Positions 1-64,000 of a stretch of DNA of 64,000 bases are shown here, piece after piece; within the stretch, counting starts at the first letter, position 1; each line of letters starts with the position of its first letter. Below the pieces are notes generated by a model. The model was not told where the DNA came from. It searched no databases and worked only from the letters and a program-made list of their open reading frames with translations. This stretch comes from an uncultured bacterium (GTDB lineage Bacteria; Acidobacteriota; Thermoanaerobaculia; Multivoradales; JAHZIX01): NCBI GenBank assembly GCA_965368975.1, contig CBDUPA010000016.1, positions 90,712 to 154,711 of the forward strand, written 5' to 3'. Made by a program: the position numbers and the translations under genes.

Positions 1-1398
1 GGCGAGCCGCTACGCTACAGCTTCCCGCATCGGACCTTCCAGGAGTACCTGGCCGGCTGCTACTTGGTCGCCGAAACGGACGATGCCGTGGGCGCGGTAT
101 ACGAGCGGGCAGCAGCCGGGGACTTCTGGTACCTGGCGGTGCAGCTGGGAGCGGAAGAGTTAGTCTACAGTCGGCGCTTTCCGTCCTTGGTCCAGCGGCT
201 GGCGCTGGGCCTGTACCCGTCGGGTGGCAAGCGAGATGAGTCGGCGCGGCGGGCGAGCCTGTGGGCTACTTGGATGGCGACGCTGCTGGAGGCGCAGCCG
301 GGCGGGGTGGCGAGCAGCGGACCGGAGAGCTGGAAGAGCTTTCTAGGCCGGTGTCGGAAGCGGCTATGTGCGCTGCTGGGCAAGGGGCTGCCTGTGCGGG
401 AGCGAGTGGAGGTGGGACGGTTGTTGGCCAAGCTCGGAGACCCGCGGCCGGAGGTGATGACGGTGGAGGGGATGGAGTTCTGCCGCGTGCCGGCGGGGCC
501 GTTCTGGATGGGCAGTGATGACTCGGACGAGCTTGCCTTCGGTGATGAGAAGCCGATCACACGGCAAGAGGTGAACTACGACTACTGGATGGCGCGCTAC
601 CCAGTGACGCAAGCTCAGTTCCGGCTGTTCGTGGAGGCCGGCGGTTACCGGGACTACCGCTACTGGTCGGAAGCCCAGGCCGCCGAGCGCTGGATGGCGG
701 AGACTGGGTTCGATCGGCGACAGGGGCCGGTCTCGTACGGAGAGCGCTTCGACTTGTCGAATCACCCGGTTGTCGGGGTGAGTTGGTTCGAGGCGTTGGC
801 GTTCACGCGTTGGCTGACGGCGGAGTACCGCGAACGAGGCTGGCTGCCGGATGGTTGGTGCATCTCTCTGCCCTCGGAGTTGGAGTGGGAGAAAGCGGCC
901 CGTGGCGGGGAGCAGGTGCTCGTATCTGCGCTTGGTGAGGGTATTGAAATGGTGCAAGGGTGGATCTGTAAAGCACTTCAGGCCGAGCAGCAAGAGAACC
1001 CGGAACCTCGCCGGTTCGTTCCGTGGACGGGTGGTTTCGAAGCGGATCGGCTGAACTGGAGTGGGCAGCGGCTAGGCGCAACGTCGGCACCGGGGCTGTT
1101 CCCGAAAGGCAGCAGCCCGGTGGGCTGCGAGGAGATGTGCGGCAACGTCTGGGAGTGGACGCGCAGCATCTGGGGCGAGGTCCCTTATCCTACAGCCGCT
1201 GCGGATCGACGAGATAGAGAGGATTTTTCGAATTCAAGCGAGTTCCGCGTCTGGCGTGGCGGTTCGTTCGCCGACTATCGGCAAGGCGTGCGCTGCGCCT
1301 ACCGCTACAGGGGTCCTCCGGACTTCCAGTTCTTCGACGTGGGTTTTCGTGTTGCGCTCCTCCCGTTATCTCTGAACTCTGAAGACTCTGAACTCTGA
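1..1398 (+). CDS. DGR target protein 1 (5'-truncated by window): post-NACHT helical region plus C-terminal FGE-sulfatase/CLec-fold domain with VR1
   Basis: Frame is open from base 1 (GEPLRYSFPHRTFQEYLAGCYLV, matching paralog 3300-6491). FGE-type motifs FWMGS, YPVTQAQF, HPVVGVSW, LPSELEWEKAARG, GNVWEW and RGGSF...GFRV are present. Confidence 0.92.
   Translation, partial: GEPLRYSFPHRTFQEYLAGCYLVAETDDAVGAVYERAAAGDFWYLAVQLGAEELVYSRRFPSLVQRLALGLYPSGGKRDESARRASLWATWMATLLEAQPGGVASSGPESWKSFLGRCRKRLCALLGKGLPVRERVEVGRLLAKLGDPRPEVMTVEGMEFCRVPAGPFWMGSDDSDELAFGDEKPITRQEVNYDYWMARYPVTQAQFRLFVEAGGYRDYRYWSEAQAAERWMAETGFDRRQGPVSYGERFDLSNHPVVGVSWFEALAFTRWLTAEYRERGWLPDGWCISLPSELEWEKAARGGEQVLVSALGEGIEMVQGWICKALQAEQQENPEPRRFVPWTGGFEADRLNWSGQRLGATSAPGLFPKGSSPVGCEEMCGNVWEWTRSIWGEVPYPTAAADRRDREDFSNSSEFRVWRGGSFADYRQGVRCAYRYRGPPDFQFFDVGFRVALLPLSLNSEDSEL
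1240..1362 (+). repeat. DGR variable repeat VR1
   Basis: Ungapped 123-nt match to TR 1875-1997. By manual count, 20 mismatches fall at TR adenines and 4 at non-A positions (2 internal, 2 near the 3' end). Confidence 0.95.
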
Positions 1399-1410
1399 AT
1401 CTCTGATCTG
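1370..1410 (+). repeat. Phased CTCTGA microarray downstream of VR1
   Basis: CTCTGA at 1370, 1377, 1386, 1393 and 1401, plus TCTG at 1407. The same spacing recurs after VR2. Confidence 0.8.
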
Positions 1411-1415
1411 GCAAA

Positions 1416-1450
1416 GGGGGAGCCCGAGGGGGCTTGCCCCCTCGGAGGAT
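1416..1450 (+). promoter_or_regulatory. DGR target-recognition hairpin/cruciform 1
   Basis: Perfect inverted repeat CCGAGGGGGC-TT-GCCCCCTCGG at 1424-1445, inside a 35-nt block identical to 6510-6544. Confidence 0.85.
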
Positions 1451-1470
1451 TGTGGTATCTTCTGCGCGCA

Positions 1471-1824
1471 ATGAGTCGACCGGAGATGCCAATCTTCGTC
1501 CGTAGCTTCGATTTCTTGACTTGGTTATTGCCTCTTACCAATCACTTTCCACGTGCCCACCGGCACACAGTTACGCAGCGTCTCCTGAATGCTGCCTTCG
1601 ATCTACGAGAGTGCCTGGAAGCAGCGAACACGCGGCTGGGTCCTGAGCGGTTAGAGTTTCTGGTAGAGGCTGATGTCGCGTTGGGGCGAGTCAGGACCTA
1701 CTTGAGGCTGGTGGAGAAATGGCAGTGGATATCGCCGGGTCAGTATGAGCACGCGGCGCGAATGGTCGCGGAGATCGGCAGGCTCCTCGGAGGTTGGAAG
1801 AAGACAGTCTTGCCTCGAACTTAG
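1471..1824 (+). CDS. avd: DGR accessory variability determinant Avd (four-helix bundle)
   Basis: About 117 aa, [23 protein letters not shown]...EIGRLLGGW, typical of Avd. Lies between the target and TR/RT; ATG at 1471. Confidence 0.9.
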
Positions 1825-1874
1825 GCGACAGTTCCCGGCGTCTGACGCCGGTTTCTGTGGGGATTCGCCCGAAG

Positions 1875-1997
1875 GAGTTCCGCGTCTGGCGTGGCGGTTC
1901 GTTCGCCAACAATCACAACAACGTGCGCTGCGCCTACCGCAACAGGAATCAACCGAACAACCAGAACAACAACATGGGTTTTCGTGTTGTTCTCCTC
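1875..1997 (+). ncRNA. DGR template repeat (TR)
   Basis: AAC/AAT-rich copy of both target 3' ends (aac aat cac aac aac ... aac aac cag aac aac aac), located between avd and RT. Confidence 0.95.
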
Positions 1998-2131
1998 ACA
2001 TTCTCCGATCGCCGGAACTTCCTGGCGGGTCTCCGACCTTTCAGGCCGAGGCGGAAAATGGCGGGGTGGGTTCCCGGCCGCATCCGGGCAATGTACACAA
2101 CTGAGCCTTGCTCGGATCGGGCATATAGGTA

Positions 2132-3247
2132 GTGGCTCCGCCTCCTGGCTCCGGCCTGAGGCGGGGCGAGTTCGCCTCGGAGTTCGACCACCTTATCGAG
2201 TGGTCGAATCTACGCCTCGCCTACCGCAAGGCCAGCAAGGGCAAGCGCGGCCGGTCCGATGTGGCCGCATTCGAGCTGTGCCTCGAAGATAACCTCTTGG
2301 ACCTGCAAGCCGACCTGCAAGCCAGAACCTATCGCCCCGGCGGCTATCGAAGTTTCTTTATCCACGAGCCAAAACGTCGGCGCATCAGTGCCGCACCGTT
2401 TCGGGATCGCGTAGTGCACCACGCGCTGTGCAACGTGATCGAGGAGCGCTTCGAACGCTCGTTTGTTTCTGAGAGTTTCGCCAACCGAGTTGGCAAGGGT
2501 ACCCATCGAGCGCTCGAACACGCCCAAGACTGTGCGCAGCGATTCCGTTTCGTCGTCCAACTCGACATCCGGCAGTTCTTCCCCAGCATCGATCACGAGA
2601 TTCTGTTCGCGTTGCTGCGGCGGAAGATCGAAGACTCCGCAGTGCTCTGGTTGATCGGGCTGATCCTGGCCTCGGGAGAGGGAGTGCTGGCGGACGAGTA
2701 CGATCAGGTCTTCTTTCCGGGTGATGATCTGTGGGCTGCGTTGCGACCGAGGGGCTTGCCCATTGGCAACTTGACCAGTCAGTTCTGGGCCAATGTCTAC
2801 ATGAGCGGTCTGGATCACAAGATCAAGCGGCAGCTGCGTTGCCGGGGGTATGCACGCTACGTAGACGACCTGCTCTTGTTCTCGAACAGCAAGCGTGAGC
2901 TGTGGATGTGGAAAGGGGCGCTGGGGGCGGAGCTGGAGCGCTTGAGGCTGAAGGTTCATCCCGGCGTGCAACCACGGCCGGTGCCAGAAGGTGTTCCGTT
3001 TTTGGGCTTCGTGATCTATCCGCACAAGCGCCTGCTCAAGCGGCGCAAGGCGGTGCACTACCGGCGACGTTTGCGGGGCAAGCTGAGGGCCTCGACTCAG
3101 GCAGAAGAGCCGTTGCGGCAGAGCGTGCAATCGTGGTTGAATCATTGCCGATACGGGAACACGTTTCATTTGTGTGCGAAGCTCCTGGCGGAGGCTGGAG
3201 TTAGCTGCGAGTTGTGGCCGGAGGAACTGGCCGCCCATGATCTGTGA
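2132..3247 (+). CDS. DGR-class reverse transcriptase
   Basis: Motifs KRRRISAAPFRDRVVHHAL, LDIRQFFPSIDH, GLPIGNLTSQ (DGR-type SQ), YARYVDD and FLGF. 371 aa with no maturase/endonuclease extension. Exact start uncertain. Confidence 0.95.
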   Translation: MAPPPGSGLRRGEFASEFDHLIEWSNLRLAYRKASKGKRGRSDVAAFELCLEDNLLDLQADLQARTYRPGGYRSFFIHEPKRRRISAAPFRDRVVHHALCNVIEERFERSFVSESFANRVGKGTHRALEHAQDCAQRFRFVVQLDIRQFFPSIDHEILFALLRRKIEDSAVLWLIGLILASGEGVLADEYDQVFFPGDDLWAALRPRGLPIGNLTSQFWANVYMSGLDHKIKRQLRCRGYARYVDDLLLFSNSKRELWMWKGALGAELERLRLKVHPGVQPRPVPEGVPFLGFVIYPHKRLLKRRKAVHYRRRLRGKLRASTQAEEPLRQSVQSWLNHCRYGNTFHLCAKLLAEAGVSCELWPEELAAHDL

Positions 3248-3299
3248 GGGTAAGTTGTTCGAATTCGTTTACTAACGATTGAGTCTTCAAGAGGTTCAC

Positions 3300-6200
3300 A
3301 TGACGGACCCTTTTTCCAGCATTCTGATCGGCGCCGCCGGTAACGTCACCGCCGGTCTGATTTCCTCCTCCATCGGTGAAGTCGGGGCGTGGCTCAAGGG
3401 AGATGCGGAGCGCGAAGCGGCGCTGAACCGAGCTACACAGACGGGACTGGCCGCCCTCCTGGTCAAGGCCAAGGGGCAGGCCCCGGACCTGTCCGATCAC
3501 GTCGAGACTGCCTTCCAGCTGCCCTTGCGCCATCCGGACCTGATGGCGGATCTCGGTAAGCTGCTGCAGGTGGCGCTGCGCGGCCGAGAGTTCGACAGCG
3601 AGACCGGAGCACGCCTGTTCAGGGAATACCAGTTCGATCTCGCGGATCTACCGGGCCTCGACCTGCAGGAGTGCTTGCGCGAGCTAGAGGCGGCGTTCAT
3701 CGAGACCGCTGACCGCCAGGAGGTCCTGCAGACCGAACTGCTGACCTTCCACGCCCGCCGGCACTCGCAGTTGCTGGAGGAGGCTGTGGCGCTGCTGCGG
3801 CGCATCGGAACGGCGCCTGCGGGGCTCGCTGGTGCGGCGGACGCAGAGACGACGCGTCAGTTGTACCTCCAGCAACTGGCGAGGCATTGCCAGGCGCTGC
3901 CGTTGGCCGAGCTGGGTGGCAAGGGGCAGGGGTTGACCAAGGTGCGGCTTGGCGATGTCTTCATCGAGCTGAACACCCAGACGCGGATCCCGCGGACGCC
4001 GGAAGAGAAGAAGGTCTTCGAAGAAGAGCACGGCTACCCCTCGGATGATCGCCTACTGACCGCCGAGCAGGCCGCGGACCGGCACCCGCAGCTGGTGCTG
4101 CTGGGCCACCCCGGTAGCGGCAAGAGTTCGTTCATCCGGCATCTGGTGGCACGGCTGGCGGCTCCGGGGCCGGCTGCCCCCGCACCGCCGTGGGCGGAGG
4201 GATTGCTACCGGTCCTGCTCGTCTTGCGCCATCTGGCGCCCCTCCTCGCCCGGCTCGAGCTTGACTCGCTCGACCTGGAGCAACGGCGGCAGCGGCTGGG
4301 CGAGGCGCTGCAGGCGGCCGTGGTCGAGAGCGCCAGGCTGTGCGGTGCGGAAGCCTTCGGGGAGAGGCTGCGCGAGGCTCTGATCAGCGGCCGCTGCCTG
4401 CTGGTCCTGGACGGGCTGGACGAGGTGCCGGCGAAGCTGCGACCGATCGTCCGGCGCGCGGTTGAGGCCGCGCTGCAAACCTACAGCCTCGCCCGCGTGA
4501 TCGTGACCTGTCGGGTCCATTCCTACCAGGGCCGGGCGCAGCTGCCGGACTTCACCGTCCACGAACTGATGCCGCTGACTTCCGGCCAGGTCGAGCGCTT
4601 CGTAGAGGTGTGGTACCACGCCCGCCACCTCCACGGGTATGTCACCGCGGCGGAGGCCGAAGAGCGGGCCGAAGACTTGAAGCGCGGGGCGCGGGGCCTG
4701 CTTCAGCTGGCGGACAATCCGATGCTGCTGACCACGATGGCCCTGGTCCACCAGCAGAATATCCGGCTGCCGCCGCAGAAGGTCTGTCTCTACCACGAAG
4801 CGGTCAAGGTGCTGCTGGTGCGCTGGCAGGAAAGCAAGGGGCTGATCCGGGAACTGGCTCCGCGGCTGGTCGAGATCCTGAACGAGGACGGCCGCATCCG
4901 CCCGGTGCTGGAGCGGCTGGCCTTCGAGATCCACCGCAGGGAGCAGGAGGTGGGTGAGAGCGAGGAGTCCGGCCTGGAATGGGAGCGGATGCTCAAGATT
5001 CTCAAGGCACCGGTGTACCTGGGTTCGACATCCCTGGCGGAGGCCTTCCTGGAGTACGTCGATCAGCAGGCCGGGATTCTGGTGGGTCGCGGTGGGGGAC
5101 CGGACGACGCGTTGCGCTACAGCTTCCCGCATCGCACCTTCCAGGAATACCTGGCTGGCTGTTATCTGGTCAGCCAGTCGGAACCGGTGACGGAGATCTA
5201 TCAGCAAGCGGCGGCCGGCGACTTCTGGTACCTACCCGTGCAGCTGGCGGCGGAAGAACTGCTGCACAACCGCCGAGTTCCTCAATTCCTGCTGCGCATC
5301 GCGGTGGGTCTGTTTCCGGTGGGCGGCAAGCGCGATCAGCCGGCACGACGTGCCAGCCTGTGGGCGGCTTGGATGGCGGCCCTGCTGGAAGCGCAGCCGG
5401 GTGGAGTGACGAGCAGCGGCCCAGAGAGTTGGAAGAGCTTTCTGGCGCGCTGTCGCAAGCGGTTGGTCTCGCTGTTGGGCAAGGGGCTGCCGGTGCGGGA
5501 GCGCGTGGAGGCGGGACGGTTGCTGGCCAAGCTGGGGGATCCGCGGCCGGAGGTGATGACGGTGGACGGGATGGAGTTCTGCCGCGTGCCGGCGGGGCCG
5601 TTCTGGATGGGGAGTGAGGAACAGCCGTCAGTCGCTTACCACAAGGAGACTCCGATCACGCGCCAGGAAGTGGACTACGACTTCTGGATGGCGCGCTATC
5701 CGGTGACGCAGGCGCAGTTCCGGCGGTTCGTGGACGCGGGGGGCTATCGCGAGGCACAGTTGTGGGCGGAGGCGCAAGCCGCTGAGTACTGGACGGCGGA
5801 AGCAGGATTCAAGGGCCGTCTGGGGCCGGTCTTGAAGGGAGAGCCGTTCGACTTGCCGAATCACCCGGCAGTGGGGGTGAGCTGGTTCGAGGCGCTGGCG
5901 TTCACGCGCTGGCTGACGGCACGGGCGTGGGACGAAGGCTGGTTACCGTCCGGGTGGCGGGTGGCGTTGCCGTCCGAGTTGGAGTGGGAGAAGGCGGCGC
6001 GGGGTGGGGAGCAGGTGCCGGTCTCGGTGGTCCGAGCCCGGCTGGAGGTGGTGCGCGAAGGGCTCGGGAGGCTGGATGGCGAGCTGGTAGAGAACCCGGA
6101 ACCGCGTCGCGTCTATCCGTGGGGCGGGGACTTCGATGCGGACACGGTGAATTCTCACGGCCGTCTAGGCGGCACCTCGACGCCAGGGGTGTTTCCACAG

Positions 6201-6491
6201 GGGGCGAGCCCGGTGGGCTGTGAGGAGCTGAGCGGTACGGTGTGGGAGTGGACGAGGAGCAGCTTGGGCGAGTATCCCTATCCCGCCGATCCCGAGGGTC
6301 GCCGAGACATAGAGAATATTTCGAATGTTAGTAAGTCTCGCGTGGTGCGCGGTGGTTCGTGGAACGACAGTCTCACCTACGTGCGCTGCGCCTGCCGCTT
6401 CGGCTGGCGTCCGGGCGTCCAGGACTTCAACTGCGGTTTTCGTGTTGTTCTCCTCCCATCCACTCTGAACTCTGTCTTCTCTGAGCTCTGA
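3300..6491 (+). CDS. DGR target protein 2: N-terminal helical domain - NACHT/STAND NTPase - FGE-sulfatase/CLec domain with VR2 (NLR-like)
   Basis: Walker A GHPGSGKS, Walker B LLVLDGLDEV, sensor VIVTCR, NPMLLT and FPHRTFQEYLA, followed by FGE motifs. ATG at 3300 after GAGG (ORF track starts at 3279). Confidence 0.92.
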   Translation: MTDPFSSILIGAAGNVTAGLISSSIGEVGAWLKGDAEREAALNRATQTGLAALLVKAKGQAPDLSDHVETAFQLPLRHPDLMADLGKLLQVALRGREFDSETGARLFREYQFDLADLPGLDLQECLRELEAAFIETADRQEVLQTELLTFHARRHSQLLEEAVALLRRIGTAPAGLAGAADAETTRQLYLQQLARHCQALPLAELGGKGQGLTKVRLGDVFIELNTQTRIPRTPEEKKVFEEEHGYPSDDRLLTAEQAADRHPQLVLLGHPGSGKSSFIRHLVARLAAPGPAAPAPPWAEGLLPVLLVLRHLAPLLARLELDSLDLEQRRQRLGEALQAAVVESARLCGAEAFGERLREALISGRCLLVLDGLDEVPAKLRPIVRRAVEAALQTYSLARVIVTCRVHSYQGRAQLPDFTVHELMPLTSGQVERFVEVWYHARHLHGYVTAAEAEERAEDLKRGARGLLQLADNPMLLTTMALVHQQNIRLPPQKVCLYHEAVKVLLVRWQESKGLIRELAPRLVEILNEDGRIRPVLERLAFEIHRREQEVGESEESGLEWERMLKILKAPVYLGSTSLAEAFLEYVDQQAGILVGRGGGPDDALRYSFPHRTFQEYLAGCYLVSQSEPVTEIYQQAAAGDFWYLPVQLAAEELLHNRRVPQFLLRIAVGLFPVGGKRDQPARRASLWAAWMAALLEAQPGGVTSSGPESWKSFLARCRKRLVSLLGKGLPVRERVEAGRLLAKLGDPRPEVMTVDGMEFCRVPAGPFWMGSEEQPSVAYHKETPITRQEVDYDFWMARYPVTQAQFRRFVDAGGYREAQLWAEAQAAEYWTAEAGFKGRLGPVLKGEPFDLPNHPAVGVSWFEALAFTRWLTARAWDEGWLPSGWRVALPSELEWEKAARGGEQVPVSVVRARLEVVREGLGRLDGELVENPEPRRVYPWGGDFDADTVNSHGRLGGTSTPGVFPQGASPVGCEELSGTVWEWTRSSLGEYPYPADPEGRRDIENISNVSKSRVVRGGSWNDSLTYVRCACRFGWRPGVQDFNCGFRVVLLPSTLNSVFSEL
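6333..6455 (+). repeat. DGR variable repeat VR2
   Basis: Over 6366-6455 versus TR: about 21 mismatches at TR adenines and 4 non-A. The 5' third (6333-6365) differs at non-A positions. Confidence 0.85.
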
Positions 6492-6504
6492 AGCTCTGAT
6501 CTGA
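6463..6504 (+). repeat. Phased CTCTG microarray downstream of VR2
   Basis: CTCTG at 6463, 6470, 6479, 6486 and 6494 (spacing 7, 9, 7, 8, as after VR1). Confidence 0.8.
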
Positions 6505-6509
6505 GAGGT

Positions 6510-6544
6510 GGGGGAGCCCGAGGGGGCTTGCCCCCTCGGAGGAT
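6510..6544 (+). promoter_or_regulatory. DGR target-recognition hairpin/cruciform 2
   Basis: Identical to 1416-1450; inverted repeat at 6518-6539. Confidence 0.85.
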
Positions 6545-6560
6545 CGTGCCGCCGATCCCC

Positions 6561-6710
6561 GGAGGGCGCAATGCCTTGCGCCCCTACGCCCCACCCTTCC
6601 CCACGAACGTTACGCATCCAGGACGCTCATCCCAGCCACCACTGTGGTCGTGCCATGCGTAGCGTTCGGTCGGGGGGAGGGTCCGTAGGGGCGCAGGGGT
6701 CTGCGCCCTC
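6561..6710. repeat. REP doublet (REPIN-like) between convergent genes
   Basis: Two inverted copies of CGTAGGGGCGCA-N6-TGCGCCCTC (6562-6588 on minus, 6684-6710 on plus), plus an inner inverted pair CGAACGTTACGCAT / ATGCGTAGCGTTCG. Confidence 0.7.
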
Positions 6711-6739
6711 TGCTCTGCTCCCATCCGGCTCTCCGGTCG

Positions 6740-7678
6740 CTATCCAACCACCAACCCGACCCCCAACAACAGGCTCACCAGCAACAACAACCGCGCCGTC
6801 TCCCCCAGCAGCGGATTCAACGCCCCGCCATCCCGCGTCCACACTCTTCTCACCAACACGACCGCCAACGGCAACGTGACCCACGGCAGCAACACCCACC
6901 GCGACGCCAGCCCCATTCCGACCACCACCCCCGGCACCACGTACGCGACGCTGAGCAGCAACAAGTACTCCACCCGCGTCCCCGTCGCACCGAGCCGCAC
7001 CGCCAGCGTGCGTTTCCCGGCTCGGGCATCCGTCTCCCGGTCGCGCAAGTTGTTGACCACCAGGATCGCCGTCGACAGACACCCCACGGTCACCGAGCAC
7101 CACCACGCCAGCTCCGGAATCCGCAGCATCTGCGCGTAGACGGTTCCGCAGACGGCGACGAAGCCGAAGAAAATCATCACGAAGATGTCTCCGAGCCCGT
7201 GATACGCCAGCGGAAAAGGCCCGCCGGTGTAGGCGACAGCGCAGACGACCGCCACCAGGCCGATGACGAAGAGGGGCCAGCCGGCTTCGTAGCTGAGGTA
7301 GAGACCACTGATAAAAGCGAGCGTCAGCGCGAGCGCCAGGCCGGCCCGCATCTGCCGGGGCGTCAGCAGGCCGGCGGCGACGGCGCGGGTGGGGCCGAGA
7401 CGGTCTTCTGTGTCGGCCCCTTTTTCGAAATCGAAGACGTCGTTGGCGAAGTTCGTCCCGATCTGGATCCAGATCGCCACCATCAGGGCGCCGAGAGCGG
7501 GCCCCAGCCGGAAACCGCCGGCGTGCCAGGCGAGGGCGGTGCCGACGAGAACGGGGGCGATGCCGGCCCACAGGGTGGCGGGACGGACAGCCAGGATCCA
7601 AGCTTGGAAGGACCCCGGCGGGGCCACCACTGGCTGTACCGACTCGGAACGGACTTCGCCTTGGACGGTCTGTGTCAT
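6740..7678 (-). CDS. menA: 1,4-dihydroxy-2-naphthoate polyprenyltransferase
   Basis: [36 protein letters not shown] and VVNNLRD motifs; multi-TM. Confidence 0.93.
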
Positions 7679-7693
7679 CGCCGCGCCATCACG

Positions 7694-8533
7694 TCACGGG
7701 TAGCGCTTGAAGGACTTGAAGTTGGGCTTGCGCTTCTCGAGGAACGCGTTCTTGCCTTCCTGGCCTTCTTCGGTCATGTAGTACAGCAGCGTCGCGTTGC
7801 CGGCGAGTTCCTGCAGACCGGCCTGACCGTCGCAATCAGCGTTGAGGGCCGACTTCATGCAGCGGATGGCGAGCGGGCTGCGCTCGAGCATCTCGCGGCA
7901 CCACTGGATGGTTTCGGCTTCCAACTGGTCGAGCGGCACGACGGTGTTGACCATGCCCATGTCGAGGGCTTCCTGGGCGCTGTATTGACGGCACAGGAAC
8001 CAGATCTCGCGCGCCTTCTTCTGGCCGACGTGGCGGGCCAGGAAGGAGGCGCCGTAGCCGCCGTCGAAGCTGCCGACTTTGGGGCCGGTCTGGCCGAAGA
8101 TGGCGTTGTCGGCGGCGATGGTGAGGTCGCACATGACGTGCAGCACGTGACCACCGCCGATGGCGTAGCCGGCGACCATGGCGACGACAGGCTTGGGGAT
8201 GGTGCGGATCTGGCGCTGTAGGTCGAGGACGTTGAGGCGCGGGGTGCCTTCGCCGTCGACGTAGCCGGCGTCGCCGCGGATGCGCTGGTCGCCGCCGGAG
8301 CAGAAGGCCTTGGTGCCGGCGCCGGTGAGCACGACGACGCCGACTTCTTCGTCGTTGCGTGCCAGCTCCATGGCGATGCTCATCTCCTTGACGGTGAGCG
8401 GCCGGAAGGCGTTGTGGATCTCCGGGCGGTTCATGGTGATCTTGGCGATGCCTTCGGGGTCGCCGTCGCTATAGGCCTTTTCGTACAGGATATCGGTGAA
8501 CTCGGCGGCGGAGCGCCATTCGACTTGACTCAT
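7694..8533 (-). CDS. menB: 1,4-dihydroxy-2-naphthoyl-CoA synthase
   Basis: Starts MSQVEW after an AGGAGA RBS. Motifs [44 protein letters not shown]. Confidence 0.96.
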
Positions 8534-9441
8534 GGATGCATCTCCTCGGGAGGTGTCGTCAACAAGTCGGCCACAGTGGCCGGGTCTTCGAGTAGGGGAT
8601 TGTGGCCGACGCCGGGCAGCAGGTGGACGGGCGGTCCAGTGGCTTCCGAGCTGGCTTCCGAGCTGGCCTCCGAGGAGGCTTCCGAGGCGGCGGCCAGGCG
8701 GTCGGCGAGGGTGCGGGCGAGGGCGCTGAACTTGGCGTCCTCGCCGCCGACGATCAGGGTGAGGTGGGGCTGGGAACGGCGCGTGCGCCAGCTGTCGACC
8801 AGGCGGTGGCCGTAGTCGGGCATCTCGGCGAGGCCGAGGATTTCGAGGCTGCGCGCCAGGCCCTCGGCGCTGTGCTGACGGCGCCAGCGTCGCTGCGCTT
8901 CTTGGAGGTCGGCGGGGAGCTGCTGCTGGCTGGCGAACAGAGGCAGGGCTTCCCAGGCGTCGAGGAAAGCATCGAGTCCTTCTGCACGTAGCAGATCGAT
9001 CCAGCGACGGTCGGCGGTGCGGCGCTCCTGGCGCTGGATGTCGCCTTCGCGGCCTTCCGGCAGGCCGGGGTGGACGCCGATCAGCGTGACGCGCGCCAGC
9101 TCTTGCTCGGAGAGAGCCTCTCGGGAAGCGCCACCGCCGAGCCCGTGCTCGACCAGCACGCCGAGCGCGACGCGGGCGCCCAGTGAGTAGCCGGCGAGGT
9201 GGACCGGCTGGCCGGTGGTGGTGGCGAGCTGGCGCACGTGTTCGGCGATGCGGGCGGTCTCGTCGGCAAAGCTCATACTGCGATGGCCGGCAGGGGGTTG
9301 AGTGGCTCGAGGTAGACCGTGCCCGAGCAGGTCGGGGGTGCGCACCGTGACGCGTGAGTGGCGGGCGCGCAGGTGGTCGATGACGGGGCACCAGGCGTCG
9401 CCGCCACCGGTGAAGCCGTGCAGCAGGAGGAGCGGGTTCAT
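8530..9441 (-). CDS. menH: SHCHC synthase (alpha/beta hydrolase)
   Basis: [35 protein letters not shown] and GHN motifs. ATGA overlap with menD. Confidence 0.88.
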
Positions 9442-11378
9442 CGCGCCTCCAACATCGGGCGCAGACGCGTGTCGACGTCGGCCCACAGGCGGCGCTGGAA
9501 GGCGGCGGCGCTGAGGTCGCCGTCGGTGGGGACGAGGACTTCGACGACGGTGGGACGGGCCGCGGCGCGCGCTTCGGCGAGGGCGCGGCGCAGGTCGTCG
9601 GCGCTGCGCACGCGTTCGTGGCGCAGGCCCCAGAGCTGGGCGGCGGGGCCGAGGTCGCGGCCATGCGGGGTGGTCCAGTGACGCAGGGTTTCGGCGTCGA
9701 TGCCAGGCGTGCGGGCGATTGGCAGCATCTCGAAGATGCGGCCGCCGTCGTTGTGCAGCACGACGATTACGAACGGCACGTCGAGCTGGGCGGCGCAGGC
9801 GAGGCCGCCGAGGTCGTGCAGGAAGCTGACGTCGCCGAGCAGCAGGGTGGCGGGGCGGCCGGCGGCCTGGGCGGCCCCAGCGGTGCCGGCGATCAGGCCG
9901 TCGATACCGTTGGCGCCGCGCTGGCTCCACACGCGCAGGTCTTTGCGCCGCGCGCGGCACCAGGTGTCGACGTGCCGCACGGCCAGGCTGTTGCCCAGGG
10001 CCAGCAGTTCGCCGGCGGCGGTGCTGTCGACGGTCAGGCGGGTGGCGAGAGCTTCGGTCAGCGGGTCGCCAGTGTCTTCGAGCAGGCCATCGGCGCTCGC
10101 CCAGGCGTTCCGGTTGGCCAGTGTCCAGCTGCGACGCCAGGGGGAGGTCGAGCCGTCTTCCTCGTCCGCGGCGCGGTGAAAGACGCGGCGCGGGCCTTGT
10201 TCTAGCTGGTCGGCGACGGCCGTGGCGATGTCGCCGACGTCGCCGTAGATCAGGGCCTCGGCGCTGGAGCCGGGGTCGTTCCAGCCGTGGGCGGCGAGGA
10301 CGAAGCGGCGGTGGCGTGGGTGTTCGTCGAGGTAGCGTTGCCACAGGCCGGAGGTGGGCGGGGCACCGACTTGAAGGACGACGTCCGGCGCGTGGGTGCG
10401 GCGGAAGGCTTCGCTGTGGAGCAGTGTGTCGAAGGCGTCGGCGTGCAGGATCTCGTCAGGGGGGATGGCCGCGTCGCAGGCAAAGAAGCGCAGTTGACTG
10501 GTGGCCTCGGCGAGCAGTGGATAGCCGGTGAGCGCGGCCAGGCGCAGGATGGCGGTGCGCGGTGTGTGCCGTGCGTGCTGGGTGCTCTGTGTGTGCTGGG
10601 TCAGGGCTGCCGGGCCGGCGACGATCAAGCCGGAACGCGCCGCGCGGCAAGCGCTGACGAGTAGCTGAATGGCTTCGGCGTTCGGCTGTGTTTGCGGTGC
10701 GTAGGGACGAGTTATTGGCTGCTGGCACAGGGCGTCGACGCGGCGGAAGAGGTCGTGCTCGGGATGGTGGTGCTCAGGACGGTGGTGCTCGGGATTGGCC
10801 GCATGCGCTGGTTCGACGTCTTCGAGCGGGTACGGTTCGAGGGGTTTGCGCGCGCGGGCGTTCAGGTGGACGGCGCCGGGACGCGGCCAGCGGCTGGTGA
10901 AGACGGCCTGGGCGGCGGCACGGCGCAGACCGCGCAGGGCGGCGTCACCGGCTTCGGGGGCGCCGAGGTCGAAGAAGGCGCGGGCGTGGTCGCCGAAGAG
11001 TTTCAGCTGGTCGATGGTCTGCGGTGCGGCGCACTGCGTCAGCTCGACGGGGCGGTCGGCGGTCAGGGCGAGCAGCGGTACGTGCGCCTGGGCGGCTTCG
11101 ATGACGGCCGGCAGGTAGTGGGCGCCGGCGGTGCCGGAGGTGCATAGCAGCAGGCTGGGCCGACCGCTGGCGCGCGCCTGACCGAGGGCGTAGAAGGCGG
11201 CGGCGCGTTCGTCGTGGATGTCGGTGCAGGTCAAGTCTGGGTGCGCGATGGCGGCGGCGACGAAGGGGGTCGAGCGCGAGCCGGGGCTGATGACCACGTC
11301 GGTGACACCGGCGGCGGCGAAGCTGTCGAGCAGCAGCCGCGCCCACTCGGTGAGCAGGTTGGCGGCCGCCGTGCTCAC
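9438..11378 (-). CDS. menD: SEPHCHC synthase (ThDP-dependent)
   Basis: [45 protein letters not shown] and NDGGRIF motifs. Confidence 0.95.
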
Positions 11379-13044
11379 CGCATCCCTTCCTCGGGTTCGG
11401 GGCGCTCGGGTGGCCCCGGTTCACGCGAGACTGGATTGTCCGAAACGAGGGCCGAGAGGATGGCTTGCTGCTTCATCGCCGTCTCGCGGTACTCGAGTTC
11501 GGGGTCCGAGTCGGCGACGATGCCGGCACCGGCGAACAGGTAGGCGGTGTCGGGGGTCAGCAGGGAGGAGCGCAGGGCGACCGCGAACTCGCCATCACCG
11601 TTGGCGTCGAACCAGCCGACCGGGCCGGCGTACCAGCCGCGCGGCGTCGACTCTCGCTCGACGATCCAGCGCACCGCGTCGGCCGTGGGCACGCCACCGA
11701 CGGCGGGTGTCGGATGCAGCGTCTCGACCAAGTCGAGCACGTGCGGTGTCGAACTCTGGCTCTTGGCTTGTCCGGGAGCTGGTGCGGGCGTCGCGATCAG
11801 GCGACCGCGGATCGGCGTCTGCAGGTGGACGACGTGGCGCAGCTTGAGCAGGCGCGGCTGGCTGTCCCAGTGCAGCGGACGGCACAGCGGTTCCAAGCGT
11901 TCGACGATGTGGCGCACCACCCAGGCGTGCTCGCCTTGTTCTTTTGGGCTGGCCAGCAGGCGCTCGGCCTCGGCGTCGCCGAGCCCGGCGGAACCGGCGA
12001 GTGCTTCGGTCTCGACCTGCAGCCCGTGGCGACGGATCAGCCGCTCCGGGGTGACGCCGAGGAAGCTGATGCCGGCGCGGTGGAAGGCGAAGCGGAAGCC
12101 GCCGAAAGCAGTGTGCAGGGCGGACAGCCGTTCGAGCACGGCGATCGGGTCGAGTGGTCGCGGCAGGTCGAGCTCGGCGCGGCGCGCGGCGACGATCTTC
12201 TCGAAGCGACCGTCGCGGATGGCGTCGCGGATGGCCTCGATCTGCGCCGTCCATTCTTCGAGCGGGCGCTGGTGCAGGCGTTCGTGCAGGGACAGATCGT
12301 CGTCGGTGTGCTGAGCGATCGATGGCTTTGCGGTCTTCGGGCGCGGCGCAGCCGGTCGCCCCAGGTCGTCGAGGAGCATTTCCAGGCTGTCGAGCCAGGC
12401 ATCGTCGACGCGCTGACGATCCGTGGGCGCCAGCGTGACGGTGAGCAGCGCCGGGGCGTTTGCGCCGTCGCCAGCGGGTAGCACGGCGTAGCGTAGGCGG
12501 GGCAGCACGAAGCTGCCGTCGCCGAACGGCGCCCAGGGGTCGTTCGTGTCCAGTTCTTGACGCTCGCGCGGCGCGAAGGCGAGGCCGCCGTAGAGGCGGG
12601 AGCCGAGGAGCGCGTGCTTGGCTGGCTGGTCTGTTGGCTGCTGGGCCGTTGGGGAGCGGAGGTCGGGATGGCTGACTTCGTGCAGGCGTGCGAACAGCTC
12701 GTCGGCCTGGCGCCGCAGGTCGCTGCAGCGGTCGCGGGTGCCGTTGGCCTGCAACGTCGCCGCGGCGCCGACGGCGGCGACGGCGGCTCCGTGCTGCGGC
12801 GCCCACAGCAGGCCGTGATCAATGGCGGTGGCTCCGACAGCCTCACCGAACAGTGTCGGCAGGGCGCGTACCAGACGAGCCAACGTGCGCTCGGGCGTCA
12901 ACCGCGGTGCCGGCAAGTGCAGCACCGTCCAGGCATCCGGGGACGCCGCCGCCAGTGTTTCGGCGACGAAGCCGCGCAGGCTGTCGGGGGCCGGTGCGTC
13001 GGTGGCAGTGAAGTCGGTGGCTGGAGTCTGTTGCAGAGCTTCGT

Positions 13045-13048
<4 letters not shown>
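11375..13048 (-). CDS. menF: Isochorismate synthase
   Basis: KIVAAR, TPERL, TEALAGS, LHPTPAVGG, RGWYAGPVGW and AGAGIV motifs. Confidence 0.92.
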
Positions 13049-15068
<2,020 letters not shown>

Positions 15069-15086
15069 GTCGTGGGTTCTCCGCGG

Positions 15087-16196
15087 TCAGCGTCGGCGGT
15101 GCACCGTAGCCTCCGCCACCGTGGTCAGAGCCACGACGGCGTCGCCATCGGGAAGGCCGTTCAGGCAGCGCACCGCGCGATGCGAGCGCTCCAAGGCCAG
15201 TTTTCGGCAGTCCTCCACTGCACCGGTGCGGTGCAGGGATGCGATCAAACGGTCGCAGAGCTCGGCGGGCGGCCTTTCGGTGGGCGATTGGGCCTCGCCG
15301 GCCTGCAAAATGCGCTCGATCACGGGCCGCAATTCGGCGTCGCGTTCGAGCGCGAGAATCAGGGGGTAGGTCATCTTGCCTTCACGCAGATCCGTGAACA
15401 GGGTCTTGCCGGTGGTCTGTGTGTCGCCGGTGAGGTCGAGCAGGTCGTCGATCACCTGGAAGGCGACGCCGAGGTGGCTGCCGTACTCTTCGAGCTCGGA
15501 GCACTGCTCGGGCGACAGGCCGCCGCACTTGCCGCCGGCATACATGGCCCAGCGGAAGAGCGCCGCCGTCTTGCCCTCGGCGACCTGGAAGTAGACGTCG
15601 CGGCCGGCGTCGATGCGGCCGCGGTGTTCGAGCTGCACCGACTCGGCGAGCACCATCTGCTCGATGGTGGCGAGCAGCGGCTCCAGCGTGTCGGGGATCT
15701 CGGCGCGGCGTACCCGGCGCAGGGCTTCGATCAGCATCCAGTCGCCAGCGAAGACCGAGGCGGCGTTGCCGTATTCGTGGCGCGCGGTGGGGGCGCCGCG
15801 GCGCGTGTTGGCGAGGTCGACGACATCGTCGTGCAACAGCGTCGCGTTGTGCACCAGCTCGACCGCTACCGCCATGTCCAGCGCCGCTGGCGAAAAGCCA
15901 CTACCGGCGCGTGCAGCCAGGGCCACGCACAGCGGACGCAGGCGCTTGCCGCCCTGCTCCAAGAGGTGGTTGGCGCTCCGGCCGACCAAGCTCTCGGCCA
16001 CCGAGCCGACAGGAGCGATGGCGTCGAGGGCCTCGTCGACGGTCTCGAGGTCAGGTGCGACGAATTCGCTGAGCCCCAACAAGCGGCTGGCGAGGTCGTC
16101 GAGCCCGCGCTCGGCGCACAGGCGACTGAGCTTGCCGAGCAGTTGCGGCGAGCCGACGGGGCCGAGTTCGGAGCCGGAGCGGGGAGCCTGGTTCAT
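15087..16196 (-). CDS. Polyprenyl diphosphate synthase (IspB-like)
   Basis: GGKRLRP, LLHDDVVD (first Asp-rich motif), GKTA, FQVIDDLLD (second), DLREGK. Confidence 0.92.
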   Translation of the reverse strand: MNQAPRSGSELGPVGSPQLLGKLSRLCAERGLDDLASRLLGLSEFVAPDLETVDEALDAIAPVGSVAESLVGRSANHLLEQGGKRLRPLCVALAARAGSGFSPAALDMAVAVELVHNATLLHDDVVDLANTRRGAPTARHEYGNAASVFAGDWMLIEALRRVRRAEIPDTLEPLLATIEQMVLAESVQLEHRGRIDAGRDVYFQVAEGKTAALFRWAMYAGGKCGGLSPEQCSELEEYGSHLGVAFQVIDDLLDLTGDTQTTGKTLFTDLREGKMTYPLILALERDAELRPVIERILQAGEAQSPTERPPAELCDRLIASLHRTGAVEDCRKLALERSHRAVRCLNGLPDGDAVVALTTVAEATVHRRR

Positions 16197-16264
16197 GATG
16201 TGTTGGCGTTCGAGGGCAGTATGGGGCTGAGTCTGTTCTTGGGGGGGCTGAGTCTTTGGGGGCG

Positions 16265-16984
16265 TCAGCGAGTCGCTGCCACTTCGGGTTCCAGGTCGAA
16301 GGTGTCGTCGGCTTTGTAGTCGTCGGCTTTGTAGTCGTCAGCTTCGTACTCGTCAGCTTTGTACTCGTCCGCGTCAAGAGCATTCGCGTCCGGAGCCGGG
16401 GTCGATGCAGGCGCCGGCTTGAGCGACGGTTGGCTGGACGGCTGGCGGCGTACCGCCCGGCTGACCTTCAGCCCGCCGCGCAGCACCTTGAGGCCGAAGC
16501 CGCCCACCGAGCCGCCCTTGAGGAAGATTTCGGCCATCGAGTCCGCCATCTCGGTCAGCGTCTCGATCGCCTGCAGGCGTTCCAAGAAAGCCTGGGCTTC
16601 GACGTCCGTCTTGGCCTCTTCTTCGAGCAGCGGGATCCACTCGCTCAGGTGCTCGCGGATCGGATCCCACTCACGCCGCTTGCGGATCAGCAGCACGTTG
16701 CGCGTCACCTTGGCCAGGTCGGTCTCGGGCCGGTAGAGCACCCGTCGCGAGCCCGGCGCCTTCTCGGGCATCACCAGACCCCACTCACGCAATTCCCGGC
16801 AAGCCATGCTCACCGCGCCGCGCGACATCTCCAGCCCGGCCATGATCTCTTCGGCGTCCGCTCCCTCGGGCCGCGACAGCAGCCAGCCGTAGGCGCGCGC
16901 CGTGGTCGGCGAGACGCCCCAGAAGGGCCCGAGGGCTCCCCACAGCTGCACGAAAGATTCACGGACATCGTTCACCGCACTCAT
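16265..16984 (-). CDS. GbsR/MarR-family transcriptional regulator with acidic repeat tail
   Basis: FVQLWGALGPFWG, wHTH SRGAVSMACRELREWGLV, RKRREWDP. First gene of the operon. Confidence 0.85.
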   Translation of the reverse strand: MSAVNDVRESFVQLWGALGPFWGVSPTTARAYGWLLSRPEGADAEEIMAGLEMSRGAVSMACRELREWGLVMPEKAPGSRRVLYRPETDLAKVTRNVLLIRKRREWDPIREHLSEWIPLLEEEAKTDVEAQAFLERLQAIETLTEMADSMAEIFLKGGSVGGFGLKVLRGGLKVSRAVRRQPSSQPSLKPAPASTPAPDANALDADEYKADEYEADDYKADDYKADDTFDLEPEVAATR

Positions 16985-16992
16985 GACGGCGG

Positions 16993-17021
16993 ACTATACA
17001 GGAGGCCTCCTGAACTTTCAA
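16993..17021 (-). promoter_or_regulatory. Sigma70 promoter of the menaquinone operon (likely leaderless)
   Basis: Minus strand TTGAAA (17021-17016), 17-nt spacer, TATAGT (16998-16993); the ATG is only 8 nt downstream. Confidence 0.75.
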
Positions 17022-17040
17022 TCCTTTTTGAAGGTTCAGG
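17009..17040. promoter_or_regulatory. Palindromic operator (putative GbsR site)
   Basis: CCTGAACTTTCAA-N6-TTGAAGGTTCAGG: 13-bp inverted repeat with 1 mismatch, overlapping the -35 box. Confidence 0.72.
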
Positions 17041-17184
17041 ATGTTCGAGCGCTTGGGCGGCCTCGCGAGTGTGGCGGCCAGGTGCCGGTCACGCAGCCTG
17101 TGCAAGGGTGCTCAAGGATCGGCGGAGTCTATGACAAAGAGCTGTGATCTGGGAAGAGTTGATCTTCTGGACATCCTGGACTCG

Positions 17185-17213
17185 TTGACTTTCGTACGTG
17201 CGCTGGATATTGT
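17185..17213 (+). promoter_or_regulatory. Sigma70 promoter upstream of the structured RNA and DUF3800 gene
   Basis: TTGACT (17185-17190), 17-nt spacer, TATTGT (17208-17213). Confidence 0.65.
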
Positions 17214-17223
17214 TCAGCCACAA

Positions 17224-17278
17224 ACCCTGGGAGAGACGCCCTTTGCGACTCGTGTGGGCTTAGCGGCCCCCCTGGGGT
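17224..17278 (+). ncRNA. Candidate DUF3800-associated structured RNA
   Basis: Outer stem ACCCTGGG/CCTGGGGT, inner stem GCCC/GGGC enclosing TGCGA/TCGTG, single-stranded TTAGCG. Starts right at the predicted transcription start. RNA motifs linked to DUF3800 genes are known. Confidence 0.5.
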
Positions 17279-17340
17279 ATTTCCTTGTTCCGTTGATTTT
17301 AGGGAGGCCGATAAATCCGTGTTTCTGTAACGGAGTTACG

Positions 17341-18231
17341 GTGTTTCTACTCTATCTGGACGAGTCTGGGGTCCCGGAGTCACACGCAGACCAGACCAGC
17401 CACTTCGTTGTCGTCGGCTTGGCCGTACACGAGGGAACGTGGTTCGCACTAGAGAAGCAGGTCGCTGGCCTCAAGCGACGTTTCGGACTCCAAGGGGATT
17501 CTGAATATGAACTCCACGCTGGTTGGATTCTGCAGCGCTATCGAGACCAGGAAGAAGTCGAGCAGTTCGAGAGCTTGAGCCTGCAGGCTCGCTTCGATGC
17601 GGTCCAGCAGGTTCGACAGGCCAAGCTCGAGAACTTGAAAGAACGCTCGTCGAAATCACGAACGCGCAAGCTGGCCGCTTTCAGGAAGACGGAACCGTTC
17701 ATTCACCTGACGGCTGTCGAGCGGCGACAATTGGTCGCAGAGACGCTAAGGATCGTTGCGAAGTACCGCCGAGGGCTGTGCTTGTTCGGCGAAGCGATCA
17801 ACAAGACAACTCTGAGCCCAGCGGTCGATCCCTGGGAGGAGTGCTTCGATCACCTGGTCACGCGGTTCGAGAAGTTTCTCAAGACCAGGAAGCGCAAGAC
17901 GTGGGGGCTGATCGCGGCTGACCACTACGATACCCAGGCCAAGCTCCTACCGGCTCGACTGGCTCGGTTTCAGCGTACGGGTACGCGTTGGGCCGACATT
18001 GAGCGGGTGATAGAGTCTCCGTTCTTCGTCGATAGCCGGGGGTGCTCTGGAGTCCAGCTTGCCGACCTCTGTGCTTTTGCCTTGAGGCGGTATCTGGAGA
18101 ATGAGGAAGAAGACAACTTCCGCCTTATCTTGCCGAAGTTCTTTCGGTCCCGAGGACAACTCGTCGGCCTACGGCATTTCACCAAGGCCGGGTGTCCGTG
18201 CCTCATTTGCCGAGAACGTCAACATGACTAA
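17341..18231 (+). CDS. DUF3800 domain protein (predicted RNase H-like fold)
   Basis: GTG start MFLLYLDESG, ELHA, and C-terminal QLADLCAFA (QxxD). GC lower than flanks. Confidence 0.85.
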   Translation: MFLLYLDESGVPESHADQTSHFVVVGLAVHEGTWFALEKQVAGLKRRFGLQGDSEYELHAGWILQRYRDQEEVEQFESLSLQARFDAVQQVRQAKLENLKERSSKSRTRKLAAFRKTEPFIHLTAVERRQLVAETLRIVAKYRRGLCLFGEAINKTTLSPAVDPWEECFDHLVTRFEKFLKTRKRKTWGLIAADHYDTQAKLLPARLARFQRTGTRWADIERVIESPFFVDSRGCSGVQLADLCAFALRRYLENEEEDNFRLILPKFFRSRGQLVGLRHFTKAGCPCLICRERQHD

Positions 18232-18364
18232 TGGTGCCCTGCTAGAGTAATCTCCTGTCGTCCTGCTTCCCGGCAAGCCGCTCAGAAAGTAGGGGACGAC
18301 CCGCCCTCCGGGCCCGACCTGACTGCGTCCACCCATCCCGCGATCCCTTCCAGGAGACATCCGC

Positions 18365-20470
18365 ATGCCGAACCACCGTGCCGCCCTTCCTCTCTCCCGC
18401 TACTTCTTGGCACTGCCCGTGCTCGCTGTCGTGACGCTGCTCGCGGCCTGCGGTCCGCGTGCCGAAGCGCCTGCCGCGGATGCGGCCGATGAAGCTGGCC
18501 GCCTGAGTCGCGAGGAGATCGCGCAGTCGGTGCAGTCGACCATGGACGCGAGTGTTGATCCTTGCCAGGACTTCTACCGCTACGCCTGCGGTGGCTGGCT
18601 CGACAACACCGAGCGGCCGGCGGATCAGGCGCGTTGGGTGCGCAGCATCTCGCAGATCCGCGAGGCCAACCTGGAAGCGCTGCGCACGCTGGTCGACGAA
18701 CTGAGCAGCTCCGAGGCCGAGCTGAGCGGTGCCGAGGCGCAGGTCGCGTCGTTCTATGGATCGTGCATGGCGGTGGAGGAGACGCCGGCACCGGTGTCGG
18801 CGCTCGACGCGTACTTCGCGCGCATCGCCAAGGTCGAGGACGTCGAGTCGCTGTTCGCGGCGCTCGGTGACCTGCATCCGCAGGGGGTCAACGCCCTGTT
18901 CAGTATCGGTACCGAAGCCGACTTCAAAGAGCCGACCGTGATGACCGCATTCCTCTTCCAGGGCGGCCTCGGCCTGCCCGAGCGCGGCTACTACCTGCGC
19001 GACGACGAGGGCAGCCAGACGCTGCGCCAGCGCTACCAGGAGGGCATGGCGAGTCTGTTCGAGCTGTTCGGCGACGAGCCGGCTGCGGCCGGTGAGCGCG
19101 CCGCTGCCGTGCTCGCCTTCGAGACCCGCATGGCCGAGGTGTCGCTGAGTCCGGCAGAGATGGGCGACCTGCCCAGCCTGTACCACCCGATGCAGCGGCA
19201 GGGCCTGCAAGAACTGGCGCCGGCGTTGGCCTGGGGCAGCTATTTCGACACCACCGGCTATGACGGCATCGACGACCTCGTCGTGGCGACGCCCGACTAC
19301 TTCAAGGGCATCGAGCCGCTGGTCACCGGCGGTGACTTCGCCGACGTCCGCAGCTATCTGCGCTGGCGCGTCATCGACGCCTTCGCCGACTACCTGGGCG
19401 GCGAGGCCGAGCAGGCGCACTTCGCGGTCAACGAGCAGCTGGTCGAAGGGCAGGAGCAGATGGAAGCGCGCTGGAAGCGTTGCCTCGACGCCACTGACGC
19501 AGTGCTCGGTGAGTCGCTGGGCGAACTCTTCGTCGAGCGTCGCTTCGCCGGTGAGAGCAAGCAGGTCGCTGAACAGATGATCGAGGACATCGAGACTTCC
19601 TTTGTCGAAGCGCTGCCGGCCGTCTCCTGGATGGACGACGAGACGCGCGGCCGCGCCCAGGGCAAGGCCGAGGCACTGAACGACAAGATCGGCTATCCCG
19701 ACACCTGGCGCGACTACTCGGCGCTGCAGCTGGAGGCCGGCAACTACCTGGCCAACCGCGTGGCCAGCGCGCGCCTGGAGTTTGCCCACGACATGGACAA
19801 GGCCGGCCAGCCCACCGATCGCGACGAGTGGGGCATCACGCCGCCGACCGTCAACGCTTACTACAACCCGATGCTCAACGAGATCGTCTTCCCCGCCGGC
19901 ATTCTGCAGCCGCCGATGTTCCATCGCGACTACCCGGCGCCGATGAACTATGGTGCCATTGGCCTGGTGATGGGCCACGAGCTGACCCACGGCTTCGACG
20001 ACTCGGGGCGCCAGTTCGACCCGCAGGGCCGCCTCGCCGAGTGGTGGGAGCCCGAGGCGAGCGAGCGCTACGAAGAGCAGGCGATGTGCGTCGAGAAGCT
20101 GTATGACGGCTACGAGGTGTTGCCCGACCTGACGCTCAACGGCGAGCTGACCCTGGGCGAGAACATCGCCGACCTGGGCGGCATCAAGCAGGCCTTCTGG
20201 GCCTGGCGCCGCTGGGCCGAGCGCAACGGCCAGCCCGAGCCGCTGACCGACTCGCTGACCAACGACCAGCTGTTCTTCGTCGCCTACGGCCAGGTATGGT
20301 GCTCGCTGCAGACGGACGAGATGGTGCGCATGCGGGCGCGCGCGGACTCGCACGCCCATCCCGAATACCGCGTCGTTGGTCCGCTGAGCCAGTTCCAGGG
20401 CTTCGCCGACGCCTTCCAGTGCGCCGAGGGTACGCCGATGAACCCGGTCGAGAAGTGCGAGGTCTGGTGA
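18365..20470 (+). CDS. M13 family (neprilysin/PepO-like) zinc metallopeptidase, lipoprotein
   Basis: Lipobox LAAC; DPCQDFYRYACGGW, VNAYY, HELTH and GENIAD motifs. Confidence 0.95.
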   Translation: MPNHRAALPLSRYFLALPVLAVVTLLAACGPRAEAPAADAADEAGRLSREEIAQSVQSTMDASVDPCQDFYRYACGGWLDNTERPADQARWVRSISQIREANLEALRTLVDELSSSEAELSGAEAQVASFYGSCMAVEETPAPVSALDAYFARIAKVEDVESLFAALGDLHPQGVNALFSIGTEADFKEPTVMTAFLFQGGLGLPERGYYLRDDEGSQTLRQRYQEGMASLFELFGDEPAAAGERAAAVLAFETRMAEVSLSPAEMGDLPSLYHPMQRQGLQELAPALAWGSYFDTTGYDGIDDLVVATPDYFKGIEPLVTGGDFADVRSYLRWRVIDAFADYLGGEAEQAHFAVNEQLVEGQEQMEARWKRCLDATDAVLGESLGELFVERRFAGESKQVAEQMIEDIETSFVEALPAVSWMDDETRGRAQGKAEALNDKIGYPDTWRDYSALQLEAGNYLANRVASARLEFAHDMDKAGQPTDRDEWGITPPTVNAYYNPMLNEIVFPAGILQPPMFHRDYPAPMNYGAIGLVMGHELTHGFDDSGRQFDPQGRLAEWWEPEASERYEEQAMCVEKLYDGYEVLPDLTLNGELTLGENIADLGGIKQAFWAWRRWAERNGQPEPLTDSLTNDQLFFVAYGQVWCSLQTDEMVRMRARADSHAHPEYRVVGPLSQFQGFADAFQCAEGTPMNPVEKCEVW

Positions 20471-20491
20471 TCTCCGATCCCGATCCGAAAA

Positions 20492-20517
20492 TAGGGGCAC
20501 CCCCCAGTGGGTGCCCC
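20492..20517. repeat. REP-like hairpin / bidirectional terminator
   Basis: TAGGGGCACCC-CCAGT-GGGTGCCCC between convergent genes. Confidence 0.55.
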
Positions 20518-20537
20518 GGTTGGGGGCGGGCCGAAGT

Positions 20538-22346
20538 CTAATTCGCGTCCGCCTGCTGTAGCTTGCCGATCCACAACTCGGCTTGCTCCAGTAGCTGCGG
20601 GCTCTGGCTCTCCTCGACGATGATCTGCAACAGCGCCAGGGCTTCCGCGTGGCGGTCCTGGCGCAGCAGGTTCATGGCGTCGCGGTAGTCGAGCTGCAAT
20701 TGCATCTCGCGCGCCCGTTGCAGCGTCGGCTTGTCGGCACCCAGCTGGCGCAGCCGTTCGACTGCCGTGTCGACGCCCTCGCGCTGCCCCAGGCGGGCAT
20801 GGGCGAGCATCAGGTTGAAGGTGATGTCCGTGCGCCCGGGGAGTAACCGCTGCGCCTGCTGGAGGGCCGTCACCGCCTCGGGCGAGGCTTCCGGTTCGAT
20901 GCTCCAGGCATAGCCCAGCCGCTCCCAGCACGGCGCGAAGTCGGGGGAGGCGTCGAGGCAGGCGGTCAGCGCCGCGCGCGCCTCGGCCACCAGCATCAGC
21001 TCTTCCTCACCCTGCGCCCGCTGGCCGGTGAACGGTCGCAGCAGGCTCTCGGCGAACAGGTAGCGCAGCAAGAAATCGTCCTCCCTTGCCCCAGTCAGCG
21101 CCTGGCGATAGTGCCAGCTGGCCTGCGCGAAGTCTTCGTCGCGGTAGGCCAGGAAGCCGAGTCCCGCGTGCGCCGCGCCTTGCCCCGGGTCGCGTTCCAA
21201 GGCCGCCTGGTAGTGAGCCGCGGCGGCGACCGAGTCGCTGGGACGGCTATGGGCGAGCAGGTGACCGAGCGCCGTCAACGCCTCGGCATCTTCCAGCGTC
21301 ACAGAGGTCGGCTGGATCTCGGTCAGCGGCTGGATCTCGACGCCGCGTGCAGCTCGATCCTCGCGCAGGTGCTCGACCACCAGGTCGCGCAGCGCCGAGC
21401 CGTCGGGCAATTGGTAGACCTCGTCGAACGCTCGCCGCGGGTCGTCCAAGTCGGCGATCCTACCTAGGTACTCGCGGGTCTGCAGTCGGACTTCGTCCGG
21501 GCCGGTCGTCAAGTAGTGCACCAGCGCCCAGCTCTGCATGTAGAAGAGGCTGACGAAACGGGTATCGCCCCCTGCTTGTCCCGAAGAGAGGTTCGAGGAG
21601 TTGGTGGTGAACAGCTCGTCGAGCGGCAGCCACGAGCGCTTGAACAGCGGCAGCGCCATGCTGCGCCGGTTGCCGGCTTGCACCGGTGCCAGGCGCGCGG
21701 TGCCGCCAGCCAGCTCGAAGGTGCTGAACTGCTCCGCGACGCCCTGGCGGTACCATTCCGGCAGTGCCGGCAGATTGGTTTGCAGGAACTGGTTGATCAG
21801 CTGCCGCTGCACCTTGGCGTCCAGACTCTCGGCGCGAGCGCCCTCGCCGACGTAGATCGCCGCGTAATTGCCGTGCTCGTGCGGCGCCAGGAAGCCACTC
21901 TCGACAGCCGTCAGACCGCTGGGTGGCACGTAGGGCGTCAGCTGATCGCGGCGCGCGAAGACGTAGAGCACCGTCGGCCGCGGCGCGGTCAGGCGCGCGT
22001 CTGGTGCCAGCTGGAAGAGTGCGTGGTGCAACTGCTCCAGGCGCAGGCCAGCGCGCCGCAGGTACGAGGGGGCGATGTTGCCGATCACGGTGTAATGGTC
22101 CGTCTGCAGACGCACCCAAGGTGCGTCGAGAGATGGCAAGCCGGACGGAGCGGTGGCGGGTGTCCGAGGCGGTTCCTCGATGATGCGCATCGGGGTTTGC
22201 GCGTGGGTAGGCCAGGTGCAAACAGCCAGCCAGCCGCCGAAGAAGGCAGCGAGCAGGAAGGAGAGCCCCAAGCGGTGGGTTCTTCGTGGTGCTCTTGCCG
22301 CTGGCGCGGGAGTCGGAGGAGTGGTGCGGTCCGTCAAGTCGTGCAA
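20538..22346 (-). CDS. Exported protein: degenerate gluzincin/DUF1570-like domain plus TPRs
   Basis: Signal peptide, W...TDHYTV, PEWYRQGVAE and FYMQSWALVHYL, then TPR repeats. No HExxH motif. Confidence 0.65.
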   Translation of the reverse strand: MHDLTDRTTPPTPAPAARAPRRTHRLGLSFLLAAFFGGWLAVCTWPTHAQTPMRIIEEPPRTPATAPSGLPSLDAPWVRLQTDHYTVIGNIAPSYLRRAGLRLEQLHHALFQLAPDARLTAPRPTVLYVFARRDQLTPYVPPSGLTAVESGFLAPHEHGNYAAIYVGEGARAESLDAKVQRQLINQFLQTNLPALPEWYRQGVAEQFSTFELAGGTARLAPVQAGNRRSMALPLFKRSWLPLDELFTTNSSNLSSGQAGGDTRFVSLFYMQSWALVHYLTTGPDEVRLQTREYLGRIADLDDPRRAFDEVYQLPDGSALRDLVVEHLREDRAARGVEIQPLTEIQPTSVTLEDAEALTALGHLLAHSRPSDSVAAAAHYQAALERDPGQGAAHAGLGFLAYRDEDFAQASWHYRQALTGAREDDFLLRYLFAESLLRPFTGQRAQGEEELMLVAEARAALTACLDASPDFAPCWERLGYAWSIEPEASPEAVTALQQAQRLLPGRTDITFNLMLAHARLGQREGVDTAVERLRQLGADKPTLQRAREMQLQLDYRDAMNLLRQDRHAEALALLQIIVEESQSPQLLEQAELWIGKLQQADAN

Positions 22347-22379
22347 GAGAAGGTCTCCTTCAGCCGCTACAATGGCTCG

Positions 22380-23522
22380 ATGATGCTACTTGGCCGCGGT
22401 CTGTCGTTCAAACGTCTTCCTCTTCTGCCATCTTGGACTGCTGAGCGGCGCCGGGGGTTCCAAGCTTGCGCGCCAGTGCTCGTGCTGCTGCTCGTCCTGC
22501 TGGCGACCTTCCCAGCGCTGCCGGCAAGTGCCGCCAAGGGGGACGTCGAGCTGATTTTCGACGCGCCGCCCGAACTCGAACCGATCGTACGCCGCCTGCG
22601 GCAGATGCCCGCCGGCAGCTACGAAGGCGGTCTCGACGTCACCGGCTTGCGCGACCCGGGGGGCCCGATCCGCGTCATCCTGGCGGCCGAGGGCTCGCCC
22701 CTGGCCGAGCGCGCGCCCGCCTGGGTCAATGGCTACGCCCTCGGGAACATCGGCGTCGTCGTGCTCCTCGCCGAGCGGGTGCCGTCGTATCCGAATGGCT
22801 CGCTCGAAGAAGTCCTGCGCCACGAGGTCGCACACGTCCTGATCGACCGCGCCGCCGGCGTCACGGGCGAGAACGCTCCGCGTCGCGTGCCGCGCTGGTT
22901 GCACGAGGGCACCGCCATGCTGGCTGCCGGCCAGTGGGGCCTGCGTGGCCAGGGCTATGTCACCCTCGCGCGTCTGCGCATCCGTAACCTGTCGCTGGCC
23001 CGCATCGACGAGTACTTCGCCGGCAGTCCCGACGACGTCACCCGTGCCTACGCCCTCTCCGGCGCCTTCGTTCACTACGTGGAACAGCAGTACGGCGGCC
23101 GTCGCGGCGGTGCCATCGCCGCCATCCTCTCGCGCCTGGAACAGGGCCGGCCCTTCCCTGGCGCTTTTCGCGACGTCACCGGCGTCTCGCTGGCCTATGC
23201 CGAACTCGAGTTCTGGGGCGGCGAGAGTTTCTTGAGCCGCTGGCTGCCCCTGATCGCCAACGAAGGCTTTCTGTGGGCCGGTATCTCGTTGCTGGCGCTG
23301 CTCGCGATCTACCTGCGTCGTCGTCGGGATGCCCGCATGCGCGAGCGCTGGTTGAAGGAAGAAGAGCTGGAACGGTTGCAGCTGGAGGCGGAGAAGTTGC
23401 GGCGGGAAGGGGAGCTGGATGGGTTGCGGTTGGTGGGGGAGGTGTCGGCGTCGGAGGAGTTGGCGTCGGAGGGGGAGGGAGCTGGAGCGGGAGATTCGGA
23501 GTCGGAGGAGTGGGTGAACTGA
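22380..23522 (+). CDS. Peptidase MA-like zinc metalloprotease with C-terminal TM helix
   Basis: HEVAH, PRWLHEG, AYALS, hydrophobic leader and C-terminal TM. Start uncertain. Confidence 0.75.
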   Translation: MMLLGRGLSFKRLPLLPSWTAERRRGFQACAPVLVLLLVLLATFPALPASAAKGDVELIFDAPPELEPIVRRLRQMPAGSYEGGLDVTGLRDPGGPIRVILAAEGSPLAERAPAWVNGYALGNIGVVVLLAERVPSYPNGSLEEVLRHEVAHVLIDRAAGVTGENAPRRVPRWLHEGTAMLAAGQWGLRGQGYVTLARLRIRNLSLARIDEYFAGSPDDVTRAYALSGAFVHYVEQQYGGRRGGAIAAILSRLEQGRPFPGAFRDVTGVSLAYAELEFWGGESFLSRWLPLIANEGFLWAGISLLALLAIYLRRRRDARMRERWLKEEELERLQLEAEKLRREGELDGLRLVGEVSASEELASEGEGAGAGDSESEEWVN

Positions 23523-23576
23523 GCAGGTTGCTGTCTGGCACTAGGCGGAGTGCGGATGATGTTAACGTAGCATAGG

Positions 23577-26500
23577 TTAAAGCGTTAGGTGAAGGGTGGC
23601 GGTGGGTGGGAGGTGTTCGATGCTCTTGACCTTTGAACGGCCCAGAATTAGAACAATATTGGTAAGGCTATCGGGTAGTCCTTCCAAGTGAGAGACCGGA
23701 GCTGAGCCGAGGTTCAGCGTAAGCTGGTCAAGGTTTTCGGGAAGGCCGGTGAGGCTCTTCACAGGTGAGGAGCCGACTTCGATGGTCAATTCTCGCAGTG
23801 TGGCCGGAAGCGGCCCTAGCCGGTTGACTTGAGAATTGCTGATGTCGAGTTGAAGCTTCTTGAGTGTAGCGGGTAGGCTACCTAGGTTTCTGACAGCCGA
23901 AGACTCAAGAGTAAGTTCGAGCTCTTGTAGTCCACTTGGTAGTCCTGCAAGACTATGAACACGTGACCTTCCTAGGTTGATGCTAAGTTCTTGCAGTGTT
24001 TCCGGCAATCCATCTAGATGAGTCATGTTCCAAGGAACTTCGCTGAGCCTTAGAGTCCGCAGCCTCCTTGGCAAAGCCCTGAGCGTCCATGGAAAGTACG
24101 TCTTCGCTGTTAGGTTAAGAATCTGGAGGTGTTCTGGCAATCCCTCCAAGCTTCTTATTTTTGATCTGGTTATGTCCAGTGCAAGATGTTGAAGGTTTCT
24201 CGGAAGAAGAGTAATGCTGTTTACATGAGATCCCTGAAGGTCAAGCGTAAGTTGCTGCAAGCTTTCGGGAAGTCCTGCAATATCTTGAACCTCAGAGGTT
24301 CCGATCTTGAGTTCCAACTGAATGAGCCCCTGGGGGAGCCCCCGAATGTCGTCAACCTTCGAGGAGTCGAGATCTAGAGTCAAATGGCGAAGGCTGGCAG
24401 GTAGTTCAACTAAGCTTTGAATCAGGGAGTCCGAGAGATCGAGGGAGAGAACCTGGAGACCTTGAGGCAGTTGGCCCAGACCAGCAATCTTAGTTCCACT
24501 TAGGTCGAGATCTAGCCTCCTGAGATTCTGAGGTATTCCGCTCAGGTTTTGAAGACTTGATCGTGAAGCAGAAAGCCTTAGTTCTTTAAGATTATCTGGC
24601 AGACCTCTCAAGCTCGCTACAAGAGAATCTCCAAGGTCGAGATCAAGATAGGTGAGGTTTGAAGGCAGTTGCTCGATGTTGTTAATTCTAGAGAGGCCGA
24701 TATAAAGAGATAATTTGTCAAGATTTTTTGGGAATGTAGGTAGTTTTGTCTGTTCCGAGTGGCTTAGGTCTAGGTGAAGTTGCTGAAGACTATCTGGCAG
24801 GGTTCCTAGGTCGAGTGGCACCGTCCTCGGTGCGGCAACCATCAACGCTCGAAGGTGTTTCGGTAGGCTTCCAAGGTCGCTAACCTTGGAATAGCGAAGA
24901 TCAAGGGCCAGGTTTTCAATGTTCGGAGGCAGTCTATCTAAGGGGCCATCGAGATCAGCAATTGTGAGTTTCAAGGTTTGCAGACTGCTGGGAAGCTTGT
25001 TCAAGCTTCTTGCTTGGAGGGAATTCACTCGTAGAGTTAGTTCTTGTAGGCTGTTCGGTAGACCAGCCAAGTCCTGTACCTGAGAAGCTTGAATGTCTAT
25101 CTCAAGCATCTTGAGGCCCTGCGGAAGCCCATAGAGATTCTTTACTTCGGAGTCAGAAAGATCGATTCTTAGGTGCTGTAGGCTCTCGGGCAGGCCGTTC
25201 AGGCTTGAGACGTTTCCGAAATCTAAGTGAATCTCGTGGAGAATCGAGGCTTGTGCAAGCCAAGCTAGATTACTTACCCGGGCTGACTCAAGGAACAGAC
25301 TTTCAACTTGAGGAAGGGCTTCATACAGGCCAACTGGCAGGCCCCAGGAGGGTAGTTGCCTCTTGACGCTTTGGACCTGTTGGGCGTGGCGAAAGCCTAG
25401 GGCTACCATCAACCCTATGAATAGGATTGTCACACTTCCAATGGCTAGCAAACTTCTCCTTAACTGTGATGCCCGCAACAACCGCTCTTTCCCTTCCCGA
25501 TTCTCCCCCCACCGCAGCCGAGGCAACTCCTGCTCTACCTGCCGTAGCTCTTTTCTCCGCAACAAGAACCGCCTCGCCTCACCCTCTCTCGACCAAGCCG
25601 CACACCGTCGCGCCAGCAGGCGGGACGCTTGTTCTGCTTCAGTCAAGACCGCCCCTGCCAGCCGCCGCACAGCTGGAATGAATCGCTCGTGCACGAGTCG
25701 CAGTCGATCCTGTGCAGTGCCGCAGCGTTCCAACACTCGAACTCCAGGCAAGGCCAGGTGATCGAGAGCGTGATCGAGCACTTCCGGAGTTTTGGGCCGA
25801 GCGATCCGGTGCAGCTCCTCTACGCTGGCCCCATCCGCTTTCCGCTGGTCTTCTTCGCCCTCTTCCTCAATCAGCACCAACAAGGCTCTGTAGACCGCTT
25901 CCCGTTCTGGCTCTGTGTACCGTTGCAGCTCGCCCTCCAGGTAACTGGTGAGCATGGCACTGTGGCCGCCGATGGAAACAAAGAAGCGCGGATCTTCGGC
26001 ATGCTTGGGATTGTGGCCGAGTACTTGAAGTGCGATCGCGAGATCGACGGGCGAGACCTTGTCGCCTTCCGCGATGCTTCGGATGATTTGATCCCGCACG
26101 GTTTCTTGGACCGTCAAGTCCGCCTCGGCGGCCAGGGTGGAAAAGATCTCCTTGGCGCGGTCCCGGTTGAAGTGCTCGACGGGTAGCTCGCGGACGCGGT
26201 GACGGACGCTTTCGTCTAGGTGCTTCAGCGACCAAACGACCCAGGAATAGTGGTACTCCCGCCGCATCGCCAGAATCCACGTCACCCTGTACGGCGGGTC
26301 CGCTTCCAGATGCTTTTGCAGAAGCTCGAACACGTCCCGGTCCGCCCCGAGCTGCTCGGTCTGGTCTACCAGCAGCGCCCCTTTTTCCAGACCGTTCGGG
26401 TTCTTACCCAACTTCGACCGCACAGCCCGCCGGAACTTCTCGCCCGGATCAGTAGCAACAGCCTCCCAATAGGCCACTTCTTTCTCGTCCAGAAGGTTCT

Positions 26501-26939
26501 GCACACCGGCGCGCAGCAGGGACGTTTTGCCCACGCCGCTTTCGCCCATGACGATCACAAGCGGCACCTGGTCGTCCTGGATCCAGTCCTTGAGTTTCTG
26601 GAGTTCTTCCTGCCGGCCCAGCTTCTTGAAGATCTCGCCGTCCTGCGGCGTGAACGCCGAGGCGCCGCGCAGGATCGGGCCTTGGATCTCGTCAGCCGTC
26701 TCAAGGGGAGGAGAGACCAGTCGCCAGAGTTTGACGAAGGCGATGCTGACAAGGAGCCCCGCGACAGCCAGCAGAGCAGGAGCTAGCCAGGTCTGGATGA
26801 CGGAATCTTTGAAAGCATCCGCGTTGAACAGCCAAAGAGCGGCAGCAAGAGGAAGGGAAGCGAGCAGGCACAGCCTGGCTTCTGGGCGTCCCCACTTGAG
26901 ATGACGGATGAGTTGGCGAAGCTTGGTCAACAATTTCAT
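23577..26939 (-). CDS. Membrane-anchored STAND (nSTAND1-like) ATPase with C-terminal leucine-rich repeats
   Basis: Two N-terminal TM helices, FKKLGRQEE, Walker A GESGVGKTS, LLVDQTEQ, LVHE, a TM helix, then roughly two dozen 22-aa LPxxLxxLxLxLxxSxVxxLxG repeats. Confidence 0.85.
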   Translation of the reverse strand: MKLLTKLRQLIRHLKWGRPEARLCLLASLPLAAALWLFNADAFKDSVIQTWLAPALLAVAGLLVSIAFVKLWRLVSPPLETADEIQGPILRGASAFTPQDGEIFKKLGRQEELQKLKDWIQDDQVPLVIVMGESGVGKTSLLRAGVQNLLDEKEVAYWEAVATDPGEKFRRAVRSKLGKNPNGLEKGALLVDQTEQLGADRDVFELLQKHLEADPPYRVTWILAMRREYHYSWVVWSLKHLDESVRHRVRELPVEHFNRDRAKEIFSTLAAEADLTVQETVRDQIIRSIAEGDKVSPVDLAIALQVLGHNPKHAEDPRFFVSIGGHSAMLTSYLEGELQRYTEPEREAVYRALLVLIEEEGEEDQRKADGASVEELHRIARPKTPEVLDHALDHLALPGVRVLERCGTAQDRLRLVHERFIPAVRRLAGAVLTEAEQASRLLARRCAAWSREGEARRFLLRRKELRQVEQELPRLRWGENREGKERLLRASQLRRSLLAIGSVTILFIGLMVALGFRHAQQVQSVKRQLPSWGLPVGLYEALPQVESLFLESARVSNLAWLAQASILHEIHLDFGNVSSLNGLPESLQHLRIDLSDSEVKNLYGLPQGLKMLEIDIQASQVQDLAGLPNSLQELTLRVNSLQARSLNKLPSSLQTLKLTIADLDGPLDRLPPNIENLALDLRYSKVSDLGSLPKHLRALMVAAPRTVPLDLGTLPDSLQQLHLDLSHSEQTKLPTFPKNLDKLSLYIGLSRINNIEQLPSNLTYLDLDLGDSLVASLRGLPDNLKELRLSASRSSLQNLSGIPQNLRRLDLDLSGTKIAGLGQLPQGLQVLSLDLSDSLIQSLVELPASLRHLTLDLDSSKVDDIRGLPQGLIQLELKIGTSEVQDIAGLPESLQQLTLDLQGSHVNSITLLPRNLQHLALDITRSKIRSLEGLPEHLQILNLTAKTYFPWTLRALPRRLRTLRLSEVPWNMTHLDGLPETLQELSINLGRSRVHSLAGLPSGLQELELTLESSAVRNLGSLPATLKKLQLDISNSQVNRLGPLPATLRELTIEVGSSPVKSLTGLPENLDQLTLNLGSAPVSHLEGLPDSLTNIVLILGRSKVKSIEHLPPTATLHLTL

Positions 26940-27100
26940 GATGGCCTGGTTTGATTAACAGACTTCGTAGTGGTGGCTTTCCGAGATTGTATCGGATACA
27001 CGGACACCAACCCTGCCGGTAACAATCCCTCTCCACCCGGCGTAGTCCTCCTAGAAGCCACCCACCACGCCTCCCACGAGGCCGCTTCCCGGAGGACACC

Positions 27101-29578
27101 ATGAGCTCATTCCTCAAAGAAATCCGCATCGCCGCCCGTTCCTTGACGCGCCGGCCGCTGTTGACCATCGTTGCTGTTCTGTCGCTCGGACTCGGCATCG
27201 GTGCCAACAGTGCCATCTTCAGCATGGTCAACGGCATCTTGCTGCGCCCCTTACCTGGACTCGACGCTCCGTCCGAGCTGGCGCGCGTCTACGTGACGAA
27301 CCGGGACGTGGTCTATGCGTCCAGCGTTTCGTACCTGGACTTCGAGGACTACCAGCGCATGCAGGGCGGCGTGTTCGACGCCATGGCGGCGTACACGCCG
27401 GCGGTGTTCAGCCTGCGCCATGGGGACGGAGTCGCGGCGCGGGGCGGTGAGGTGGTGTGGGGCTCGCTGGTCAGCGGGGGGTACTTCTCGACGCTTGGCG
27501 TCAAGCCGGCGTTCGGGCGTTTCTTCGACGCGGCCGAGGTGGCGAGCGAAGGGACGGCACCGGTGGCGGTGATCAGCTATGAGCTGTGGCGTGAGCGCTT
27601 CGGCGAGGATCCCGGAATCGTCGGGCAGACGGTGCAATTGAACTCGCTGCCGTTCACCGTCGTCGGCATCGCGCCGCGCAAGTTCATCGGTACCGAGGTG
27701 CTGTTCCAGAACCAGATCTGGGTGCCGCTGACCATGGCGATGCAGGTGGCACCGGAGCAGGCGGCGGCGATGGATCTGCGCGGCGTGCGCTTCTTGCGCG
27801 TGACCGGGCGCCTAGCTGAGGCAACGACGCTGGCACAGGCGCAAGCGCGCATGGAAACGGTGGGGCAGCAGCTGGAGGCCGAGTATCCGGAGGATAACAA
27901 GAAGACGCAGGTGGTGGTGATTCCGGAGTCGGAAGCGCGGCTGGAGGTGGGGCTCGACGGGCCGCTCAAGTTCGCTTCGACGATGCTGCTGGCGCTGGTG
28001 GGCCTGGTGCTGCTGATCGCGTGCGCCAACGTGGCCAATCTTCTGCTGGCGCGCGCCGCGGGGCGGCGTCGGGAGATCGGCGTGCGGCTGGCACTGGGGG
28101 CCAAGCGCTGGCAACTGGTGCGCCAGCTGCTCACCGAGAGCTGGTTGCTGGCCCTGGCTGGTGGCGTGGTGGGTCTGTTGATCGCCTTCTGGACGTCTCA
28201 CTTGCTGAGCGTCTGGGAGCTGCCGACCAACCTGCCGCTCGACCTCGACGTGCCGCTCGACCTGCGCGTCACTTTCTTTACCTTGATCGCCGCGGTGCTC
28301 GCCGGCCTGATCTTCGGCCTGGTGCCAGCGCTGCAGGCGTCCCGGCCGCAGCTGGTGCCGGCGCTCAAGGACGGCGGTTCCGGTCGCGGCGCCACCGGGG
28401 GCCGACGGAAGCTGTCGATGGGGCACCTGCTGGTTGGCGTCCAAGTGGCGTTCTCGCTCGTGCTGCTGGTCAGCTCGGTGCTCTTCTTACAGAGCCTGCG
28501 CAACGCCCAGGCGGCGGATATCGGGCTCAACGCCGAGAACCTGCTGGCCGTCACTTTCGACACCAGCCTGAGCGGTTTGGAGGAAGATGCCGGCCGGCAG
28601 TTCCAGCGCCAGGTGCGCGAGCGCGCCGAGGCGCTGCCGGGGGTCGAGGCGGTGACGCTGGCGATGCCGCTGCCGATGGACTGGATGGCGCGCATGATCA
28701 GCGTGACGCCGGCCGAGGCGGCGGACGACGACTCGGAGGTCGACGTCTTCTACAGTGCCGTCGAGCCGGGCTACTTCGAGACCGTCGGCACGCGCTTGCT
28801 GCAGGGGCGCGCGTTCGACGAGCGCGACGACGAGGCGGCGCCGCAGGTAGTGATCGTCAACGCGGCGCTGGCTGATCGGCTGTGGCCGGGTGAGGATGCT
28901 CTGGGCCAGCAGCTGCGCAGTGGTTTCGGATCGACTTCGATGGAAGTCGTGGGTGTCGCGCAGACCGGCAAGGTGCGGCTGGTGTCCGAACCGGCGACAC
29001 CCTTCCTCTATGTTCCGCTACGCCAGCAGTTCAGCAGCCAGGTGACGCTCGCCCTGCGCACCAGCGGCCCGCCGGCACGCCTGGACCCCGCCGTCCGTGC
29101 CGAGCTGGCGGCGCTCGATCCAGATCTGGCGATCTATGACGTGCGCCCGTTCGACGAGGTCGTCTCCGGTCGCGCGCTGACGCCGATCCGCCTGGTGGCG
29201 TTGCTCGCCGGTGCCTTCGGTCTCCTCGGCTTGATCCTGGCGGCCGCCGGTCTGTACGCGGTGATGGCCTACGCCGTGGCGAGCAAGACACGTGAGATCG
29301 GGCTGCGCATCGCGCTCGGTGCCAGCACGGCGTCGGTGCTGTGGCGGGTGCTCGGCCAGGGGCTCAAGCTGACCGGCTTCGGCCTCGCCTTCGGTGTCGG
29401 CCTCGCCTGGCTACTCGGCCGTGGCCTCGGCTCGCTGCTGGTCGGTCTCGAAGGCGCGAGTCCACTAGTCCTGGTCGGCGTCGCCGTTGCACTGCTGGTG
29501 GTTTCGGTGCTGGCCAGCCTGCTGCCGGCACGCCGGGCTGCCCGCGTCGACCCGATGGTGGCTCTCCGAGACGAATAA
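27101..29578 (+). CDS. ADOP-type duplicated ABC transporter permease (MacB/FtsX)
   Basis: LGLGIGANSAIFS, LLIACANVANLLLAR, REIGVRLALGA (repeated in second half), ARVDPMVALRDE. Confidence 0.92.
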   Translation: MSSFLKEIRIAARSLTRRPLLTIVAVLSLGLGIGANSAIFSMVNGILLRPLPGLDAPSELARVYVTNRDVVYASSVSYLDFEDYQRMQGGVFDAMAAYTPAVFSLRHGDGVAARGGEVVWGSLVSGGYFSTLGVKPAFGRFFDAAEVASEGTAPVAVISYELWRERFGEDPGIVGQTVQLNSLPFTVVGIAPRKFIGTEVLFQNQIWVPLTMAMQVAPEQAAAMDLRGVRFLRVTGRLAEATTLAQAQARMETVGQQLEAEYPEDNKKTQVVVIPESEARLEVGLDGPLKFASTMLLALVGLVLLIACANVANLLLARAAGRRREIGVRLALGAKRWQLVRQLLTESWLLALAGGVVGLLIAFWTSHLLSVWELPTNLPLDLDVPLDLRVTFFTLIAAVLAGLIFGLVPALQASRPQLVPALKDGGSGRGATGGRRKLSMGHLLVGVQVAFSLVLLVSSVLFLQSLRNAQAADIGLNAENLLAVTFDTSLSGLEEDAGRQFQRQVRERAEALPGVEAVTLAMPLPMDWMARMISVTPAEAADDDSEVDVFYSAVEPGYFETVGTRLLQGRAFDERDDEAAPQVVIVNAALADRLWPGEDALGQQLRSGFGSTSMEVVGVAQTGKVRLVSEPATPFLYVPLRQQFSSQVTLALRTSGPPARLDPAVRAELAALDPDLAIYDVRPFDEVVSGRALTPIRLVALLAGAFGLLGLILAAAGLYAVMAYAVASKTREIGLRIALGASTASVLWRVLGQGLKLTGFGLAFGVGLAWLLGRGLGSLLVGLEGASPLVLVGVAVALLVVSVLASLLPARRAARVDPMVALRDE

Positions 29579-29596
29579 TGGCGGGACGGCTAGGGG

Positions 29597-32335
29597 TTAC
29601 TTGCCGACCAGGCGGGTGGCGGCGGCCCGCACGTCCATGGCACCGAGCTTGAGTGTCGTGGCGCGCTCGAGGACGCGGCGGTAGAAGAGCGTTTTGAACT
29701 GGTGGATCGGCGCGAAGGCGCTGTCCACCGCGTGCGTGGCGTCGGTGATGATCGCCAGGTTACGGTCGAAGAAGATCTCGATGCTGTCGAGCATCTTGCG
29801 GCCCACCTTGCCCTTGGCCAGGAAGAAGGGCTTGGTGCCCGCCTTTCCGCCGACGCCGTGGCCCCAGGACCACTCGCGCCAGCGCCTGCGCACCTCGGGG
29901 TTGGGGTGGCGATCGAGCCGGCGAGCGGCGGCCTTGAGGGCTTTGTCGCTCTGTACGAAGTGGTAGGTCTCCTGGTCGAGGATCGACTTGTCGCGCACGG
30001 TGCCCGGCTTGCGTTTCTCGATCGCCTCCAGCGTCGTCTTGAGCGCTCTGCGTTCGAGCACCAGGATGCTGGGGTCGGGAGCGCCGCGCGCCGCCTCGCG
30101 CTCCTTGTGCGTGCGCCGCACCTCTTCCAGCGTGACCTCTTCGAGCAGCGTGCCGTGCGGGTCGCGCTTGAAGGTCTCTTGGATGTTGTCGGCGGTGCGG
30201 CCCTTGAAGCGCTTGGGGTACTTGCTCTGGAGGTGCAGGATGCCCTCGGGCGTCAGCGTGCCGTCGTTGTTCATCAGGCGGAAGGTCAGCTTGCAGGTGC
30301 TGCACGATAGGCGCATGCGCGCGCCGCCCTTGAGCAAGCGCGCCAGGCCGAGCGTGGCGGCGCTCATGGCGACATCGATCACGATCTTGCGCAGCGGTAC
30401 GGCGGCGCGCTGCAGGTGCTGCTGGGAGCGCTGGCTCAGCTCGCCCTTGTCGTTGCGCACCACGCGGCTGAGTTCCTTGCCGGCCTCGACCATGTGGCCA
30501 ATGGCGGAGGCCGAGCCCTGGATCGACAGCAGGTAGCCGGCCGCTTCGAGCAGGCCGCGCAGAATGCCGCCGACGGCCAGCGCCAGCGGGTGTTTCATGC
30601 GCAGCAGCAGCCACGACATGCCGTGGCCGGCGAGGAAGCCGATGAACATCGGCAGCGAGTCCTCGAACACCTGGATCGCTTCTTTGCTCAGACCCTTCTG
30701 CACTTCTTTGTTGACCAGCTCGACGTTGTCGAAGTACACCTCGGCGGCCTGGACCACCAGCAGGTTGGGATCGACGATGGTCTGGCGCAGCTTGGAGAAG
30801 ACGAAGCGCAGGCCCGGATCGTCGACGCGCAGGCCGAAGTCCTTGGCCAGCTCGGAGGGGGCGGTGGCCATGAAGCCGTCGTCGCGGTAGCCGATACCGG
30901 TCAGGCCCTCTAGTGGCTGGCCGAGGGCGTCGTAGTAGAGCAGGCCGCTCGACCGGTGGACGATGCCCAGCATCTTCTCGCCCTCGAAGCGGCCGACGCC
31001 GATGGCCAGCCGGTTGAGCACGGCATTCGGATTGCCGCGCAGGTACTGCTGGCCGAGCGTTTCCACCAGCGGTGCCAGCTGCGCCAGGCTATTGCCGCCG
31101 GCGGCGCGGAACTCGGCCACGGTCTGGGTGTAGAGGTTGGTCAGGGCACGGCGCACGGGACTGTTGCCAATGATGCGCTCGACTTCGGCGAACTCCAGTC
31201 CATCGCTGACGGCACGGTTGTCCTGGGCGCTGATCGGCCGTTGCAACAGGTGCTCGAGCAGGCTCAGGTAGTCCTGCGCGACCGCGGGTTCCTCGAGCAG
31301 CTTCCAGTCGCCACGCACGGGCATCGCGCGCTCGCCCATCTGCTGGTCGGTCGCTTCCAGGATGCGCTTGCGACTGGTTGTCTCTCGGGCGCCAGCGGAC
31401 AGCTTGCTCTGCGATAGGCCGAGTTCCTGGCGCAGGAAGGTGGCGAGTTCGTAGAGCAACATGAAGCTTGGGTCGTCCAGGCTCTCGATGTAGACGGCCA
31501 CCTCGGCATCGTTGTCGAAGTGCTGGTCGCCGGCGACCCAGCCGCGGTGCTTGGCGACCATGGCGTCTGCGAGCTTGGCGGCGCGTTCGGGGGAGGCGCC
31601 GAGCGTGCGGGCGTACTGGATGTAGCTCTCGCGGAAGGAGCCGTGCCAGGGGATGTCGAGCGGCGTCGGCTCGTCGTCTTTCTCTTCGGCGCGCTGGATC
31701 ACGAGCCCCGGAGCGGAGGCCTGTTGCAGCGCGTGGACGACTTCGTGGCCGAGCAAGCTCTGTCCCTGCCAGCTCTCAGGCTGGTAGGCGCCACGGCTAA
31801 AGGCGATGTGCGGCCCGACGGTGAAGGCACGCGCTCGCAGCCGCTGGGCGGCGGCTTCGGCGCTGGCGTCGGCGTGGATGCGGATGTGGGTCAGCGGTCG
31901 GCCGAGGCGGGTCTCGAACTGCCCGCGCACCGGATCGGGCAGCGCCTGGCCACTACCGGGGGTCCACGGGCGTCGGGTCTGGATTTCGTCGCGCGCCGCC
32001 GGAGCGGGAGAGCGATGGGCGGCGCGCGAAGCGAGCGTCGGGGCGAGCGGCTCGACCGTTGTACGAGAGTCGGGCGTGCGCGAACCAGCCAGCGTAGTTG
32101 CCAGCCGGCGCGCTTGCCGCTCGTGGTGCCCGTCCGGCGGCAGGATCGTCAGGCGGTGGAGGTCGATGGGCGGCGGTGGTGGCGTCGCACCGCCCGCGCG
32201 CGGCTCGGCGACCGCGCGTGGGGTCGCTGTCGCTCGATCCTGCTGCTGGACCTGCTCCTGGTGCTGGACCGTGTGTCGCCTGGTTGTTGCTTGCTCCGGC
32301 GCCGGGGCCTTGGCCGTCGTGCGTTGTCGTCCCAT
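29597..32335 (-). CDS. DUF4157 (eCIS-core) domain protein with putative C-terminal toxin domain
   Basis: GQALPDPVR..FE, ARAFTVGPHIAF and LLGHEVVHALQQ, then a hydrophobic segment and a basic C-terminal domain. Confidence 0.75.
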   Translation of the reverse strand: MGRQRTTAKAPAPEQATTRRHTVQHQEQVQQQDRATATPRAVAEPRAGGATPPPPPIDLHRLTILPPDGHHERQARRLATTLAGSRTPDSRTTVEPLAPTLASRAAHRSPAPAARDEIQTRRPWTPGSGQALPDPVRGQFETRLGRPLTHIRIHADASAEAAAQRLRARAFTVGPHIAFSRGAYQPESWQGQSLLGHEVVHALQQASAPGLVIQRAEEKDDEPTPLDIPWHGSFRESYIQYARTLGASPERAAKLADAMVAKHRGWVAGDQHFDNDAEVAVYIESLDDPSFMLLYELATFLRQELGLSQSKLSAGARETTSRKRILEATDQQMGERAMPVRGDWKLLEEPAVAQDYLSLLEHLLQRPISAQDNRAVSDGLEFAEVERIIGNSPVRRALTNLYTQTVAEFRAAGGNSLAQLAPLVETLGQQYLRGNPNAVLNRLAIGVGRFEGEKMLGIVHRSSGLLYYDALGQPLEGLTGIGYRDDGFMATAPSELAKDFGLRVDDPGLRFVFSKLRQTIVDPNLLVVQAAEVYFDNVELVNKEVQKGLSKEAIQVFEDSLPMFIGFLAGHGMSWLLLRMKHPLALAVGGILRGLLEAAGYLLSIQGSASAIGHMVEAGKELSRVVRNDKGELSQRSQQHLQRAAVPLRKIVIDVAMSAATLGLARLLKGGARMRLSCSTCKLTFRLMNNDGTLTPEGILHLQSKYPKRFKGRTADNIQETFKRDPHGTLLEEVTLEEVRRTHKEREAARGAPDPSILVLERRALKTTLEAIEKRKPGTVRDKSILDQETYHFVQSDKALKAAARRLDRHPNPEVRRRWREWSWGHGVGGKAGTKPFFLAKGKVGRKMLDSIEIFFDRNLAIITDATHAVDSAFAPIHQFKTLFYRRVLERATTLKLGAMDVRAAATRLVGK

Positions 32336-32378
32336 GTCGTGTCGCTGGTCGTGTCGCTTTCAGAAGGGGGACGTCAGC

Positions 32379-34109
32379 TCAGCGTAGTTGCCAGACCGCG
32401 CTGGCGCCTGCCGGCAGGTGCACCATCCAGGCGCCGCTCTGGCCAGTGGCGCTGACGCCGCCGTCCGGGTGCCCAGCCTCGGGTAGGTAGTCGTAGGTGT
32501 GGAACACCAGGTTGAGTGCCGAGGCCCCGAGGTCGAGCGGTCCTTCGTGCGCCTTCACCGCGCTCAAGTTGTGAGCCACCAGCAGCCGCTGGTCACCGTG
32601 TGTACGTAGGAAGATCAGGGCTTCCGACGCGCGCCCGGGATCGGTCAGCAGTTGCAGCTCGCCCTGCTGCAGCGCTGGCCAACTGTGGCGCAGGTGAATC
32701 AGGCGTCGGTGGTAGCCGAGCAGAGAGCCGAGGTCGTCGGTCTGTGCCGCGACGTTGGCTTCGGCACGGCCGGGGGCGAAGGCGTGCCACGGACGGCCGG
32801 TGGTGAAGCCTCCACCGCGGTTGCCGTCCCAGGCCATCGGCGTGCGGGTGTCCGGATCGCCCTCGCCGGTGACGCCGTCGTGCATGCCGAGCTCCTGGCC
32901 GTAGTAGAGAAAGGGGGTTCCCGGCAAGGTCAGCAAGATGGCGGCCGCTACTTGCAGCTTGGCTGTGTCGTCGCCCAATCGACGGGCCAGGCGCGCCCGA
33001 TCGTGATGGCTCAGGAAGGTGCCGGACAGCACGCCCGCGGGATAGTAGGTGCGGATCTCGTGCAGCGTCTGCGCGATGGGCCGCGGGTCACCCTGCCAGA
33101 CGGAACTGCCCACCGCGTCGGCGAGCGGGAAGTCGAGATGCATCGGTAGCGCGTAGCCGCGCGTGACGCCCGAGGTGTCGCCGTAGTAGGTGGCGATGAC
33201 CGGGGTCGAGGCCGGGGTCTCGCCGAGCAGCAGCGCGTCGGGGTGGTAGCTGCGGATTTCGGTGGAGAAGTCGCGCCAGAAGGCGTAGGTCTGCGGACGG
33301 TCGTTCTGTAGCGCCGCCGGGCCGCTGGCATGGATGTGCCGTGTCGCGGCCAGTCGCAGACCGTCGACGCCGCGATCGAGCCAGGTGCGTGCCAGTCGCT
33401 TGACCTCGGCGCGCGCGCCGGAGCTGTCGAAGTTGAGGTCCGGCATGCCGGCGCCGAAGAGGCCGTAGTAGTACGCACCGTTCGCCGCGTGCCAGGTGCT
33501 GCCGTTCTGCGCGCCCCAGGGCTGTTTCCAGCCCGGGTCGTCGTCGCGCCAGACGTACCAGTCGCGGTGCTCGGCCTCGGCACCGCTGGCACTGTCGACG
33601 AACCACGGATGCCGCCTGGAGGTGTGATTGATCGAGAAGTCGAGCACCACCTTGATGCCCCGCTCGTGCGCGGCGTCCAGGAAGTGCTGGAAATCTTCCA
33701 TCGTGCCGTAGTCCGGATCGATGGCTTCGTAGTCGATGGTGTCGTTGCCATGGGAACTCGCCGCCTCGAAGATCGGCATCAGGTACAGACCCTCGACGCC
33801 CAGGTCGGCGTCGGTTTCCGGGTCGCCATCGTTGAGGTAGTCGAGCTTGGCGATCAGGCCGTTGAAGTCGCCGATGCCATCGCCGTCCGAGTCGGCGAAG
33901 CTGCGCACGAAGACCTGGTAAAAGACGATGCCCTCGGCCCAGTCGAGGTCCCATTGGGGGATGTCGGGGTCGATGGCGGGCGCCGTCGTGGTGGCCTCTG
34001 GAGCCGGCGGCGTGCAAGCGCCCTGCAGCAGCAGGACGAGGGCGGCGCAGGTCAGCCTGGCGCCGGAAAGCAGCGTGCCGGTGCGGGACATCGACGTGGG
34101 TGCACCCAT
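32379..34109 (-). CDS. GH13 alpha-amylase-family lipoprotein, catalytic nucleophile apparently mutated
   Basis: Lipobox LQGAC; FYQVFVRSFADSDGDGIGD, DFSINHTS, DGLRLAA, GE, HD and GTPFLYYG motifs. Confidence 0.88.
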   Translation of the reverse strand: MGAPTSMSRTGTLLSGARLTCAALVLLLQGACTPPAPEATTTAPAIDPDIPQWDLDWAEGIVFYQVFVRSFADSDGDGIGDFNGLIAKLDYLNDGDPETDADLGVEGLYLMPIFEAASSHGNDTIDYEAIDPDYGTMEDFQHFLDAAHERGIKVVLDFSINHTSRRHPWFVDSASGAEAEHRDWYVWRDDDPGWKQPWGAQNGSTWHAANGAYYYGLFGAGMPDLNFDSSGARAEVKRLARTWLDRGVDGLRLAATRHIHASGPAALQNDRPQTYAFWRDFSTEIRSYHPDALLLGETPASTPVIATYYGDTSGVTRGYALPMHLDFPLADAVGSSVWQGDPRPIAQTLHEIRTYYPAGVLSGTFLSHHDRARLARRLGDDTAKLQVAAAILLTLPGTPFLYYGQELGMHDGVTGEGDPDTRTPMAWDGNRGGGFTTGRPWHAFAPGRAEANVAAQTDDLGSLLGYHRRLIHLRHSWPALQQGELQLLTDPGRASEALIFLRTHGDQRLLVAHNLSAVKAHEGPLDLGASALNLVFHTYDYLPEAGHPDGGVSATGQSGAWMVHLPAGASAVWQLR

Positions 34110-34348
34110 GGGACTCTCCTTCCTATTGAAGTATGGCAAAGAGCCTAGCACACGGCGGAAGGCCCGTGGCGTAAGGCCGGAGGCCGGGTAGGGGGTTGTG
34201 GTCGAGGGGGACAGCTGGTTGGCATTCCTCTGGGGGGGAGATACAATATCGTGGAGTTGTGTCGTGGCGCACGTGACAACGATTTATTTATGTTGTTCTG
34301 AATTTCCTGAGGAGCGAGTCCCCCTGACTGCCTGCGGTTGCCACCGGC

Positions 34349-46402
<12,054 letters not shown>

Positions 46403-46421
46403 ATCCGCAACCGAGGAACTC

Positions 46422-49400
46422 ATGAGTCGAGAGCAAGATCCACGTATTGCTGGCGAGGTCGCTGAGCAGGGCGTCTCCGAGCGCGATGTGGCCATCATCG
46501 GCCTGTCCTGCCGCTTTCCCGGCGCGCCGGACGCCGCCGCCTACTGGCGCATGCTGGAGAGTGGCACCGAGGCGGTGCGCGAGCTGAGCGACGAGGAACT
46601 GCTGGCGGCCGGCGTGCCACGGCGCGACCTGGCGCGGCCGGACTACGTCAAGGCGGCGAGCTGGATCGACGGCGTGGAGGAGTTCGACGCCGACTTCTTC
46701 GGCTATACGCCGCGCGAGGCCGAGATCCTGGACCCGCAGCAGCGCCTGTTCCTGGAGCACGCCTGGTGGGCGCTGGAGGACGCGGGCGTCGAGCCGGCGC
46801 GCTTCGATGGCCTAATCGGCGTCTACGCCGGCGTCGCCTGGAACACCTACTTGCTGTCCAACCTGATGAGCCACCGAGGCCTGTTCGACGGCGGCGGCGC
46901 CTTCCAGGTCTTCATCACCAACGACAAAGACTTCCTGCCCACGCGCGCCTCCTACAAGCTCGACCTCAAGGGGCCCAGCATGCTGGTGCAGACCAGCTGC
47001 TCGACGTCGCTGGTGGCCAGCCACCTGGCGTGCTTGTCGCTGCAGAATTACGAGTGCGACCTGGCGCTGGTCGGCGGCGTGACGGTGAAGGTGCCGCAGC
47101 GCGCCGGCTACTTCTACCTCGAGGGCGGTCTGGCGTCGCCGGACGGTCATTGCCGCAGCTTCGACGCCGAGGCCGCCGGTACGGTCTTCGGCAGCGGCAT
47201 CGGCGTGGTGGTGCTCAAGCGGCTGGCAGAGGCGCTCGAAGACGGCGACCCGATCCGCGCCGTCATCCGCGGTTCGGCGATCAACAACGACGGCTCGGTG
47301 AAGGTCAGCTACACGGCGCCCAGCGTCGAGGGCCAGGCCGAGGTGATCGCGGCGGCGCAGGAGCTGGCCGGGGTCGACGCCGAGACCATCCGCTACGTCG
47401 AATGCCACGGCACCGGCACCTCGCTGGGGGATCCGATCGAGGTGCGAGCGCTGAGCAAGGTCTTCAGGGCCTCGACGGACAAGCGTGGCTACTGCGCGCT
47501 CGGCTCGGTGAAGAGCAACGTCGGTCACCTGGATGCCGCCGCCGGTGTCGCGGGCCTGATCAAGACCACGCTGGCACTGCAGGCCCGGCGCATCCCGCCG
47601 ACGGTCAACTTCCAGACCCCCAATCCCGCCCTCGACCTGGAGGCCAGCCCGTTCTACATCGCGGCGCGGGCCGAGGACTGGAGCCCGATCGGCGCGCCCG
47701 ATGCGCCGCGCCGGGCGGGCGTCAGCTCCTTTGGCGTCGGCGGCACCAACGCGCACGTCATCCTGCAGGAGGCACCGCCGCCGCTGGTGGCCGAGGATGC
47801 GGTGCCGGCACGTCGTCGACAGTTGATCCTGCTGTCGGCGCGCTCGGGCGAGGCGTTGGAGAGCGCCTGCGCCAACCTACGGGCGCACCTGGAAGCGGGA
47901 GCTTCCAGCTCGGAGCCGGACTCGCAGAACGATCCGCTCAGCGAAGGCGAACTGGCGGACATTGCCTACACCCTGCACACCGGTCGCCGCACCTTCAGCC
48001 ACCGTCGAGCGATCGTCACCGGGGACGCCGAACAGCTCGTGCAGCAGCTGCGCCCAGCGGCCGAGGGTGGTGGCGGTAGCGGCGTGCTGAGCGCCGTCGA
48101 TCCCGACGAGCCCCGGCCGCGGCCGGTCGCTTTCCTGTTCTCCGGTCAGGGTAGCGTCTATCCCGGGTTGCTCCAGGGCCTGCTGGACGCCGCCGCCGGA
48201 GATGGCGCCGCCGAGGCGCTGCAGGAAGCCCTCGACGCTTGCGCCGAGATCCTGCACGGCGAGCCGGACCTGCTGCGCCTGCTCGATTCCGACACTCCCG
48301 CGGCCGAGCTGGAGCGCACGCGCCACGCCCAGCCCCTGCTGTTCGCCGTCGAATACGCGCTGGCGCGTCAGTGGCAAGCCTGGGGCGTCGAGCCGGCGGC
48401 GTTCCTCGGCCACTCGGTGGGTGAGTACGTCGCCGCTTGCCTGGCCGGGGTGATGGAACTCGAAGACGCGCTGACCCTGGTCGCCGCGCGCGGCCGGCTG
48501 ATGGATGCGCTGCCGGCCGGTGGCATGCTGGCCGTGCCGCTGCCCGAGGCCGAAGCGCTGGAGCTGGTCGAGCGGCTGCACCGGCAAGGGCACGTGGAGC
48601 TGGCGCTGGCGGCGGTCAACGAGCCGGGTCGCTGCGTCGTTGCCGGACCGGACGAGGCGATCGTGGCGTTCCAGGCGGAGTTGGCCACTCTGGACGGCAG
48701 CCCGGATGCCAGTTCGAACGGAAGCGCGGAAGGTCGGCCGCTGCACACCTCGCACGCCTTCCACTCGCCAATGATGGAGCCGGCGTGCGAGCCCTTGCGG
48801 CAGGTGCTGGCAGGCATCAGCCTGCAACCGCCCGAGATCCCCTTCGTTTCCAACCTGACCGGCACCTGGATCACCGACGAGCAGGCCACCGACCCGGACT
48901 ACTGGCTGCGTCACCTGCTCCAGCCGGTGCGCTTCGCCGATGGCGTCGGGACACTGCTGGAAGATCCGGCGCGCGTGCTGCTCGAAGTCGGTCCGGGCAA
49001 CGCCCTGGCGACCCTCGCCGGCCGCCACCCAGCGCGCACGCCACGCCAGCCAGTACTGCACTCCTTGCCGCATCCACGCCAGGCCGAGGAAGGGATCGAC
49101 GCCTTGGACGTGCTGCTCGAAGCCTACGGTGGCCTGTGGCTGGCCGGCCTCGACCTCGACGGCGAATTGCTCTACGACGGCCAGGCCCGCCGCCGTCGCT
49201 CGCTGCCCGGCTATCCGTTCCAGCGTCAGCGCTACTGGATCGAGTCGCAGTGGGATGTCATCGGTAGCGGTTCTTCCGACGCGGCCTCTTCCACGGCTTC
49301 TTCCAAGACTGGCGGCGGCGCCCTGCGCCAGCAGCCGGACGTCCAGGATTGGTTCTACCTGCCGAGCTGGCGCCCGGGTCGAGTCGCCGTTGGCGAGCCA

Positions 49401-51308
49401 GCCAGCTTGCCGGCGACCTGGCTCCTGGCCTTCGACGCGCCCCCCCTGTTGCCGGCGACCGAGCTGGAGGACGGGCTGCGCGCGCTGGGTGCGACGGTGG
49501 GCCGCCGCGCGCCGGGGCAGTCGTGGAAGGAGATTCTGCAAGCGGTCTTGACAGCGGTTCCGACCGAGACGGCGACGGACGAGGAACGAAGCCTGGGCGT
49601 GCTGCTCGCCACCCGCTCGCCCGACGAACTCGTGACCCTGGCGGCGGCGTTGTCGGAAGTCACGGCGGACGGACAGCGCCAGGTCGCGGTCGAGCTGTGG
49701 GTGCTGACCCAAGGCGCCGTCCTGCTGCCGGGAGCCCGTCCGACGGCCACACCGACCGAGGAGGCGGCCGACATCACCGTAGCGGCGCTCAGCGGCCTGC
49801 TGCGCGTGCTGCCACAGGAGCAGCCGGCGGTCCGCTGCCGTCTGCTCGACGTCGAAGCCGGCGTCACGGCACGCCAGGTGCTGGCCGAATTGCAGAGTGA
49901 GGACGACGCGGAACGGATCGCCCTGCGTCCTGGTGAGCGCTGGGTGGAAGCCTTCGAACCCGCGCCGTTGCCCTTGGTGCCGGAAGCTTCACAGCGGAGT
50001 GCCGCTCGCGACGTACTGCTCGTCGGGGCGCTGAGCGGCGAGGCCACCGGTGCCGCGCGCGTGCTGGCCGACAGCTTGCCCGAGGGCGGGCGGCTGTGGC
50101 TATTGCTGCCCACCGGCGGTGCGGCGGCCGAGGTCCGGATCGAGACCCAGCGGCGCCGGATCACCGAGCTGGCGGCGCGCCTGTCCGAGCGTGGCGGCAG
50201 CGTCGAGGCGCGCGAGGTCGAGCTGGGTGACGCCGAAGCGATCGAGGCGGTGTTGCGCGAGGCGGCTTCCTTCGACCACTTCGCCGGTTTCGCCACGGTG
50301 CTGCTGGCACCGCTGGCGGGTTCCCTGGTTGCCGGTTCCGAGGGCGGCGACTCCTCGAGTGGCGATCAGCCGGAACTGCGCACGCTGGCGGATCTGGGCG
50401 CCCGGTCGGCGTCGCCACGTCAAGGCTTGCAAGGTCAAGGCTTACGAGACCAAGGCTTGCAGGACGCTCTGCGGCCGATCCTGGACGTGGCGCACGCTCT
50501 CGACGCGGCGTTCTCGCGCTGGGTCCACTCGGCGGGGACCCAGCCGGAGGCCTGGCTGCTGACTTCGCTGGCCTCGCTGCTCGGCGGCCTGGCCTTCGGC
50601 GAACGCGCCGCCGCCGCTGCTGCGCTCGAAGCCTTCGCGCTCGCCCGCCGTCGCGCCGGGTCCGCGCTGTCCTGGCACAGCGCTGCGCTCGACGTCTGGC
50701 AGGTGGACGCCGCCACGACCTCCGGGGCGCCGCTCAACGAGCTGGCGATGACGCCGGCCCAGGGCGAAGACGTTCTGCGCCGGTTGCTGGTGCACGGCGC
50801 GTCGAGCGGCGACTGGTTGGTGTCGACCGGCGACCTGGCCGCCCGTCGCGTGCAGCGTCGTCGCGCCATCGACGATCACCGCGCTCTCGTCTTGGGTACG
50901 GGTACGGGTACGCAGGGCCAGGACGGTGGCACTGGCGCCGGGCGTCACGCGCGGCCCGACCTGCCAACTCCCTACGCGACACCGTCCAGCGACCTCGAAC
51001 GGCGCATCGTCGAGGTGTGGAGCCAGTTCCTGGGCTTCGAACAGATCGGTGCCGACGACAACTTCTTCGAGCTGGGCGGCGACAGTTTCATCGCCGTCCA
51101 AGTGACGACCCGCCTGCGCCAGGTGCTCGGCGCCGACCTGCCAGTGGCGCGTCTTTACCAGGGGGTGACGCCGCGCGCGCTGGCGCGCCTGCTGGAGAGC
51201 GAGGAAGCCCAGCAGGAGCAGCGTCAGGAACGGCTGGAAGAGAAGCGAGAAGTCGCGCGCGACCGGCGTGCCCTGCTGGAACAACGCCGACGAGCCAAGA
51301 AGCGATGA
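46422..51308 (+). CDS. Type I PKS 2: KS-AT-degenerate KR-ACP
   Basis: TSCSTS, HGTGT, NVGHL, GHSVG/HAFH and GGDSF motifs. The KR lacks GxGxxG and the catalytic Tyr. ATG follows a GAGGA RBS. Confidence 0.92.
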   Translation: MSREQDPRIAGEVAEQGVSERDVAIIGLSCRFPGAPDAAAYWRMLESGTEAVRELSDEELLAAGVPRRDLARPDYVKAASWIDGVEEFDADFFGYTPREAEILDPQQRLFLEHAWWALEDAGVEPARFDGLIGVYAGVAWNTYLLSNLMSHRGLFDGGGAFQVFITNDKDFLPTRASYKLDLKGPSMLVQTSCSTSLVASHLACLSLQNYECDLALVGGVTVKVPQRAGYFYLEGGLASPDGHCRSFDAEAAGTVFGSGIGVVVLKRLAEALEDGDPIRAVIRGSAINNDGSVKVSYTAPSVEGQAEVIAAAQELAGVDAETIRYVECHGTGTSLGDPIEVRALSKVFRASTDKRGYCALGSVKSNVGHLDAAAGVAGLIKTTLALQARRIPPTVNFQTPNPALDLEASPFYIAARAEDWSPIGAPDAPRRAGVSSFGVGGTNAHVILQEAPPPLVAEDAVPARRRQLILLSARSGEALESACANLRAHLEAGASSSEPDSQNDPLSEGELADIAYTLHTGRRTFSHRRAIVTGDAEQLVQQLRPAAEGGGGSGVLSAVDPDEPRPRPVAFLFSGQGSVYPGLLQGLLDAAAGDGAAEALQEALDACAEILHGEPDLLRLLDSDTPAAELERTRHAQPLLFAVEYALARQWQAWGVEPAAFLGHSVGEYVAACLAGVMELEDALTLVAARGRLMDALPAGGMLAVPLPEAEALELVERLHRQGHVELALAAVNEPGRCVVAGPDEAIVAFQAELATLDGSPDASSNGSAEGRPLHTSHAFHSPMMEPACEPLRQVLAGISLQPPEIPFVSNLTGTWITDEQATDPDYWLRHLLQPVRFADGVGTLLEDPARVLLEVGPGNALATLAGRHPARTPRQPVLHSLPHPRQAEEGIDALDVLLEAYGGLWLAGLDLDGELLYDGQARRRRSLPGYPFQRQRYWIESQWDVIGSGSSDAASSTASSKTGGGALRQQPDVQDWFYLPSWRPGRVAVGEPASLPATWLLAFDAPPLLPATELEDGLRALGATVGRRAPGQSWKEILQAVLTAVPTETATDEERSLGVLLATRSPDELVTLAAALSEVTADGQRQVAVELWVLTQGAVLLPGARPTATPTEEAADITVAALSGLLRVLPQEQPAVRCRLLDVEAGVTARQVLAELQSEDDAERIALRPGERWVEAFEPAPLPLVPEASQRSAARDVLLVGALSGEATGAARVLADSLPEGGRLWLLLPTGGAAAEVRIETQRRRITELAARLSERGGSVEAREVELGDAEAIEAVLREAASFDHFAGFATVLLAPLAGSLVAGSEGGDSSSGDQPELRTLADLGARSASPRQGLQGQGLRDQGLQDALRPILDVAHALDAAFSRWVHSAGTQPEAWLLTSLASLLGGLAFGERAAAAAALEAFALARRRAGSALSWHSAALDVWQVDAATTSGAPLNELAMTPAQGEDVLRRLLVHGASSGDWLVSTGDLAARRVQRRRAIDDHRALVLGTGTGTQGQDGGTGAGRHARPDLPTPYATPSSDLERRIVEVWSQFLGFEQIGADDNFFELGGDSFIAVQVTTRLRQVLGADLPVARLYQGVTPRALARLLESEEAQQEQRQERLEEKREVARDRRALLEQRRRAKKR

Positions 51309-54300
51309 CGGCAGAGAGGACGAAAGAAGAGACCGTGAAGCAAGATCCCAGAGACCTTCCGACCCGCGACGTCGAGCAGCTGCTCGAACAGCTTCCCGAC
51401 GGCCTGGACGGCTCCCACGTCGCCATCGTCGGCATGGCCTGCCGCTTGCCCGGCGCCGAGGATCCGGACGCCTTCTGGCGCAACCTGCTCGACGGCGTCG
51501 AGAGCATCCGGCGGCTGAGCGACGAAGAACTGGACGCGGTCGGCGTGCCGCCCGAGTTGCGCGCTCGGCCGGAGTACGTCAAGGCGCGGCCGGTGGTCGA
51601 CGGACACGACTGCTTCGATGCCGAGTTCTTCGGCTACACCGCCGCCGAGGCGCGGCTGATGGACCCGCAGCAACGCCTGCTGCTCGAAGTCGCCTGGGCG
51701 GCGCTGGAAGACGCGGGGCACACGCCGGAGGATGGCAGCGGGCCGTTCGGTGTCTTCGCCGGCTCCAAGACCAACACCTACCTCTTCCACCTGGCCGCGC
51801 GCCCCGAATTGCTGGCCGGTGAGGACTCGTTGCAGCTGGTGCTGGGCGGCGACCAGGCGATGGTCGCCACGCGGGTGGCCTACAAGCTGGGGCTCAAGGG
51901 CCCGGCCTACGGCGTCCAGACCGCCTGCTCGACCGCCCTGGTAGCGGTGCACCTGGCGTGCCAGAGCCTGCAGCTCGGTGAGTGCCGCACTGCCCTGGCC
52001 GGCGCCGTGGCGCTCGAGACGCCGCAGCACGCCGGCTACCTCTACGACGCCAACGGCATCTTCAGCCCCGACGGTCACTGCCGTCCCTTCGACGCCGACG
52101 CCGGCGGTACCGTCTTCGGCTCGGGCGTCGGCATGGTGGTGCTCAAGCGGCTGGAAGACGCGCTGGCCGACGGCGACACCGTGCGCGCTGTCATTCTGGG
52201 TTCGGCGACCAACAACGACGGCAGCGACAAGGCGACCTTCACTGCTCCCAGCGTCGAGGGCCAGACCGACGTCATCGTCGACGCCCTGGCCTATGCTGGC
52301 GTCGACGCCGAGGACATCCAGTACGTCGAAGCGCATGGTACCGGCACCGCCCTGGGCGATCCGATCGAGGTGCTGGCGCTGACCCAGGCCTACCGCGCCA
52401 GCACGCAGCGCCGTGGTTTCTGTGCGCTGGGCAGTGTCAAGAGCAACATCGGTCACCTCGACGCCGCCGCTGGCGTCGCGGGGCTGATCAAGACCGTGCG
52501 CGCGCTGCAAGCCGGCGAACTGCCAACCACGCTGCACTACCAGGCACCCAACCCGCGCATCGACTTCGACAGCAGCCCCTTCTATGTCGTCGGCGAGCGC
52601 ATGCCCTGGCCGACGGATGCCGGTGCTGCTGGTGCCGGTGCTGCTGATGCCGGCGCTTCCGGAACGCCCCGCCGTGCCGGCCTATCCTCGCTCGGCTTCG
52701 GTGGCACCAACGCGCACTTGATCTTGCAGCAAGCCCCGGCGCTGCCGTCCCTGCAGGAACCCATGCAGGAACCTGGGCAAGAGAACGAGCCAGCCTTGGC
52801 GTTGCAGCTGCTGCCGCTGTCGGCGCGCACCGAGACGGCGCTAGAGCGTCAGTGCGAGCGGCTCGATCGCTACTTGCAGCAGCACACCGCCAGCTGGACT
52901 GCCGTGGATCTGCAAGACGCCGCCTGGACGCTGCAAGTTGGCCGTCGTGCGTTCGCGCACCGCGCCGTGCGGGTGCAGGGTTGCGCCGAGGCGCCCGGTT
53001 CGCAGGACGTGAGTTGGTCGCAGGACGTGAGTTGGATCCAGGGTGAGACGCTGGCGACGCCACCGCGTGCCCTCTTCCTGCTGCCCGGCCAGGGCGCGCA
53101 GTACCCTGGCATGGGCGCCGAGCTGTACCGCGGCGAGCCCGAGTACCGGCGCTGGCTCGATTGCTGCCTCGACCTGATGGCGACCGACCTGCCCGAGCTG
53201 CGCGGCTGGTTGCTGGAGGCGAGCGTCGAAGACGAGGAAGCGGCTGCGGCGCTGCGGCGCACCGAGCACACCCAGCCGGCGCTGTTCGCCGTCGAGTTCG
53301 CGCTGGCGCGCTTGTGGATGTCCTGGGGCATCGAGCCGGCCGCCTTGCTCGGTCACTCCATCGGCGAACTGGTCGCCGCCTGCCTGGCCGGTGTCTTCGA
53401 CCTCGAAACTGCCGTCCGCCTGGTGCTCGAACGCGGCCGGCGCATGGGCGCGCAGCCGGCTGGCGCGATGCTGGCGGTGGAGGCCGACGAAGCCGCGCTG
53501 GCGCCCCTTCTCGCAGACGCGGAAGGAATCGAGCTGGCCGCCGTCAACACGCCACGCCGTCGGGTCCTCGCCGGACCGGTCGCGGCGATCGAGGCGCTGG
53601 CGGCGAAGCTGGACGAGGCCGAAGCGCGGGGGACAGCCCTGCGGCAGCGCCGGCTGCACACCTCGCACGCCTTCCACACCGCGGCCATGGAGCCAGCCAT
53701 GGAGCCGCTGCGCCAGCTGCTCGAAGGCGTCCGGTTGCGGCCGCCCCAGCTGCGCTTCTTCTCCAACGTCAGCGGCACCTGGATCACCGACGCCCAGGCC
53801 ACCGACCCGGCCTATTGGGCCGCCCAGCTGCGCCAGCCGGTGCGCTTCAGCGACGCGCTCGACGTGTTGTTTGGAGCTGAAACGGAGTCCTGGATGGCGC
53901 TCGAGATCGGCCCCGGCACCACGCTGTCGACGTTCTTGCGCGAGCATCCCAAGGGTGGCAAGAACACCGGTGACACCGTCGAGGTACGCAGCGCCGGCTG
54001 CCTGCCGCACCCCAGCGACACGCGCGGCGCCGCCGAGGTCACGCTCAGCGCCCTGGGCCGCTGGTGGATCGCCGGGGGGGCGGTCGACTGGCCCGCCTTC
54101 CACGGCGGCTCGGTCATCCATCGCCGTCGCCGGCCGCTGCCCACCTACGCCTTCGAGCGCCGCCGTCACTGGATGGAAGGGGTGCCGAACTGGGTACCAA
54201 CTGATGTACCAGCTGATGTGCCCGAAGCCCCGGTCCAGGAAGCTCCGCGGCTCACCCTCGACCGCTTGGACGATCCCGCCGACTGGCTCTACCGCCCGAC

Positions 54301-57300
54301 CTGGCGTGCCGCGCCGCTGGCGATGGAGGGTCGTGAGGCGCTGCCGGAGGATGGGCCCTGGCTGCTGCTCGACCCGGATGGCTCGCCGCTGGGGGCTGAG
54401 CTGCAGCAAGCTTTGCAGGGCGGTCCGCAACGCGTGCTGCGCCCGGAGCCGCACGAGGTCGCCGACCTGGATGGGCTGTTCGCACGCCTGAGCGCCACCG
54501 GCGACACGCCGGCGCAGGTGCTCTACCTGGGGCTGGCGTCTCGAGCAGAACCAGCAGCGGAAGATCTCGACCCCGAACAGGATCTACAGCGCGCCTTCTT
54601 CGACCTGCTACGCTTGGCGCAGGCGCTGGGCAAGCAAACGAAGCCGGTCACCCTCACCGTCGTTTCCCGCGCCGTCCTGGCGGCGGAGGAAGGCGATGCC
54701 GCCGCGTTGCGCCCTGAGCGGGCGGCGGCGAGCGGTCTGGTCAAGGTGCTGCCCAAGGAAGCGCCGCAGGTGAGCGTCCGTCTGCTCGACCTGCCGCTGA
54801 TCGATGGCGCCAAGCTGGCCGAGCCCGTGCTAGCAGATACCGTGCTAGCAGATGCCGTGCTAGCAGAGCTGGCCGAGCCCGTAACCACGGGTTCGACGGT
54901 GCTGGCTCGCCGTGGCGAGGATCTAGAACGACGCTACGTCGAGGACTACGAGTCGTGGACCCCGCGGCGGGACCCATCCGAGGAAGCCCCGGCGCGTGGC
55001 CTGCGCTTGCGGGCCGGTGGTGTCTACCTGGTCACCGGCGGTCTGGGCGGCGTCGGCTCGGTGCTGGCCGAGCGCCTGCTGCGGCGCGTCGAGAGGCCGC
55101 CTGAGGGGGAAACCGCCGAGCCGGTGCGCCTGGTACTCACCGCCCGTCGCGTACCGGATCTCGATGCCAGTCCGGACGCTGGCTCTGACACAGACCGTGA
55201 ACCCGACGAGCGCGTGGCGCGCGTGCGCCGCCTGGAAGCGCTCGGCGCCGAGGTGATTGTGCTGGCCGCCGACGCCGCCGACCCCGAGGCCATGCGCGGC
55301 GTCTTCGACACCGTGCGGGCGCGCTGGGGGCGCATCGACGGTGCCCTGCACGCCGCTGGCATCGCGGGCGGTGGCCTGATCCAGCTCAAGACGCCCGAGC
55401 AGGCGTCGGCGGTGCTGGCGCCCAAGGTCGCGGGTGCGCGCCTGCTGGCCGAGCTCTTGGACACTCAGCTCCTGGACACTCAGCTCCTGGACACTCAGCT
55501 CCTGGACAGTCACGAGACCTCGAAGCAGGAGCCCTTCCTGCTCCTCATGTCGTCGCTGCAAACCGCGCTGGCCGACTTTGGCCAGGTCGACTACACCGCC
55601 GCCAACGCCGTCCTCGACGCCCTCGCCGAGGCCCGCCGTGCCGCCGGCAAGCCGACCCTGGCGCTGGCCTGGGACAATTGGAGCGAGGTCGGCCTGCTGC
55701 TGCACACCGAGCTGCCCGAGCACCTGCGGCCCTGGCGCGAAGAGCTGATCGCCAAGGCCATCCGGCCGCAGGAAGCGGGTGATCTCTTCGAGCGTGTGCT
55801 GGACAGCTTCCCGGATGGCGCCTTCCCGGAGCGTGATGTGCCGCCGCGGCTGGTGATCACCACCCAGGAGCTGCACGGCCGTATCGAGCTGTCGCGCGCT
55901 TTCGACCGCGACACCATCCTCGGCCAGCTGAGCACGCCTGCCTCTGGGGCCGGCGCGCCCTTGAACGTTGAACTCCCTCCCCAAATCCGGCAACTCCGAG
56001 GCGCCGCGTTGCGCCGACGGGTGGTCGAGATCTGGCGCCGCGTGCTCGAACTCGACGGCCTGGCGCCGGACGACAACTTCTTCGACCTGGGTGGCGACTC
56101 GCTGGCCGGTCTGCGCCTGATTTCCGAACTCAACCGTGGTCTCGGTCTCGAAGGCACCACCGCCGCGCTCACCCCGGTGCAGCTCTACGAGGCCCCGAGC
56201 GCCAGCTCACTGGCGGCGGCGCTGGAGAAGCGGTTGGGCCCGGCGACGCCGGGTGTAGCTGTTGAAACGGACCTGGTGCAGCGCAAGGCGGCCGAGGTCG
56301 TCCGTGCCGCTGCCGGGCAGACCCGCCACGGCGGCGACGTCGCGATCATCGGCCTGGCCGGTCGCTTCCCGGGCGCCGGCAGCGTCGACGAGCTGTGGCG
56401 GAACCTGCTCGACGGCGTCGAGGGCATCCGCTTCTTCGACGACGACGAACTGCGCGCCGCCGGCGTGCCCGAGGCGCTGCTGAGTCACCAGCGCTACGTC
56501 AAGGCGCGGGCGCTGGTCGATGGCGTCGAGGACTTCGACGCCGGCTTCTTCGCCTGCACGCCGCGCGAGGCGCAGGTGATGGACCCGCAGCAGCGCCTGT
56601 TCCTGGAATGCTCTTGGCAAGCGCTCGAAGACGCCGGCTACGGCGAGCCGAAGGCGATCCGCGGTCGCGCGGGGGTGTTCGCCGGCGCCAGCATCAGCTC
56701 CTACCTGCAGAACCTGTACTCCAACCCGGCGCTGCTGCGCGAGGTCGGCGACTTCCAGGCCATGCTGGGCAACGAGAAGGACTCGCTGGCCACCCGCGTC
56801 TCCTACAAGCTCGACCTCACCGGCCCCAGCCTGGCGGTGCAGAGCTACTGCTCGTCGTCGCTGGTCGCTGTGCACCTGGCGGTGCGCGCGCTGCGCGGCG
56901 GCGAGTGCGAGCTGGCGCTGGCCGGCGGCGCCACCGTCAACCTGCCGCAGCAGGCCGGCTATCTGTACGACGAAGGCAGCTATCTCTCGGGTGATGGCCA
57001 CGTGCGCACCTTCGACGCCGACGCGCAGGGCATCGTCTTCGGCGACGGCGTCGGCGTGGTGGTGCTCAAGCGACTGGCCGACGCGCTGGCCGATGGCGAC
57101 CGCATCGACGCGGTGATCAAGGGTTCGGCGGTCAACAACGACGGCGCGCTCAAGGTCGGCTTCGTGGCGCCCGGCGTCGAGGGGCAGGTGCGGGTGATCC
57201 GCGACGCCCTCGACGATGCCGGCGTCGCCCCGCACAGCGTCGGCTACGTCGAGGCGCACGGCACCGGCACGCCGCTGGGCGATCCGATCGAGATCACCGC

Positions 57301-60300
57301 CTTGACCCGCGCCTGGCGCGAGCAAGGGCAACAGGTCGACGAGGCATCGGAGCTGGCCCAGGTACCGGAACCGGGAAGCTGCGTCATCGGTTCGATCAAG
57401 ACCAACGTCGGTCACCTCGACCGCGCCGCTGGCGTCACCGGCCTGATCAAGGCGGCCTTGACCCTGCGCGAGGGCGTCATCCCGCCGCTGCTGCACTTCC
57501 GCCGTCCCAACCCCAAGATCGACTTCGCCGCCACCCCCTTCCGCATCACCACCGAGAGCCTGCCCTGGCCGCGTGGCGCATCCCCCCGGCGCGCGGCGGT
57601 CAGCGCGCTGGGCATCGGCGGCACCAATGCGCATGTCGTCCTGCAGGAAGCCCCGCAGGAGGAAGCACCGCGGGTAGCGGAAACTCAGCCGCAGCTGCTC
57701 ACTCTGTCGGCCCGTTCCGAGACGGCGCTGGCGACGGCGTCGGAGCGGCTGGTCGAGGCTCTGGAGGCGCATCTCGAAGGGCAAAGCGGGGGGCAGGTTC
57801 GGGGCAACCCCGAAGACCTGGCGCTGGCCGACATCGCCTGGACTCTCCAGACCGGCCGCCGCGCCTTCAGCCACCGCCGTACCGTCGTCGCCCGCGACCT
57901 GCGCGACGCCGTCGAGCGCCTGCGCCAGCCGGCCACCGGGCCACAGCAGGGGGGGCGCACCGGCACCGTCGAGGCCGAGCGGGAAGCACCCTCCGTGGTC
58001 TTCCTCTTCCCTGGCCTGGGCGCCCAATATGCCGGCATGGCGCGTGGTCTCTACGCCGCCGACCCCGCCTTCCGCGCCGATCTCGACCGCGCCCTCGACC
58101 GCCTGGCCGAGCTGCTGGGCGAAGATCTGCGAGCCGTGCTGCTGCCAGAGCTGCTACCGGACACGGAAGAAGAGACCGTCGCCCGTGAGACGACGGGACC
58201 GGGACCCGACCTGCGGCGCATGCTCGGGCGCGGCCCCGGCGCCCAAGAAGGTACACAGGCGTCGAGCCACGCTGACGACGAGCTACGGCGCACCGATCGC
58301 AGTCAGCCGGCGGTGTTCGCCGTCGAGTGGGCGCTGGCCCGCTATTGGCAGCGCCGTGGCGTCGAACCGGTGGCGATGATCGGCTACAGCATCGGCGAGC
58401 TGACCGCCGCCTGCGTTGCCGAGGTGCTCGACCTGGACGAGGCACTGCGCCTGGTTGCCCTGCGCGCGCGGCTGATCCAGCGCCAACCCGGTGGTGCCAT
58501 GCTCGCCGTGTCGTTGGGCGAGACGGCGGCAGCTCCCTACCTGCAAGACGGCCCAGCAGACGACGGGATCTCCCTGTCGGGCATCAACGCGCCCGAACAG
58601 GTGGTGCTGGCCGGCAGCGAGGCGGTGATCAACGCGCTCAGCCAGCGCCTGGACGCCGACGGCGTCGCCTGGCGTCGCCTGCAAACCAGCCATGCCTTCC
58701 ACTCGCACCTGCTCGAAGCCTGCACCGACGAGCTGGTCGAGCTGGTGCGCGACTTCGACCTGCAGCCGCCGCGCCGGCCGTACCTGTCGAACGTCACGGG
58801 TACCTGGATCACCGCTGAGCAAGCGACGGACCCGACGTACTGGGCGCGTCACATGGTGCAGCCGGTGCGCTTCGCACCCGCGATCGCTGAGTTGCTGTCC
58901 ACGGGCGAGTCCACCCTCTTCCTCGAGGTCGGTCCCGGGCAAACGCTGAGCAGCCTGGTGCTGCAGCAGGTGGAGTCGCCAGCGCCGGATAACTCAGCGC
59001 CGGATAACTCGGCGCCGAGTAGCACCATCACCGCCGTCGCCTCGCTGCGCCACGCCTACGAGAGCTGGGACGACAGCGCCTTCCTGCTCGACGCCCTCGG
59101 CCGCCTGTGGCTGGCCGGTGTCGAGGTCGATTGGCGCGCCGCTCACGCCAGCCGGACCGACGGCACGTCACCGCGCCGCTGCCGCCTGCCCACCTATCCC
59201 TTCGAGCGCCAGCGTTACTGGGTCGAGCCAGGGGCCGGCATGGGGGCTACGGCGGTCAACCCGGCGGCGCGCGAGCTCACTGGTTCGACAGCTGGAACGT
59301 CGGCTGGGGCCGCGGCCTATGTCCACGGGCACAGCGCGCCGGCGCTGGCCGTCGACACTGTTCTGCGCGAGGACGGAACCTACCTGCTCGTTGGCCCCGC
59401 GTCGCCCCTGCAAGCGGCGATCGAGGCCGAGCTGCGACGCCACACCGAGCGCGTCGAGCACCTGGCGTCCCCGGCCGACCTGGCCACCGAGCTGCCGACC
59501 CTGCTGGCGCAGGCCTACGCGCGTCACGGCCTGGTGCACGGCCTGATCTGGCTGGCTGCACTGTCCGTAGATGTACCGGGCGATGCCGGAACCCGTGCAG
59601 GAGACGCGCTGGCCACGGCGACGGCCGATCTCGGTGCCCTGGTGGAAGTCGTCGAGGGTGCCGCCTTCGACTTCACGCTCGTGCTGACGACGGGCTCGAC
59701 GGCGACCGGAGCCGCGGGGGAAGCGGTGGCACTGGAGGAAGCCTGGCGTCACACCGTCGACGCCCTGCTCGGCGAACGCCTGCGGCAGCAAGCCGACCCC
59801 TACTGGCTGCACGCCCACGTCTACCTGCCCGCTGAGGAAGAGGGCGATGGTGAGAGCGAGGGAAGGCAATTCGAGGCGGACACCGCGCGCGACCTCTTCC
59901 GCGTCGCCGAGGACCGGCGGCCCGTCTTCGGTGGTGTTGTGCCTGCGCCGCTCGTTGCTACAGGAGCGGAGGTCCCCGCCGCGGTCGTGCGCAACCTGGC
60001 AGGAGCCAGCGCGCCGCGGGGCGAGATCGAGGCGACCCTGGCTCGTTTCTGGGAAGAATTGCTCGGCGTGCGGCCCGTCGGCCGGCACGACAACTTTCTG
60101 GAGCTGGGCGGCGACTCGCTGCTCGCCACCCGTCTGATCGGGCGCGTGCGCGAACACTTCCGCGTCGAATTGCCGGTGCGGCTGTTCTTCGAGGGCGCCA
60201 CCGTCGCGGAACTGGCCGAGGAGCTGACCTCTGCCCTCAACCCCGAGGGAGGCTCGGAGGTAGGCTCGGAGCTTGGTTCGGACGTGGCGGACGCGTCCAT

Positions 60301-63300
60301 TCCGCGCCAGGACGACGATGCACCGCTGTACCTGTCGCTGACCCAGGAACGTCTGTGGTTCCTCGATCGCCTGGACCCCGGCAACCCCGCCTTCAACGTG
60401 CCAGCCGCCGTCGCCCTCGAGGGGCCGCTCGATGTGCGTCGTTTGCAGGCCGCCGCCGCTGGCCTGGTGCGCCGTCACGACGGCCTGCGCGCCGGCTTCG
60501 GCGAGCACGACTCGGGTGAGGAGCAAGGCCGCCCACGGCTGATTCCGGGCGCCTTCACCGGTGTCCCCGACTTGCCGGTGGTCGACGTGAGCCGCCTACG
60601 CGAAGTCGACCAGGCATCGCTGGCGCCGAGGCTGTTCACTGAGCTCAACCGCCTGCCCTTCGACCTCGCCTCGCCGCCGCTGCTACGCCTGCTGCTCGTG
60701 CGCCTGTCGGCAGATGGGGCGTCGCATGGGTCGTTGCAGCACCACCAAGCCGCGCTGGTGTTGCACCACATCGTGTGCGACACCTGGTCCGTCGGCTTGC
60801 TGGTCGCCGAGCTGGCCGCTCTCTACGACGATCCGGCCCGCGAGCACGATCCAGCTCAGCTCCCAGGTCCCTCCATTCGCTTCCACGACTACGCCGCCTG
60901 GCAGCGCCGGATGCTCGAAGGTGACGAGCTGGGGCTGGACCGGCACCTGGCCTGGTGGCGCCAGGCGCTCGACGGCCTGCCCGAAGCCCTCGAGCTGCCG
61001 CTCGACCACCCGCGCCCGGCCGTCTTGGGCAGCGAAGGTGGTCGTGTCTTCGTGCGCATCCCTGCGGCGCTGACGCGGCAGCTGGCGACGCTCGCCCGTG
61101 CCCACGGCGCCTCGCTCTACATGGTGCTGCTGGCCGCCTGGGCGGCGCTGCTCAGCCGCTGGAGCGGGGAGCGCGACCTCGCCGTCGGTCTGCCGGTGGC
61201 CAACCGTGATCGGCGCGAGCTGGAAGGTCTGGTCGGGCCGCTGCTCAACACCCTGGTGCTGCGCTGTGATCTCTCGACCACGCAGGGCGAGTCCTGTTTC
61301 GAAGCCCCGACCTTCGAGCAGCTCGTCGAGCGTGCCAAGACGACCGTCCTGGGCGCCTTCGAGCACCAGGACTATCCCTTCGACCGCCTGGTCGAGGAGC
61401 TACGGCCGCAGCGAGACACCGGCCGCAACGCCCTGTTCCAGGTCGACTTCGTGCTGCAGACCGCGCCGCGTCCCGAGATGGCGGCCGCCGGGCTGACGCT
61501 GCGACCACTGGACGTCGAGGCCGGCGTGGCGCAGATCGACCTGTCGCTGCAGCTGACCGACGTCGAGGGCGTGCTCGAAGGCTGGTTCGAGTACCACCGC
61601 GAGCTGTTCGATGCCAGCACCATCCTGCGCCTGCGCGGCCAGTTCGAGCGCTTGTTGCGCGCGGCGGTCGAGGCGCCGGAGATGGCGTTGACGCGCTTGC
61701 CGCTGCTGGCGGAGGCGGAGCGGCACCAGTTGCTGTGGGAGTGGGCGGAGGAGGTGGGAGCCCTCACTCCCTCTCTGGCTCTGCTCCAGCCGTTGCTCGG
61801 CACTGCCGCGGAGCGGCCGGACGTGGTGGTGGGGGAGTGGTCTGGCGGGCCGGCTGCGGGGATGGAGGATCGGCCCTGGCCGGTCATGCTGAGCTATGGT
61901 GAGCTGGTGCGCCGGGGGCTCGGCATGGCCCGCACGTTGAGAGGGCTGCTGGCGGGCGGATCGACGTCCCCGGGCGTCGCGCCGGTCGGCCTCGGGATCG
62001 AGCGTGGTCCTGACCAGCTGGTCGCCGTGTTGGCCGTGCTCGCCGCCGGTGCTCCCTACCTGCCGCTCGATCCCGCCGCGCCGCCGCGTCGCGTAGCCGA
62101 ACTTCTCGCCGACGCCGGGGCGCCGCTGCTGCTCGCCGGTCCTGGGCTGGCGGTCGCGCTGCTGGAGCGCTGTGACGTATCGCCGCAAGCCGGTGAACCG
62201 GCGGGGCCGCCGGAAGCCGGCGACGTGTTGCTGCCGCCGGTGCTCGGTTTGCGCGCCGGGGAGCTGGTCGGGGCGGACGGTGAGGTTCTAGCTGCGGTCG
62301 AGGCGCCGGGCACTGTCCCGGAGGCCGTACCCGCCGAGGCCCCGGCCTACGTTCTGTATACCTCCGGCTCCACCGGTCGCCCCAAGGGCGTGGTGGTGCC
62401 GCGTGCCGCTGTCGCCAACTACGGGCGCGACGTGGCCCAACGCTTCGCCCTGCGCCCGGGCTGCCGCATGCTGCAGTTCGCCGCTCTGCACTTCGACGCC
62501 AGCGTCGAAGAGATCTTCGGTGCCTGGGCCGCCGGCGCCACCCTGGTGGCGCGCGACGATGCCTGGCTCAGCTCGTCGGAAGCCTTCCTCGACCACCTGG
62601 CGGCCGAGGCGGTGGAGGTGGCGGAGGTACCGACGGCGCTGTGGCACCAGCTGGCGCAGACGCTGGTCGAAGGGCCCGAGCGCCTGTGGCCCGGCGTACG
62701 CCGCGTGGTGATCGGCGGTGAGCGAGCGCTCGAATCCCGACTCGCCGACTGGCGACGTGTCGTGCCGGCGGAGGTCGAGCTGCTCAACGCCTATGGCCCG
62801 ACCGAGACCACCGTCTCGATCAGCTTCAGCGACCTGAGTCGCGCCGCCCGCCTGCCCGGTCGCGAGTTACCTATCGGTCGCCCCGCCGCCGGCGCGCGCC
62901 TCTACGTCGTCGATCCGTCGAGCCCCGCCGTCGAGCTGCAGCCGCTCCTGGTGCCCGGCGAGCTTGTCGCCGGAGGCCCAGGCCTCGCGTGGGGGTATCT
63001 CGCTCGACCCGCCCAGACCGCCCAGAGCTTCATTCCGAGTCCGTTCCCCGCTGGCGGGCGCCTCTACCGCACCGGAGACCTCGTCCGCTGGCGGCCCGAC
63101 GGCCAGCTCGAATTTCTCGGCCGCCTCGACCAGCAGGTGCAGGTGCGCGGCTTCCGCGTCGAGCCGGGGGAGATCGAGACGGTGCTGGCGACGCATCCCG
63201 CGGTGCTCGAAACTGTCGTGCTGCCGCAGGTCGAGGCGAGCGGCGACACGCGCCTGGTGGCCTACCTGCGCGCCGCGTTCAGCACCACAGACGAAACCAC

Positions 63301-64000
63301 CGACGCCGACCTTGGCGCCTTCCTGGCACAGCGCCTGCCGGCCTACATGGTGCCCGCTGCATTCGTCCGTCTCGACGCCTTCCCGCTCACCCCGTCCGGC
63401 AAGGTCGACCGCCGCCGGCTGAGCCTGCAAGCGCCTTCGTCGTCGGGCTCGGCAGGGTTGGGCTCGACGGCCAGTCCTGGTACCAGGGGCCAGGGTGCTG
63501 CTCCGCGCACGCCGGCCGAAGAAGTGATGCTCGACATCTGGCGCCGTCTTCTCGACGCGCCCCACCTGGGCGTCGACGACGATCTCTTCCAGCACGGCGC
63601 CCACTCGCTGCTCATTACCCAGGCCGCCTCGCGCATTCGCGCCGCCTTCGGTGCCGAGCTGCCGCTGCGCGACGTCTTTGCCGCGCCCACCGTCGCCGGC
63701 CTGGTGCGCCGCGTCGATGCCTTGCGGGGCGAGCGTTCCGGCGTCACCTTCGAGCCGTTGCGCCCGGTGCCGCGCGAGACCCTACCGGAGCTGGGTTTCC
63801 CCGACGGACCGCCGCTGTCGTTCACCCAGGAGCGCATGTGGTTCCTGCAGCAGCTGTATCCGGGTATGTCGGCCTACAACGTGCCGGGTGCCGTGCGCCT
63901 GTGCGGCAAGCTGTTGCCGGCGGTGCTCGAGACGGCGCTCGGCGAGGTGGTGCGGCGGCACGAGATCTTCCGCACGCGTTTCGAGCAGGCCGCGGGTTCG
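51305..64000 (+). CDS. Hybrid PKS/NRPS 3 (3'-truncated): KS-AT-KR-ACP-KS-AT*-KR remnant-ACP-C-A-PCP-C
   Basis: Absent from the ORF track because it runs off the window. ATGA overlap with PKS2. Motifs spot-translated by hand: [89 protein letters not shown]. Confidence 0.9.

Follow-up and report, generated by a model that had tools for sequence, protein, structure and literature searches.

Organization of the Locus

The window analyzed here is a 64,000-nucleotide stretch of contig CBDUPA010000016.1 from an uncultured bacterium, and its positions 1–6544 contain a complete diversity-generating retroelement (DGR) arranged in the order target 1 (T1), avd, template repeat (TR), DGR-type reverse transcriptase (RT), and target 2 (T2) (Table 1). 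The intact avd–TR–RT core and the paralogous genes on either side of it had been predicted from the sequence, and T1 and T2 are indeed 58% identical over 1075 aligned residues. The original prediction placed the whole feature within 1–6544; the locus is as described, but extension of the open reading frame on the contig shows that T1 begins outside the window, and the feature is therefore larger. The locus is flanked by an MscS channel gene and a menaquinone operon, and inspection of the neighborhood reveals no adjoining dedicated effector or known defense gene. Placement of RpoB assigns the host to the Acidobacteriota, class Thermoanaerobaculia, which makes firm its earlier description as a probable acidobacterium; the nearest named RpoB relatives, at 85–86% identity, comprise 11 Thermoanaerobaculia and one Acidobacteriota. 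The locus is very probably a chromosomal two-target DGR acting on NLR-like NACHT-lectin proteins, with homing and function assigned by analogy to the family.

Table 1. Features of the DGR locus in window coordinates, except where the contig is named
Feature	Position	Strand	Description
T1	ATG at C16:88891 (1820 nt before window) to 1398 (in window 1..1398)	+	1072 aa
VR1	1240..1368	+	last ~43 codons of T1 lectin domain
Hairpin 1	1424..1445		GC-rich, 9-bp stem, 4-nt loop CTTG; 55 nt past end of VR1 TR homology
avd	1450..1824	+	DGR accessory four-helix-bundle protein; start uncertain: TTG 1450 or in-frame ATG 1471
TR	1875..2003	+	129 nt, non-coding, between avd and RT; ungapped register
TR mutable core	1907–1979		73 nt, 29 A
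DGR RT	2132..3247	+	371 aa, intact, GTG start uncertain
T2	3300..6491	+	1063 aa from ATG 3300
VR2	6333..6461	+	C-terminal end of T2 lectin domain
Hairpin 2	6518..6539		identical copy of hairpin 1, 56 nt past VR2

Template and Variable Repeats

A repeat search of the window detects one three-copy repeat (1240–1370, 1875–2005, and 6333–6463), corresponding to variable repeat 1 (VR1), the TR, and VR2; blastn finds no further TR copy in the genome. The TR contains 32 adenines, 30 of which fall at codon position 1 or 2; read in the frame of the targets, it has 11 AAY codons. Formal alignment shows a strong adenine bias in both variable repeats. Of the 27 positions at which VR1 departs from the TR, 22 are TR adenines and 5 are other bases (Fisher p = 9e-13); over its first 32 nt, VR1 matches the TR completely. 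In VR2, TR adenines account for 22 of the 39 mismatches and other bases for 17 (Fisher p = 1.6e-7); 12 of the 17 lie in its first 32 nt, and effective TR homology begins at ~6365. By sequence comparison, VR2 has thus lost the 5′ 32 nt of TR homology. Within the mutable core, the changes are 20 at adenines and 2 elsewhere for VR1 (20/22) and 21 and 4 for VR2 (21/25), in line with the roughly 20 and 21 adenine sites counted previously. The accompanying claim that the changes fall mostly at TR adenines holds for VR2 in the core alone. The two variable repeats differ from each other at 19 of the 32 TR-adenine sites against 22 of the 97 other sites (p = 3e-4). None of the 19 variable codons can be converted to a stop, which agrees with the earlier reading that no stops had been introduced.

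A GC-rich hairpin follows each variable repeat. Folding of the DNA shows that the two copies are identical and that the hairpin is absent after the TR, and similar G-run/C-run hairpins are found in relatives after 42 of 70 VRs versus 14 of 53 TR-downstream controls. The element is a candidate DGR target-recognition hairpin or cruciform, judged by its sequence and position, with a loop and spacing unlike the phage pattern: phage DGR hairpins have the loop consensus GRNA and lie 4–34 nt from the VR, compared with CTTG and 55–56 nt here.

Because both variable repeats carry non-adenine mismatches (5 and 17), neither has been freshly copied from the present TR; such drift is greater in VR2 than in VR1. 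It is possible, though rather unlikely, that the element is a fossil or only partly active, with VR2 or both variable repeats preserved as frozen records of past homing. The concentration of non-adenine mismatches at the 5′ end of VR2 fits such a history, as this 32-nt segment is 62% identical to the TR, which does not exceed the 71% background between the paralogs T1 and T2. Two of the five non-adenine mismatches of VR1 (1990–1991) likewise fall in a conserved 3′ block in which TR and VR2 are identical, and most relatives have just 0–3 such mismatches. Against decay, the RT keeps its YVDD motif as well as all residues that do not vary among 26 homologs, Avd scores above its family cut-off, and the TR retains its AAY codons with zero stop-prone codons. 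The downstream hairpin is unchanged after both variable repeats, and VR2 matches the TR at 21 of 21 positions over 1977–1997, in addition to the predominance of adenine changes in its core. Moreover, the targets of a single DGR can differ in their 5′ mutagenesis boundary, as reported in Wu 2018, so the VR2 pattern need not signify decay. An element that may still be capable of retrohoming is the favored reading.

Target Proteins and Their Proposed Function

T1 and T2 share one domain order: an NNH2-like helical domain, a NACHT NTPase, a helical region, and an FGE/C-lectin domain that ends in the variable repeat. In T2, the NNH2-like helical domain spans residues 1 to ~175, the NACHT domain ~256–520, and, after the helical region, the FGE/C-lectin domain ~750–1053. 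The Pfam FGE-sulfatase match reaches the C terminus in both proteins (E = 5.7e-47 for T1 and 2.2e-43 for T2), and T2 scores 28.8 bits against NACHT (PF05729; cut-off 26.7) and also matches AAA_16. NACHT and FGE are matched in all 26 aligned relatives, T1 and T2 included, and the alignment of these proteins shows no variation in the columns of Walker A (G-x-P-G-x-G-K) and Walker B (D-G-L-D-E). The AF2 model of T2 (pLDDT 83.5) displays a helical bundle at residues 4–169, followed by the NACHT domain, the helical region, and the lectin domain. Foldseek relates this model to NLRC4, NOD2, and NLRP3 (4e-11 to 2e-7, with NLRC4 at 4e-11) and to EgtB/FGE (8e-12). The assignment of the targets as NACHT/STAND proteins with a C-terminal C-lectin domain, made initially from the sequence, is thus upheld by both the domain matches and the predicted structure.

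The N-terminal domain is the most diverged part of the two proteins, with 38% identity between T1 and T2 as compared to 57–72% for the NACHT and helical regions. It has no Pfam match of its own, and NNH2 is below Pfam detection in the N terminus encoded in the window. Among relatives of this region, Pfam NNH2 is matched by 9 of 26 in one set and by 17 of 28 in another. None of 227 Foldseek matches at E ≤ 0.001 is a solved structural relative of this domain. Based on models and domain matches, T1 and T2 are cytoplasmic NLR-like STAND NTPases of tripartite design, with a predicted N-terminal output domain, a central NTPase, and a predicted C-terminal sensor.

By analogy with characterized DGRs, RNA containing the TR would be copied by the RT together with Avd in a reaction that is error-prone at adenines, and the cDNA would overwrite the 3′-terminal stretch that encodes the lectin domain, both in T1 and, in the past at least, in T2. 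As many as 19 codons of each gene could be recoded in this way, giving ~4e17 peptide combinations with no stops made, and the surface of the lectin domain is predicted to form the diversified ligand-binding site. In analogy to bacterial NACHT proteins and Avs, binding of a ligand, presumably a molecule from an invader, at the lectin domain may release NTP-dependent oligomerization, and the N-terminal helical domain would then deliver the output.

Alternatively, the DGR may be active and the NACHT-lectin proteins may respond to a variable ligand of a different kind and have no immune role, acting for instance in the recognition of kin or self or in signaling within aggregates. We consider this quite unlikely. 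It would account for the lack of a phage-defense gene or effector beside the locus, for a PADLOC result with no convincing defense model (the weak mad8 match of T2 has E = 0.004), and for an N-terminal domain without a known enzymatic or pore-forming fold; Doré 2024 likewise states of such systems that an immune role “remains to be experimentally tested”. On the other hand, the bacterial NACHT proteins assayed so far protect against phage, and FGS-type C termini are classed as “antigen receptor type” (Kibby, bioRxiv 10.1101/2022.07.19.500537). There is also a weak likeness to the NACHT antiphage protein EruA, at 39.6 bits far below the cut-off of 1000. A putative role in recognizing invaders is the preferred interpretation of the two receptors, and the earlier idea of an adaptive-immunity-like locus with two differently tuned sensors is likewise conjectural.

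Reverse Transcriptase and Avd

The best PDB match of the RT is 8ub7_A (E = 2.3e-53), compared with 2.8e-22 for the group II RT 6ar1, and the protein is 34% identical over 94% of its length to Brt of Bordetella phage BPP-1. It contains the motifs IGNLTSQ and YVDD, common to four phage DGR RTs (Brt itself has IGSLTSQ and YMDD), whereas the genome's own group II RTs carry QGGVISP at the corresponding motif. In a quick ML tree that includes no retron or DRT rows, the two true group II RTs of the genome separate on a branch with 100% SH-aLRT support, and the window RT and 26 homologs form a 96% clade. At 90% clustering, the RT stands as a single sequence. The adjacent Avd scores 82.2 bits against NF033474 DivGenRetAVD (cut-off 80) and 67.8 bits against PF22296 bAvd (cut-off 40).

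The top NCBIfam score of the RT is to a group II RT/maturase model, TIGR04416, in a library that seems to lack a DGR-RT model; this score of 121–122 bits is far under the cut-off of 300, and the real group II RTs of the genome reach 415–421. With the retron St85 model, whose cut-off is 235, the RT scores 55.8 bits. A search of positions 1–8000 with 4227 Rfam families returns no RNA family match at E ≤ 1, intron and retron RNAs included, and a group II intron identity was rejected on the TIGR04416 and Rfam results. The tree places the RT away from group II enzymes, and the St85 score speaks against a retron. By sequence, the RT belongs to the DGR lineage and not to that of group II introns or retrons. 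Together with the Avd score and the adenine-biased repeats, this grouping substantiates the initial identification of the locus as a DGR. That the RT derives from a group II intron, a retron, or a defense RT (DRT), with the repeats reflecting ordinary paralog similarity, is exceedingly improbable: generic RT and DRT models in PADLOC also match it, but Brt is its best phage and PDB match, Avd lies beside it, and the mismatches to the non-coding TR are adenine-specific.

Comparison with Known Systems

The prototype DGR of BPP-1 consists of brt, avd, a TR, and a VR in mtd. The locus resembles it in its RT, with the shared motifs IG-x-LTSQ and Y-x-DD, in the presence of Avd, in adenine-specific TR-to-VR changes at the C terminus of a C-lectin-fold protein, and in the GC-rich hairpin, with its 4-nt loop, that lies downstream of the VR. 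Unlike the BPP-1 element, it is chromosomal rather than phage-borne, it has two targets, and these are cytoplasmic NACHT NTPases with a lectin domain of the FGE subtype, whereas the BPP-1 target is a tail-fiber receptor-binding protein.

In target architecture, the locus is the same as the Clade 5D cellular DGRs exemplified by Thiohalocapsa PB-PSB1 DGR 3 and DGR 6 (Doré 2024, PNAS, PMC10907252). Many of those systems have N-terminal extensions without characterized domains, and several DGR loci occur per genome, as is the case here with a second DGR on contig C15. The main differences are that the host is an acidobacterium and that no peptidase or adaptor gene adjoins the locus. Section 6 of that paper names Accumulibacter and filamentous Chloroflexi; as Accumulibacter and many Anaerolineae are among the nearest RT loci, this offers an indirect hint that the RT may belong to Clade 5 or 5D (Roux 2021 numbering as adopted in Doré 2024). 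The string “Acidobacteri” is absent from the main text of the paper.

The bNACHT proteins of “antigen receptor type” with FGS described in the Kibby preprint are likewise built of an N-terminal domain, a NACHT domain, and a C-terminal FGS sensor. NNH N-terminal domains are named there, and no FGS-type bNACHT was found among the defense-tested proteins in the portion of the preprint considered. DGR-coupled hypervariable FGS domains also serve as C-terminal modules in effectors of NTPase conflict systems (Kaur, Burroughs, Iyer, Aravind 2020, eLife, PMC7159879). The systems described there are mainly vWA-MoxR ternary systems of cyanobacteria and gammaproteobacteria; in contrast, no vWA, MoxR, or VMAP partners are found near the present locus.

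Related Loci and Other DGR Components of the Genome

Among the 80 nearest RT loci, which include those of Accumulibacter, Contendobacter, Promineofilum, and many Anaerolineae, 46 have a NACHT+FGE target and 57 have adenine-biased TR/VR pairs. Two or more adenine-biased VRs are present in 16 of the 80, acidobacterial MAGs included. No near-identical genome was found among 40 relatives. The layout had been singled out as special, a view that is not supported: the same arrangement occurs in public genomes, and the class has been described (Doré 2024; Kibby 2022).

The DGR on contig C15 has four adenine-biased VRs. The genome in total contains six adenine-biased VRs and two TRs; two of these VRs lie on another contig, at a locus that has no TR, and would need to be served in trans. 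More speculatively, the genome may maintain a network of NLR-like receptors diversified by DGRs, in which the outputs of paralogs possibly differ, given that T1 and T2 diverge most in the N-terminal domain, and in which this domain may be a new death or signaling effector. This broader proposal is doubtful at present.

Significance

The locus is a well-formed example of a type already described in other bacteria, and it extends the class to the Thermoanaerobaculia of the Acidobacteriota while leaving the concept unchanged. Of the bacterial analogues proposed to date for somatically diversified antigen receptors, NACHT-lectin proteins diversified by DGRs come closest, and we know of no such protein that has been tested experimentally. 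The locus is compact, with four genes and no extra partners nearby, and it encodes two paralogous receptors with cis elements kept at both variable repeats, so that a first reconstitution could reasonably be attempted with it. If the genome does operate such a receptor network and the host is unicellular, the proposed tie between DGR-NLR systems and multicellularity would be loosened.

Architecture of the cassette

Two paralogous NACHT/FGE target genes, T1 and T2, each ending in a variable repeat (VR1 and VR2), enclose the accessory gene avd, the non-coding template repeat TR, and the gene of a reverse transcriptase, RT, in the order T1, avd, TR, RT, T2, the whole extending over approximately 8.4 kb. 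T1 runs off the window, which spans positions 90712-154711 of contig C16 in the host genome (G000), and upstream reading of the genome places its start at an ATG 1820 nt upstream of the window, with a product of 1072 aa. As judged from alignment with the paralogs, translation of T2 most likely begins at the ATG at 3300, which would give a protein of 1063 aa. Against the DGR Avd model of NCBIfam, NF033474, whose cut-off is 80 bits, the avd product scores 82.2 bits; on Pfam bAvd it reaches 67.8 bits. From its sequence, the cassette is a genuine, well-preserved two-target DGR of a Thermoanaerobaculia genome, with NLR-like NACHT-lectin proteins as its targets.

Coordinates of the cassette and of related features (plain numbers, window; G000, host genome, with C-numbers for its contigs and L-numbers for stretches of it)
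Feature	Position	Strand	Remarks
T1, 3' part	window start-1398	+	long ORF running off window; six-frame ORF list
VR1	1240-1368	+	ungapped register with TR
Heptamer stretch, T1	1369-1412		CTCTGAA-like copies
Hairpin after VR1	1424-1445		9-bp GC stem, loop CTTG
avd	1450-1824	+	124-codon ORF
TR	1875-2003	+	ungapped register; 129 nt, 32 A
RT	2132-3247	+	371-codon ORF
T2 ORF	3279-6491	+	1070 codons; six-frame ORF list
VR2	6333-6461	+	ungapped register with TR
Heptamer stretch, T2	6462-6505		CTCTGAA-like copies
Hairpin after VR2	6518-6539		identical to VR1 hairpin
GC-rich element	6549-6596		just 3' of T2 hairpin
Menaquinone/isoprenoid cluster	6740-16196	-	downstream of T2
Two patatin-like genes	L081:4860-9638 (G000:C16:81571-86349)	-	2.5-7 kb upstream of T1
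Second DGR	G000:C15:3500-10300 (L083)
Second DGR, RT	6085-7014 (C15)	-	motifs IGAHSSQ, FLDD
Second DGR, TR	7183-7341 (C15)
Copy of second DGR locus	G000:C9:135484-144607 (L084)		TR segment absent
C10 paralog	G000:C10:223760-227095 (L082:5761-9096)	-	full length, 1111 aa
Group II RT/maturase	G000:C45:13604-14686		TIGR04416 421 bits; QGGVISP, YADD
Group II RT/maturase	G000:C2:335718-336800		TIGR04416 415 bits; QGGVISP, YADD
STAND-FGE paralog matches	C2:345304-349218

Template and variable repeats

A repeat finder run on the window returned three copies of one repeat (1240-1370, 1875-2005, and 6333-6463), the middle copy being non-coding and situated between a small ORF and the 371-codon ORF, and the outer copies forming the 3' ends of long ORFs. 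Compared with the whole TR, VR1 has 27 mismatches, 22 at adenines and 5 elsewhere (p = 9e-13), and VR2 has 39, of which 22 are at adenines and 17 elsewhere (p = 1.6e-7). The adenine bias on which the original prediction turned is therefore present in both repeats. In the 32-nt 5' block of TR (1875-1906), VR1 is identical and VR2 carries 12 non-adenine mismatches, unlike limits of homology that are consistent with the description in Wu 2018 of targets of one DGR that at times differ in their boundaries. The core (1907-1979; 73 nt, 29 adenines) differs from VR1 at 20 adenines and 2 other sites and from VR2 at 21 adenines and 4 other sites, which bears out the anticipated counts of about 20 and 21. 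VR1 and VR2 also differ from one another at 19 of the 32 TR-adenine sites and at only 22 of the remaining 97 (p = 3e-4).

The adenines of TR are placed almost exclusively at codon position 1 or 2 (30/32). TR contains 11 AAY codons and 19 variable codons, and mutation cannot turn any of them into a stop codon; the computed repertoire amounts to roughly 4e17 peptides per VR.

The reverse transcriptase

Structural and phage homologs place RT with the DGR enzymes, as had been proposed, rather than with group II intron or retron RTs. The best match among solved structures is 8ub7_A (328 aa, E = 2.3e-53), with group II RTs following at 2.8e-22 and weaker. The 8ub7 entry is titled "Reverse transcriptase" and is taken here to be Bordetella Brt, whose length is likewise 328 aa. 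Among phage genomes, brt of BPP-1 is matched at 34% identity over 94% of the length, and 154 other phage records also match. The motifs IGNLTSQ and YVDD follow the pattern observed in four phage DGR RTs, one of them BPP-1 Brt (IGSLTSQ, YMDD), whereas the two true group II RTs of the genome have QGGVISP instead. On TIGR04416 (cut-off 300), RT reaches 121 bits and the two group II RTs 415-421 bits; on the retron St85 model (cut-off 235), RT reaches 55.8 bits. No Rfam family matches window positions 1-8000 at E <= 1.

A quick maximum likelihood tree was built from 35 rows drawn from DGR-like and group II enzymes. Besides RT and 26 homologs, it contains the two group II RTs, the DGR RTs of four phages, and another two DGR-like RTs encoded by the host. 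A branch with 100% SH-aLRT support separates the two group II enzymes, and RT and its homologs form a 96% clade. Every column that is invariant among the homologs is retained in RT.

Hairpins and other cis elements

Each VR is followed by the same hairpin, which begins 55-56 nt past the end of TR homology; no hairpin of this type is present downstream of TR. Guo 2011 showed that homing of BPP-1 requires a downstream hairpin or cruciform, and the phage DGR hairpins described in that paper have 7-10-bp GC stems, 4-nt GRNA loops, and a distance of 4-34 bp. The hairpins of the window depart from this pattern in both loop (CTTG) and distance and so are considered supportive rather than firm evidence, as candidate homing elements. 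Related loci were searched for perfect, GC-rich hairpins with stems of at least 7 bp and loops of 3-6 nt, at most 160 nt downstream. Such hairpins follow 42 of 70 VRs vs 14 of 53 TR-downstream controls, and their stems are unlike in sequence and share a G-run/C-run design. The CTTG loop recurs in a Thermoanaerobaculia MAG (L017), and the hairpin of another acidobacteriotal locus (L026) is near-identical and is recorded with a loop of 5 nt.

In both targets, the last codons and the 3' UTR, situated between the point where TR homology stops and the hairpin, are made up of a CTCTGAA-like heptamer in several copies, which encode the tail ...LNS..SEL common to T1 and T2; this stretch might belong to the homing-initiation sequence. 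The short GC-rich element just 3' of the T2 hairpin contains a hairpin of its own, GGGCGCAATGCCTTGCGCCC, and looks like a REP-type dispersed repeat because 94-98% identical copies are found on contigs C1 and C12. A terminator-like hairpin at 1835-1851 was discarded, the scan yielding 6 sites where 4.1 +/- 2.5 are expected, which is not significant.

Target proteins

In Pfam, T2 matches FGE-sulfatase (2.2e-43), NACHT (28.8 bits, cut-off 26.7), and AAA_16, with nSTAND1 under its cut-off. NACHT and FGE are both matched in all 26 full-length aligned proteins, which include T1, T2, and a paralog on contig C10, and no variation is seen in the Walker A and Walker B columns. In the full-length AF2 model of T2 (pLDDT 83.5, pTM 0.75), a bundle of helices at the N terminus is followed by an NTPase of alpha/beta type, a helical region, and a lectin-type domain at the C terminus. 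Foldseek matches this model to NLRC4 (4e-11), NOD2, and NLRP3, as well as to EgtB (8e-12) and formylglycine-generating enzymes.

The N-terminal 175 residues of T2 have no Pfam match of their own, even at E <= 10, and the domain model (pLDDT 86) has no Foldseek match in the PDB at E <= 0.001. A search of 1.84 billion representatives gave 101 relatives for these residues at E <= 0.001; those matching this part align at or near their own N termini, and many are proteins of approximately 1000 aa. NNH2 is matched in 17 of 28 short relatives and in 9 of the 26 full-length proteins, and the domain is therefore termed NNH2-like on the basis of its relatives rather than its own sequence. An Atlas match to an NNH3/NNH1 cluster (0.90, with merely 150 shared features) is a lead only. 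A membrane-inserting HeLo/MLKL-like output, prompted by the small-residue-rich first helix, was not upheld by any evidence. T1 and T2 are 38% identical in the NNH2-like domain, 57% in NACHT, 72% in the helical region, 67% in the lectin domain before the VR, and 53% in the VR.

Distribution of the layout

Homologs of RT are numerous: all 8000 scored candidates, and so at least 8000, match at E <= 1e-20, the best non-self matches being 64-67% identical. When one genome was scanned for each species, 594 related stretches came up and 80 of these were retained; by title, approximately 66 are from Chloroflexota and three from Acidobacteriota (L017, L026, and L061), with Accumulibacter, Contendobacter, Verrucomicrobiota, and KSB1 among the remainder. 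As counted by tblastn with the T2 domains, one or more FGE matches are present in 59 of the 80 loci, one or more NACHT+FGE targets in 46, and two or more in 10; for the 30 loci of at least 16 kb, these counts are 30, 26, and 7. At least one A-biased TR/VR pair is present in 57/80 loci and two or more in 16/80. One relative, L003, has the gene order T-avd-RT-T of the window, and two acidobacteriotal loci carry two (L026) and three (L061) VRs.

Two targets are reported for 13% of DGRs (Wu 2018), and FGS-type NACHT proteins have been described as probably diversified by DGR RTs (Kibby 2022, bioRxiv 10.1101/2022.07.19.500537). Given these descriptions and the counts among relatives, a two-target DGR acting on NACHT-lectin proteins is of a kind already known, and its novelty is modest. 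The literature consulted yielded no report of acidobacterial DGRs, some of which may be listed in the supplementary tables of the large surveys; the string "acidobacteri" does not occur in the main texts, as available, of Doré 2024 (PMC10907252), Kaur 2020 (PMC7159879), and Wu 2018.

Further loci in the host genome

The host genome bears further DGR loci. The RT of a second DGR, on contig C15, is 38% identical to that of the window, and two STAND-FGE targets in opposite orientation have 10/11 and 11/20 of their mismatches at TR adenines. On contig C9 this locus recurs at approximately 82% identity, and the RT there is near-identical. Because this TR-less copy has two VRs that match the C15 TR with A-biased mismatches (17/25 and 18/25 at adenines), the comparison suggests that its VRs may be supplied in trans by C15. 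An Avd homologue of the type seen in the window is lacking nearby.

The NNH2-like/NACHT/FGE paralog on contig C10 is 51% identical to T2 and lies approximately 13 kb from rpoB. As a current third target it was rejected: the TR match of its VR-equivalent covers 37 nt only (28/37), with no clear A bias. Neither RT nor avd was found on this contig by tblastn. The two group II RT/maturases are nearly identical to each other, and the one on contig C2 is situated approximately 9 kb from further STAND-FGE paralog matches.

Genomic setting and host

Upstream of T1, on the opposite strand, are genes for an MscS channel, an AMP-binding enzyme, and two patatin-like phospholipases. Patatins act as effectors in other defence systems; these genes were rejected as cassette effectors, being on the opposite strand, separated by the AMP-binding enzyme and MscS genes, and without a link to the cassette. 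Downstream of T2, the menaquinone/isoprenoid cluster encodes a UbiA prenyltransferase, a MenB-like enoyl-CoA hydratase fused to a long extension at its N terminus, a MenD-like TPP enzyme, a MenF-like chorismate-binding enzyme, a UbiE methyltransferase, an HMG-CoA reductase, and a polyprenyl synthetase. The flanking ORFs scanned include neither an integrase nor a phage gene nor a separate effector.

The host genome (7.13 Mb in 59 contigs, 65.4% G+C, 99.3% complete, 0.09% contaminated) encodes an RpoB with 84-87% identity to its best 119 database relatives. Of the 12 with an organism name, 11 are "Thermoanaerobaculia bacterium" and one is "Acidobacteriota bacterium", in agreement with the probable acidobacterium of the original prediction. 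The nearest RT relatives are mostly from Chloroflexota although the host is an acidobacterium, and the G+C content of the cassette (63.8%; avd, 56%) is below that of its flanks (65.8% and 69.8%), which together hint that the cassette may have been acquired horizontally.

State of the element

No near-identical genome was found among 40 relatives searched with the 6.6-kb locus; 16 have some match, the best being 64-69% identical over at most 1.3 kb, and the 90% cluster of RT has a single member. Signs of an intact element are the conserved invariant columns of RT, an Avd above its cut-off, the preserved TR design, and the identical hairpins. Signs of some decay are the non-adenine mismatches, 5 in VR1 and 17 in VR2 vs 0-3 in most relatives, and the loss of 5' homology to TR in VR2. 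From these features, at least VR1 is probably still a recipient, and the chances that VR2 also still is one are about even.

What the first reader, a model, noticed from the sequence alone, without database searches (positions are those of the whole stretch)
1370..1410. Phased CTCTG microarray conserved after both VRs
Seen: five CTCTG units with identical 7/9/7/8 spacing follow each VR (1370-1410 and 6463-6504) and span the stop codon. The bases between units differ between copies while the units are kept, and the array is absent after TR. This points to nucleotide-level selection. Inference: a non-canonical IMH/target-recognition element (priming site or protein-binding array) unlike the GC-rich IMH of the Bordetella phage DGR.
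Basis: partly seen in the sequence, partly recalled or inferred. Interest (0 to 1): 0.72.

Follow-up and report, generated by a model that had tools for sequence, protein, structure and literature searches.

The report
Phased CTCTG repeats marking DGR targets
Right after each of the two hypermutated gene ends of this diversity-generating retroelement lies a row of five evenly phased CTCTG words, kept in related retroelements of several phyla but never beside the template copy, so it probably helps mark which DNA copy receives the mutations.

Summary
Five CTCTG units with 7/9/7/8 spacing lie at 1370-1405 and 6463-6498, across the stop codons. These are the only such arrays, and the only two variable repeats (VRs), in the 7.1-Mb genome.

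The array is not peculiar to this locus. In DGRs found through their reverse transcriptase (RT), 27 of 67 VR flanks carry at least 3 CTCTG, against 0 of 66 template (TR) flanks. In the window's RT clade, 20 of 21 loci with a VR have it, in hosts of six phyla. The alternating 7/(8-9)/7/(8-9) phasing is conserved while the spacers vary. Sister clades keep the phasing with other units (TTCTG, TTTACC-like).

A pattern-first metagenome scan found at least 51 of 73 exact arrays just after a Gly-Phe-Arg VR end.

The array is not coding, not a terminator, not a slippage repeat, and not complementary to the DGR RNA.

Most likely it is a lineage-specific recipient-site signal. It lies between an IMH-like segment, which is also present, and the known hairpin, and is probably read by RT-Avd. 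That function is untested.

I found no description of it in the literature I could search. Earlier notes of this scan report similar arrays in other DGR lineages.

The parts
1..1398 (+). 3' part of DGR target gene 1, cut by the window start. It has a C-terminal FGE-sulfatase/C-type-lectin-like domain.
   Evidence: Pfam PF03781, E 5.7e-47. The open frame is 1075 aa in the genome.
1240..1369 (+). VR1, the variable repeat, including the IMH-like imperfect end GGGTTTTCGTGTTGCGCTCCTCCCGTTAT.
   Evidence: 79% identical to the TR; 22 of 27 mismatches are at TR adenines.
1370..1405 (+). CTCTG array 1: five units at 1370, 1377, 1386, 1393 and 1401 (spacing 7/9/7/8). The stop codon TGA 1396-1398 lies inside unit 4.
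1424..1445 (+). GC-rich hairpin 1: 9-bp stem and 4-nt loop CTTG in the predicted fold. No T run follows.
1471..1824 (+). avd, the accessory variability determinant
   Evidence: Pfam bAvd PF22296, E 1.2e-18
1875..2005 (+). TR, the template repeat. Its 3' flank has no CTCTG array.
   Evidence: In the own genome the TR matches only itself and the two VRs.
2132..3247 (+). DGR reverse transcriptase
   Evidence: Pfam RVT_1, E 5.9e-15; 71 related loci
3279..6491 (+). DGR target gene 2: a NACHT/STAND NTPase with a C-terminal FGE-type domain. The start codon is uncertain (TTG 3279 or ATG 3300).
6333..6462 (+). VR2. It is more diverged from the TR than VR1: 22 of 37 mismatches are at TR adenines.
6463..6498 (+). 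CTCTG array 2: five units at 6463, 6470, 6479, 6486 and 6494 (spacing 7/9/7/8). The stop codon TGA 6489-6491 lies inside unit 4.
6518..6539 (+). GC-rich hairpin 2, identical in sequence to hairpin 1

Best explanation
The CTCTG array is a conserved, strand-specific, cis-acting DNA element of the recipient (VR) site in one large lineage of diversity-generating retroelements.

In this lineage the target end is built from four modules:
1. The variable part of the VR.
2. An IMH-like segment of about 30 nt that still pairs imperfectly with the TR end.
3. After 0-18 nt, four to eight (most often five) CTCTG units in a fixed alternating phase. The layout is CTCTG-N2-CTCTG, N3-4, CTCTG-N2-CTCTG, N3-4, CTCTG, that is, pairs of units with a 15-16-nt period.
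4. In about half of the cases, a GC-rich hairpin.

I infer that the array is the part of the signal that tells the retrohoming machinery which copy is the recipient (VR) and which the donor (TR). I also infer that it is read by a DGR-encoded component, the RT-Avd ribonucleoprotein, docking beside the hairpin so that the mutagenised cDNA replaces the VR.

Shown here: existence, conservation, phasing, strand specificity, exclusive linkage to VRs, and a unit that follows the RT lineage.
For: 1. One-to-one link with VRs in the own genome. There are two VRs and two arrays, and no array after the other 25 FGE-domain matches.

2. RT-first sample (71 loci; 67 VR flanks and 66 TR flanks usable). At least 3 CTCTG within 70 nt occur in 27 of 67 VR flanks. 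Of the TR flanks, 65 of 66 have none and one has a single copy. CAGAG on the same strand is absent in 63 of 67 VR flanks.

3. Phasing. Among 85 unit-to-unit steps, the spacing is 7 (46), 8 (19), 9 (16), 6 (2) and 10 (2), in alternating order. A five-unit 7/(8-9)/7/(8-9) model matches 22.9 of 25 positions on average in 28 VR flanks. TR flanks score 12.1 and shuffles 13.2, with a maximum of 17.

4. RT tree. The window sits in a clade of 26 rows (SH-aLRT 97). It holds 20 CTCTG loci, 1 near-variant (L043) and 5 without a VR in the fetched DNA. By record titles the hosts are Chloroflexota, Nitrospirota, Acidobacteriota, Pseudomonadota, Bacteroidota and Planctomycetota. Sister clades use TTCTG-like units, and a deeper clade uses TTTACC/CTTTT-like units. 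So the unit follows the RT lineage, not the host phylum.

5. Motif-agnostic check. Self-similarity at lag 7-9 is 0.45-0.48 in VR flanks against 0.31-0.33 in TR flanks, in all three classes. There is no difference at other lags.

6. Pattern-first scan of metagenomes. Of 73 exact five-unit arrays with at least 50 nt upstream, 51 have Gly-Phe-Arg codons (GGNTTYCG) within 70 nt upstream. About 6 more have variant codons, judged by eye.

7. Phylum scan. In 401 genomes of the own phylum, a four-unit pattern hits only the own genome and G256. In G256 it again follows a VR-like end.

8. Not coding. The stop codon lies inside the array in 51 of 81 arrays, before it in 27 and after it in 3. Tails after GFR are 7-34 aa long.

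9. Context in print. In BPP-1, IMH plus stem-loop define the recipient, and how the cDNA homes 'remains incompletely understood' (passages of PMC12875486). [quoted passage not shown]
Against: - No functional test exists; position and conservation do not prove a role in homing.
Avd is present in all unit classes (56 of 59 loci with a VR), so its presence does not discriminate.
- The unit number is 4-10 (mode 5: 9 of 24 arrays), so it does not fit the Avd pentamer neatly.
- The cassette, array included, moves as one piece. 'Unit follows RT lineage' is therefore partly inheritance, and related loci are not independent.
- Host assignments of short MAG contigs may be wrong.
- Distant phage DGRs mostly lack the signal. 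Only 1 of 10 VR flanks (FP_Lagaffe) is clearly phased, and BPP-1 is not. The element is lineage-limited, not universal.
- G256 keeps two arrays after VR-like ends, although no TR or close RT was found in that assembly.
Confidence: 0.6

Rival explanations
1. The array is read by host replication or recombination machinery rather than by the DGR's own proteins. It could be a site that positions a lagging-strand gap, a primase start or a fork pause at the 3' end of the VR, so that the cDNA can anneal like an Okazaki fragment.
For: Naorem et al. propose an 'Okazaki-like fragment' and 'replication pausing' at the VR end (Discussion passage of PMC5703328). ExoI, a host single-strand exonuclease, limits BPP-1 homing in E. 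coli (abstract passage of PMC12875486). The array by itself is essentially unstructured as single-stranded DNA (-0.7 and -5.8 kcal/mol, z 0.30 and -0.99). CTG as a primase recognition triplet in some bacteria is recalled by me, not checked.
Against: The unit differs between DGR lineages within the same host phyla and stays the same across six phyla. That is not expected for a host-specific reader. By its record titles, one MAG carries two DGRs with different unit types (L013 TTCTG-like, L045 CTCTG). A fixed 7/(8-9) pairwise phase is not needed for a pause or for primase sites.
Confidence: 0.15
2. The array works in the target gene's mRNA. It could be a 3'-end element for stability or processing, or an all-frame stop device that ends translation whatever the frame.
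For: TGA is the stop in 69 of 81 target genes, usually the TGA of a CTCTGA unit at +3, +10 or +26 of the array. With 7/8/9 steps the TGAs fall in all three frames in both window copies (my reading).
Against: The base after CTCTG is A in only 62 of 113 units, so TGA is not the conserved part. In 27 of 81 arrays the stop lies before the array. A stop device would not need 4-8 units in a fixed phase. No Rfam family matches, and the hairpins are not terminator-like. No RNA run holding the locus was listed, so expression could not be examined.
Confidence: 0.1
3. The array guides the cDNA-RNA hybrid by base pairing with the DGR RNA. This is the model Naorem et al. proposed for the BPP-1 IMH and the spacer RNA 'primer'.
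For: Discussion passage of PMC5703328: the RNA primer pairs more extensively with the VR IMH than with the TR IMH*.
Against: There is no CAGAG in window 1450-2132. CAGAG is absent from the 190 nt around and after the TR end in 24 of 27 CTCTG-class loci. Wobble-tolerant YRGRG is not enriched (1.81 against 2.29 in shuffles). Predicted duplex energy between that RNA and the array is no better than with shuffled arrays (mean z 0.01). That duplex model is crude.
Confidence: 0.05
4. The array is a neutral by-product: a slippage microsatellite, or a scar left by repeated imprecise cDNA integration.
For: The unit number varies from 4 to 10. L029 has a run of seven-base steps that looks like true tandem expansion. 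The pattern-first scan also found genuine tandem repeats of CTCTGCG type unrelated to VRs.
Against: In VR-linked arrays the spacers differ while the units and the 7/(8-9) alternation are kept, both between paralogues (spacers differ at 16 of 54 positions in six pairs) and across phyla. By my arithmetic, with the window's spacer divergence of 6/11, 25 unit positions would all stay unchanged with probability about 3e-9. Tandem duplication would copy the spacers too.
Confidence: 0.05

Closest known systems
Bordetella phage BPP-1 DGR target site: (GC)14, 21-bp IMH and the downstream hairpin/cruciform (Guo et al. 2011, PMC3240598, passages read; Doulatov et al. 2004, recalled)
   Same: It lies at the 3' end of the VR. 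It distinguishes the VR from the TR. It is followed by a GC-rich hairpin with a 4-nt loop. In both cases, what differs from the TR lies between the mutagenised part and the hairpin.
   Different: The BPP-1 IMH has a near-identical IMH* in the TR and no phased repeat: lag 7-9 self-similarity is 0.26 (sequences). Here the array has no TR counterpart at all and is a regular repeat. The hairpin loop is CTTG, not GRNA. It starts 19 nt after the last unit and about 54 nt after the end of TR homology, beyond the 4-34 bp given by Guo et al..
IMH/IMH* point differences in Nanoarchaeota DGRs: IMH TGGGGT against IMH* TGGAAT (Paul et al. 2015, PMC4372165, passage)
   Same: It is a lineage-fixed base difference between the VR and TR ends. 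Here the VR has C where the TR has A (..CCACA against ..CCCCA) in 20 of 20 CTCTG-class and 12 of 12 TTCTG-class pairs that have such a mismatch.
   Different: That is a point difference inside the homologous segment. The CTCTG array is a separate repeat module downstream of it.
Iteron-like arrays: direct repeats with conserved units, free spacers and fixed phase that bind a dedicated protein at plasmid origins (recalled general knowledge)
   Same: The formal anatomy is the same: short conserved units, variable spacers, fixed spacing and a single orientation.
   Different: The units are only 5 nt long with a 7-9 nt period, much shorter than iterons. The context is a retroelement target, not an origin. 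No binding protein is known.
Repeat arrays after VRs in other DGR lineages, noted earlier in this scan (e1-1551124, e1-2466417, e1-802752, e1-3573077). These are unchecked AI notes.
   Same: They are short phased repeats of about 8 bases directly after VRs, near a hairpin, and were reported as not found in the literature.
   Different: They have other units (for example CTTTG in Patescibacteria) and sit in other RT lineages. I did not examine those loci.

Membership tests
DGR target (recipient) site as defined in BPP-1 | Lies at the 3' end of a VR whose differences from a TR fall at TR adenines, next to an RT and Avd | tested here: met
   VR1: 22 of 27 mismatches at TR adenines. VR2: 22 of 37. 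RT and bAvd by Pfam.
DGR target (recipient) site as defined in BPP-1 | IMH: a GC-rich 14-mer plus a 21-bp segment with a near-identical IMH* at the TR end | tested here: not met
   For the array itself there is no counterpart after the TR and it is not GC-rich. A separate IMH/IMH*-like imperfect repeat does exist just upstream of the array, so the locus as a whole has one.
DGR target (recipient) site as defined in BPP-1 | GC-rich hairpin with 7-10 bp stem and 4-nt GRNA loop, 4-34 bp after the VR (Guo 2011) | tested here: inconclusive
   Stem of 9-10 bp and 4-nt loop: met. The loop is CTTG, not GRNA, and the distance from the homology end is about 54 nt. In relatives a perfect stem of at least 7 bp lies within 110 nt in 37 of 75 arrays, against 8 of 75 shuffles.
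DGR target (recipient) site as defined in BPP-1 | Needed for retrohoming and sets its direction | not testable with these tools
   This needs a homing assay.
Slippage microsatellite / tandem repeat | Head-to-tail copies in which the whole period, spacers included, is repeated | tested here: not met
   Spacers differ within and between arrays while the units are kept. True tandem repeats found by the same pattern look different: they have identical spacers and no VR.
Conserved C-terminal peptide (coding constraint) | Fixed reading frame and fixed position of the stop relative to the motif | tested here: not met
   The stop lies before the array in 27, inside it in 51 and after it in 3 of 81 arrays. 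Tails are 7-34 aa.
Intrinsic transcription terminator | GC hairpin followed by a T run | tested here: not met
   The terminator scan of 1200-7000 lists 6 sites, none at 1424-1445 or 6518-6539. The hairpin is followed by AGGATTGTGG / AGGATCGTGC.
Known RNA family | Match to an Rfam covariance model | tested here: not met
   0 matches at E up to 1 in window 1-8000.

The most novel reading that the evidence does not exclude
Phased 7-9-nt repeat arrays are a general 'address label' of a major DGR family. Each RT/Avd lineage reads its own short unit (CTCTG, TTCTG, TTTACC-like and, from earlier scan notes, CTTTG), laid out as pairs with a 15-16-nt period next to the VR. An oligomeric DGR protein, the pentameric Avd barrel with RT, would dock on this label to hand the cDNA to the recipient copy. 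This would be the missing recipient-recognition step of retrohoming. It would make DGR targeting portable by transplanting label plus IMH-like segment.
Probability: 0.3. Interest if true: 0.88.

Novelty: new variant of a known kind. Interest (0 to 1): 0.74.

Why it matters
How the mutagenised cDNA of a DGR finds and replaces the VR, and how the VR is told from the TR, is still open. A 2026 paper on the BPP-1 system says the process 'remains incompletely understood' (passage of PMC12875486).

All mechanistic work rests on one phage element whose IMH has no obvious internal structure. Here a large natural lineage shows a simple, regular, strongly conserved signal at exactly that place. This lineage diversifies NACHT/STAND-lectin 'sensor' proteins in Chloroflexota and other phyla.

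The signal gives a concrete handle for experiments:
- Units, spacing and orientation can each be mutated separately.
- Binding by Avd and RT can be tested directly.
- The label could be used to recognise true DGR targets, including remote or orphan ones, in genome annotation.
- It could help retarget DGRs of this lineage for directed evolution.

Tried and rejected
1. Long-range stem enclosing the array. The folds of both window flanks pair CTCCTCCC (VR end) with GGGGGAG (before the hairpin). Across 76 VR-linked arrays the longest complementarity between the 22 nt upstream and the 45 nt downstream averages 4.62, no higher than with partners from other loci (4.72) or shuffled partners (4.67). 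Rejected.

2. Pairing of the array with the RNA downstream of the TR. Mean z is 0.01 and CAGAG is absent in 24 of 27 loci. Rejected, with a crude duplex model.

3. Avd presence as a discriminator. Avd is present in all unit classes, so this is uninformative.

4. 'Five units for five Avd subunits'. The unit number is 4-10. Kept only as a weak speculation.

5. BPP-1 IMH as a degenerate array. By eye, three TGA at 8/7 spacing in the IMH are all changed in IMH*. But there is no lag 7-9 signal (0.26) and n = 1. Not used as evidence.

6. Generality in distant phage DGRs. Of 10 VR flanks from 9 phage records, only FP_Lagaffe is clearly phased (0.62 against 0.16 at other lags). VHML and VP585 show repeats only by eye.

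7. Sequencing runs. No RNA holder was listed. Four DNA runs of one study hold about a tenth of the words, as contigs of a roughly 88-90% relative. Contigs cannot show molecule ends. No contig covers 1208-1383.

8. Unit-against-spacer test in paralogue pairs. The zero unit differences are partly built in, because both copies were found by an exact-unit pattern. The script also stopped with an error after six of nine pairs. Only the spacer figure (16 of 54) is used.

9. Papers not held. PMC3570691 (Avd structure) and PMC11995886. The pentamer statement is taken from the introduction passage of PMC6182149.

10. Supplements. None were opened. The TR-VR alignments in the supplement of PMC5758913 may show such flanks.
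Full report
WHAT IS THERE.
The first 6.5 kb of the window hold a complete diversity-generating retroelement (DGR). Its parts, in order, are:
- target gene 1, cut by the window start, with an FGE-sulfatase/lectin-type C-terminal domain;
- avd (bAvd family), 1471-1824;
- the template repeat TR, 1875-2005;
- the reverse transcriptase (RT), 2132-3247;
- target gene 2, a NACHT/STAND NTPase with the same C-terminal domain, ending at 6491.
VR1 (1240-1369) and VR2 (6333-6462) match the TR. Their mismatches lie mostly at TR adenines: 22 of 27 for VR1 and 22 of 37 for VR2.

Five CTCTG units start at 1370, 1377, 1386, 1393 and 1401, and at 6463, 6470, 6479, 6486 and 6494. Both arrays have spacing 7/9/7/8.
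- The TGA stop codons (1396-1398, 6489-6491) are part of unit 4.
- Six of the 11 spacer bases differ between the copies, and none of the 25 unit bases does.
- The 3-unit pattern is expected 0.00 times in shuffles of the window.
- In the whole 7.1-Mb genome it occurs only at these two sites, on this strand only.
- The genome has 28 FGE-domain matches: the two targets, the TR remnant and 25 others.
- The TR matches only the two VRs.
So there are two VRs, two arrays and nothing elsewhere. No array follows the TR. An identical GC hairpin follows each array, at 1424-1445 and 6518-6539. It has no T run and is not among the six terminator-like sites of the scan.

IT IS A CONSERVED ELEMENT OF A DGR LINEAGE.
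I fetched 71 loci encoding relatives of the RT (37-71% identity) from one genome per species. I found TR/VR pairs by self-comparison, keeping pairs with at least 75% of mismatches at adenines of one partner (68 pairs). One spurious reverse reading was dropped. The window's VR2 fails the 75% filter and was added by hand where stated.
- In the 70 nt after the end of TR-VR homology, 27 of 67 VR flanks have at least 3 CTCTG. Of the TR flanks, 65 of 66 have none and one has a single copy.
- The complement CAGAG is absent from 63 of 67 VR flanks, so the element is strand-specific.
- In VRs that lie on the strand opposite to the RT (L016, L021, L029), the array still follows the VR in the VR's own orientation.

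THE PHASE IS CONSERVED, NOT ONLY THE WORD.
- Among 85 unit-to-unit steps in 28 arrays, the spacing is 7 (46 times), 8 (19), 9 (16), 6 (2) and 10 (2), in alternating order: 7/9/7/8, 7/8/7/8, 7/9/7/9.
- A five-unit model 7/(8|9)/7/(8|9) matches on average 22.9 of 25 unit positions in the 28 CTCTG-class VR flanks. TR flanks score 12.1 and shuffled flanks 13.2, with a maximum of 17.
- Loci with fewer exact units carry one-mismatch units (CGCTG, CGATG) in the same register.
- Allowing one mismatch, arrays hold 4 to 10 units in the RT-first sample. The counts are 4 units in 5 arrays, 5 in 9, 6 in 5, 7 in 2, 8 in 2 and 10 in 1, out of 24.
- The base after CTCTG is A 62, G 25, T 23 and C 3, of 113 units.
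The real repeat is thus a pair, CTCTG-N2-CTCTG, recurring every 15-16 nt.

THE UNIT FOLLOWS THE RT LINEAGE.
I built a quick maximum-likelihood tree of 59 RTs. Thirteen of the 71 loci were left out because the RT match was truncated or interrupted.
- The tree puts the window in a clade of 26 rows (SH-aLRT 97). It holds 20 CTCTG loci, one near-variant (L043, with TCTGG units) and 5 with no VR in the fetched DNA.
- By record titles, the hosts belong to Chloroflexota, Nitrospirota, Acidobacteriota, Pseudomonadota, Bacteroidota and Planctomycetota.
- Sister clades carry TTCTG/NNCTG units in the same 7-8 phase.
- A deeper clade of 14 rows (Bacteroidota, Planctomycetota) carries TTTACC/CTTTT-like units.
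- A test that assumes no motif agrees. Self-similarity at lag 7-9 in the first 50 nt is 0.483 for VR against 0.328 for TR (CTCTG class, n=27). It is 0.478 against 0.314 (TTCTG class, n=14) and 0.450 against 0.315 (other, n=25). Lags 4, 5 and 11-13 show no difference.
Related loci are not independent, so the p-values printed there overstate the case. MAG host labels on short contigs may be wrong.

SPECIFICITY, TESTED FROM THE PATTERN SIDE.
- A four-unit pattern in 401 genomes of the own phylum hits only the own genome and G256. The reversed control pattern hits two genomes.
- The G256 hit follows a GVGFRIVVSPF gene end.
- A second, slightly degenerate array follows a paralogous end 2.9 kb away.
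- No TR, and no RT closer than 30% identity, was found in that assembly.
- Of the 73 with at least 50 nt upstream, 51 have GGNTTYCG (Gly-Phe-Arg) within 70 nt upstream, most often 29 nt before the array.
- About 6 more have variant codons, judged by eye (L098, L099, L104, L119, L132, L147).
- Most of the remainder are genuine tandem repeats with identical spacers (CTCTGCG type) or low-complexity runs.
- Spacing among the 80: 7/9/7/8 in 40, 7/8/7/8 in 27, 7/9/7/9 in 10 and 7/8/7/9 in 3.

WHAT IT IS NOT.
- Not a coding motif. In 81 VR-linked arrays the stop lies inside the array in 51, before it in 27 and after it in 3. The tails after Gly-Phe-Arg are 7-34 residues long. The gene simply reads into the array until a TGA comes into frame: TGA is the stop in 69 of 81.
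- Not a known RNA family and not a terminator.
- Not a structure of its own. As single-stranded DNA the arrays fold at -0.7 and -5.8 kcal/mol, no better than shuffles.
- Not enclosed by a conserved stem. The long-range stem predicted around the array is not conserved.
- Not complementary to the RNA after the TR. The base-pairing model proposed for the BPP-1 IMH (PMC5703328, Discussion passage) therefore finds no support here.

CONTEXT WITHIN THE TARGET SITE.
Upstream of the array lies an IMH/IMH*-type imperfect repeat. Within the last 16 nt of homology, the first TR-adenine mismatch is always C in the VR: 20 of 20 CTCTG-class pairs (7 further pairs have no such mismatch) and 12 of 12 TTCTG-class pairs (2 without). 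Random mutagenesis would give C about one time in three. So this is either a fixed recipient mark or selection for the Pro codon. Downstream, a perfect stem of at least 7 bp lies within 110 nt in 37 of 75 arrays, against 8 of 75 shuffles. It is often GGGGAG(T/C)CC(A/C)GAGGGGG-loop-CCCCCTC(T/G)GG. The hairpin is therefore frequent but less constant than the array. Wu et al. likewise report high-confidence inverted repeats in 34% of DGRs (PMC5758913).

MECHANISM.
The most likely reading (0.6) is a lineage-specific recipient-site signal read by the DGR's own RT-Avd ribonucleoprotein. The reasons are:
- its exclusive link to VRs;
- its position between the IMH-like segment and the hairpin;
- its single orientation;
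- its conserved geometry with free spacers, which is the signature of a protein-binding array;
- a unit that changes with the RT lineage rather than with the host.
[quoted passage not shown] The modal five units are suggestive, but the range of 4-10 argues against a strict match. The rival readings are a host replication or recombination reader, an mRNA-level role, RNA guiding and a neutral repeat. Each is scored in its own section.

COMPARISON WITH THE KNOWN.
The BPP-1 target site has (GC)14, a 21-bp IMH with a near-identical IMH*, and a hairpin with a GRNA loop 4-34 bp from the VR (PMC3240598, passages; sequences). The window shares the logic and the hairpin class. It adds a repeat module with no TR counterpart. 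BPP-1 itself shows no lag 7-9 signal (0.26), and of 10 VR flanks from 9 phage records only Faecalibacterium phage FP_Lagaffe has a clear array (AATCTGG-like, period 8). So this is a feature of a large lineage, not of all DGRs.

LITERATURE.
- Searches for DGR with IMH/hairpin/target recognition, with 'CTCTG' (4 papers, none about DGR targets by title), with 'downstream of VR' and related phrases, with NACHT/hypermutation and with repeat vocabulary (no DGR paper among the 15 listed) gave no description of such arrays.
- I read only passages returned by term searches. The papers were PMC3240598, PMC12875486, PMC5758913, PMC8144416, PMC10907252, PMC4372165, PMC5703328, PMC6182149 and preprint 10.1101/2025.03.24.644984. 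For PMC11661182 the terms had no occurrence.
- No supplement was opened, and subscription-only papers are not covered. 'Not described' therefore means not found in these searches.
- Earlier notes of this scan report short repeat arrays after VRs in other DGR lineages (e1-1551124, e1-2466417, e1-802752, e1-3573077), also as undescribed. They are unchecked AI notes. I did not examine those loci, but the TTCTG and TTTACC-type arrays seen here point the same way.

VERDICT.
The element is a new, well-conserved component of a known kind of site, the DGR recipient site. Its function is inferred, not shown.

Noticed in passing
window 1352-1362 and 6445-6455 against TR 1987-1997; L007-L077 pairs: Near the end of TR-VR homology the TR has an adenine where every VR has C (TR ..CCACA.., VR ..CCCCA..; window CTCACA against CTCCCG/CTCCCA). 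This holds in 20 of 20 CTCTG-class and 12 of 12 TTCTG-class pairs with such a mismatch. It is either a fixed IMH/IMH* discriminator or strong selection for the Pro codon.
   Followed up: partly
L080 1470-1530 and L220 1600-1670 (genome G256, contig C138): Two paralogous VR-like gene ends, 2.9 kb apart, are each followed by a CTCTG array, one exact and one degenerate. No TR and no RT closer than 30% identity were found in that assembly. They may be orphan or remote targets that keep the label.
   Followed up: partly
L096, L106, L110, L117, L138, L142, L148 (metagenome stretches): This is a different repeat family: long tandem runs of CTCTGCG/CTCTGCGC with identical spacers. L138 also has the complement CAGAGGCG on the other side. 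They are not next to VR-like gene ends.
   Followed up: no
window 1424-1445 and many loci (e.g. L024, L038, L097, L133, L147, L153): The hairpin after the array is conserved in sequence, not only as a GC stem: GGGGAG(T/C)CC(A/C)GAGGGGG-loop-CCCCCTC(T/G)GG. In some loci its 3' arm holds a CTCTG and its 5' arm a CAGAG (5 of 37 perfect stems).
   Followed up: partly
window 1208-1383, laid contigs of runs X1-X4: Contigs of a roughly 88-90% relative in four runs of one study stop on both sides of VR1, and none covers it. The loose end before 1386 shows the relative's array with the same phase but another spacer. Assembly breaks at a VR would fit population hypervariability, but contigs cannot prove it.
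   Followed up: no
L214 3116-3165 (Faecalibacterium phage FP_Lagaffe): The VR is followed by AATCCGG TAATCTGG CAATCTGA AAATCTGG (period 8) and then a hairpin GAGGGTGGC...GCCACCCTC. This is a phased array in a distant phage DGR.
   Followed up: partly
window 1835-1851: A hairpin CCGGCGTCTGACGCCGG followed by TTTCTG lies between avd and the TR. The scan listed it as terminator-like.
   Followed up: no
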